Of a DNA stretch of 44,092 bases, positions 1 to 44,092 are shown piece after piece (positions within the stretch are counted from its first letter, which is position 1; each line of letters begins with the position of its first letter). The translations under genes were made by a program, and so were the position numbers. The DNA lies in assembly GCA_019246215.1 (NCBI GenBank), contig JAFAQT010000031.1, positions 1-44,092 on the forward strand, read 5' to 3'. Source of the DNA: Verrucomicrobiota bacterium (GTDB lineage Bacteria > Verrucomicrobiota > Verrucomicrobiia > Chthoniobacterales > JAFAMB01). The notes below the pieces were generated by a model. It was not told the origin of the DNA and searched no databases. It saw nothing but the letters and a program-made list of their open reading frames with translations.

Positions 1-108
1 CTCCAAAGAACCGGCTCCAGAACTCTGGAAGATGAAGCGGCCCTCAACGGTTCTGGACAGACAGTGGTAAAAACCCTGCCCCTCGGCTTTGACCCGGGGA
101 AAACGCAT
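1..108 (-). CDS. N-terminus of a REP-associated tyrosine (HUH/Y1, IS200-like) transposase, running off the window edge
   Basis: Manual translation from ATG at 108 gives MRFPRVKAEGQGFYHCLSRTVEGRFIFQSSGAGSLE with no stop before position 1. 'MR.PR....YH..SR...R.IF' is the typical RAYT/Y1_Tnp N-terminal signature. The HUH motif would lie outside the window. Confidence 0.7.
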   Translation of the reverse strand, partial: MRFPRVKAEGQGFYHCLSRTVEGRFIFQSSGAGSLE

Positions 109-170
109 AAGCGAGGGCTACATTACACAACATAGAATAAAAGTGTAGATCAAATTAAACATTCGCCGCA

Positions 171-247
171 ACATTTGACCTGTCCGTGCCACAACCCCAC
201 ATTTGACCTGTCCCCTTCATAACCTTCTGTCCCCTTCATAACCTTCT
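171..247 (+). repeat. TTTGACCTGTCC(CC) motif cluster with short tandem duplications
   Basis: ACATTTGACCTGTCC at 171-185 and 199-213. The 19-nt unit CTGTCCCCTTCATAACCTT occurs twice in tandem (208-226, 227-245). Confidence 0.9.
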
Positions 248-249
248 TG

Positions 250-620
250 GACTGTGCGGCCAACGCTTTGCCGTTATCGCGCTCCAAGATCCGATCCTCT
301 CCGAGCGGATCGTTCTTGCCGGCGATCAAACCGTGGATCGGATCAGCCGCAACTGGTCATGACCATTCAGATCTTCGTAGCCCAAGACCAAGCCATGAAT
401 CCGCTGACTGAGAAGTTCCTGAACGCTGTGTCGATCTAGCGCTGGTCACGGTAGTCGATGAAACACCCGCTAAAATCTCGCAACAACCCGCCGTGGCGCT
501 CAAATACGCGAAGGATTAAGCCGCCCGATCGCTAGAGAGGTAGCCGCCTCCGAAATCTACCTCTACGTTCCGGTTACCTGATTCTTAAAATAGCCAACGT
601 CGTTCTCTACACTCTGTCAT
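250..620 (-). pseudogene. IS1380-family transposase, decayed 5' fragment
   Basis: Reading from ATG at 620 through 2 stops and about 3 single-base frameshifts gives MTECRERRWLF*ESGNRNVEVDFGGGYLSSD(A)GGLILR..FSGCFIDYRDQR*I(E)HSVQELLSQRIHGLVLGYEDLNGHDQLR(L)DPIHGLIAGKNDPLG..LAAQS. This matches the IS1380 motifs F.GG..SSD.G and QR..GL..GYEDLND.D.LR.DP. It is truncated at about 250. Confidence 0.9.
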
Positions 621-716
621 CGAAGCGGCGTCCTTTTTGTAAAGTTAACTTGCTGAACACAAAGAACTTACAAAATCAGGGCGCCGCTTTGCTAGTTTGT
701 TTGTGAGTTTTTCAGG
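250..716 (-). mobile_element. IS1380-family remnant with one terminal inverted repeat
   Basis: The minus-strand end CCTGAAAAACTCAC (716-703) resembles IS1380-family termini. It lies about 95 bp upstream of the transposase ATG. No partner end is visible. Confidence 0.7.
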
Positions 717-724
717 TTAGGGGG

Positions 725-1891
725 TTACGTCAACGCTTTCTTTCGCCACTGTTCGATAGCCTCAAAATAAGCCGATTCGAGAAATTCAGTCTGGCGCGGC
801 TGCGCGAATTCAGTGGCTACCGTCCGTGAGGCAGATGCGCCTAACGTTTTCCAGCGTGGAGGATCTTCAACGAGGTTGAATAGAGAGTTTACCAGTCCGT
901 CATCGTCTCGTTCCGCGACCAGCAACCCGTTCACGCCATCAGTCACCGCTTCGGGAATTCCACCGTGGCGAGTTGCCACCACGGGCAGCCCGCTGGCCAT
1001 GGCCTCAAGCATTGAATTTGGAATCCCCTCCTCATTTGAATCTGGAGGCAATTCACTCGGATGCATAAAAATGTGCGCCTTTTCGTACAGCGCGCGCAGT
1101 TGGGATTGACCGAGAAATCCAAGAAAGACAACGACATTTTGCAGACCCAATTGTCGCACCAATTGTTCCAGCTCTCGACGCAATGGACCGTCGCCCGCGA
1201 TCAGGAACCTGGATCTTGGAAATGCTTTTACGAATCGGGCGAATGCTCGCAAAGCCGTTACCAAACCTTTCTTGGGAACTAATCGACAAGCTTGAACAAT
1301 TGTCCATGCGCCTGCTACCGGAACGTTTCTGGCCAAGTACGGAAATTCCTCCAATGGAATTCCCGTGCGGTTCAACCGAATTTTTTGCGGATCGCAATCA
1401 AGTTCAATCAGTCGCTGCGCGATAGATCGACTGCGAACCAGTACAAGCGGCACTAGCCGAAGGAGCTTCCTTAACTTGGCTTCGTAATCTCGCTCGTTTT
1501 TCCGGCGTTGAACGTCCATCCCGTGGAACGAAACGACGCATGGGCGATCCCATCTCTCGATGAGTGGCAGCAGATGGACGCCGGTATTCCCGAAATAAAT
1601 GTGCATGAGATCCGGATTCCGCCGCAGGAGCACGCGCCGGATGACTTCGAACTCGCCCCTGTACACTAAGGCAGGCGCTCTGACCAGATACTTCAACCGC
1701 CCCCGAAAAACAGGACTTAGGTTGGAGCTTTTAAGCAACTCTAGATCTTGAAATGGATAGAGCGCCGCATTTTCCCTGATTTTCGCGATAACAAATGTAT
1801 GGACCCTTTGCAGTGAAGTGATCTGACGATAGATGTGAAGCATCTCCGCCTTGAGAAAATAGGTGCAAAAACTGGCAACGATCGGTTTCAT
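725..1891 (-). CDS. Glycosyltransferase family 4 (WcaL-like)
   Basis: SFHGMD, RLVPKKG, EEGIPNSMLEAMASGLPVVATRHGGIPEAV GT-B motifs. Confidence 0.9.
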   Translation of the reverse strand: MKPIVASFCTYFLKAEMLHIYRQITSLQRVHTFVIAKIRENAALYPFQDLELLKSSNLSPVFRGRLKYLVRAPALVYRGEFEVIRRVLLRRNPDLMHIYFGNTGVHLLPLIERWDRPCVVSFHGMDVQRRKNERDYEAKLRKLLRLVPLVLVRSRSIAQRLIELDCDPQKIRLNRTGIPLEEFPYLARNVPVAGAWTIVQACRLVPKKGLVTALRAFARFVKAFPRSRFLIAGDGPLRRELEQLVRQLGLQNVVVFLGFLGQSQLRALYEKAHIFMHPSELPPDSNEEGIPNSMLEAMASGLPVVATRHGGIPEAVTDGVNGLLVAERDDDGLVNSLFNLVEDPPRWKTLGASASRTVATEFAQPRQTEFLESAYFEAIEQWRKKALT

Positions 1892-2010
1892 TTTGAATTT
1901 GAAGCAGCAGCCGAGGGTCCCACAGGTTCTTCATAAGCGAGGAGACAGGACCGGTTCGCTTTTCAACGCTTGCCCCCGACCTCCTTCCCAAAGAGTTCCC
2001 CACGACCAGT

Positions 2011-3075
2011 TCAAGGGTTTAAAAGCGTTTGCAGCGCCATTTTGAAATCTTCAACACCGCGGCCGTTTGCGGCAATCATCGGCACTATGACCTTATCGGA
2101 AAATCTGTTCCGGATAATTGCCAGATTCTCTTCAACGCCGTGCAAATCCATCTTATTGGCCGCAATAATCCATGGTCGTTGACTCAGCGTCGGATCGTAC
2201 AGGTCGAGTTCGCGGCGCAGGCAACGGAGGTCCTCGATCGGATTACGTCCTTCGCTGCCGGCGATATCGAGAACGAACACCAACAACTTACAACGAACAA
2301 TATGCCTGAGGAAGTCATGGCCCAATCCCATGTTCTGATGCGCTCCCTGGATGAGGCCTGGGATATCCGCGACCGTTGCGCGCTTGTATCCTTCAAATTC
2401 CACAACCCCAACTGCGGGGTTCAAGGTAGTGAACGGATAAGGCGCAATCTTGGGATGTGCGGCAGAAACCTTGCCAAGCAGGGTCGATTTGCCAGCATTC
2501 GGATAACCGACTAGCCCGACATCAGCAATCTTTCGCAGTTCCAGGAGAAAATAGCCTTCTTCACCCGGTTCACCTTCGGTGAACTGCCGCGGAGCGCGAT
2601 TAGTGGAGCTTTTGAAATGTGTGTTTCCTTTGCCGCCGGACCCGCCCCTGCACAAGACCAATTCCTGATTTTCCTGACACAGATCAGCCACCAATTCACA
2701 ATCGCCCGGCGAAATCACTGGCTTGGGTGGGGGCACATCCAATGTCTCCTCTATCAGAGGCAGCTCGAAAATTCGAGATGGTATCCGGTAGATGAGCGTG
2801 CCTGCGGGCACTTTGTAGACAGCGTCTTTGCCCGCTTTTCCGTACATGTTCTTGCCCATTCCATGTTCGCCACGCGACGCTTTCAGTAGCGGCTGAAAAT
2901 AAAAGGCCACCAGGTTGTCGGTATGCACATCAGTTCGAAAGACGATATCCCCGCCTTTTCCACCGTTCCCGCCGTTTGGGCCGCCTCGCGGCACAAATTT
3001 TTCCCGCCGAAAACTGACGCACCCGTTTCCGCCATCTCCAGCCTTTGCATGAATTCTGATCCGATCAACAAACAT
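2011..3075 (-). CDS. obgE: GTPase ObgE/CgtA
   Basis: MFVD..I..KAGDGGNGCVSFRREKFVPRGGP glycine-rich Obg fold, GYPNAGKS P-loop, DIPG, NKMD. Confidence 0.97.
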   Translation of the reverse strand: MFVDRIRIHAKAGDGGNGCVSFRREKFVPRGGPNGGNGGKGGDIVFRTDVHTDNLVAFYFQPLLKASRGEHGMGKNMYGKAGKDAVYKVPAGTLIYRIPSRIFELPLIEETLDVPPPKPVISPGDCELVADLCQENQELVLCRGGSGGKGNTHFKSSTNRAPRQFTEGEPGEEGYFLLELRKIADVGLVGYPNAGKSTLLGKVSAAHPKIAPYPFTTLNPAVGVVEFEGYKRATVADIPGLIQGAHQNMGLGHDFLRHIVRCKLLVFVLDIAGSEGRNPIEDLRCLRRELDLYDPTLSQRPWIIAANKMDLHGVEENLAIIRNRFSDKVIVPMIAANGRGVEDFKMALQTLLNP

Positions 3076-3136
3076 GAGCGTTCATCGTTCACCGTTGGGC
3101 GAAAGTGAACGTGATAGGCGAACCGAGGACGTTACG

Positions 3137-4339
3137 CTAAGCTAGGAGCGATTCGTACATTTTTTTTGTTTCGGCAGCGATTGTCGACCAGCTGAACTTT
3201 TCGACAGCTCGCTCGCGCCCAGCTTCTCCGAAGGCTTTGCGTAATGCTGGGTCGGCCATTAATAGATTTATTTTCTCAGCCATATCGCGAGAGAATTTGT
3301 CTGGATTTAGTGGCTCGAAGGGGGTCGTCTTCATCTGTTCCAGGGGCACAAGAAACCCGGTTTCTCCATCAACCACAACCTCTTTAATTCCTCCGACAGC
3401 TGCCGCAACAACCGCGGTTTCACAGGCCATTGCCTCAAGATTGATGATTCCAAAGGGTTCGTAGATTGAGGGGCAGACGAAGACAGCCGCATGGGTGTAA
3501 AGCTGATAAACAACCTCTTTTGTCACCATTTCGTCAATCCAGATGACCCCTTCTCTCTTGCTTATGGCTTCTGTCACAGCGCGTTGCATTTCCTGGGCAA
3601 TCTCGGGCGTGTCAGGTGCGCCAGCACAAAGAACGATCTGGAATCCCGGGTCCATATATTTGATCGCGTTGACGAGATGGATGATACCCTTCTGCCGGGC
3701 GATCCGACCGACAAATAATACAAATGGTTTGCTGGAATCTATCCCGTACTTTGGCAGCCGGTCACTGGATTTGCGGGGGTAATATTCTTCAGGATCAATA
3801 CCGTTGTAGATAATGCGAATTCGCGCAGGATCGATATTGAAGAGTCGCAGGACGTCGCTCCGCGTTCCCTCAGAGACAGCGACCACCGCATCCGCCATTT
3901 CGGTCGCCGTTTTTTCCAGCCAGGTAGAACAATCGTAGCCGTAGCCCAACTGTTCACGTTTCCACGGTCGAAGCGGTTCCAGCGAATGAACGGTCAGAAC
4001 CATTGGGACATGGTAATTGAGTTTGGCCAAAATACCGCCGAAATGAGAGTACCAAGTGTGGCAATGGACTATATCAGCGTCCAAACCTACCGTGTTGAAA
4101 TCGATGCAACGCCGGATCGCTCCAAACACCGAATTCAGATTCTTAGGGCAACGGAAGACCGCGCTGTTGACCCCAAATCCTCTTACACTCAAATGTGGCT
4201 GATCGAATTCCTGATCCCCAAAACAGCGCACCTCGACGTCCATTATTTTCGCCAGTTCACGACTCAGGTAATCGACGTGAACCCCGGCGCCCCCATAAAT
4301 GTTAGGGGGGTACTCGTTCGTTAGAAAGAGGGCTTTCAT
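3137..4339 (-). CDS. glgA: Glycogen synthase / alpha-maltose-1-phosphate synthase (actinobacterial GlgA/GlgM type, GT4)
   Basis: TNEYPPNIYGGAGVHV, HCHTWY, HSLEPLRPWKREQLG, YEPFGIINLEAMAC. Start moved to ATG 4339. Confidence 0.9.
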   Translation of the reverse strand: MKALFLTNEYPPNIYGGAGVHVDYLSRELAKIMDVEVRCFGDQEFDQPHLSVRGFGVNSAVFRCPKNLNSVFGAIRRCIDFNTVGLDADIVHCHTWYSHFGGILAKLNYHVPMVLTVHSLEPLRPWKREQLGYGYDCSTWLEKTATEMADAVVAVSEGTRSDVLRLFNIDPARIRIIYNGIDPEEYYPRKSSDRLPKYGIDSSKPFVLFVGRIARQKGIIHLVNAIKYMDPGFQIVLCAGAPDTPEIAQEMQRAVTEAISKREGVIWIDEMVTKEVVYQLYTHAAVFVCPSIYEPFGIINLEAMACETAVVAAAVGGIKEVVVDGETGFLVPLEQMKTTPFEPLNPDKFSRDMAEKINLLMADPALRKAFGEAGRERAVEKFSWSTIAAETKKMYESLLA

Positions 4340-4411
4340 GCTGGCATTAAGAATTGAAGACGACCAGAAGGCAAGCAGGAGAAGCGCTTCCACCGAGCGG
4401 TGTTACTTCTC

Positions 4412-6496
4412 TTATTTGAAGACAATCGGGATAATCAGAATGGCTACGATGTTCGCAACTTTGATCATGGGATTGATGGCGGGGCCTGAGGTGTCTTTGT
4501 ACGGATCGCCGACCGTATCGCCAGTGACAGCAGCTTGGTGCGCGGGAGATCCTTTCCCGCCGTGGTGACCTTCCTCGATATATTTCTTGGCGTTGTCCCA
4601 TGCGCCGCCGCCGGAAGTCATTGAGATCGCAACAAACAATCCAGTCACAATCGTCCCGACCAGAACAGCTCCCAGCATCACATATCCAAAAAACGATGCC
4701 ACTAGGACAAACACCACTGGGAGAAGCGCCGGAACAATCATCTCCTTCAGAGCTGCTTTGGTGACGATATCCACGCATTTTCCGTATTCTGGGGTTTCAG
4801 TTCCGGTCAAAATCCCAGGTTTACTCTGCAGCTGTCGGCGCACTTCTTTCACGACTGCACCGGCAGCTTTTCCGACAGCTTGCATGCTGAGCGAACTGAA
4901 AAGAAAGGGCAAGAGTCCGCCAACGAATAGTCCGATGATAACTTTGGGCTGTTCCAGCGAATATTCAGAAGAATGCGTTTCGTGACCCCCGAGAGAAGAG
5001 AAATGAGCCCTCAGTTCCGAGACATAGGAACCAAAAAGAACTAGGGCTGCCAATCCGGCGGAAGCAATCGCGTAGCCCTTTGTAACCGCTTTCATTGTGT
5101 TTCCGACTGCATCCAATTCGTCGGTTACCGCCCTAGTCGATTTAGGCAAGTCGCTCATCACAGCCACTCCGCCCGCGTTATCGGTAATCGGACCGAACGC
5201 ATCGAGGGAAATGATTGTCCCGGCCATGGAGAGCATGCTCATCACTGCGATTGCGATCCCGTAAAGTCCAACGCACGAATAACTCAGGATGATCGCAAGC
5301 CCGATAAAGATCACCGGCAAAGCTGTCGCTTGCTGACCGATCGCTAGACCGGAAATGATATTGGTAGCGTGACCGGTCTCTGACGCGAGCGCAATACTGC
5401 GAACTGGTTTGAACGCCGTCGACGTGTAGTAATTCGTGATCGCAACGATGATTCCTGTCATCACCAGGCCGATCAGAGTGGCCAGATAAATCTGTCTGGA
5501 CGTGTAAGCGGATGGTCCAACCTGAATCGTGGCTGGAAATAGTAACTTTGTTGCAGGCCAGTAAAGAATTGCGGAGACAAGCGCGTTCACCCCGACTGCC
5601 TCCACCAGTACCTGTGTCGGACCCGTTTTCCGAAAGCTCACCCACCAAATCGCCACAATCGCACCGATTACCGAGATCCCACCCAACAGGAAAGGGTAAA
5701 CAATGGCCGCGGGCGAATTTTGAACGGTCAGGGACCCTATAAGCATCGCCCCGATAACGCTCACCGCATACGTCTCGAAGACATCCGCAGCCATCCCAGC
5801 ACAGTCTCCCACGTTATCGCCGACGTTATCCGCGATGGTGGCGGGATTCCGAGGATCGTCCTCCTCGAGTTGACTCTCGATTTTGCCGACCAAATCGGCC
5901 CCGACGTCCGCGGCCTTCGTATAGATGCCGCCGCCTAAACGGGCAAAAACGCTGATCAGACTGGCTCCGAGCGCTAACCCAACCAGACTGTTGACGGCTC
6001 TCTCCTGGCTTCCAAGGACCGCTTCTCCGACCTTGTAATACAGTCCTACCGATAATAAAGCGAGACCGACAACCAGCAATCCCGTCACCGCCCCGCCGTT
6101 AAAGGCGACGCGAAGCGCCGCATGCTTTGAACTCATGGCGGCCTGTGCGGTGCGCGAATTTGACAACACAGCGATACGCATGCCGATGTATCCGGCGGCC
6201 ATTGAGCAAGCGGCTCCGAGAAGGAACCCAAGCGACGTATAAAAACCTCTGGCAAAAACCAGGATCACGAAAATCACAGTTGCGATCAGGCCCACGGACA
6301 CGACCTGTCGATGCAGGTACGCCTTTGCCCCTTCCTCCACAGCGCCGGAGATCTGAATCATGCGGTCATTGCCGGCAGAACACGAAATCACCGAACGAAC
6401 GAGATAATAAGCGAAGCCTAGACCCACGAGTCCGCACAACAGGGCTAACCAAACACCAGAGTTTGAAAGGAAGGTTAAAAAAAAAGGAAACATCAT
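4412..6496 (-). CDS. hppA: Membrane-bound proton-translocating pyrophosphatase, K+-independent type
   Basis: [38 protein letters not shown] and [14 protein letters not shown] motifs. GNTMKA has Lys at the position diagnostic of K+-independent enzymes. Confidence 0.95.
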
Positions 6497-6559
6497 AATT
6501 GAAGCGTGAAAGTGGGAATCAGTGGCTGACCAACTGCACCTTTACAACCTGCAACGCAA

Positions 6560-7459
6560 TCATTTTCTCACGTCGCTCAGGATTGCTTTTTGAACATGGA
6601 GACGGTTTTCGGCCTGGTCGAAGATCGTCGCGGCATGCTTTTCCAGCGTCTCGGCGCTGATTTCCCTGCCGCGGTAAGCAGGTAAACAATGCAGTACCAG
6701 CGCTTTTGGGGCTGCCCTCGCGACAAGCGGCTCGTTGATCTGAAACGCGTCAAGTTCCGCGAGACGACGAGCGCTTTCTTCTTCGAAACCCATACTGACC
6801 CAGACATCGGTATACAAAACATCCGCCTGATCAGCGCCGGCAAGAGGGTCGTCAGTTACGAAGATTCTGCTGTTTGTCATCTTTTCGAGTATGGAATCTG
6901 CCGGACGATAACTGTCTGGAGCCGCAATTCGTAGCTCGAATCCCAGCCGCTCGGCCGCCCAGATCCACGAGTACGCAACATTGTTCTTGCCGTCTCCTAT
7001 AAAGCATACCTTTAAATCGTCCAGACTCCCGCGTTTCTCCAAGATGGTGAGAAGATCGGCCATGATCTGGCAAGGATGCTCGTAGTCGGTCAAAGCGTTT
7101 ATGGTCGGTATCTGACTGTACTCAGCAAACTGCTCAATATCGGATTGAGCAAACGTGCGTATTACCGCGCCTTGAACCATTCGGCCCAAGACGCGAGCCG
7201 TGTCGATAATTGGTTCGCCTCTGCCCAGTTGAATATCGCCGCGAGAAAGGAAAATGACGGCTCCTCCCAATTCACGAATGCCAACCTCAAAACTGACACG
7301 AGTACGCGTCGAGGGTTTGCTGAAAAGCAACGCCCATGTTTGCCCATCCAGAAGCGATTCCGATGCCTTGCCCCGATTTGCCTTAAACTGAACAGACGAT
7401 TCCAGCAAAGCTACCAAGTGCTCCGCGGTCTCGGATTCGATCGAAAGAAAATGCTTCAT
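6560..7459 (-). CDS. argF: Ornithine carbamoyltransferase
   Basis: FSKPSTRTRVSF, HPCQ, DVWVSMG, HCLP, QAENRLH. Start moved to ATG 7459. Confidence 0.96.
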   Translation of the reverse strand: MKHFLSIESETAEHLVALLESSVQFKANRGKASESLLDGQTWALLFSKPSTRTRVSFEVGIRELGGAVIFLSRGDIQLGRGEPIIDTARVLGRMVQGAVIRTFAQSDIEQFAEYSQIPTINALTDYEHPCQIMADLLTILEKRGSLDDLKVCFIGDGKNNVAYSWIWAAERLGFELRIAAPDSYRPADSILEKMTNSRIFVTDDPLAGADQADVLYTDVWVSMGFEEESARRLAELDAFQINEPLVARAAPKALVLHCLPAYRGREISAETLEKHAATIFDQAENRLHVQKAILSDVRK

Positions 7460-7633
7460 AGGCTGAGGCGACCATTTAGCCAGACCGAAAATCAACAGGC
7501 TGAGATGCTCGAGAGATTTTCGCACTATGGAGCCGCTTTGGAAGCGGCTCGGGACGAACTTTGGAAGTAATCAGGAATAAAACAGCGTGTGGACTCTTTT
7601 GAAGTTTGTAGGCGACTCAAGCTAAAACCGCCA

Positions 7634-8920
7634 TTACCGAGGGCGTATTTCATCCAGGCTCCTAGCCAGAATAGACACGGCCTCATCAATGTCAGTTCGA
7701 GAGACGTTGAGCGGGGGTAGCCACCGAATCACTGATGGGCCCGCCGGTACGGTCAATAGCCCGTTCTGCATCGATCTGACCACAATGACCTGCGAAGGCG
7801 TCTTTCCATTCACTGCCAGGGGCGCAAACTCTTCACCCAATTCGATTCCGAGCATCAACCCTATCCCGCGCACTTCCTTTATTCCTGGGAGAGCCGAGAG
7901 CTGCTTTTTTGCATAATCGCCATGGTTCCGGGCGTGTTGGAGCAAGCCTTCCTGCTCAATCGTCTCCAAAACGGCCAACGAGGTCGCGCAGGCCAGAGGC
8001 GTGCCTCCGTAAGTCGTTCCATGGGTTCCCGGTTTCAACAGATCGCAGAGGTCGACAGCTGCTCCTGTAAAACTGTGAATAGGCTTTTTGCGGATCCAGG
8101 TGGCGCCCAAGGGAAAACCGCCACCGATACCTTTGGCCCAACTGATAGTGTCGGGAACCAATTCCTCTTTCACGATCTCTTTCCATCCGCACCAGTTTCC
8201 AAGACGACCTAACCCGCATTGAATTTCATCCAGCATGAGCAGGAGGCCGTGGTGATCGCAGAGCCGGCGTAATCCGAGCAGAAATTCATTGCTGGCGGGA
8301 TAAATACCGCCTTCACCTTGGACCGGTTCGATCAGGATGGCTACAGTTTCGCCGGTAATCGCTTTTTCCACAGCTGCTAGCTCATTGAAAGGCAGATGTT
8401 TAAATCCGGCCAGCAACGGCGCAAATCCTTCTTTGATCTTCTCTTGGGCAGTAGCCGAAATCCCGGCTATAGTCCGCCCGTGAAACGATCGATGAAAGGT
8501 CAGGATCTCAAATTTAGGACTGCCGTTTTTGAGAGGTCCCGAGCATTCGTTGCCGAACTTTCGAGCTAGCTTGATAGCAGCTTCATTGGCCTCCGCGCCA
8601 CTGTTGGAGAAAAAGACCTTCCCCTGTACGTCAACGAGTTCGACCAGCTTACGGGCCAGTTCACCCTGGGGCCGCGTGTAATAGAGATTCGAAGTATGAA
8701 TCAGCTTGCGCGCCTGTCGGTCCAATGCCTCGATCATACGCGGATGCGCGTGCCCCAGAGTCGAAACTGCAATTCCCGCGCCGAAATCCAGATACTCTTT
8801 CCCCTCTTCGTCCCAAACGCGAGAACCCCGTCCCCGAACCAAAACAACATCGTAGCGGCTATAAGTGGGAACAACGAATTCTTCGAAGAGATTGCGGGTA
8901 TCTGGCTCGTCGGTAGGCAT
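7634..8920 (-). CDS. argD: Acetylornithine aminotransferase (class III PLP)
   Basis: NSGAEANEAAIKLAR, FHGRT, EPVQGEGG, DEIQCGLGR, AKGIGGG; arg gene context. Confidence 0.93.
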   Translation of the reverse strand: MPTDEPDTRNLFEEFVVPTYSRYDVVLVRGRGSRVWDEEGKEYLDFGAGIAVSTLGHAHPRMIEALDRQARKLIHTSNLYYTRPQGELARKLVELVDVQGKVFFSNSGAEANEAAIKLARKFGNECSGPLKNGSPKFEILTFHRSFHGRTIAGISATAQEKIKEGFAPLLAGFKHLPFNELAAVEKAITGETVAILIEPVQGEGGIYPASNEFLLGLRRLCDHHGLLLMLDEIQCGLGRLGNWCGWKEIVKEELVPDTISWAKGIGGGFPLGATWIRKKPIHSFTGAAVDLCDLLKPGTHGTTYGGTPLACATSLAVLETIEQEGLLQHARNHGDYAKKQLSALPGIKEVRGIGLMLGIELGEEFAPLAVNGKTPSQVIVVRSMQNGLLTVPAGPSVIRWLPPLNVSRTDIDEAVSILARSLDEIRPR

Positions 8921-9173
8921 GGGAAAAGGTCGAAAGTAGCCTTTTTCGGACCTTCGCACAAGCAACAGGCTTTTAGGTTGACAGCAGGTTCGCCGAAGCT
9001 CTAATAGAAGCCCGGACTTGGTTTTTTTGCCCTTCGAAAAAAGTCAGCTTGCATAGGCGTGAGTTTCCGATCTGTGCCGGTCATTTTGAATCAAAGTATC
9101 AAGTCGATTACCGCTCCATCACACTACTGTTAACACTACGAAGCTTCCCACGCTGGAAGGAGTTACAACGATT

Positions 9174-10475
9174 ATGCGTATCAAGTTCCCCCACATCTTG
9201 CCACTCGCAGTTGCGCTCGCAGCCACAACGTCGGCGGGGTTCGCCACCGAGCTCGATCTCTGGTTTACACCGCTCTCAGCCGAAGGGCCAATGAAGGCTC
9301 CTTTGACCCAATGGTTGAAAGAACACCTGCCCAAGGATCTACCGGGGATAACCGTTGGAAACAACTTCGGACCTCCCGTGTATCAGGACGGGCAACAAAA
9401 GTTTGTCGTTCAAGGTCGCAAAGGCAAACCCGACGTGATTGAGTCCGTGCTCGAAGGGATGATCGCTTATCAGAGGGCCGGGTTGCTGGAGCCGCTGGAT
9501 GATCTGTTCGACAAATGGTCCGACAAAGACCAGTTCATTCCGAGTACAATCAAAGCTTTAACGCTGAACGGAAAATTGTTCGGCGTCCCATACAATACCA
9601 ATGTCCGCGTCCTGCTCTATCGGAAAGATCTCTTTCAGAAATATGGGCTCACGATTCCAAAAACGTGGGACGATTTCCTTCGGGACGCGGCAACAATTTC
9701 CTCCAAGGAGTCCGGCGTTGCTGGCGTAGGGCTAACGACAAAAAATGGAAGTGTCAGAACTTTCCAGGAATTCATCTCTTTCTTCTTTGAGGTGAACAAT
9801 GGCGAGAATCCCTACAAATACGATGAAGCGGGCAAAAAATGGGCAATGAACACCACCCCGGAAAAGCTGACTCAGGTCCTGAAGCTGTACAGCGATTTCT
9901 TTTTCGGAGCAAGCCCGTCGGCTGCCAATCAGAATACGCGTGGAAACGACTATCAAGCCACAGACACCGACTATGTCTCTGGTAAAAGCGCTATGGTACC
10001 AATGGGTCCGTGGATCTACAGCTACCGGACGAACGGTGAGGTCGCGAAAAAGATCCTCGAAGAAGAAACGGGTGTAGCTCCGCTGCCGCTGCCGCCCGAA
10101 GGTGTCCAGGCGACTTATTTGGAAGTTAAGCCGATCTCGATCAACGCATTCAGCAAGGATAAAAAGGATGACTGGGATCTCGTCAAGATTTTGACAAGCA
10201 AAGACTTCGTTGCGACGGCGAACCGGATTGAAGGGGTTAACCCGCCAAGAAAAGACGTCGCGCAACTGCCAGAATTCAAAAACGATTGGTGGGAACAGGC
10301 CTTCATCGCGCAGTTGCCAACTGGCGTGGCGCTGGCGCCGATCAACTGGGGACTTGTTATCAACGATATTACAGAGGCCCTGCAAAAGGCGATTTACAAG
10401 AACGCAACCCCGGAAGTAGCGGGCAAGGCGCTTTACAATACCCTCGAACAGCGGGCTAAGGACAATCAGCTCTAA
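9174..10475 (+). CDS. Carbohydrate ABC transporter substrate-binding protein
   Basis: N-terminal signal peptide, GKLFGVPY..N...LLYRKDLF..PKTWDD motif; adjacent permeases. Confidence 0.9.
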   Translation: MRIKFPHILPLAVALAATTSAGFATELDLWFTPLSAEGPMKAPLTQWLKEHLPKDLPGITVGNNFGPPVYQDGQQKFVVQGRKGKPDVIESVLEGMIAYQRAGLLEPLDDLFDKWSDKDQFIPSTIKALTLNGKLFGVPYNTNVRVLLYRKDLFQKYGLTIPKTWDDFLRDAATISSKESGVAGVGLTTKNGSVRTFQEFISFFFEVNNGENPYKYDEAGKKWAMNTTPEKLTQVLKLYSDFFFGASPSAANQNTRGNDYQATDTDYVSGKSAMVPMGPWIYSYRTNGEVAKKILEEETGVAPLPLPPEGVQATYLEVKPISINAFSKDKKDDWDLVKILTSKDFVATANRIEGVNPPRKDVAQLPEFKNDWWEQAFIAQLPTGVALAPINWGLVINDITEALQKAIYKNATPEVAGKALYNTLEQRAKDNQL

Positions 10476-10489
10476 CTGATTCAGAAATT

Positions 10490-10621
10490 GTAGCCAGGCT
10501 CTCAGCTTGTACGAAGCCTCTTGCTCTATGCCGCGCGCGCGCGTTGTTCATGGGCGCAGATTTCGAATCATCTTAAAAGCTCCGCTCGAAGAGAAAATTG
10601 CAGGCTGGAGGCTTAGGCTAC
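10490..10621. repeat. Degenerate GTAG-type REP doublet (REPIN-like)
   Basis: GTAGCCAGGCTCTCAGCTTGT (10490-10510) and GCAGGCTGGAGGCTTAGGCTAC (10600-10621) are imperfect inverted copies with GTAG/CTAC termini. Confidence 0.55.
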
Positions 10622-10641
10622 CTTGACTCCGAACTCCACGG

Positions 10642-11565
10642 ATGATCGCAGTGACTCCGCAGAGAAACAGTTCGCTCTCACTTTGGCAAAATCTCGGGCG
10701 GAGGAGCTTCGCTTACTGGCTCATTTTTCCGGTCTTGCTTCTCATCCTCGGGTTGAACCTTTACCCGACGATCCAGGGGATTCTAACTTCTTTTACTAAT
10801 CAGTCCCTCATCGATCCGAGCCATTCCGGATACATCGGGATCGACAATTATTTCAAACTCCTGCAGGACCCGGTCTTCCGGGTGTCGTTGGGCCATTCTT
10901 TGGAGCTCACTTTTGCTGCCGTTCTGCTCCAGGTGATACTCGGCCTCATAATGGCTCACCTCCTGATCCAGAAAGTGCCCGGCATCCACTTTTTTCGAAG
11001 CGTCGCAATGATCACCTGGGTGCTCCCAATCATCGCTTCGGTCGTCATGTTCCGGTTCATAACTCTACCAAATTACGGCCTGATTAACATCGTTTTGAAG
11101 GAGCTGGGCCTGGCACCGCTTGCCCGGAATTGGTTTGGCGACGAAAAGTACGCCTTTCTTCTTGTATTGATCATGCACCTGTGGCGAAATGTGCCATTTT
11201 ACGCAATCGCCTTCATGGCGGCCATGCAGGCGATTCCCGCGGACTTGTACGAAGCCGCACGGATCGACGGAGCAGGCGATTGGCGCCAATTCTGGTTCGT
11301 TACACTTCCTAATCTGAGATATATCATCCTAGTGATGGTCGTGCTGCATGTGACCTTCACCTTCAATAATTTCGACTTTGTTTTTCTCTCAACCGGGGGC
11401 GGTCCGGTAAACGCCACGGAAGTGTTGCCCACCTACATCTACAAGCAGGCTTGGAACGGATACGCCCTCGGATACGCCAGTGCAGGTGGCGTGATCATGC
11501 TCGTAATCCTCGTTGTCCTGGTACTGGTCTGCAACAAGTTCATTAAGGGCTTGTCAGAGCAATGA
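10642..11565 (+). CDS. Carbohydrate ABC transporter permease (MalF-like)
   Basis: Multiple TM segments and the EAA loop IPADLYEAARIDGA. Confidence 0.93.
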   Translation: MIAVTPQRNSSLSLWQNLGRRSFAYWLIFPVLLLILGLNLYPTIQGILTSFTNQSLIDPSHSGYIGIDNYFKLLQDPVFRVSLGHSLELTFAAVLLQVILGLIMAHLLIQKVPGIHFFRSVAMITWVLPIIASVVMFRFITLPNYGLINIVLKELGLAPLARNWFGDEKYAFLLVLIMHLWRNVPFYAIAFMAAMQAIPADLYEAARIDGAGDWRQFWFVTLPNLRYIILVMVVLHVTFTFNNFDFVFLSTGGGPVNATEVLPTYIYKQAWNGYALGYASAGGVIMLVILVVLVLVCNKFIKGLSEQ

Positions 11566-12392
11566 AAGGAGCATTTCCAATCCGCCGACTCGTCACCTAC
11601 TTCGGGCTCTCAATTTTTTATGTGTTTCTGCTGCTACCGATTGCTTGGCTAGTCCTCTCCAGCTTCCGCAACAGTGATTCGGTTCAATCGGGTCGTTTGA
11701 TTCCCGCATCGTCGGAACTCACATTCCAGAATTACGTCGAAACCTTCCAGATCAGCAACTTTGTTACCTACCTGGTCAATTCCTTCGTCATCGCATTCAG
11801 TGTGATGTTACTGACCGTTTTCCTGGGCAGTCTCGGCGCCTACTCTTTGAGCCGGTTTGCCATGAAAGGCAAAAAGCTTTTTATGATGGCCGCTCTGCTG
11901 CCGCAATTTTTTCCCTACGTCCTGGTTCTGATCCCGTTCTATGTTCTAATGTCAAGCTTGAACCTCGTCGACACCCATGTTGGCCTAATCCTCACGCACA
12001 GTTCGCTTACGCTCCCGTTTGCGCTCTGGATGTTGACCGGCTACTTCAATGCTATTCCGGTGGAACTTGATCAAGCGGCACTGATCGACGGTTGCTCGCG
12101 TCTTGGTGTGCTGTTTCGCATCCTTTACCCGGTTGCGATTCCGGGGTTGGTGGTTGCCGGATTCTTTGCCTTTGTGGTTTCTTGGGGCGATTACCTGTTC
12201 GTTTCGATTTTGTCGCAGAGCAACCAGACTCAAACGCTGCCGATCGGTTTGCAAACGTTTATGAGCAGTTTGGAGGTCCGATGGGGATTGATAACCGCAG
12301 GAACAGTCCTTGCCATCATACCGACGGTGATTTTCTTTTCGATCGTGCAGCGCCGATTGGTCTCGGGTCTCACGGCGGGCGCGGTCAAATAA
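11562..12392 (+). CDS. Carbohydrate ABC transporter permease (MalG-like)
   Basis: IPVELDQAALIDGC loop, C-terminal GLTAGAVK; ATGA overlap with the upstream gene. Confidence 0.93.
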   Translation: MKGAFPIRRLVTYFGLSIFYVFLLLPIAWLVLSSFRNSDSVQSGRLIPASSELTFQNYVETFQISNFVTYLVNSFVIAFSVMLLTVFLGSLGAYSLSRFAMKGKKLFMMAALLPQFFPYVLVLIPFYVLMSSLNLVDTHVGLILTHSSLTLPFALWMLTGYFNAIPVELDQAALIDGCSRLGVLFRILYPVAIPGLVVAGFFAFVVSWGDYLFVSILSQSNQTQTLPIGLQTFMSSLEVRWGLITAGTVLAIIPTVIFFSIVQRRLVSGLTAGAVK

Positions 12393-12485
12393 GAGCCAGA
12401 GGATTTTTATTTAAAGACAAAAATAATCGCGAGGATGTCGGATTGACTTGAAGCAGAGTTCCCCGACTTTCCGAGGAGAACAGCG

Positions 12486-13808
12486 ATGCCAAAGATTGCC
12501 ATCATCGGTTCTGGAAGCCTGGTCTTCACCCGAAACCTTTGCAGCGATATGCTGCTGGCGCCTTGTCTGCGGCGATGCACGATCAGCCTGATGGATGTCG
12601 ATTCGCAACGCCTTGAACAAAGCCGCCAAATCGTCCAATGCATTGCAGAGCGACGAAAGTTACCCGCTAAGATTGAGGCGACAACAGACCGCAAGGACGC
12701 TATCCGAGATGCCGATTACGTCATCACCACTTTTCAACAAGGCGGCCTGGAGGCATACAAAACGGATATCGAGATTCCTCAGAGGTACGGCGTGGAACAG
12801 TGCGTAGGCGATACGCTCGGTCCGGGTGGAGTATTTCGAGCGCTCCGCACAATTCCCGTTTTGGTCGACCTTTGTCTGGAACTTGACGACTTTGCGCCGG
12901 ACGCCCTCTTATTAAATTATGTAAACCCGATGGCGGCAAATTGCTGGGCGATCGATGTCGCCACCGGTCGCCCCCAGGTTGGCCTTTGCCACAGTGTTCA
13001 GGGAACCGGCGAGATGCTCGCAAACTGGATCAATGTCCCCTATAACGAGATCACGTTTTTCTGCGCCGGGATTAATCACCAATCGTTCTTCCTCGAGTTC
13101 CGACGGGGAAAAACAGATCTCTATCCCATGATCTGGGAAGCGGCCGAGCGGCCGGAGAATTACGCAAAAGAACCGGTCCGCATCGATCTCATGAAATACC
13201 TCGGGTTTTTTGTCACCGAGTCCAGTGGTCACGCCAGCGAGTATGTTCCGTACTTCCGGAAGAGCGCAGCGATGGTGAAGGATGAACTAGTCCCGAAATT
13301 CAGCGACGAAATCAACGCCTGGTTTGACTATGGGCGAACAGGCGGATATCTGCGGCACTGCCTGGATCGGCTGCAGAAATTCCAGCGGGAATTCGAAGAA
13401 ATTTTGGCGCAGGGTCCTGCGACAACCCGTAGCCACGAGTACGGCTCCTTCATTATTGAGGCTATGGAATCGCACTCGCCGATCTGTATTAACGGCAACA
13501 TTCCAAATACGGGGCTGATCGATAATTTGCCCGAAGATTGCTGCGTCGAGGTTCCCTGCCTAGTGGACGGGAATGGCGTGCAGCCCACAAAAGTAGGTTC
13601 TCTGCCACCCCAACTGGCTGCTCTTAACCGGACTAACATTAACGTTCAGGAATTGATCGTCGAAGCGGCCCTGAACGGGAGGACTGAATCAATCTATCAC
13701 GCCCTAATGCTGGATCCGCTCACGGCGGCGGTTTGCACCTTGCCCCAGATTCGAAGCATGGTGGACGAAATGCTGGAAGCGCAAAGACAATGGCTCCCAC
13801 AATTCTAA
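12486..13808 (+). CDS. melA: GH4 NAD+/Mn2+-dependent alpha-galactosidase/alpha-glucosidase
   Basis: KIAIIGSGS, GDTLGPGGVFRALRT, NYVNPM, GLCHS, GINH, TESSGHASEY. Confidence 0.9.
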   Translation: MPKIAIIGSGSLVFTRNLCSDMLLAPCLRRCTISLMDVDSQRLEQSRQIVQCIAERRKLPAKIEATTDRKDAIRDADYVITTFQQGGLEAYKTDIEIPQRYGVEQCVGDTLGPGGVFRALRTIPVLVDLCLELDDFAPDALLLNYVNPMAANCWAIDVATGRPQVGLCHSVQGTGEMLANWINVPYNEITFFCAGINHQSFFLEFRRGKTDLYPMIWEAAERPENYAKEPVRIDLMKYLGFFVTESSGHASEYVPYFRKSAAMVKDELVPKFSDEINAWFDYGRTGGYLRHCLDRLQKFQREFEEILAQGPATTRSHEYGSFIIEAMESHSPICINGNIPNTGLIDNLPEDCCVEVPCLVDGNGVQPTKVGSLPPQLAALNRTNINVQELIVEAALNGRTESIYHALMLDPLTAAVCTLPQIRSMVDEMLEAQRQWLPQF

Positions 13809-13810
13809 AG

Positions 13811-13991
13811 AAAGTTGCCAGTAAGTTGTCGGTTATCAGTGAATTGAGCATCACGGGCATTGCTGGCTTATCGTCGGCAAAAATAATGACCAGAACTTCG
13901 TCAAATTGAACGTTTCGAATCCACGGCCTCGCCTCCAATTCCGTTCAGAACACTGACAACTGAAAAAACTGGCACTGGCACCGGCAACTTT
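13811..13991. repeat. Intergenic element with imperfect inverted arms built from CAGTTGC/CAGTGC-like short units
   Basis: The left arm AAAGTTGCCAGTAAGTTGTCGGTTATCAGTG is partly complementary to the right arm CACTGACAACTGAAAAAACTGGCACTGGCACCGGCAACTTT. It fills the convergent melA/argB gap. Confidence 0.6.
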
Positions 13992-14866
13992 CAGGGAACT
14001 ATCTCCGTGCCGATGCCGCCGGCTGTGAAAACTTCGAGCAGCAGCGCGTGTGGTATCCGCCCGTCGATCAGGTGAACTTTCCCAACGCCTTCATTAAGGG
14101 CCTCGATTGCCGAAAGGACCTTTGGAATCATGCCTCCTTCGATGGTGTCATGTTCGATGAGACGCGCCGCATTCTCTCGACTGACCGTCGGAATGAGCGA
14201 ATTCGGATCTTTTACGTTGCGCATGACCCCCATCACGTCACTGACATAGATCATTTTGGCGGCCTTCAGAGCGCCTGCCATCGCGCCCGCTGCTACATCG
14301 GCATTAACATTGAGAATGACTCCTTCCTCGGTTTGCGCGATCGGCGAGATGACCGGCACCACTTCCCGATCGATTGCTTCCGTCACCCCGCTGAGCTCGA
14401 GTGAGGTGACCTCCCCCACAAACCCGATATCCACCAGATTCTTACCATCGATCTGAGGAACCAACCGCTTAGCTTTAAATACATCCCGACCGGAAAAGCC
14501 CTCCGCGCGTCCACCAAATTGCTGCATCGTCTCTACGATGCGAGGGCGGATCACGGTGTCCAGAACCTCCTCCACAATTTTGATGGCAAACTCGTCGGTG
14601 ACGCGGAGTCCATTGACAAAACGCGGCGTCAATCCAGCCTCGCGCATCCGCTGGGTGATTGATTTCCCGCCGCCGTGAACAAGCACGGGATTGATGCCTA
14701 CGGCTTCAAGAAAAACGACGTCACGAAGCAACCGTTCGATCAGGTGATCATCCTCCATGGCACTGCCCCCATACTTGATCACGAAAGTTTGACCGCGGAA
14801 CTTTTGGATGAAAGGAAGCGCCTCTAGAAGGGCCTCTGCCTTTCCGACTCCCGATTGATTCTGCAT
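13991..14866 (-). CDS. argB: Acetylglutamate kinase
   Basis: VIKYGGSAM, VHGGG, GLRVTD, NVNAD, GGMIPKV, GIGT. Confidence 0.97.
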   Translation of the reverse strand: MQNQSGVGKAEALLEALPFIQKFRGQTFVIKYGGSAMEDDHLIERLLRDVVFLEAVGINPVLVHGGGKSITQRMREAGLTPRFVNGLRVTDEFAIKIVEEVLDTVIRPRIVETMQQFGGRAEGFSGRDVFKAKRLVPQIDGKNLVDIGFVGEVTSLELSGVTEAIDREVVPVISPIAQTEEGVILNVNADVAAGAMAGALKAAKMIYVSDVMGVMRNVKDPNSLIPTVSRENAARLIEHDTIEGGMIPKVLSAIEALNEGVGKVHLIDGRIPHALLLEVFTAGGIGTEIVP

Positions 14867-14889
14867 TCCTGTTTCTCCCTCTGCTCGAG

Positions 14890-16104
14890 TTACTCGCCCA
14901 TGTTAAACTTCACGTACTCGGGCGTTAAGTCGGTCGTAAAGACCTTGTATTCGGCCGAGCCCAAGTGGAGGTTGATGGTAACTGTAAACTTTCTGTTTCC
15001 GAGAACTTCTTTGAGCGTTTCCTCCGGAGTTCCGCTTGCCATCCCGTGCTGGGCGGCAACGGCCCCGTTGAAAAATATATCGATCATCTCTTCCCGGACT
15101 TTCGCCGAAGAATAGCCGACTGCATCCATGACTCGGCCCCAGTTTGGGTCTTCACCGTACCAAGCGCATTTCACCAGCGCGGAATTGGCGACCGCCTCGG
15201 CGGCCTTTCTTGCGTCCTGATAGGTTGCTGCGCCCTTCACATGAACCTCGACAAACTTTGTTACGCCTTCTCCATCTTCAATGATCATCCGGGCCAATTG
15301 GCGCGTCACAAAATTGAGGCCGTCAGTGAACCGCCCGTATTCTTCGTTATCCTGCTCGATGGGTGCAACGCCCGCCTGCCCATTCGCAAGGCAGATAGCG
15401 GTGTCGTTGGTGCTCATATCGCCATCGATCGTAATGCAGTTGAATGATTGCTCCACGCTGTCGGAGGTTACCTTTTGCAAGTCTCTCTTCGAAATCGAGG
15501 CGTCGGTGGTAATCAAGCAAAGCATTGTCGCCATGTTAGGGTTGATCATTCCGGCCCCTTTCGCTATTCCCCCAATCCGAACACACCTACCGCGCAGCGG
15601 CAGTTCTACGGCGATTTCTTTGTGGAAGGTGTCCGAGGTCATGATTGCTTTTGCCGCATCCTCACTTCCATTCGCACTCAATCCTGCTACCAACTCCGGC
15701 ATGGCCGCCTCGATTTTTTCAATTGGCAAATCGCGTCCAATCCGGCCAGTCGAACAAACCAGGACTTGTCGCTCTTTAAGACCCAATTGCCGCGCGACAG
15801 CCTGTGCCATCTTCTTTGCATTTTGGATACCGGTTGAGCCGGTGCAGGCGTTCGCATTTCCGCTGTTTGCGATAATCGCGCGTGTATCGGCGGCTCGCAA
15901 ATGCGCCGCCGAAACACGCACGGGCGCCGCTTTGATCTTATTCGACGTGAATGTGGCCGCCGCCACTGCCGGGTGATCGGAAATAATCAAACCAAGGTCG
16001 GATTTCTCAGAAGTCCGCTCCTCGATGCCGCATCGAACCGCCGCCGCACGGAAGCCTCTTGGCGCTGTAACACCTCCACCGATTTTAAAATATGTCGATT
16101 CCAT
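14890..16104 (-). CDS. argJ: Ornithine acetyltransferase / N-acetylglutamate synthase
   Basis: NSGNANACTG, STGRIG, KGAGMINPNMATML autocleavage motif, DGDMSTND, DGEGVTK, DPNWGR. Confidence 0.97.
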   Translation of the reverse strand: MESTYFKIGGGVTAPRGFRAAAVRCGIEERTSEKSDLGLIISDHPAVAAATFTSNKIKAAPVRVSAAHLRAADTRAIIANSGNANACTGSTGIQNAKKMAQAVARQLGLKERQVLVCSTGRIGRDLPIEKIEAAMPELVAGLSANGSEDAAKAIMTSDTFHKEIAVELPLRGRCVRIGGIAKGAGMINPNMATMLCLITTDASISKRDLQKVTSDSVEQSFNCITIDGDMSTNDTAICLANGQAGVAPIEQDNEEYGRFTDGLNFVTRQLARMIIEDGEGVTKFVEVHVKGAATYQDARKAAEAVANSALVKCAWYGEDPNWGRVMDAVGYSSAKVREEMIDIFFNGAVAAQHGMASGTPEETLKEVLGNRKFTVTINLHLGSAEYKVFTTDLTPEYVKFNMGE

Positions 16105-16161
16105 GGTTGAAAGGCGGTTCACCGTGATACAATAGGACGAGACTTCTGCCGAGAAATTTCG

Positions 16162-17205
16162 CTATGTTCCAAGTCCCAACGCTTCGTTCCAGCCATTCAT
16201 GATATTGAAACACTGGATCGCCTGCCCGGCGGCTCCCTTGACAAGATTATCTTCTGCGGACATCAAAATGATTCGCCCTGTCCGCGGATCAACCCGCCAG
16301 GCAATTTCCAGACGATTGGTGCCAACCACGTTTTTGAGGTCCGGATATCGAGTTAACCCCAGCAATCGGACAAACGATTCAGAGCCGTAGGCAGTCTCGT
16401 AGACTTCTTCCAGAGATTTGGGGCTCACCCCGGTGACCGACTCTGCATGAGTCGTCGTTATGATTCCACGGCTCAGCGGGATCAAGTGTGGTGCGAATTG
16501 AATGATCACCGGCTCTTTGGCAACGCTCGAGAGTTCCTGCTCGACTTCCGATAAGTGCCGGTGCAAAGGCAGCCCGTAGGGTCGGGCGCTCTCGTTGCAC
16601 TCGACAAAAAGCAAATCCATTTCCGCTTTGCGCCCAGCACCGCTGACGCCGCTCAAGCTGTTTACAACAATACTTGTCAGGCGAATCATCTTTGCGCGAA
16701 CGACTGGCAACAACGGCACCAGAATACTCGTTGGATAACAACCGGGACATGCGATCAATTGGGCGTTTCGAATCTGATCCCGGTAAGCCTCGGGGAGCCC
16801 GTAAACAGAATTCTTCAACAGGCCGGGCACCGGATGCTCTTGATGGTAAAAATACTTGTAGACGTCCGGGTCCTTTACCCGGAAATCTGCACTGAGATCG
16901 ATAACCCTGATCCCCAGTTCCAACAAAGGCACGGCGAACTCGCATGCGACGCCATGCGGTAGCGCCAGAAAGGCGAACTCGATTCCGAGAGACCTCATCA
17001 ATGTCAGGTCAGGGTAGGAGAATTCGAAATTTATCAATGACGAGCGAGGGCCGATCCAACCAAAAACGTCGGACGCTTTTTTGCGCGCGTGCTGGCGCGA
17101 AATGAGGCAACCGAGTTCGACCAAGGGATGTTCGGATAAGCGCTTCACCAATTCCTCGCCCGAATAACCGCTTGCTCCAAAAATCGCTACTTTGGCCTTC
17201 TTCAT
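16162..17205 (-). CDS. argC: N-acetyl-gamma-glutamyl-phosphate reductase
   Basis: GASGYSG, DLSADFR, YGLPE, PGCYPT, SGVSGAGR, DNLVKGAAGQA. Confidence 0.97.
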   Translation of the reverse strand: MKKAKVAIFGASGYSGEELVKRLSEHPLVELGCLISRQHARKKASDVFGWIGPRSSLINFEFSYPDLTLMRSLGIEFAFLALPHGVACEFAVPLLELGIRVIDLSADFRVKDPDVYKYFYHQEHPVPGLLKNSVYGLPEAYRDQIRNAQLIACPGCYPTSILVPLLPVVRAKMIRLTSIVVNSLSGVSGAGRKAEMDLLFVECNESARPYGLPLHRHLSEVEQELSSVAKEPVIIQFAPHLIPLSRGIITTTHAESVTGVSPKSLEEVYETAYGSESFVRLLGLTRYPDLKNVVGTNRLEIAWRVDPRTGRIILMSAEDNLVKGAAGQAIQCFNIMNGWNEALGLGT

Positions 17206-17359
17206 GATGGTGTTCGTGTCGTGCACCAGGGACCCGGTCAGTATAGCTTTTGGCGGGCTGGTAGAAAAACCAAAACTCAAAACTCAATTTTCAGAAATTC
17301 TCAGTTTTTCCCTCTGGTCAGCTCCTTTCGGCACGTGTATTTTCCCACCCCTTCAAACC

Positions 17360-19237
<1,878 letters not shown>

Positions 19238-19280
19238 GTGCACGGCGGGCACCCCGGATGCACTCTGAGGAGATAGGTTT

Positions 19281-19862
19281 ATTCAGCAACAGCAGATTCG
19301 AGTCAATGGTCGAATTCGCGCACGCGAAGTGCGGGTTATTCTGGGAACAACCAACGAACAGTTGGGGATAATGAAATTGCAGGATGCCCTGCGAAGAGCC
19401 CAGTCCATTGGGCTTGATTTGGTCGAGGTTGCTCCGACTGCAAGTCCCCCAGTTTGCAAGATCGTCGATTTTGGAAAATACAGGTACGATCTGTCCAAAC
19501 AGGAGAAGGATCGCAGGTCAACCGCCTCAAAGCTTAAAGAGATCAAGTTCCGGGTTAATATCGATCCGCACGATTACGGCATAAAGGTTCGACACGCGGA
19601 ACAATTCCTCGATAGGGGCAACAAAGTGAAGTTCCAGCTCCAGTTTCGCGGCCGCGAAATGAGCCACAAGGAATTAGGCGACCTTCTAATGCGACGTTTG
19701 AAAGATGACCTCTCAACAATGGGACAGGTGGAGATGGAACCCAAGTTGATGGGAAAGAGCATCAATATGACAATGTCCCCTCTTCCTGTGGCAAAGCGGA
19801 AACGAAAATTCACCGTCGAGGACGAAGAGCTCCTCCCAGACCCGTCCGATACGGAAATATAA
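19281..19862 (+). CDS. infC: Translation initiation factor IF-3 (ATT start)
   Basis: The conserved N-terminus IRVNGRIRAREVRVI extends upstream of the GTG at 19329. There is an in-frame TGA at 19266 and an SD GAGGAG (19267-72) 8 nt before ATT 19281. LDLVEVAP..PPVCKI.D.GKY motif present. Confidence 0.93.
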   Translation: MQQQQIRVNGRIRAREVRVILGTTNEQLGIMKLQDALRRAQSIGLDLVEVAPTASPPVCKIVDFGKYRYDLSKQEKDRRSTASKLKEIKFRVNIDPHDYGIKVRHAEQFLDRGNKVKFQLQFRGREMSHKELGDLLMRRLKDDLSTMGQVEMEPKLMGKSINMTMSPLPVAKRKRKFTVEDEELLPDPSDTEI

Positions 19863-19992
19863 TCGTCTGGTGGTTTAATGGGCAAATCCGCCTGAAGGCC
19901 TTGCCCATGCAAAGCTGCGTGGAAGCGGCACTTAGGCGATACCGGATAACGTGGCGGCCTGATTTTCCAGACATGAACTCGCCGAACCCTAC

Positions 19993-20021
19993 TTGACACG
20001 CACTCCCTCGGGATGTACTGA
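19993..20021 (+). promoter_or_regulatory. Putative sigma70 promoter for rplI-dnaB
   Basis: TTGACA (19993-98), 17 nt spacer, then a weak -10 TACTGA. Confidence 0.4.
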
Positions 20022-20052
20022 TGGCGTCCCGCCATTTTTGAAGGTGTGCTCT

Positions 20053-20589
20053 ATGGCTGACACCCAAATTATTCTGAAAGAAAATGTTCCCGGTCTCGGC
20101 GCCGAGGCCGAGGTCGTTAAAGTCCGTAAGGGCTTTGCGCGAAATCATCTGATTCCTACTGGGAAAGCCTACGAGGTGACTACCTCTAATCTCAAGCGTT
20201 TGAACCACTTGAAGGGTGTCCGGGCAGAGCGCGAAGCCCGAGAGCTTAATGATGCCGAGGATTTCGCCCGCAAGATCGGAAAACTAAAGCTCGGATTTAC
20301 GCTAGAAACCGGCGAGACCGGAAAAGCCTTCGGCTCGGTGACGACCAGAGATATCGAGGAGAAGCTTCAGTCGGAGTTCGGCATCACCATCGACCGACAC
20401 AAAATCGAATTGGAGCGGCCAATAAAGGATAGCGGCGAAAAAGAGATCTCAATCAAGCTTCACCCCGAAGTTGTCGCAACATTGAAGATCGAAATTAAAT
20501 CGTCGACTCCAGCTGCGCCGGTTCGCCAGGAGCGCGAATCGGTTGAAGCGAAACCAAGAGCAAAAAGGAAAGCCAAACCCGGCGCCTGA
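20053..20589 (+). CDS. rplI: 50S ribosomal protein L9
   Basis: IILKENVPGLG....VKVRKGFARNHLIP, GKAFGSVT, KLHPEV. Confidence 0.96.
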   Translation: MADTQIILKENVPGLGAEAEVVKVRKGFARNHLIPTGKAYEVTTSNLKRLNHLKGVRAEREARELNDAEDFARKIGKLKLGFTLETGETGKAFGSVTTRDIEEKLQSEFGITIDRHKIELERPIKDSGEKEISIKLHPEVVATLKIEIKSSTPAAPVRQERESVEAKPRAKRKAKPGA

Positions 20590-20595
20590 CGACTG

Positions 20596-22071
20596 ATGCC
20601 AAATGGTTCTCACGGTTGGACCAAACCCGTCGAGAACCCCTTGAACACCGAAGGGGCAGACACTGGAGCAAAAAAAACGGGTTATTCACAGGATCTTCAC
20701 AGCTCGTTCACCACGCAGCGGGTGCCTCGCTCCCTCCCATTCAGCGAAGATGGTGAAAAGGGCGTCCTTTGTTCGCTGCTGCTTTCGCCACGGGACGTCG
20801 GCGACCTTTGCGTTCTGCACCTTCGGTCTGAAGCGTTCTACATTCCCGCTCACGAAATCATTTATCGACTGGTGCTCGAGTTTGGCGATAAGTGCAAACC
20901 AATTGACTTTATCTCACTCAAGCAGGCTCTCAAAGATCGCAATCAGCTGGAAGAGATTGGGGGACAGGAATTTCTCAGTGAGCTCTATAGTTTTGTTCCT
21001 ACCGCTGCCAACGCAGGCTACTACATCGATATTGTCCGCGAAAAGTATGTCCTGCGGCGATTGATTTCTGTCTGCACGAGGCTTTCGACGCAGTGTTACG
21101 ATCAACAGGGGGAAATCGAACCCCTGTTGGACGAAGCTGAGCGACACATTTTTGCGATCACCGGAGAACACGTAAAAACCGAAATTGTTCCGACCAAAGA
21201 TCTGGTCATGGAGGCAATCGAACAAATTGAAAGATTGTACGAGAACCGTGGTTCGGTGACGGGTTTGGCCACTGGATTTGTGGAACTAGACCGAATGACG
21301 AGCGGACTACATCCAGCAGAAATGATTGTCATTGCGGCACGGCCGGCTATGGGCAAAACGGCTTTCGCCATGAACATTGCGGAGCATGTAGCGATGGACA
21401 TTGGTAAGGCGGTAGCCGTCTTTAGTCTCGAAATGAGCAGTCAGCAACTGGTCCAAAGGATTCTTTGCTCGCGAGCCAGAGTCGATCTGCAGCGTGTGAG
21501 AAACGGGTTCTTGTCAGAGCGCGATTTTCCAAATCTTACTGCTGCCGCCTCACAAGTCGCGGCCGCGAAAATGTTCATTGATGACACGCCGGCCCTCTCG
21601 GTCACGGAACTGCGCGCCAAGGCTCGCCGGATGAAATCGCAGTACGATATTCAGCTTATCGTGATCGATTATCTTCAGCTGCTGCGTTCGATGAGCCGTA
21701 GGGCGCAAGACAATCGACAATTGGAAATCTCCGAGATATCCGCTGGGATAAAAGCCCTCGCCAAGGAGCTTGGTCTACCGATTATTGTGATCGCTCAATT
21801 GAACCGGCAACCAGACGCGCGCGCGAAAGAGGGAGGGCGTCCCCGCCTAAGTGACTTGCGCGAGTCGGGCTCGATCGAGCAGGACGCTGACGTTGTCGGG
21901 CTCCTTGTCAGACCGGAGTACTACGAGACCGATGATGAAGCAAAACAGGAACGAGCCGGCGAAGCGGAACTTATCATCGCTAAACAGCGAAATGGCCCGA
22001 CCGGCGACGTACCGCTGACATTCCTCAAGCAGTACACGCGATTTGAGACGCGCGCTCGCGAGCATTCGTGA
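20596..22071 (+). CDS. dnaB: Replicative DNA helicase
   Basis: AARPAMGKT, FSLEM, IDYLQL, QLNR, LSDLRESGSIEQDAD, KQRNGPTG; no intein. Start uncertain. Confidence 0.97.
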   Translation: MPNGSHGWTKPVENPLNTEGADTGAKKTGYSQDLHSSFTTQRVPRSLPFSEDGEKGVLCSLLLSPRDVGDLCVLHLRSEAFYIPAHEIIYRLVLEFGDKCKPIDFISLKQALKDRNQLEEIGGQEFLSELYSFVPTAANAGYYIDIVREKYVLRRLISVCTRLSTQCYDQQGEIEPLLDEAERHIFAITGEHVKTEIVPTKDLVMEAIEQIERLYENRGSVTGLATGFVELDRMTSGLHPAEMIVIAARPAMGKTAFAMNIAEHVAMDIGKAVAVFSLEMSSQQLVQRILCSRARVDLQRVRNGFLSERDFPNLTAAASQVAAAKMFIDDTPALSVTELRAKARRMKSQYDIQLIVIDYLQLLRSMSRRAQDNRQLEISEISAGIKALAKELGLPIIVIAQLNRQPDARAKEGGRPRLSDLRESGSIEQDADVVGLLVRPEYYETDDEAKQERAGEAELIIAKQRNGPTGDVPLTFLKQYTRFETRAREHS

Positions 22072-22171
22072 GCATTTAATCGTTCGAATCAGGGGCCAAA
22101 GCTTCCGTCGGCTGCTTGGCGCGGTGCAATCGTCAGAATGAAAACTCGTCTTGTATTTTTGTGAGCAGTAA

Positions 22172-22187
22172 CCACAATATATTGGGG
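22172..22187 (+). promoter_or_regulatory. NrdR box upstream of nrdR
   Basis: CCACAATATATTGGGG has a perfect palindromic core CAATATATTG that fits the NrdR consensus acaCwAtATaTwGtgt. It ends 24 bp before the nrdR ATG. Confidence 0.65.
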
Positions 22188-22211
22188 GGAGCATTCCATC
22201 CCACTTTAACC

Positions 22212-22703
22212 ATGCGATGCCCAAAATGCGGAAACCTTGAAGACAAGGTTATCGATTCCCGGTCAGCAAAGGGTGGGGCTGCTATTCGTCGTCGTCGCGA
22301 GTGCCTTGCATGCCAGCATCGATTCACGACTTACGAAGAGATTGAGCGTCGCGACTTGCGCGTGACTAAGCGGGACGGACGCCATGAGCCGTTCGATCGG
22401 CAAAAGTTGCTGAGCGGAATGATCAAAGCCTGCGAGAAGCGCCCTGTCAGCTATGATGCCTTGGAGCGCGCAGTCGAAGAGATCATTCAGGAATTAGAGC
22501 AGGCGTATACCCACGAGGTGCCTACTAAGGCCATCGGCATCCGCGTAATGGAACGGCTTCACTCGCTGGACGAGGTTGCATATATCCGATATGCGTCCGT
22601 TTACAGACAATTTCAGGATATTGGAGAATTTATCAACGAGATTGAATCTCTTGGTCGCAAAACAAAACGCAACGCACTTCAACCCGATTTGTTTGTGCCA
22701 TGA
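22212..22703 (+). CDS. nrdR: Transcriptional repressor NrdR
   Basis: MRCPKC...KVIDSR...IRRRRECLAC..RFTTYE zinc ribbon, ATP cone, VAYIRYASVY. Confidence 0.97.
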   Translation: MRCPKCGNLEDKVIDSRSAKGGAAIRRRRECLACQHRFTTYEEIERRDLRVTKRDGRHEPFDRQKLLSGMIKACEKRPVSYDALERAVEEIIQELEQAYTHEVPTKAIGIRVMERLHSLDEVAYIRYASVYRQFQDIGEFINEIESLGRKTKRNALQPDLFVP

Positions 22704-23260
22704 TAGCTTTACGTGACTCCTTGCCGCTTCTTCGACAACGGGACAATGAGTACTGTTCCATCCGACAGGACTGGCTTTGTTTTTGTCTATTTCGCGCTGC
22801 GCAGAAGGCCGGCTACAGTCGTTGGTGGCTTGCAGAACACGTCTCAGCGAGTGTGTTGTGTTATCTATCCAAAACGAACGAAAGCAATGTTGTTACGTCA
22901 AAACAACTGCGCGAGATGGTTGTGTCCGCTCTGCAGGCGATTGGCTACGCGGAGATCGCGCTGCGTTTGGACGTCATTGGTCCGCCATTCGAGCTTTCTT
23001 TGGTGGAGTTGGCAAAAGAGGCCGGTCCTGGATACGAGCTGGAATTTTTTCGGCTATTGAAAGAACGGATTCAACCGGCGCTCTGTGATGGCGCTTTGAG
23101 CCTCGAAATCTCTGGACTGCAGTCGTGCGTGCGGCACTTGAGATCGGCAAAGACCTGGAGTCGTGAGTGTTCAATGCTGAGGAACGAAATCGTGAATTTC
23201 CTTCGAGCACATCTGGAACGAACCAAAGTGAAAACTGACATCCACCTGACGATCAGATGA
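22700..23260 (+). CDS. Hypothetical protein with an ATP-cone-like N-terminal half
   Basis: ATGA overlaps with nrdR and the HIT gene. The pattern L..AA..AG....LAE.V...V.......V....L...V..AL...GYAEIA resembles ATP-cone helices. Confidence 0.7.
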   Translation: MIALRDSLPLLRQRDNEYCSIRQDWLCFCLFRAAQKAGYSRWWLAEHVSASVLCYLSKTNESNVVTSKQLREMVVSALQAIGYAEIALRLDVIGPPFELSLVELAKEAGPGYELEFFRLLKERIQPALCDGALSLEISGLQSCVRHLRSAKTWSRECSMLRNEIVNFLRAHLERTKVKTDIHLTIR

Positions 23261-23595
23261 CATTGTTTCAAAAAATTGTTGCGCGCGAGATTCCCGCAAA
23301 AATTATTTCGGAGGACGACGAATCGATCGTCTTCCACGATATTAATCCACAGGCGCCGATTCACGTTTTACTGGTGCCAAAAAAGCCGATACCGCGCCTC
23401 GCCGAAGCGACGGAAGAGGACAGGATTCTTTTAGGCAAATTGCTGCTCAAAGCTCAGGTGACGGCCCATGCGCTTGGAATTTCGCAGACAGGATTTCGAA
23501 TCGTGATCAATAGTGGACGCCACGGCGGAGAGACGATTCCCCATTTGCATCTACACCTGCTTGGCGGACGTCCGCTCGGCTGGCCGCCCGGCTAG
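23257..23595 (+). CDS. hinT: Histidine triad (HIT) nucleotide-binding protein
   Basis: TLFQKIVAREIPA, FHDINPQAPIHVLLVPK, HLHLHLLGGR. Confidence 0.93.
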   Translation: MTLFQKIVAREIPAKIISEDDESIVFHDINPQAPIHVLLVPKKPIPRLAEATEEDRILLGKLLLKAQVTAHALGISQTGFRIVINSGRHGGETIPHLHLHLLGGRPLGWPPG

Positions 23596-23676
23596 CTAGC
23601 CCGGGATATCAAGCCAAAGTGCCAAAGCACTGGTCGTAGTTTGCACTGTAATGCCGCTCGAAAGAAAGAGGAGTCG

Positions 23677-23730
23677 AAAAGAAAGGAAACAGGGTGTCTA
23701 CTCACTTCGAGAGTTTCCGAGCGATACACC
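23677..23730 (-). terminator. Possible terminator downstream of the 6S RNA
   Basis: Minus-strand imperfect hairpin GGTGT..GCTC/GAGT..ACACC followed by the pyrimidine-rich TGTTTCCTTTCTTTT. Confidence 0.3.
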
Positions 23731-23735
23731 TTCAG

Positions 23736-23925
23736 AGTTTGCCCCACAAATGTCGTTCAGGCGAAGCTCCCATTCCCCTTTGAAATAAGGGCGGATAACC
23801 GCTGACGTGAACTTTGACTTCCAATCAAGGCCTGTCATTGTCACACGCGCAGCCTGGCCTCCTGGGATCTGAATTAGTCGGGTCTGGGGCATTGGCCTTA
23901 AATCCCGAGCACCGCAGGGCAAATT
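23736..23925 (-). ncRNA. ssrS: 6S RNA
   Basis: About 190 nt immediately downstream of pheT. 5' TTTGCCCTGCGGTG pairs with 3' CATTTGTGGGGCAAA. Internal CCCCAGACCCGACTAATTCAGA and CCGCCCTT..GGGGAATGGG segments resemble the 6S central-bubble flanks. Confidence 0.8.
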
Positions 23926-23951
23926 CTCAAATCTTCCCACTCTCTAAAGAA

Positions 23952-26303
23952 CTACTCACGTAACGCCACTCCCAGGCGCTCGACGAGCTGCGATTTCAAG
24001 CGGCTGTGCGCCGCATTCGCTTCTTCTTGTGTCAACGTTCGATCGGTTGCTCGATAAGTCAAACTGCAAGCGATTGATTTCTTGTTCATCGGCACTTTTT
24101 CACCGCTCGGATCCACGAAGAGATCGAATAACTGAACATCGACCAGAAGCGGTTCGTTCGCGGAACCAAACGCATCCAGGACCGACTGGTACTTCAGCTC
24201 TTTGTCCGCTAGAAAAGCCACGTCTCGGGCCACCGCCGGGAAACGATCCAACGCTCTATAACGGAATCGTTTCAAATTTGCACTAGGCGCTATAGTGACT
24301 TCGGTGACCAGCACAGGGTTGCGCGCTCCAATTTCTTTTGCCAGACTCGGGCGAAGTTGCCCAATTTTACCGATTGAGTTTCCCTCCCCATCGATCATCC
24401 CGCAGAGGAGCGGAGCGAAACTGGTCGGCTGTTCTCGGAAGAATATTAAATCCCTGGAAAGGGCTGCCTTCAGAATACCTTTGAGATCGAATAGGTCGAA
24501 GGTGGTGGCTCCCTGATTCCAACTTTTGCTTTGTCGTTCTCCGCAAACAAGAACCGCAAGAGAAACTGATTCTTCCTGTGTCGCGACCTTGAAAACGCGG
24601 CCGATTTCAAAGATCGCCACGCTGCTCGAGCCACGATTGAGATTTCGCTCGGCCGCTCGAACGAGCCCCGGCACCAACGATGGTCTCAGAACCTTCTGAT
24701 CTTCGGTCAATGGATTTCGCAATCTGAGAGCGTTTGATGTTGGCTCCATCGTGTACTCCAAGTCCCGTTCGTCCATGAGCGCCAGGCTTCGGGCTTCAAA
24801 CAGACCCAGACCTACAAGTCTTTGGCGCAGCTGCATTAAATCATCATAAGCGCGATCGGAAGGTGAGCTTTCGGTGGCAGAACCAAAAAGACGCGAAGGG
24901 ATTTTCTGGATGCCGGCCATCCGACAAACTTCTTCGATCAGGTCTGCCTCTCGAGCGAGGTCCTGGCGATAGCTTGGGACCCTCCAGCGATTTTCACCTG
25001 CATGTTTGAGCCCGAGCCGAGCCAGGAGTTGGGCCGAGTCAGGAACCTTCACACCTAAGAGCTTATTGCAACGTTCCGGGCGCATTTCCACGACTCGATT
25101 CCAGGGCAGTATGGATCCGCCGATCACTACGCTTTCGTCGGCCTTACCTCCACCGACTTCCAAGACAAGATCCATCGCCCTGCAAGAAGCGGGCATTACC
25201 GCTCCCGGATCGACCCCCCGTTCAAAGCGAAAACTGGATTCCGAAATCAACCCTAGACGTCGACTGGTCCGACGAATGAATCCGGGGTTGAAATAAGCAG
25301 CCTCGAGGAGGATATCGATAGTGGTCGTCGCCACACCGCTCTGCTGGCCGCCCATTACGCCGGCGATCGCCAACGCCCGCTCATGATCCGCGATGACGAG
25401 ATCGTCAGGATGCAGCTCATATTCCTTCTCATCCAGCGCTAGCAATCGCTCCCCGGGATTAGCCATTCGAACAATGATACCCCCTCTGATATTCGCGAGA
25501 TCGAATGCGTGAAGCGGTTGGCCAAGTTCCAGCAGCACGAAATTCGTAACATCGATGACATTGTTAATTGAACGCAACCCCGCCGCTTCTAACTTCTGCC
25601 GGAGCCAGCCAGGACTTGGTCCCACTCGGATCCCCCTGATCACACGTGCGATGTAAAAGGGACATCCTTCTGGAGCTTCGAGCTTAACAACGCCGGGATC
25701 TTCACGAACTCTCTCGGAAATGGCGCTTATCTCGGGCACTTTTGCTGGCGGAAGATTAAGCAAAGCAGATAGATCTCGGGCGATTCCGTAGTGGCTCAAT
25801 AAGTCAGGTCGATTTGGCGTCACCTCGATTTCGAGCAATGTGTCCGGTGGATAAATATCAGACAATGGAGCTCCGAGGGGCGCCTCACGGGGCAAAATCA
25901 GGAGACCGGCGGCATCCTCCGCAACCTTCAGTTCCCGCGAACTGCAAAGCATGCCTTCGGATTCAACGCCGCGTAATTTGCCTGCTTGGATTTTTACGCC
26001 GTCCGGCAAAAGAGCTCCGGGCAAGGCCAACGGCACCTTGTCTCCTGCGCGGAAGTTTTTCGCTCCACAGACCACCTGTCGCGGCAGACCAGAGCCGTCG
26101 TTGACGCGGCAAACACTCAAACGATCCGCGTTGGGATGTGGCTCGAACGACTCGATCTGCGCCACGATAACTTTCTCGAAAAGCGCACTAGGTTGCTGGA
26201 CACCTTCGACTTCGATCCCAGCAAATGTCAATGCTTCGACAATCTCGGGGACCGAGCGCGTAAGGGGCAACATTTCTTTGAGCCAATTGAGAGACACTTT
26301 CAT
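23952..26303 (-). CDS. pheT: Phenylalanine--tRNA ligase beta subunit
   Basis: MKVSLNWL, HPNADRL, VVCGAKN, TPNRPDLLS, RFERGVD, DLIEEV, FDX-ACB tail. Confidence 0.97.
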   Translation of the reverse strand: MKVSLNWLKEMLPLTRSVPEIVEALTFAGIEVEGVQQPSALFEKVIVAQIESFEPHPNADRLSVCRVNDGSGLPRQVVCGAKNFRAGDKVPLALPGALLPDGVKIQAGKLRGVESEGMLCSSRELKVAEDAAGLLILPREAPLGAPLSDIYPPDTLLEIEVTPNRPDLLSHYGIARDLSALLNLPPAKVPEISAISERVREDPGVVKLEAPEGCPFYIARVIRGIRVGPSPGWLRQKLEAAGLRSINNVIDVTNFVLLELGQPLHAFDLANIRGGIIVRMANPGERLLALDEKEYELHPDDLVIADHERALAIAGVMGGQQSGVATTTIDILLEAAYFNPGFIRRTSRRLGLISESSFRFERGVDPGAVMPASCRAMDLVLEVGGGKADESVVIGGSILPWNRVVEMRPERCNKLLGVKVPDSAQLLARLGLKHAGENRWRVPSYRQDLAREADLIEEVCRMAGIQKIPSRLFGSATESSPSDRAYDDLMQLRQRLVGLGLFEARSLALMDERDLEYTMEPTSNALRLRNPLTEDQKVLRPSLVPGLVRAAERNLNRGSSSVAIFEIGRVFKVATQEESVSLAVLVCGERQSKSWNQGATTFDLFDLKGILKAALSRDLIFFREQPTSFAPLLCGMIDGEGNSIGKIGQLRPSLAKEIGARNPVLVTEVTIAPSANLKRFRYRALDRFPAVARDVAFLADKELKYQSVLDAFGSANEPLLVDVQLFDLFVDPSGEKVPMNKKSIACSLTYRATDRTLTQEEANAAHSRLKSQLVERLGVALRE

Positions 26304-27316
26304 CTGGCAAACTGGGCTAAAAATCGTTGATCATTCTCGATCAGCAGCCTGATGTCAGGCAAACCAAACAAGGACATGGCCAAACGTTCGAGCCCCATGC
26401 CAAAGGCGAACCCAGTCCAGTCTTCGGGATCATAAGCGCTGTCTCCGCGCTTCGCGTTGATTTCCTCAAACACGGCGGGGTGGACCATTCCGCACCCCAA
26501 CAGCTCCATCCATTTTCCGCCTTGAATGGCCTGCAAACGGATGTCGAGTTCAAAACTTGGTTCGGTGAACGGGAAAAAGTGGGGCCGCAGGCGGGTCTGT
26601 ACCTCGTGACCAAGCAGCTCGCGCACAAAGTATTCCAAAGTTCCTTTCAGGTCGGCGACACTGACGTCGCGGTCGACATAAAGTCCCTCCAGCTGATTGA
26701 ACTGATTGAGGTGGGTGGCATCGATTTCATCACGGCGGTAAGCTGCTCCGGGGCCAATCACACGCACGGGAGGTTTCTGCGCCCCCATCGTTCGGATCTG
26801 AACGCTTGAAGTGTGCGACCGCAACAATCTTCCATCAGGAAGGTAAAAGGTATCCGAATCATTGCGCGCGGGGTGATTCGCCGGCGTGTTCAGCGCGTCG
26901 AAACAGTGCCATTCCGTTTCAATATCAGGGCCATCCGCGAGTGCAAACCCCAATCGACGGAAAGTTCGTACGGCCTGATCCTGAAGAAGCGTCAACGGAT
27001 GCAGACCGCCGACCCGAAATCGGGTGCCCGGAAGCGTTTCGTCAATATCGCTCAGAATTTGCGCCGTGCCTTCCGCCTCGATGGTATCGAGGCGGCTCTC
27101 GAGGGCCGCAGTGACAGCGTTCCGAATTTCATTTAGCAGCTTGCCCGTATGAGGCCGATCCTCTTTCGGCAGCTTGCGCATGTTTTCGCTCAATCGTGAA
27201 ATCGCGCCAGCTTTCCCCAGAAACTTCACCCGAAGATTCTCGAGCGCCATTTTGCTCTCAGCCTGCTGGATTTCATCCAGCGCCGTGCGCTGCAATTTGT
27301 AAAGATCGTTGTCCAT
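26300..27316 (-). CDS. pheS: Phenylalanine--tRNA ligase alpha subunit
   Basis: HPAR..DTFY, LLRSHTS, FPFTEPS, GCGMVHP, GFAFGMGLERL. Confidence 0.97.
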   Translation of the reverse strand: MDNDLYKLQRTALDEIQQAESKMALENLRVKFLGKAGAISRLSENMRKLPKEDRPHTGKLLNEIRNAVTAALESRLDTIEAEGTAQILSDIDETLPGTRFRVGGLHPLTLLQDQAVRTFRRLGFALADGPDIETEWHCFDALNTPANHPARNDSDTFYLPDGRLLRSHTSSVQIRTMGAQKPPVRVIGPGAAYRRDEIDATHLNQFNQLEGLYVDRDVSVADLKGTLEYFVRELLGHEVQTRLRPHFFPFTEPSFELDIRLQAIQGGKWMELLGCGMVHPAVFEEINAKRGDSAYDPEDWTGFAFGMGLERLAMSLFGLPDIRLLIENDQRFLAQFAR

Positions 27317-27382
27317 CAGTAGCAAGTGGAGCCTCCTCGGCTTGCCTACTTACCTGAGCAAATTAAGAGCGTTGGCTTACAA

Positions 27383-27754
27383 TCAGGCGGCGCTTTTCCG
27401 ATCTAACGCCACGGCAGCTTTGTCCAAAAGAGCCTTGAATGTCGCCTCGTCGGTGACAGCCAAGTCAGCCAGGACCTTGCGATCAACTTCTATTTTGGCG
27501 GCGGCCAGCCCTTCGATAAAACGGCTGTAGGTCGTGCCAAATTGCCGGCAGGCAGCGTTGATTCGCAGGATCCAGAGGTTTCGAAAATTGCGTTTTCGGG
27601 TCTTACGGTCACGATAAGCCCAATATTTCGCTTTCATGGTAGCGTCTTTGGCATACCGAAAAAGTTTGGAGCGACGCCCTCGGTATCCTTTGGCGCTGTC
27701 GAGAACTCTTTTGCGGCGTTCTCTACTCGCTGGCGCATTCGTTGCTCTAGGCAT
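27383..27754 (-). CDS. rplT: 50S ribosomal protein L20
   Basis: AKGYRGRRSKL, AYRDRKTRKRNFRNLWILRINAA, DRKVLADLA. Confidence 0.97.
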   Translation of the reverse strand: MPRATNAPASRERRKRVLDSAKGYRGRRSKLFRYAKDATMKAKYWAYRDRKTRKRNFRNLWILRINAACRQFGTTYSRFIEGLAAAKIEVDRKVLADLAVTDEATFKALLDKAAVALDRKSAA

Positions 27755-27870
27755 ATTTATGGTCGGCAATCGCCGAATCCTTACGCACAGGTTGTTTCAC
27801 AATTCGTCCTCCGACCTCACCTGTTGCATCAGTCCGAAGGTTTCGCGCAGGTGGAGAAAGTTGGCCGCTT

Positions 27871-28080
27871 TTAGTGGAACGGCAGGTTTTCTTTTATCCG
27901 CGCTACATCAGTTGAATCCAGCACCTCGGGCTTCGCAAGATGGCGTTTGCGCTTTGCGCTCTTGGACACCAGCAAGTGTCGACGGCCAGCGTGGCCGCGC
28001 AACACTCTGCCGGTTGCCGTTATTTTGAAGCGCTTTGCCACTGCTTTTTTTGTTTTCCGTCTCGCTATCGGTTTTGGCAT
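27871..28080 (-). CDS. rpmI: 50S ribosomal protein L35
   Basis: MPK..KTKKAVAKRFKITATG...RHLL..KSAKRKR. Confidence 0.95.
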   Translation of the reverse strand: MPKPIARRKTKKAVAKRFKITATGRVLRGHAGRRHLLVSKSAKRKRHLAKPEVLDSTDVARIKENLPFH

Positions 28081-28211
28081 AGAGAGCGTGGAATCTATAC
28101 TCTTGGAACCAGTTCGCAATAAGAAAACGACGGGCAGAGAAAGCCGCCAGGCGGCGCATCTTCCCGCTTCGCGCGGCGGCTTGGAAGCAAAACGGGGAAG
28201 CTTTCCCCTAC

Positions 28212-28838
28212 TCAAGGCTGAAATTCAAACCTGCACCGGTATAACCCAGACGCCATCTCTTCCTCGCGTTCAACGCGCACACCGAGAATTCGCTCCATCA
28301 TTTCCCGTTCGAGACGTCTGACCAGAGGGAACGCTTCGAGCAGATCAAAAATGGGTGAGTGATACTCCACGATAGCGATCGGATCACCACTCGAAAGCTC
28401 GGACATATAACCCTCCTGCTCGCGGATTTTCACCAGCCTTTCAGCAAGCTCGAGTACCGTTTTCCCGTGCAGCTTTCTCATGTAATCCTCCGTTTTCAAG
28501 GAGAAGACAGAATACAACAATTTCTCCCCGGCCGCGTGACCGTAGAGCCGATTGGCAGCGTGCAGGACTTCAATCGTCATCGCGTTGGTCGCACTCGGGA
28601 AAAAAATGTGCGCTTTCGGAGTCAGCCGATAGACCATCTCTGGGCGTCCCACCGGTTTCGGACGACGCCAGGTATCAACATAGCCGTGCCGCTCAAGCTC
28701 GTCGCAATGCTGTTTCACACCCATGTAACTGAGCTTCAGCCGTTCCCCGAGTTCCTTGACACAAAGTCCCTGGGTCTTTTTCAACGTGTCAATAATTCGC
28801 ATTCTCTGCGAACGGCCTACTTCACTTATCCGTTTCAT
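28212..28838 (-). CDS. Winged-HTH transcriptional regulator (SufR/COG2345-like)
   Basis: HTH ELGERLKLSYMGVKQH..LE..G.V followed by GRP...YRLT..A...FP. Start uncertain. Confidence 0.8.
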   Translation of the reverse strand: MKRISEVGRSQRMRIIDTLKKTQGLCVKELGERLKLSYMGVKQHCDELERHGYVDTWRRPKPVGRPEMVYRLTPKAHIFFPSATNAMTIEVLHAANRLYGHAAGEKLLYSVFSLKTEDYMRKLHGKTVLELAERLVKIREQEGYMSELSSGDPIAIVEYHSPIFDLLEAFPLVRRLEREMMERILGVRVEREEEMASGLYRCRFEFQP

Positions 28839-29018
28839 CGAATTTCTGCACTGCGACGGCGATCGCCCGTAACAATCCGTTCGGGGACAACGGTTGCCCA
28901 CATGAGCAAATCCCGTCCGGTGAACCGAACCAGAAAGCCTTCCGTTCCGCCGGGAATGGGCAGGTCCCGACTTTTTTGGACCAGCCGCATTCTCAGAGCA
29001 GAATCAGGGACGCGCAGA

Positions 29019-30452
29019 TCATTTACCGATCTTTACAATGGAATAGGTTTTTACACCCTTGCGATCCAGCAAAAGCAAAAGGTTCGGCTTACCTTTCTGG
29101 TCAGCCAATGCTTTTTGGAACGATTCCGTATCGGTTACCTGGTTTCGCCCAACTTCAGTGATCACGTCCCCTGTCTGAATATCGGCCACCGCCGCAGGAC
29201 TGTTCGGGATAACCTCGGTCACCACAACCCCGGAATCCGACTTTAGTCCTAACTCTTGTCTCAGCCCGGGAGTTACGTCCTGGACCTGAACGCCGAAGCT
29301 GGACGCCACATTTTCGCGTTGCGAGGGGGGTGGCTGATTACTCGCCAATTTGTTGGTGTCGCTCGGCAACTCTTCGGTAACAACGTTCACAGTGGTTTTC
29401 TTGCCATTCCGCCAGACGCCGAGAGTAACTTGTGCACCTATTTTTTTCTTCAAGACCTCGTTTTGGAGTTCCCTTGCACTGGAGACTTGGACGCCATCCA
29501 CATCCGTGATGACATCTGCCGGACGCAAATCGCTCTTTGCCGCAGGGGCATCGGCTTGAATCGTTCGCACAACCACTCCACTGTCCACTCCTTTGAAAAC
29601 CTCTGCGCGGTTCTGATCATTGAGACTTTCGATGATAATCCCAAGCCATGGCCGAACAATTTTGCCCGAAGCGATAAGTTGATCGCTGACCCGCTTGGCA
29701 AGATTGCTGGAGATCGCAAAACCTAGCCCGCGGTTCAGGCCATGGATCAGCGTATTCATGCCAACAACGTTGCCATCAATATCACACAGCGGACCGCCGC
29801 TGTTTCCGGGATTGATTGCGGCATCCGTCTGGATGTAGTCCTCATATTTATCCGGTAAGAGTTCGTTGCGTCCTTTGGCACTGACCACGCCTGTCGTAAA
29901 TGTGTAAGCAAATTTGTACGGCGTTCCGATCGCACACACTATCTGACCTACTTTCAGCTCGTCGCTGTTAGAGAAAGCGACGGTGGGGAGATTGGCGGCA
30001 TCGATCTTTAAGACCGCCACATCGGTACGCTCATCAGAGCCAATGACCTTGGCTGCGAGCGTTCGCCCGTCCTTCAGTTTAACGTTTATCTTATCTTCGC
30101 CCTCAATAACATGGTTATTCGTGACGATGTACCCGTCCTCACGCACAATAAAGCCGGAACCTTCGCTCTGATCGGGCTGCTCACTTTCATCGCGTGGACC
30201 TCTAAAAAAGAAATCAAAACCATCCATCGGATTAGTGGAATTCCCCGCTCGCCCACTTTTCTCGACATCAACCACCACCACTGCCGGAGCAACTTTTTCG
30301 TACACGGCCGTATAAGCATTGTTCAGCTGGTGCGCGATATCTTTCGCCGAGTCCGAGGCCGACGTCTCGGCATAAAGTGGCTGGGGCGCCGGTTGGCTTA
30401 ACAGAAGTAGCCCCCCAAAGGCGAGGGCCGAGACACGATCAATTAGGCTCAT
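29019..30452 (-). CDS. degP: DegP/HtrA (Do) serine protease with two PDZ domains
   Basis: Signal peptide, GSGFI..TNNHVI, DVAVLK, QTDAAINPGNSGGPL, two PDZ domains. Confidence 0.93.
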   Translation of the reverse strand: MSLIDRVSALAFGGLLLLSQPAPQPLYAETSASDSAKDIAHQLNNAYTAVYEKVAPAVVVVDVEKSGRAGNSTNPMDGFDFFFRGPRDESEQPDQSEGSGFIVREDGYIVTNNHVIEGEDKINVKLKDGRTLAAKVIGSDERTDVAVLKIDAANLPTVAFSNSDELKVGQIVCAIGTPYKFAYTFTTGVVSAKGRNELLPDKYEDYIQTDAAINPGNSGGPLCDIDGNVVGMNTLIHGLNRGLGFAISSNLAKRVSDQLIASGKIVRPWLGIIIESLNDQNRAEVFKGVDSGVVVRTIQADAPAAKSDLRPADVITDVDGVQVSSARELQNEVLKKKIGAQVTLGVWRNGKKTTVNVVTEELPSDTNKLASNQPPPSQRENVASSFGVQVQDVTPGLRQELGLKSDSGVVVTEVIPNSPAAVADIQTGDVITEVGRNQVTDTESFQKALADQKGKPNLLLLLDRKGVKTYSIVKIGK

Positions 30453-30565
30453 AATGCAAGTACGCTGCGACAGGGGGGAGGTTAACCGCCTGTTCAATCT
30501 TCGGATTCTCCGCTACGGGTGGCATGAACGCAACCATGGTTCTAAGAGGTAAGGGGTCCACCTGA

Positions 30566-30593
30566 TTGACAATCGGAAGTGAGCCCTTACTCT
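30566..30593 (+). promoter_or_regulatory. Putative sigma70 promoter for kamA
   Basis: TTGACA (30566-71), 16 nt spacer, TACTCT (30588-93), 21 nt before the ATG. Confidence 0.5.
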
Positions 30594-30614
30594 TTAACCA
30601 ACTAGTCAATCAAA

Positions 30615-31811
30615 ATGCACAGCTTAGCCGAAACCGCCGATAAGCGGTTCCTTTCTTTCGCCCCAGGTTTCTGGTCAACGATCGTTCCTGAACTCTGGAA
30701 TGACTGGAAATGGCAACTTAAGAATCGGATCACTAATCTTCAGCAACTTGAACAAAAGTTTGCCTTAACCCCCGAGGAGCGGGCCGGGGTGATCCTGTCC
30801 GGAAATAAGCTTGCGCTCGCGATCACACCTCACTTTTTTAATCTCATCGACCCGGAAGATGCAGATTGCCCGATTCGTCGACAAGTCATTCCGCGTGTCG
30901 AGGAGTCCTATCAATCTCCGCTCGAAATGGCTGATCCGTGCGGCGAAGACTCCCACATGCCAGTCCCGGGACTTGTCCATCGCTATCCCGATCGGGTGCT
31001 CTTTCTGGTTACCGACCGATGCGCCTCGTATTGTCGCTATTGCACTAGGAGCCGCGTGGTGAGTGGCGTTGGCGAACACGAGTTGCACACCAATTTTGAG
31101 GAAGCTTATCGATATTTGGAAACTCACCTAGAAATCCGAGATGTCTTGCTTTCCGGTGGAGATGCCCTGCTACTTTCCGACGATAAACTCCGCGGGATTT
31201 TGCGGCGTTTGCGCGCCATCGAACACATAGAGTTTGTCCGGATCGGCACACGTGTCCCAATTTTCCTGCCGCAACGGATCACACCGGAGTTGTGCCGGAT
31301 GCTCCAGGAATTTCATCCCCTCTGGATGAGCGTTCACGTCAACCATCCCCGCGAGTTGACCACCGAGGTGAGGACAGCTCTCGAACGCCTCGTCGATCAT
31401 GGAATACCGCTCGGAAACCAGAGCGTGCTCCTGAAAGGGGTAAATGACGATTTGACTGTGATGAGGGCACTTGTTCACAAACTGGTGATGTGCCGCGTCC
31501 GCCCGTATTATATCTATCAGTGTGACCTCATCCACGGGTCGGCTCACCTCCGAACCTCCGTGGCGAAAGGGATCGAGATTATCGAAGGTCTCCGGGGTCA
31601 CACGACCGGCTACGCTGTACCGCAGTTCGTCATCGATGCACCAGGGGGAGGCGGTAAAGTTCCAATAAACCCAGGATACATTCTCTATCATGACCACGAG
31701 AAGATCGTGATCAGAAATTACGAAGGGAAAATCTTCGAATATCCTGAATCGGAGACGACTGGGCATTCCAGTGCCAGCTCAGACTATGTAGACGAATATT
31801 TGTACTCCTGA
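30615..31811 (+). CDS. kamA: KamA-family radical SAM enzyme (lysine 2,3-aminomutase-like)
   Basis: WNDWKWQLKN, GLVHRYPDR, CASYCRYC, NQSVLLKGVND, DAPGGGGKVP PLP-lysine motif. Confidence 0.88.
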   Translation: MHSLAETADKRFLSFAPGFWSTIVPELWNDWKWQLKNRITNLQQLEQKFALTPEERAGVILSGNKLALAITPHFFNLIDPEDADCPIRRQVIPRVEESYQSPLEMADPCGEDSHMPVPGLVHRYPDRVLFLVTDRCASYCRYCTRSRVVSGVGEHELHTNFEEAYRYLETHLEIRDVLLSGGDALLLSDDKLRGILRRLRAIEHIEFVRIGTRVPIFLPQRITPELCRMLQEFHPLWMSVHVNHPRELTTEVRTALERLVDHGIPLGNQSVLLKGVNDDLTVMRALVHKLVMCRVRPYYIYQCDLIHGSAHLRTSVAKGIEIIEGLRGHTTGYAVPQFVIDAPGGGGKVPINPGYILYHDHEKIVIRNYEGKIFEYPESETTGHSSASSDYVDEYLYS

Positions 31812-31814
31812 AAG

Positions 31815-31965
31815 CAGTTTGCCAGCGTCAATTGTCAGTTGCCAGTTAAAGAAAGATAATTCGGAACCGCGCAGCTTCTCCCACGGCTAACTGCATTCGA
31901 GCGCTGGAATCTGGGCGCGACGCTGCTTTTCCAGCTGGCAACTGACAATTGAGACTGGCAAACTG
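31815..31965. repeat. MITE/REP-like element with 31-bp inverted arms
   Basis: CAGTTTGCCAGCGTCAATTGTCAGTTGCCAG (31815-45) and CTGGCAACTGACAATTGAGACTGGCAAACTG (31935-65) are 29/31 complementary. Confidence 0.85.
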
Positions 31966-31978
31966 GTATACTGCTTGC

Positions 31979-33148
31979 ATGGCCGGGATCGTCGTCAAAC
32001 CGCGTGCGCGGATTTTCCACGGACACGACTGGGTCTACAGCTCAGAGGTTCTGAAGATCTTTGGTAACCCAGAGGCTGGGGATGTTATCTCGCTCAAAGA
32101 CGCGCAAGATCGCTTGTTGGGATCTGCGATCTACAATCCGAATTCGCAGATCATTGCCAGACGATTCTCGCGGCGCAAACAGGCGTTAGACCACGATTTC
32201 TTTATCCGTAGAATCGGCCAAGCGATTTCCTCCCGCGAAAAACTCGGGATTCTGCGAAGCCCAGGGCGAGTCGTGTGGAGTGAAAGCGACGGATTGCCCG
32301 GGGTGATTATCGATCGTTACGGAACACATCTCGTTCTGCAAACTCTCACCCTGGCGATGGATCGGAAAAAGGAGTTAATTGTCGAAGTTGCCAAACAGCT
32401 CCTGTCGCCCGGTTCGATTATCGAAAGGAATGACGCACCGATCCGGAAAGCAGAAGGCCTCAAAAGCGCCGCAGGTCCCCTCTATGGGGAGCAGCCGGGC
32501 ACGATCACAATCGAGGCGAAGGGAATACGGTTTCATGTCGACCTGATGACAGGACACAAGACGGGACTTTACCTAGACCAACTGGACAATTATGAGGCAG
32601 TAGCAAAACTCTCTAATGGTTTAAGGGTCCTCGACTGTTTTGCAAATCAAGGGGCATTTGCGATTGCATGCGCCAACGCTGGAGCCTCGACTGTCACGGC
32701 CGTCGAAATCAGCGATCAATTAGTGAAGCTGATCGACGAGAACGCTCAACTGAACGGAGTCAGCATCACCACGGAGGAAGCGAATGTCTTTGACTACCTT
32801 TCGACGCAAATTCGAGAAAACGTGCAGTTTGATCTAATAATACTTGATCCCCCTTCTTTCACCAAAACCAAAGAATCGCTCAACAGCGCGCGGCGAGGTT
32901 ATAAGGAGATTCATTTACGCGCTCTTCAATTGCTGGCGCCGGACGGATATCTGGCGACATTCTCCTGCTCACATCACGTTTCACGTGAAATGTTCCTGGA
33001 GATGATCGTCGATGCTAGCGTGGATGCAAAGCGACACGTGCGAATCATCAAGTATCTATCGCAGCCGCTCGATCACCCGATTCTTCCACACATTCCGGAG
33101 ACCGAGTATCTAAAGGGGTACCTGCTCCAGGTGCTGCCGGGACGTTAA
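31979..33148 (+). CDS. rlmI: Class I SAM-dependent rRNA methyltransferase (RlmI-like)
   Basis: PUA-like GHDWVYSSE, SESDGLPG.IIDRY, GHKTGLYLDQ, ILDPPSF, FSCS, PETEYLK. Confidence 0.88.
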   Translation: MAGIVVKPRARIFHGHDWVYSSEVLKIFGNPEAGDVISLKDAQDRLLGSAIYNPNSQIIARRFSRRKQALDHDFFIRRIGQAISSREKLGILRSPGRVVWSESDGLPGVIIDRYGTHLVLQTLTLAMDRKKELIVEVAKQLLSPGSIIERNDAPIRKAEGLKSAAGPLYGEQPGTITIEAKGIRFHVDLMTGHKTGLYLDQLDNYEAVAKLSNGLRVLDCFANQGAFAIACANAGASTVTAVEISDQLVKLIDENAQLNGVSITTEEANVFDYLSTQIRENVQFDLIILDPPSFTKTKESLNSARRGYKEIHLRALQLLAPDGYLATFSCSHHVSREMFLEMIVDASVDAKRHVRIIKYLSQPLDHPILPHIPETEYLKGYLLQVLPGR

Positions 33149-33150
33149 GG

Positions 33151-33345
33151 CAGTTGCCAGTGCCAGTGTTAACGTCAGTGCTTGCCAGAGGGGGAGCGTA
33201 GCCGGCGTGGCGGTGCTCTTGACGGTGGGACCCCTCGTCCGAATCCGGCAAAGTAGCTCGCGGCCAAATAGGAGGCTGGACCTGCAAATCCCGGCTCAAC
33301 CTACCCGCGGTTCAACACTGGCATTGCCACTGACACTGAGAACTG
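33151..33345. repeat. Intergenic element with imperfect inverted CAGTTGC/CAGTGC arms
   Basis: CAGTTGCCAGTGCCAGTGTT (33151-70) versus AACACTGGCATTGCCACTGACACTGAGAACTG (33314-45). Confidence 0.65.
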
Positions 33346-33402
33346 GTTTGAGATCACAGATTTTCGTTGCGGCCGCCTTTGTTTTCCTGACAATGGAGTT
33401 TC

Positions 33403-34014
33403 ATGTCGGAGAGTATGAAAGAACCGTTTCTTGATCTTCCGGACGAGCAATCTCCCTCACCTGAATTGCTCGATTCGCAGGTCCAACGGGCTCAGGAGCA
33501 GCTTCTGCAGCTAAAGCGGCAGCAGGAGCAGATCGAAAAACAGAAACGTGAACTCGAGGAGCTCAGCCGGAAACAGGAGGACCTTGAGAAGGGTCGCGCC
33601 GACATGATCGAAAAGCTCACCCGATCGCTCGTGGTGATCGAGCGAGAAACCTATGAAGCCGAAAAACGTGTGGAACAGTTGCGGCTCACAAACGCGACCT
33701 TCGCGCAACATCTCGATTCTCTCGAAAGGATTAATCCGAAAAGTTGGAGCAATTCGGATCTCCACAAAGAATTGAGCAAAGCGTTGAGCGCGGTGGATGA
33801 CGCCCGCGCCGAATACACGAAATCACTTACGAAAATCAATGCCAAGTCCGATGGAGAAGTAATCAAGCCAGGTCCGACGGTGGAGGAGGGTTACTATACG
33901 CCACCAGACGATGCCAGCTTCGCGGTGTGGCTCAAAAGGGGTTTCGCATTTACGCTCCCCGTTTTAATTTTTGGGTTAAGCGCGCTGCTGGTTTTCTACT
34001 TCATGCGCGGATGA
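33403..34014 (+). CDS. Hypothetical coiled-coil protein with a C-terminal TM anchor
   Basis: E/Q/K/L heptads over about aa 22-150; hydrophobic C-terminus FAFTLPVLIFGLSALLVFYF. Confidence 0.8.
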   Translation: MSESMKEPFLDLPDEQSPSPELLDSQVQRAQEQLLQLKRQQEQIEKQKRELEELSRKQEDLEKGRADMIEKLTRSLVVIERETYEAEKRVEQLRLTNATFAQHLDSLERINPKSWSNSDLHKELSKALSAVDDARAEYTKSLTKINAKSDGEVIKPGPTVEEGYYTPPDDASFAVWLKRGFAFTLPVLIFGLSALLVFYFMRG

Positions 34015-34026
34015 TACTGTTAAGCG

Positions 34027-34404
34027 ATGGGACGCAGACGATTTAACGATTCCCCGATTTCGGCGAAACAGGACGAGCTCGCGAAACAGGAAGAAGAGCT
34101 GCGTCGCCAGATGGAGGAATTGCAGCGCAAGATCGAGGAAGCCCCAAAGTTGGCGCAGGCCGAGCAGGAACGGCAGCGACAGGAAAGGATCGCGCGGGCA
34201 TCCACGAGACGGAGCCCACTGGATTCCCCGGACATCTTGCAGGATTCGCGGCACGGCGAGGATTTGTTCACAGAGCGCCCGCGTCGGCCGAGACGCGCGC
34301 AACGGCGTCAAGCCCGACTGCGCCTGTTGATTTCCTGTTTGGCGGTGCTAGTCCTGGTTGCCATCGTTATCTTTCTGACGATCCAGATGTTCAATCACCT
34401 CTGA
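34027..34404 (+). CDS. Hypothetical coiled-coil protein with a C-terminal TM anchor
   Basis: N-terminal coiled coil, Arg-rich juxtamembrane segment, then LLISCLAVLVLVAIVIFLTI. Confidence 0.78.
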   Translation: MGRRRFNDSPISAKQDELAKQEEELRRQMEELQRKIEEAPKLAQAEQERQRQERIARASTRRSPLDSPDILQDSRHGEDLFTERPRRPRRAQRRQARLRLLISCLAVLVLVAIVIFLTIQMFNHL

Positions 34405-34501
34405 GTAGCGAAGTCTCAGTGCCGGTCTGCTGATAAAATCTACAGGCCCTTCTCTCGGTTGCGAAACGCCCGCACTAGCCCTATTCGTTACCACGATCAC
34501 C

Positions 34502-34789
34502 ATGAGCTCAAAGAACTTTGACGTCGAATACCTGGCCGAACTGGCCCGCATCAAATTGACTCCAGACGAGATCAAAACATTCGAAGCCCAATTAGGACTA
34601 GTGCTAGAGCACGTAGCAAAACTGAATGCGATCGACGTCTTACAAGTCGAACCAATGGCTCACAGTTTCCCAATTTACAACGTCTTTCGCGAAGATGAGA
34701 TGGGAGAAAGCTTGGATCGCGAGGCAGCTCTCGCGAACGCGCCGAAACAAGCCCAGGGATTATTCATCGTAACGAAAGTCGTGGAGTAA
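34502..34789 (+). CDS. gatC: Asp/Glu-tRNA amidotransferase subunit C
   Basis: VEYLAELARI.L, NVFRED, LANAP...GLFIVTKVVE; upstream of gatA. Confidence 0.95.
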   Translation: MSSKNFDVEYLAELARIKLTPDEIKTFEAQLGLVLEHVAKLNAIDVLQVEPMAHSFPIYNVFREDEMGESLDREAALANAPKQAQGLFIVTKVVE

Positions 34790-34793
34790 CGCA

Positions 34794-36296
34794 GTGGAAC
34801 TCACCTCGCTGACCGTTCACGAACTTCAGCCGTTGATCCGCACTGGGCAAATCTCGCCAAAGGAGGCTGTCGAAGCGTTGGGGCGCCGGATCGAAGAAGT
34901 GGATCCATTCATCCACGGCTACCTGTCACACGATCTAGACCGCGCAATTTCGGACGCTCAAAAAGCCGATGTGCGTCTTCCTCTAGGCGGTGTGCCGATT
35001 TCCATCAAAGATGTCATCAACGTCAAAGGCCATCCTTGCGGTTGTGCCTCAAAGATTCTCGAAGGGTACGTCGCCCCGTACGACGCGACGGTCATTGCGA
35101 AGTTACGGGCTGCCGGCGCTGTACCGTTCGGCCGAGTCAATATGGACGAATTCGCCATGGGTTCTTCGACCGAAAATTCGGCATTCGGTCCGACCCGAAA
35201 CCCGTGGGATCTTACGCGCATTCCGGGCGGTTCGAGCGGCGGCTCCGCGGCGGTAGTCGCTGCCGATGAGGCTTTCGCAGCTCTTGGATCGGACACAGGT
35301 GGTTCAATCCGCCAACCCGCTGCCTTTTGCGGTCGAGTCGGGCTAAAGCCAACTTATGGTCGAGTCTCGCGTTTTGGTCTCGTCGCTTTTGCCTCTTCAC
35401 TGGACCAAATCGGCCCGATCACGAAAGATGTGCGGGACGCGGCTATCCTGATGAATATTATTTCCGGTCCCGACGAATTTGACTCCACCTCCCTGGACGA
35501 CCACGTACCGGATTTTACCGTTGCCCTTGAGAAAGGAGTCAAGGGACTGAAGCTTGGTCTCCCGAAAGAGTATTTTATTGAAGGGCTCGATCTCGAGGTG
35601 GAAAAAACTGTGCGGGCGGCTGTCGCCAACCTTGAGGGACTTGGCGCCGAGGTGATCGAGATTTCGTTACCCCACACCGAATTCGCCCTAAGCACCTATT
35701 ATATCATCGCTCCTGCCGAAGCCTCTGCGAACCTCGCCAGATTTGATGGCGTACGGTATGGTGCCCGCGCCAAAGGAACAAAGAGTTTGCTGGAACATTA
35801 TGGCAAAACAAGAGAAGAAGGGTTCGGCCCGGAAGTCAAACGGCGGATTATCCTGGGCACGTACGTGCTGAGTTCGGGCTACTACGACGCTTATTATCTG
35901 CGAGCTCAAAAGGTTCGGACGCTGATACGACAGGATTTCGCCGCTGCCTTTGAGAAGGTCGATGCTATTGTCTGTCCGACATCTCCAACACCGGCGTTCA
36001 AATTAGGTGAACGGACAAATGATCCTCTTAGCATGTATCTCGCAGACATTTTTACGTTGGCCGCAAACATCGCCGGGATCTGCGGCATAAGTGTCCCGTG
36101 CGGTTTTCTCGAGAGAGAGGAAAAACAGCTTCCCGTTGGTCTCCAGATCCTTGGCAAGGAGCTAAATGAGCCCGTTGTGCTCCAGATCGCTTATGCGTAC
36201 GAACAGAACACAGTTTGGCATAAGGCGAAGCCGCGCGTCACCTTTTCGCCCGCGAAATCAAGCGAAGGAAGAAGCGACGAGCTCATCGCGGATTAG
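34794..36296 (+). CDS. gatA: Asp/Glu-tRNA amidotransferase subunit A
   Basis: NMDEFAMGSSTENS, PGGSSGGS, GSDTGGSIRQPA, EVKRRIILGTYVLS.GYYDAYY. Confidence 0.97.
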   Translation: MELTSLTVHELQPLIRTGQISPKEAVEALGRRIEEVDPFIHGYLSHDLDRAISDAQKADVRLPLGGVPISIKDVINVKGHPCGCASKILEGYVAPYDATVIAKLRAAGAVPFGRVNMDEFAMGSSTENSAFGPTRNPWDLTRIPGGSSGGSAAVVAADEAFAALGSDTGGSIRQPAAFCGRVGLKPTYGRVSRFGLVAFASSLDQIGPITKDVRDAAILMNIISGPDEFDSTSLDDHVPDFTVALEKGVKGLKLGLPKEYFIEGLDLEVEKTVRAAVANLEGLGAEVIEISLPHTEFALSTYYIIAPAEASANLARFDGVRYGARAKGTKSLLEHYGKTREEGFGPEVKRRIILGTYVLSSGYYDAYYLRAQKVRTLIRQDFAAAFEKVDAIVCPTSPTPAFKLGERTNDPLSMYLADIFTLAANIAGICGISVPCGFLEREEKQLPVGLQILGKELNEPVVLQIAYAYEQNTVWHKAKPRVTFSPAKSSEGRSDELIAD

Positions 36297-36300
36297 ATGT

Positions 36301-38250
36301 TCAGTCGTGGACTCCTTTCAGTTTTGCCAGCACGTTGAAATCCTCGAGCGTTGTGGTGTCGCCTGTGACTTGGCCACCGCCCGCAATTTCTTTGAGCAGA
36401 CGGCGCATGATTTTTCCGCTTCGAGTCTTTGGCAAACCCTCCGCAAAACGGATATCGTCCGGCTTGGCAATAGCCCCGATCGCCGTTGCGACATGCTGTC
36501 GCAATTTTTCTCTAAGTTCCGGCGTGGGATGCTCCTTTTCCTTGAGCGTCACGAAAGCAACCACCGCTTGGCCCTTGATTTCATCGGGACGCCCCACTAC
36601 AGCGGCCTCCGCCACGCAGGGATGGCTGACCAATGCACTTTCGATTTCCGACGTCCCTAGCCGGTGCCCGGCGACGTTCAGAACGTCATCGATCCGTCCA
36701 ACGATCCAGAAGTAACCGTCCTTGTCTCTTCGCGCCCCATCGCCCGTAAAGTAGCATCCTTTGACCTCGCTCCAGTATTGTTTTTTATAACGTTGTTTGT
36801 CGCCCCAAATCGTGCGCAACATCGAGGGCCACGGCTTACGTACCACGAGTTTGCCTCCTACGTTCGGCGGCACTTCTTCCCCCTGGTCATCCACTACCGC
36901 CGCATCGATCCCAAAAAACGGCAGAGTCGCTGAACCCGGTTTAAGAGGCGTGGCGCCGGGCAGCGGAGTAATCATGATCGCTCCTGTCTCGGTCTGCCAC
37001 CACGTATCGACGATTGGGCAGCGACCACCCCCGATGACGGTGTGATACCACATCCATGCCTCCGGGTTAATTGGTTCTCCCACTGTTCCCAGCAATCGGA
37101 GCGAAGAAAGATCATGCTGATTTGGATATTCGTCGCCCCACCGAATGAAGGCTCGAATTGCGGTAGGCGCAGTGTAAAGCAGGGTTACTCCATACTCCTC
37201 GATCAACTCCCATAATCGATCCGGTTCCGGCCAGTTCGGAGCACCTTCGTAGATCAAAACCGTGGCGCCATTACAAAGCGGACCGTACACGGTGTAGCTG
37301 TGACCGGTGACCCAACCAATATCTGCGGTGCACCAGTAAATATCTTCGGATTTCAGATCGAAAACGTATTTCGTAGTTAGAGCCGTTCCCAACAAATATC
37401 CGGCACTGGTGTGCATTATTCCTTTTGGTTTGCCGGTCGAGCCGCTGGTGTAAAGGATATAGAGGGGATCTTCGGAATCCATCAACTCGGGCGGACAGTT
37501 TCCGTCGACATACTCCATTTCCCTGTGCCACCATGCATCCCGTCCTTCCTTGATGTGAATCTCGTTGTTCGCCCGACGAAAGACGATGACCCGTTCAATC
37601 TGCTCATTGTCTTTCAAGGCATCATCGACATTTTTCTTCAACGGAACGATGGCCCCGCGCCGATATCCGCCATCCGCGGTAATCACCATCCTGGCCCCGC
37701 AATCTTTGATGCGATCCTTAATGGATTCAGAACTGAATCCTCCGAAAACCACGGAATGAATGGCCCCGATTCTGGCGCAAGCCAACATTGCGATGGCAGC
37801 CTCGGGGCACATCGGCATGTAGATTATGACGCGGTCTCCCTTTTTGATGTGGTTCCGCTTCAGAACGTTGGCAAACTTGCATACCTCGCGATGGAGTTGC
37901 TGGTAGGTCAAAGTCACCTTATCACCGGGCTCACCTTCCCAGATCAAGGCTGCTTTATTTCGGGTTGCCCCGGTCAGATGCCGATCGAGACAGTTCTCGG
38001 AGACATTTAATTTACCGCCAACAAACCACTTTGCGAAAGGCTCTTTCCATTCTAGAACGGTCTTCCATTTTTTCCGCCAAAAGAGCAGCTCGCCTGCCTG
38101 TTTTGCCCAGAATTTTTCCGGATTAATTATCGATTTACGATATAACTCCATATATTCCGCCAAGCTGGTGATGTGCGCTTTTTTTGAAAGTTCTTTGCTG
38201 GGCTTAAAGATGCGATTCTCGACCAGATGCGATTCAATGTTGGTACTCAT
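36301..38250 (-). CDS. acs: Acetyl-CoA synthetase
   Basis: [45 protein letters not shown]. Confidence 0.97.
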
Positions 38251-38334
38251 AAGGGGGTACAAATTGTTCCTCGTTAGAGTCTCTATTGCAAACAAGAGAT
38301 CGGAAAGGAAGCACTATCGCCTTGCGGAGGCGGT

Positions 38335-38727
38335 TTATACTCTCATCACGGGAAGAGGATAGCGGAGGACCAGCTCGTCATCCAAAAGTATCTCGACGTG
38401 ATGCAAACCGTACTGTTGGAATTGCACGCCGGCGAACACGTTCACATTGGTCACGTGGCCGTCCAGTTCCTTCAGCTCGAATTCGATGTGCGATTCGGCC
38501 ATTATTTGCACCTCCTCGACACCTAGAATTCGAGATGTCTGGCGAAATTTGCCGAAACCGCCACACCAGCGCGTCCAGAGACAGAGTTTCAAGAGACCAA
38601 CTGGCAGCGTCGGAGTTGGGAGAACGTTAATCACTCCGACCAGAGTCTGGAGACCATTCACTTCCTGCCTAACATCTTCACATACGATCGATGCCTGGAG
38701 ATCAGGAAGAAGTTTGTCCGCTTCCAT
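38335..38727 (-). CDS. Hypothetical beta-rich protein
   Basis: Co-oriented ORF between P-II and acs with a CEDVRQE..G...LVG motif and alternating beta-strand pattern. Confidence 0.7.
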   Translation of the reverse strand: MEADKLLPDLQASIVCEDVRQEVNGLQTLVGVINVLPTPTLPVGLLKLCLWTRWCGGFGKFRQTSRILGVEEVQIMAESHIEFELKELDGHVTNVNVFAGVQFQQYGLHHVEILLDDELVLRYPLPVMRV

Positions 38728-38802
38728 GAAATCTCTTTCGCCGCCGTTCCGGGGCCCCAGCTTCATCGTGCGATCTCCGGGATCGCTGCCCCCAAAAACG
38801 GC

Positions 38803-39195
<393 letters not shown>

Positions 39196-39230
39196 TCACG
39201 GCCACGGACCAATGCTGCATTCGTCGGCAC

Positions 39231-39827
39231 TTACGCTCGCCGGTGGAATCTTTCGGCGATTTCGGCGATCACCGCCGGCACAAGCACGTGTTCCGACTGC
39301 TGGATTCGAGCATGCAAGCTCTCCGGGGTGTCGCCCAACAATATCGGCACGGTCTTTGCGCCCAGAATCTCACCCGCGTCGACTGCCGCTTCGACATAGT
39401 GCACGGTGCATCCGGTCACTCTCTCGCCCGCTGCCAGAGCCTGTTTCCATGCTTCCAGTCCGGGAAACTTCGGCAGCAATGAAGGGTGAATGTTGATAAT
39501 TCTTCGTGGAAAAGCGCTGAGCAACGGTTGCTTGACGATTCGCATGAAGCCGGCAAGAATAACGAGTTCGACTTGCGCTTCCTGCAATAGACGAACGATG
39601 TTTTCTTCAATTTCCGGCTCAAGCCTAGTTCTAAACCGACCGGGGCAAACATACAGGCCGGGAATCTTAAAATCGCGAGCAACTTTTAGAATACCGGAAT
39701 TATCCACGTCGGAAATAACGATCCGTACTTCAGCATCCAATTGGCCATCGACGATCTTTTCCACGATTGCTCGGAAATTCGACCCCTTTCCGGATCCCAG
39801 CACTCCAAGCCGCAACGGACGTTTCAT
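39231..39827 (-). CDS. purN: Phosphoribosylglycinamide formyltransferase
   Basis: GSGKGSNF, LAGFMRI, NIHPSLLPKFPG, TGCTVHYV. Confidence 0.96.
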   Translation of the reverse strand: MKRPLRLGVLGSGKGSNFRAIVEKIVDGQLDAEVRIVISDVDNSGILKVARDFKIPGLYVCPGRFRTRLEPEIEENIVRLLQEAQVELVILAGFMRIVKQPLLSAFPRRIINIHPSLLPKFPGLEAWKQALAAGERVTGCTVHYVEAAVDAGEILGAKTVPILLGDTPESLHARIQQSEHVLVPAVIAEIAERFHRRA

Positions 39828-40303
39828 CTTCGCTGAATAGCCTTAACGAGCTTCGAAGTCGATTTATCGGGCACCAAAGGTAGAATTTTAATTGTCGCAC
39901 CGATCTCCTCGAGTGCCGCCACTTCGTTCGGATCCAAAGTCTTGACGGTATAATCCCCTCCCTTCGCATAGACGTGCGGACGCACCTGCCGCAGAAGGTT
40001 GTCGACCCGCTTTTCACTGAAAATGATCACGTAATCAACTGCCTCGAGCCCGGCCATCACTTCCGCTCGATCTTCCTGCGAATTCAATGGACGGCCATCC
40101 CCTTTCAATTCTCGAACCGAGGCGTCCCCATTCAGACCGACGATCAGAATGTCCCCGAGTTGTTTGGCTGCTGCCAAGTACCGCACGTGACCCGCATGTA
40201 AGATATCGAAACAACCGTTGGTGAAGACGATCGTTTTCCCCTTATGCAGGCTTCGCAGATCCACGGCCTTCATTCGATCCAGAATCTTAGTCACCCCGAT
40301 CAT
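39824..40303 (-). CDS. rfaE2: Cytidylyltransferase-family nucleotidyltransferase (RfaE domain II / HldC)
   Basis: VFTNGCFDILHAGHVRYL, GLNGD.SV..LKG..RP, KGGDY, STS. Confidence 0.9.
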   Translation of the reverse strand: MIGVTKILDRMKAVDLRSLHKGKTIVFTNGCFDILHAGHVRYLAAAKQLGDILIVGLNGDASVRELKGDGRPLNSQEDRAEVMAGLEAVDYVIIFSEKRVDNLLRQVRPHVYAKGGDYTVKTLDPNEVAALEEIGATIKILPLVPDKSTSKLVKAIQRR

Positions 40304-40354
40304 CGTTTTTTGTGTTGCAGTAGCAGGTTATCCCACTAAGTCTACTCATTTCCC

Positions 40355-41467
40355 ATGACAGATGCGCGTTTTGACGTTTTAGCAGAGGTTTTGATCGGTT
40401 TCTCAACTAAGCTGAAAAAAGGCGAGCGGGTCCTCATCGATGCCTTCGATGCACCCGCGGAAATGGTTATCGCTTTGATCCGCTCCGCGCGCTCCAAAGG
40501 CGCGTTTCCGTTCGTTAATCTCCAATCAAATGTCATCGCGAGGGAGTTGCTCAGAGGCGCTGAAGATGAACAATATCGGACGTTTCGCGACTTCGAGATG
40601 GCTAGGATGAAGACGATGGACGCCTATATCGCACTTCGGGGGAGCCACAATGCAACCGAATTTTCAGACGTAGATCCCGTGCGAATGCAGCTCGCAATGA
40701 AACTCCTCCAGCCAGTTGTCGAGCAACGTGTGAACAAAACTAAATGGGTTGTCCTGCGTTGGCCAACTCCAGCCATGGCGCAGATGGCCGGGATGAGTAC
40801 GGAGGCATTTGAGGAATTGTATTTCAATGTCTGTACGCTCGATTATTCCAAAATGAAGCCCGGCATGGAGGCCCTGAAGTCACTGATGGACAAGACGGAC
40901 CACATCCAAATCACTGGACCGGGAACCGATTTACGTTTCAGCATAAAAGATATTCCCGCAATCATGTGCGGCGGGGAGCACAATGTCCCTGACGGCGAAG
41001 TCTTTTCCTGCCCCGTGCGAGAATCCGTAGAGGGTCACGTTCAGTTCAATGCTCCGACCGTTTATCAGGGAACTGCTTTTGATTCCGTCCGCCTCGAATT
41101 CAAAAACGGCAAAATTGTAGACGCCGTCTCGAGCAACACGAAGCGCCTAAACGCAATTCTCGATTCAGACGAAGGCGCTCGGTACATCGGTGAGTTCGCA
41201 CTTGGATTCAATCCCTACATCCGCGAGCCGATGCGCGACATTCTCTTTGACGAAAAGATCTGCGGTTCCTTCCATTTCACACCGGGGCAAGCCTATGAGC
41301 GCGCTGACAATGGCAACCGCAGCCAGGTCCATTGGGATCTCGTCTGCATCCAGCGACCCGATTATGGCGGGGGTAACATTTACTTTGACCAGAAGCTTAT
41401 CCGGAAAGATGGCCTCTTCTTCCCGAAAGAACTTCAAGCGCTCAATCCGGATAATCTAAAATCCTGA
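40355..41467 (+). CDS. M29 family aminopeptidase (AmpS/AmpT-like)
   Basis: [34 protein letters not shown]. Confidence 0.93.
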
Positions 41468-41886
41468 TAAGTCGGATTCAATTTGAGCTCGGGCCGCTTT
41501 GCCATCAAGTCCGTGTCCAACCGGCGGGCAAAATCCCTTACCAGTTCTCCGAATGCAGCAAACGGCACGGTAATCTCTCCCGCCGTGTAACTACCACTGA
41601 TCGTCATTTCGTCCCCTCGTCGATCAAACTGAAGTGTTGCGTCCGATTCGGTAAACTCGAACGTTTCGCTTCCCTCCGTGACCGCCAAGGCTTCCTCGAT
41701 CTCCCGCAAAGCCAGTGCAAAATCGATCAGCGGTATCCAGCCCCATTTCGCGCTCAGGTCTGTCTGATCTGTTCGAAGAATGACGTCGCCGGTTGCCGCA
41801 CAATAGCGGAGATCCGTCTCATCCGCTGCCGCTAGATCGATCAAATTCTCCTCCCAATCTTCGGAAAGCCGGTAGTCGATATGCAT
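41434..41886 (-). CDS. Hypothetical acidic protein, putative immunity protein
   Basis: 150-aa D/E-rich ORF ([17 protein letters not shown]) directly downstream of a toxin-like ORF; no signal peptide. Confidence 0.6.
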
Positions 41887-41937
41887 GGAGAGCTTCGTAG
41901 GTGTCAATCGCAGACCCGAGCGGTTACGCGATTTAGT

Positions 41938-42369
41938 TCAGAATGGAAATGCGGTAAGGAGTTGGTTCGACCGGTTCACAACGACCCGTAGCCGAGATGC
42001 CGGACTGCCATCAACGCCTATCCCGATCGGACGACCAAAATCGTATTCGTAAATTCTGCCGGGTCGTCCGTGTGTATTCTGTCTAACTCGCCCATTGGCG
42101 CAAGCTTCGAGCACAAGCTGTCTGAGAGATTCTTCGGTAATCCCGGGAGAAAACTTGCCGGCGCCCTGGGCAGGGCTGTTGGGCCAATGCCGCTCCTCGA
42201 TGTGACGAATCGCCCGCTGGGTAACGATCATCTGACCCGAGGATCCGCTGCCGGCATCGGCCCGGTCTTGCGCACGAGCACAGCAAACGCCGGACAGAAT
42301 CATCCCGATCAGGATCCATACAGAGCATGGAAGCGCCTGGAAAACGCTGGAAAATCGCCCTGCCCCCAC
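41938..42369 (-). CDS. Secreted protein consisting of a polymorphic-toxin-like (putative RNase) domain
   Basis: Signal-peptide-like N-terminus ending ARA, Gly/Ser linker, then HIEERH..GKF..DFGRPIG..RLRVVV..LLTAFP, a pattern typical of RHS/CdiA C-terminal toxin tips. Confidence 0.65.
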   Translation of the reverse strand: MGAGRFSSVFQALPCSVWILIGMILSGVCCARAQDRADAGSGSSGQMIVTQRAIRHIEERHWPNSPAQGAGKFSPGITEESLRQLVLEACANGRVRQNTHGRPGRIYEYDFGRPIGIGVDGSPASRLRVVVNRSNQLLTAFPF

Positions 42370-43023
42370 CTACTCGCGCAACTCCTCGATTGCCAGAGCG
42401 GCATCCTGAGCTCTGAAGATATCGGTGCCTGCTACCATAACATTCGCGCCGCATTCACGGGCGATCGCGGCGGTATTTGAATTGATGCCTCCATCCACTT
42501 CGATATGAAATTCAAGCGCACGTTCAGTACGAAGCTGAGCCGCCCGCATCACCTTGGCCATCATCGGCTCTATGAAACTTTGCCCCCCGAACCCGGGATT
42601 AACAGTCATCACCAGTAACAGATCGATCTGATCAAGGTATGGTTCCACTTTTTCGAAGGGTGTCGGCGGGCTGATCGCCAAACCGCATGTCGCGCCTGCG
42701 GCTCGGATACCCTTCAATGTATTTCCGATGTCATAATCGGGCTCGACATGGATCGTTATATTGTTCACGTAGGGAACGAATCGCGGAAAGAAATGATCCG
42801 GCCGCTCGATCATGAGATGGGTATCGAGGGGAACAGTGGCGATCTTAGCAATCGACTGCACAACGGGCGGACCAAACGAAATATTGTCGACGAAATGACC
42901 GTCCATCACGTCGAGATGCAGCCAATCCGCGCCGGCTTTCTCTATTCGCACGCACTCCGCTTCAAGACGGTTGAAATCACATGCGAGTACCGAGGGAGCC
43001 ACGATTATCGGTTTGCTGTTCAT
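42370..43023 (-). CDS. rpe: Ribulose-phosphate 3-epimerase
   Basis: APSVL, HLDVMDGHFVDNISFG, MTVNPGFGGQ, EVDGG. Confidence 0.97.
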   Translation of the reverse strand: MNSKPIIVAPSVLACDFNRLEAECVRIEKAGADWLHLDVMDGHFVDNISFGPPVVQSIAKIATVPLDTHLMIERPDHFFPRFVPYVNNITIHVEPDYDIGNTLKGIRAAGATCGLAISPPTPFEKVEPYLDQIDLLLVMTVNPGFGGQSFIEPMMAKVMRAAQLRTERALEFHIEVDGGINSNTAAIARECGANVMVAGTDIFRAQDAALAIEELRE

Positions 43024-43051
43024 TGCTTTTGCTTTCTCTTTAGCCCTTATC

Positions 43052-43522
43052 ATGACCGATTTACTGGATTTATCGAGCGATACCTATTTTATGGGCGAAG
43101 CTTTGCGACAAGCGAGGAAAGCCGAATCGCAGGATGAAGTTCCGATCGGCGCAGTGGTCGTTCGCAACGCTGAAATTATCGCGCGCGCCTGGAACCAGGT
43201 GGAAATCCTGAAAGACGCCACCGCTCACGCAGAGATGCTTGCGATCACGCAGGCTGAAAGTGTCGTCGACGACTGGCGACTGGACGATTGCGATCTTTAT
43301 GTCACCAAGGAACCGTGCCCGATGTGCGCAGGAGCCATCGTTCATGCCCGGCTCCGGCGCGTTGTTTACGGTTGCCCGGACCCAAAAACCGGCGGGGCCG
43401 GCGGTATGATCAATCTGCTCCAAATGCCGCCCTTCAATCATCAATGCGATATCACACGCGGCGTGCGAGAAAGCGAGTGTCGCGAGCTTCTGCAACGGTT
43501 TTTCAGAGCAAAACGAGGTTGA
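43052..43522 (+). CDS. tadA: tRNA adenosine(34) deaminase
   Basis: EVPIGAVVV, AHAE, EPCPMCAGA, FNH, FF..KR. Confidence 0.93.
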   Translation: MTDLLDLSSDTYFMGEALRQARKAESQDEVPIGAVVVRNAEIIARAWNQVEILKDATAHAEMLAITQAESVVDDWRLDDCDLYVTKEPCPMCAGAIVHARLRRVVYGCPDPKTGGAGGMINLLQMPPFNHQCDITRGVRESECRELLQRFFRAKRG

Positions 43523-43679
43523 TCCCGAGAGAAGGCACCCGTACACGCATTTTGCAGGACCTAGCAAACTGCCAATTCGAGGAGCGTTCCGATCTTCGGG
43601 GACTTTTGTGCCGCAGAATCGCTTTTGTTTCTTCGACAGCCAGGTCTCACGTTCTCAAGCCAGCGACAGTTCAAATCTT

Positions 43680-43748
43680 GGGACAGCCGAAAGGGAGGGA
43701 TTACCGTTGAACTCGAGGACAGCCGAAAGGGGACGACAGCCGAAAGGG
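43680..43748 (+). repeat. Three GACAGCCGAAAGGG direct repeats
   Basis: Copies at 43682-95, 43718-31 and 43735-48, abutting GGGACAGGTCAAA. Confidence 0.9.
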
Positions 43749-43896
43749 ACAGGTCAAAGGTTGATGTCCGCTCGCAAACCTGTCTGCGGGGATTGAAAAC
43801 CGGTCTCCCTAAATAGGAGGGCAGAAATCGGCTCAGCCACCTTTCATCATTACCGCTGAACTCGAGGATTTAGCTGCGCGTGATTTGACCTGTCCC
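43746..43896. mobile_element. Non-autonomous ~150-bp element bounded by perfect 13-bp inverted repeats
   Basis: GGGACAGGTCAAA (43746-58) and TTTGACCTGTCCC (43884-96); the same motif lies beside the RAYT-like gene at the left end. Confidence 0.6.
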
Positions 43897-43995
43897 CGTG
43901 GCTATAGCGTAGCGTTGCCCCCGCAGCTATATAAATGTCCTGCGGTAAGAGAATTTCGGACCATCCACCAGATCTCGCACCTGCGCCCCGATATC

Positions 43996-44082
43996 TGACC
44001 TGTCCCCTGACTTCGGGCTCCTGTCCCCTGACTTCGGGCTCCCCTGACTTCGGGCCGTGCTGTCCCCTGACTTCGGGCCGTG
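43996..44082 (+). repeat. TGACCTGTCCCC motif followed by four tandem (CTG)TCCCCTGACTTCGGGC copies
   Basis: Units start at about 44000, 44021, 44040 and 44060 and are 19-23 nt with variable ends. Confidence 0.92.
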
Positions 44083-44092
44083 AATTTCGACC

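Follow-up and report, generated by a model that had tools for sequence, protein, structure and literature searches.

Tandem duplications with a fixed outer breakpoint beside the terminal repeats of a RAYT-like element in Verrucomicrobiota

In a genome of the Verrucomicrobiota (G000) and in genomes related to it, short tandem duplications lie beside the terminal inverted repeats of a small mobile element, and their outer breakpoint is at a fixed distance, 11-12 nt or about one helical turn, outside the tip of the repeat. The outer breakpoint is set by distance while the inner breakpoint is variable, falling mostly in the last 8 nt of the repeat. The arrays are polar, have joints that are nearly free of homology, and are tied to genomes which bear the gene of the element, a RAYT-like gene known as a TIRYT. 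A preliminary description of the same DNA took the motif side to be fixed and the reach into the flank to be variable, and the breakpoints show the reverse.

The terminal repeat and the gene that it encloses

The window is the whole of one contig (C384 of G000; 44,092 nt) from a 443-contig, 3.81-Mb assembly. Copies of the motif TGACCTGTCCC lie at both of its ends, and none of 100 shuffles of the window reached five matches (shuffle mean 0.56). The features are listed below, where positions with a plus or minus sign are counted from the motif G, which is taken as 0.

1-108, minus strand: initial 36 codons (MRFPRVKAEGQGFYHCLSRTVEGRFIFQSSGAGSLE) of a TIRYT gene cut off by the contig end, from translation
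109-168, minus strand: leader from the element tip to the gene start, common to three other contig ends of G000
169-186, plus strand: inner, slightly degenerate terminal inverted repeat CAACATTTGACCTGTCCG, motif G at 177
171-198, plus strand: probable old, diverged unit of 28 nt across the junction, from -6 to +21 of the inner repeat
176-186, plus strand: copy of the motif TGACCTGTCCC with one mismatch
197-215, plus strand: terminal inverted repeat CACATTTGACCTGTCCCC, motif G at 205
204-214, plus strand: motif TGACCTGTCCC, exact
208-247, plus strand: left-end array, 2.1 copies of the 19-nt unit CTGTCCCCTTCATAACCTT, +3 to +21 (TRF score 80, 100% matches)
43681-43748, minus strand: array (a), two adjoining 17-nt units, +7 to +23, and a detached third core copy
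43745-43763, minus strand: terminal inverted repeat (a) CAACCTTTGACCTGTCCCT, motif G at 43755
43746-43756, minus strand: motif TGACCTGTCCC, exact
43746-43897, no strand assigned: gene-less doublet of 152 bp, REPIN/MITE-like, two inverted repeats with their C-runs outward
43879-43897, plus strand: terminal inverted repeat (b) GTGATTTGACCTGTCCCC, motif G at 43887; array in the window unconvincing
43886-43896, plus strand: motif TGACCTGTCCC, exact
43989-44007, plus strand: terminal inverted repeat (c) CGATATCTGACCTGTCCCC, motif G at 43997; a solo end
43996-44006, plus strand: motif TGACCTGTCCC, exact
43999-44082, plus strand: array (c) (TRF scores 100 and 127)

The motif is the terminal inverted repeat of a TIRtron, a small element whose sole gene is the TIRYT. 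The consensus of the repeat is about 19 nt long (CRAYATYT-GACCTGTCCC-Y, or GGGGACAGGTCAAAT on the opposite strand), and GACCTGTCCC is found at 57 sites in G000, with 0 matches in reversed-sequence controls for words of at least 11 nt. Four paralogous copies, in an alignment that includes the leader of the window, diverge immediately past TTTGACCTGTCC, and the mobile unit therefore ends at about +8 to +10. In the TIRYT passages of two papers, a TIRtron is described as a RAYT-like HUH/Y1 gene with terminal inverted repeats on either side, many of them conforming to GGGGWSAS (Di Nocera, De Gregorio and Rocco 2013, BMC Genomics 14:522, PMC3733652; Quentin et al. 2018, PMC6006769). Since GGGGACAG in the repeat fits the TIRYT consensus given in those passages, the element belongs to the TIRtron/TIRYT class.

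The layout of the element is clearest in a genome of the same genus that was assembled into 8 contigs (G008). The motif is grouped in islands in this genome, and five open reading frames with a Y1_Tnp domain each lie between inverted motif copies whose C-runs point outward, the upstream copy being about 45 to 95 nt ahead of the start codon. The same inverted-motif layout surrounds 14 further gene copies from other genomes of the genus (G005, G006, G011, G016 and G017), and only one gene is present between the inverted repeats. G029, in which the protein is 46% identical, has the core GGGACAGGTC upstream of all three gene copies fetched. Among 41 related genomes, TGACCTGTCCCC has at least 3 matches in 20, and 19 of these 20 have a TIRYT protein, a count over genomes that as kin are not independent. 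The lone genome with at least 3 matches and no protein is G002, which is in 550 contigs. Homologues of 48-51% identity occur without the motif in G025 and G040, G029 has one match of the 12-mer, and G001 has a partial gene and no motif. The preliminary description had linked the motif to an HUH enzyme, and this link has held up: the motif belongs to an HUH/Y1 (RAYT-like) gene, inverted copies of it surround every full gene copy examined, it co-occurs with the gene across the related genomes, and the window itself opens with the first codons of such a gene. For 29 metagenome genes encoding distant homologues (36-45% identity), a search for exact inverted repeats of at least 10 nt gave only short arms that are probably due to chance; the exceptions were the close relatives L212 and L215, which have inverted repeats.

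The protein is about 335 aa long (335-344 aa in the full copies of G008, where a search gave 7 full-length matches at 87-100% identity along with more distant and partial ones). In 64 homologues the HUH motif N63-H64-F65-H66 (within SNHFH) has N63, H64 and H66 invariant and F65 nearly so, and Y176 is nearly invariant within AAYIDLNPVRAG (Y-I-D-L-N-P), of which I177, L179 and N180 are invariant. From the RAYT motif, we take Y176 to be the catalytic tyrosine. The Pfam family Y1_Tnp (PF01797) matches with 28-35 bits against a cut-off of 23, and the best NCBIfam family, NF047646 'REP-associated tyrosine transposase', matches residues 137-205 only, with 58 bits, which is below its cut-off of 80. 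The protein is predicted to have an HUH/Y1 fold: for a structure model with a pLDDT of 89.6, the top Foldseek hit was the E. coli RAYT (4ER8_A; E 7e-5, TM 0.74 on the target), followed by the TnpA structures of IS608, ISDra2 and IS200. A sequence search of the PDB with one such protein (P0002) gave no match. Beyond Y1_Tnp, Pfam gave no domain even at E <=5, and the C-terminal part, residues 197-303, is helical in the model. Quentin et al. placed most TIRYTs in TnpA-Y1 subclass 2.1, for which the passages concerned name a C-terminal helix-turn-helix domain (PMC6006769).

At the left end of the window, the peptide encoded on the minus strand of 1-108 (MRFPRVKAEGQGFYHCLSRT...) aligns to the N-terminus of the full G008 copies, and positions 1-132 were matched by P0002 in a genome search. 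Positions 1-185 are 92.6-95.7% identical to the ends of contigs C293, C402 and C91. Repeat copies crowd within tens of bases of one another, and positions 171-198 probably represent an old, diverged duplication unit. This is a by-eye reading that the scans did not report, in which the next repeat copy starts at +22 and the flanks (CACAACC and CATAACC) are alike in 6 of 7 bases. At the right end, two gene-less forms of the repeat are present, the solo copy at 43989-44007 and the doublet at 43746-43897. The latter is REPIN-like, with two inverted repeats that are able to pair as one hairpin; positions 43740-43902, folded as single-stranded DNA, form a 13-bp terminal stem (-28.6 kcal/mol, z -2.38), which was matched by 2 of 200 shuffles.

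Several other readings of the motif and its surroundings were rejected. TTGACC could be taken for the -35 box of a promoter, and the variable flank has no -10 box at a constant distance. A universal subterminal hairpin inside the repeat was also considered; an inverted partial motif lies 7-24 nt inside in C371, C227 and window 43750-43785 and is absent in other copies. Three matches from Terriglobia (L046, L097 and L113) are coding coincidences inside a conserved gene, and contig C28 has a Y1_Tnp gene of 192 aa (L001) that is RAYT-like but distinct from the TIRYT and lacks the motif in its vicinity.

Breakpoint geometry, polarity and turnover of the arrays

TRF arrays adjoin three of the motif copies in the window (208-247, 43680-43749 and 43999-44078), in agreement with the earlier report that the motif recurs beside repeated flanks; this stands for the left end, site (a) and site (c) and is weak for site (b) in the window. 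The left-end array collapses to an event with start 3, period 19 and end 21. At site (a), read on the minus strand, GACCTGT leads into CCCTTTCGGCTGTCGTC (43748-43732) and then CCCTTTCGGCTGTCCTC (43731-43715), which collapse to an event with start 7, period 17 and end 23 with one mismatch. The third copy counted there in the preliminary description is a core copy at 43695-43681 that is detached rather than in tandem. The four copies reported at site (c) are as described, TGACTTCGGGC being present at 44008-44018, 44029-44039, 44045-44055 and 44068-44078. The array runs from the original junction, which ends at 44018 (+21), through 44019-44039 (21 nt), 44040-44055 (16 nt) and CGTG to 44060-44082 (23 nt). 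The diverged copy claimed for site (b) is recognizable in that CCCCGTGGCTATA and CCCCGCAGCTATA share 11 of 13 bases; their starts, however, are 22-24 nt apart and neither TRF nor scans for periodic runs reported them. At site (b), a 12-nt tandem copy (TCCCCGTGGCTA, +6 to +17) is present in a 160-nt contig of run X2, from a different sample; with a depth of 2.3, this one contig is weak evidence.

The genome-wide mapping of unit starts and ends that had been proposed for the motif was carried out by collapsing the tandem duplications beside it one by one and recording the start, period and end of each. After duplicates across data sets were removed, there were 306 distinct GACCTGTCC sites, drawn from G000, loci of nine related genomes and 29 named loci (27 of them labelled Verrucomicrobiota or Chthoniobacterales and 2 otherwise). 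These sites gave 61 duplication events at 49 of the 306, all of which cross the junction between tip and flank, with the qualification that paralogous or related copies do not give wholly independent events. The outer breakpoint, which had been described as a variable reach into the flank, is at +21 in 21 of the 61 events and at +20 to +22 in 36; when periods were shuffled among the events, neither count was reached in 20,000 trials. The remaining 25 events end outside +20 to +22, and the full range is +14 to +29. The inner breakpoint lies between -34 and +10, most often at +4 to +6. The end has a standard deviation of 2.67 and the start one of 6.08, start and period are correlated at -0.91, and units that start as far back as -34, -9, -7 and -2 also end at +21. 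The earlier statement that units always restart within CTGTCCCC is mostly right, as the start is within +2 to +8 in 47 of 61 events, but in 12 it is deeper in the element, at -1 to -34.

Units are from 10 to 56 nt long and their sequence differs from site to site, with the repeat part alone in common. Microhomology at the joints is 0 nt in 32 events, 1 nt in 17, 2 nt in 7 and 3 nt in 5, and no base preference was found at +21|+22. Of 80 metagenome loci that had been fetched with a protein alignment, 24 hold the motif, at 49 sites with 7 distinct events that end at +16 to +25 (9 are listed, two events of L272 being doubled). The motif variants TACCTGTCCC, AGCCTGTCCC and GGCCTGTCCC gave only 6 events, with ends at +17 to +19 and once at +33, which are too few for comparing offsets.

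Arrays that qualify under one fixed rule are found at 14 of 42 TGACCTGTCCC sites in G000, compared with 8 of 3,000 random positions and 8 of 3,000 other TCCC[CT] sites in the same genome, an enrichment that greatly exceeds chance. In unrelated genomes, a 16-mer form of the motif has an array at 1 of 92 sites among the matches listed (in Neobacillus, 9 nt x 2.2), from a scan of at least 120 loci, most of them chance single matches, which serves as a control set and not as a map of distribution. The near absence of arrays at these chance copies supports the earlier link to an HUH enzyme. The arrays lie on the C-run side of the motif: TRF over the whole of G000 with a period of at least 7 placed 21 arrays on this side and 1 on the opposite side, and 19 of 74 sites have an array on the outer side versus 1 of 74 on the inner side. 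Polarity is less clean in G008, where the 74 sites gave 9 outer and 5 inner arrays; the inner ones may be long units that hold whole motifs. Most sites have no array (257 of 306 overall, 28 of 42 in G000 and 66 of 74 in G008).

Some indication of how arrays turn over comes from a paralogue of the doublet region at the end of contig C229, which is 90.5% identical and lacks exactly one 21-nt unit of array (c). The missing unit can be placed at 44019-44039, straight after +21, a placement that is ambiguous by rotation, and the collapsed history of the C229 copy has units ending at +21 and +25. In contig C192 the outermost units are the most diverged, on a reading of this single array. Unit lengths differ within one array, which fits separate events anchored at the intact repeat. 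New units would enter beside the intact repeat, and older ones would shift outward.

A possible mechanism and its alternatives

The explanation that we consider best, and judge to be probable as a whole, combines the tips of TIRtrons, duplications that span the junction and have a fixed edge at +21, and nicking, extension and rejoining by the TIRYT. Because the outer breakpoint is the fixed one, any site-specific nick would be located about 11-12 nt outside the tip, with synthesis toward the motif. A TIRYT bound to the repeat would nick the strand that runs from the flank to GGGG at a fixed offset, a polymerase would extend the 3'-OH toward the repeat until it stalled at the bound protein, and the 5' end linked to the tyrosine would then be rejoined to the new 3' end, leaving an extra copy of the stretch from the inner stop to +21. 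The arrays would be by-product scars rather than binding sites. That the enzyme itself nicks, extends and religates is the most likely reading, which we infer from the linkage of gene and repeat and from the geometry. Alternatively, the same product could arise in mirror image, if the nick in the tip were the variable one and extension stopped at a fixed reach of the bound enzyme. The version with the nick in the flank is preferred because a site-specific enzyme explains a fixed point better than a variable one. Weighing against the proposal, HUH enzymes usually pick their sites by sequence, yet no base is favored at the fixed breakpoint. The fixed breakpoint also lies outside the mobile unit, which ends at +8 to +10, and is therefore not the cut expected for transposition itself. 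A bolder reading, offered tentatively and with some doubt, is that TIRYTs act one helical turn outside their own terminal repeat and build minisatellites unit by unit through nicking, short synthesis toward the repeat and tyrosine-mediated rejoining, which would make them natural site-directed generators of tandem repeats.

Staggered nicks followed by fill-in and end joining would give an identical product, and this is a point against the proposal. The tip would be nicked on one strand (+2 to +8) and the flank on the other at the fixed offset, and the 5' overhangs would be filled and the ends joined, much as in a target-site duplication without an insertion. The junction-spanning units and the 0-1 nt of microhomology in 49 of 61 events fit such breaks, and small tandem duplications do arise from breaks with overhangs in eukaryotic cells, according to passages of PMC5730883 and PMC8355091. 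We nevertheless regard staggered breaks as unlikely, since they require a double-strand break and an end-joining system, the nick in the repeat must be imprecise (+2 to +8 and back to -34), and Y1 HUH enzymes work on single strands in the part of the literature surveyed. Replication slippage or template switching without any enzyme, provoked by the C-run, a small palindrome or the hairpin of the doublet, is quite improbable. The doublet can form its 13-bp stem, and two units suffice for a change in copy number such as the one-unit difference between the C384 and C229 copies. Against this stand the joints of the first duplications, which lack microhomology in 32 of 61 events and have 1 nt in 17, and the 21-, 16- and 23-nt units of array (c), which fit separate events and not the expansion of one unit. 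The near absence of arrays at the 16-mer in unrelated genomes and at other TCCC[CT] sites likewise argues against slippage, which leaves unexplained an outer end that is fixed and has no base preference.

Because repeat copies cluster within tens of bases, the units might be suspected to be footprints left where more copies of the element repeatedly inserted and excised next to a tip already in place, and in two cases seen by eye (window 171-215 and C229 at 35400) a second repeat starts at about +20 to +22 as counted from the first. The units reproduce the local flank exactly and are therefore copies of the site rather than new insertions, their lengths of 10 to 56 nt are unlike a duplication set by a transposase, and no target-site duplication was seen by eye around full gene copies; this origin is very unlikely. 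It is highly improbable that selection maintains the arrays for a function, for instance as iterons, as spaced C-runs (i-motif or G-quadruplex) or as regulatory RNA. They do provide 2-4 spaced runs of C3-4, but the unit sequence is different at every site, paralogues differ in copy number, a search of the window against Rfam matched no family, and the fixed breakpoint is left unexplained. An artefact of assembly at collapsed repeats near contig ends comes to mind because the assembly is in 443 contigs and the window is one entire contig with both clusters at its ends, and Logan contigs of four runs (X1-X4) break here with none spanning the region. Arrays of the same geometry occur, however, inside contigs of up to 3.0 Mb in the 8-contig assembly of G008 and inside contigs C371, C192 and C422 of G000, and they occur in records with k141_, NODE_ and contig_ name styles, which suggest different assemblers, so that an artefact has only a slight probability.

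Relation to known systems

The class of element has already been published, and it is the fixed outer breakpoint, the breakpoint statistics, the controls and the corrected polarity that are new here. The present element resembles TIRtrons in its RAYT-like gene, in having terminal inverted repeats and not REP hairpins, in its fit to GGGGWSAS and in its gene-less copies. Repeats without a gene occur singly, in dimers and in clusters according to the TIRtron passages of PMC3733652 and PMC6006769. It differs in being multi-copy, with at least 7 near-full copies in G008, and in its flank duplications, which go unmentioned in the TIRYT passages of PMC3733652 and PMC6006769. Word counts, with supplements left out, found 'duplicat', 'target site' and 'direct repeat' 0 times in PMC3733652; PMC6006769 has 'tandem' 0 times and a single 'duplicat', which is used in another sense. 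No mention of a flank duplication or a fixed breakpoint was found in these two papers, supplements aside, or in the surveyed part of the RAYT and REPIN literature. TIRYTs are described from sequence comparison only, with assays proposed for the future, in the relevant part of PMC3733652.

Likeness to the REP/RAYT (TnpA_REP)/REPIN system (Ton-Hoang 2012, PMC3333891; Messing 2012, PDB 4ER8; Corneloup 2021, PMC8266576; Bertels and Rainey 2011, PMC3116915) extends to the 4ER8 fold and to NF047646 as the best family, as well as to a gene located between inverted copies of its cognate repeat and to gene-less doublets that can fold as hairpins. The element lacks a GTAG-tagged palindrome and is flanked instead by inverted GGGGACAGGTCAAAT copies, its score of 58 bits is under the NF047646 cut-off of 80, and its gene is multi-copy and about twice as long, whereas a typical RAYT has one copy per genome. 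TnpA_REP cuts at C|T beside the hairpin in the accounts surveyed in part, and the site inferred here has no base preference.

The IS200/IS605 family (IS608 and ISDra2, which move by 'peel and paste') shares the HUH/Y1 fold and cleavage at a distance from a recognized subterminal element. In IS608, cleavage is 19 nt away at the left end and 10 nt away at the right. These elements have subterminal hairpins on the same strand and often tnpB, in contrast to the inverted repeats and single gene found here. IS608, whose sites are chosen by guide pairing and whose ends are same-strand hairpins in the relevant passages of PMC5027513, leaves no duplication, whereas the element described here has inverted-repeat ends and a fixed point outside the mobile unit.

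Rolling-circle HUH initiators and relaxases act by nicking, extension of the 3'-OH and religation by the tyrosine-linked enzyme. The cycle proposed for the TIRYT would have the same three steps but an extension of 10-30 nt into the binding site of the enzyme itself, so that a unit would be added and no strand released. The duplications that follow breaks in eukaryotes are alike in being short, in having little microhomology and in arising at a defined break, and they differ in kingdom, in repair machinery and in having no site-specific transposase, as far as the parts of PMC5730883 and PMC8355091 that deal with them go.

A breakpoint that is set by distance, in many events and several genomes, bears on how RAYT-type and TIRYT proteins handle their repeats in cells and gives a concrete prediction for a cleavage assay, namely a cut 11-12 nt outside the repeat on the strand that runs from the flank to GGGG. 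If short tandem repeats are indeed written by an enzyme at a site of its choice, this would be a new source of local hypervariability beside genes, the scars would be the first in vivo map of where this HUH family cuts, and there would be a hint at how repeats of the REP and TIR types multiply locally into clusters. Arrays of this kind could pass for regulatory repeats or CRISPR-like arrays in annotation, and they break short-read assemblies, both ends of the contig described here being such sites.

Setting of the repeat cluster and nested element ends

The repeat cluster near the right end of the window (43681-44082) begins about 160 nt past the end of a gene for a TadA-type deaminase and thus occupies intergenic DNA downstream of that gene. 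A 20-nt stretch, ATTACCG(T/C)TGAACTCGAGGA, occurs twice in the cluster, one copy lying in array (a), outside the gene-less pair of repeats that we term the doublet (43746-43897), and the other lying inside the doublet.

42971-43522, + strand: TadA-type deaminase gene (Pfam MafB19-deam, 9e-43; dCMP_cyt_deam_1, 2e-30)
43700-43719: 20-nt stretch, copy in array (a)
43851-43870: 20-nt stretch, copy inside the doublet

Judged from the sequence, the two copies suggest an element end that was nested or copied in part.

Long duplications and gene islands in a same-genus genome

Longer duplications that span the junction, of 56 nt and about 120 nt, were found at 3' ends in loci L034 and L032 and include the entire repeat together with subterminal DNA. 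The outer end of the 56-nt duplication likewise falls at +21, counted outward from the G of the motif. Two loci of genome G008, L032 among them, are islands of short unrelated genes, repeat copies and genes for TIRYT, the RAYT-like transposase.

G008:C1:217500-237499 (L032): island
G008:C7:221000-240500 (L033): island

The island genes include those for an AraC regulator, a glyoxalase, a bestrophin-like protein, a cupin, a methyltransferase and a DDE transposase. Repeat copies and TIRYT genes stand between them, and the arrangement looks like a cassette array. On the minus strand of L032 (about 10990-11020), a complete TIRYT element comes immediately after a truncated 5' part, about 150 nt long, of another such element, which looks like the landing of one copy in or beside the other.

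The motif and related genes in other lineages

Among the matches listed, the same motif with typical arrays is present on L077 and L137, contigs from bins labelled Acidobacteriota and Planctomycetaceae; either these contigs were binned wrongly or the element has moved from one phylum to another. The listed Terriglobia matches to the longer 16-mer (L046, L097 and L113) lie within a conserved gene, at its start (MTYSYTQLSQYLTCPRRYRHRYLDGW...), and were rejected as element copies: there the coding sequence agrees with the 16-mer by coincidence and has nothing to do with the element.

The source genome carries a second, different RAYT-like gene on a contig without any GACCTGTCCC site.

G000:C28:3073-6339 (L001), ORF 1285-1863: RAYT-like gene, 192 aa (NF047646, 55 bits)

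In the relative G029 (L172-L174), from a family whose protein shares 46% identity, a small palindrome (tacaaaGGGACAGGTCttttgta) holds the conserved core in its loop, and at one 3' end a 15-16-nt unit occurs twice next to a degenerate motif.
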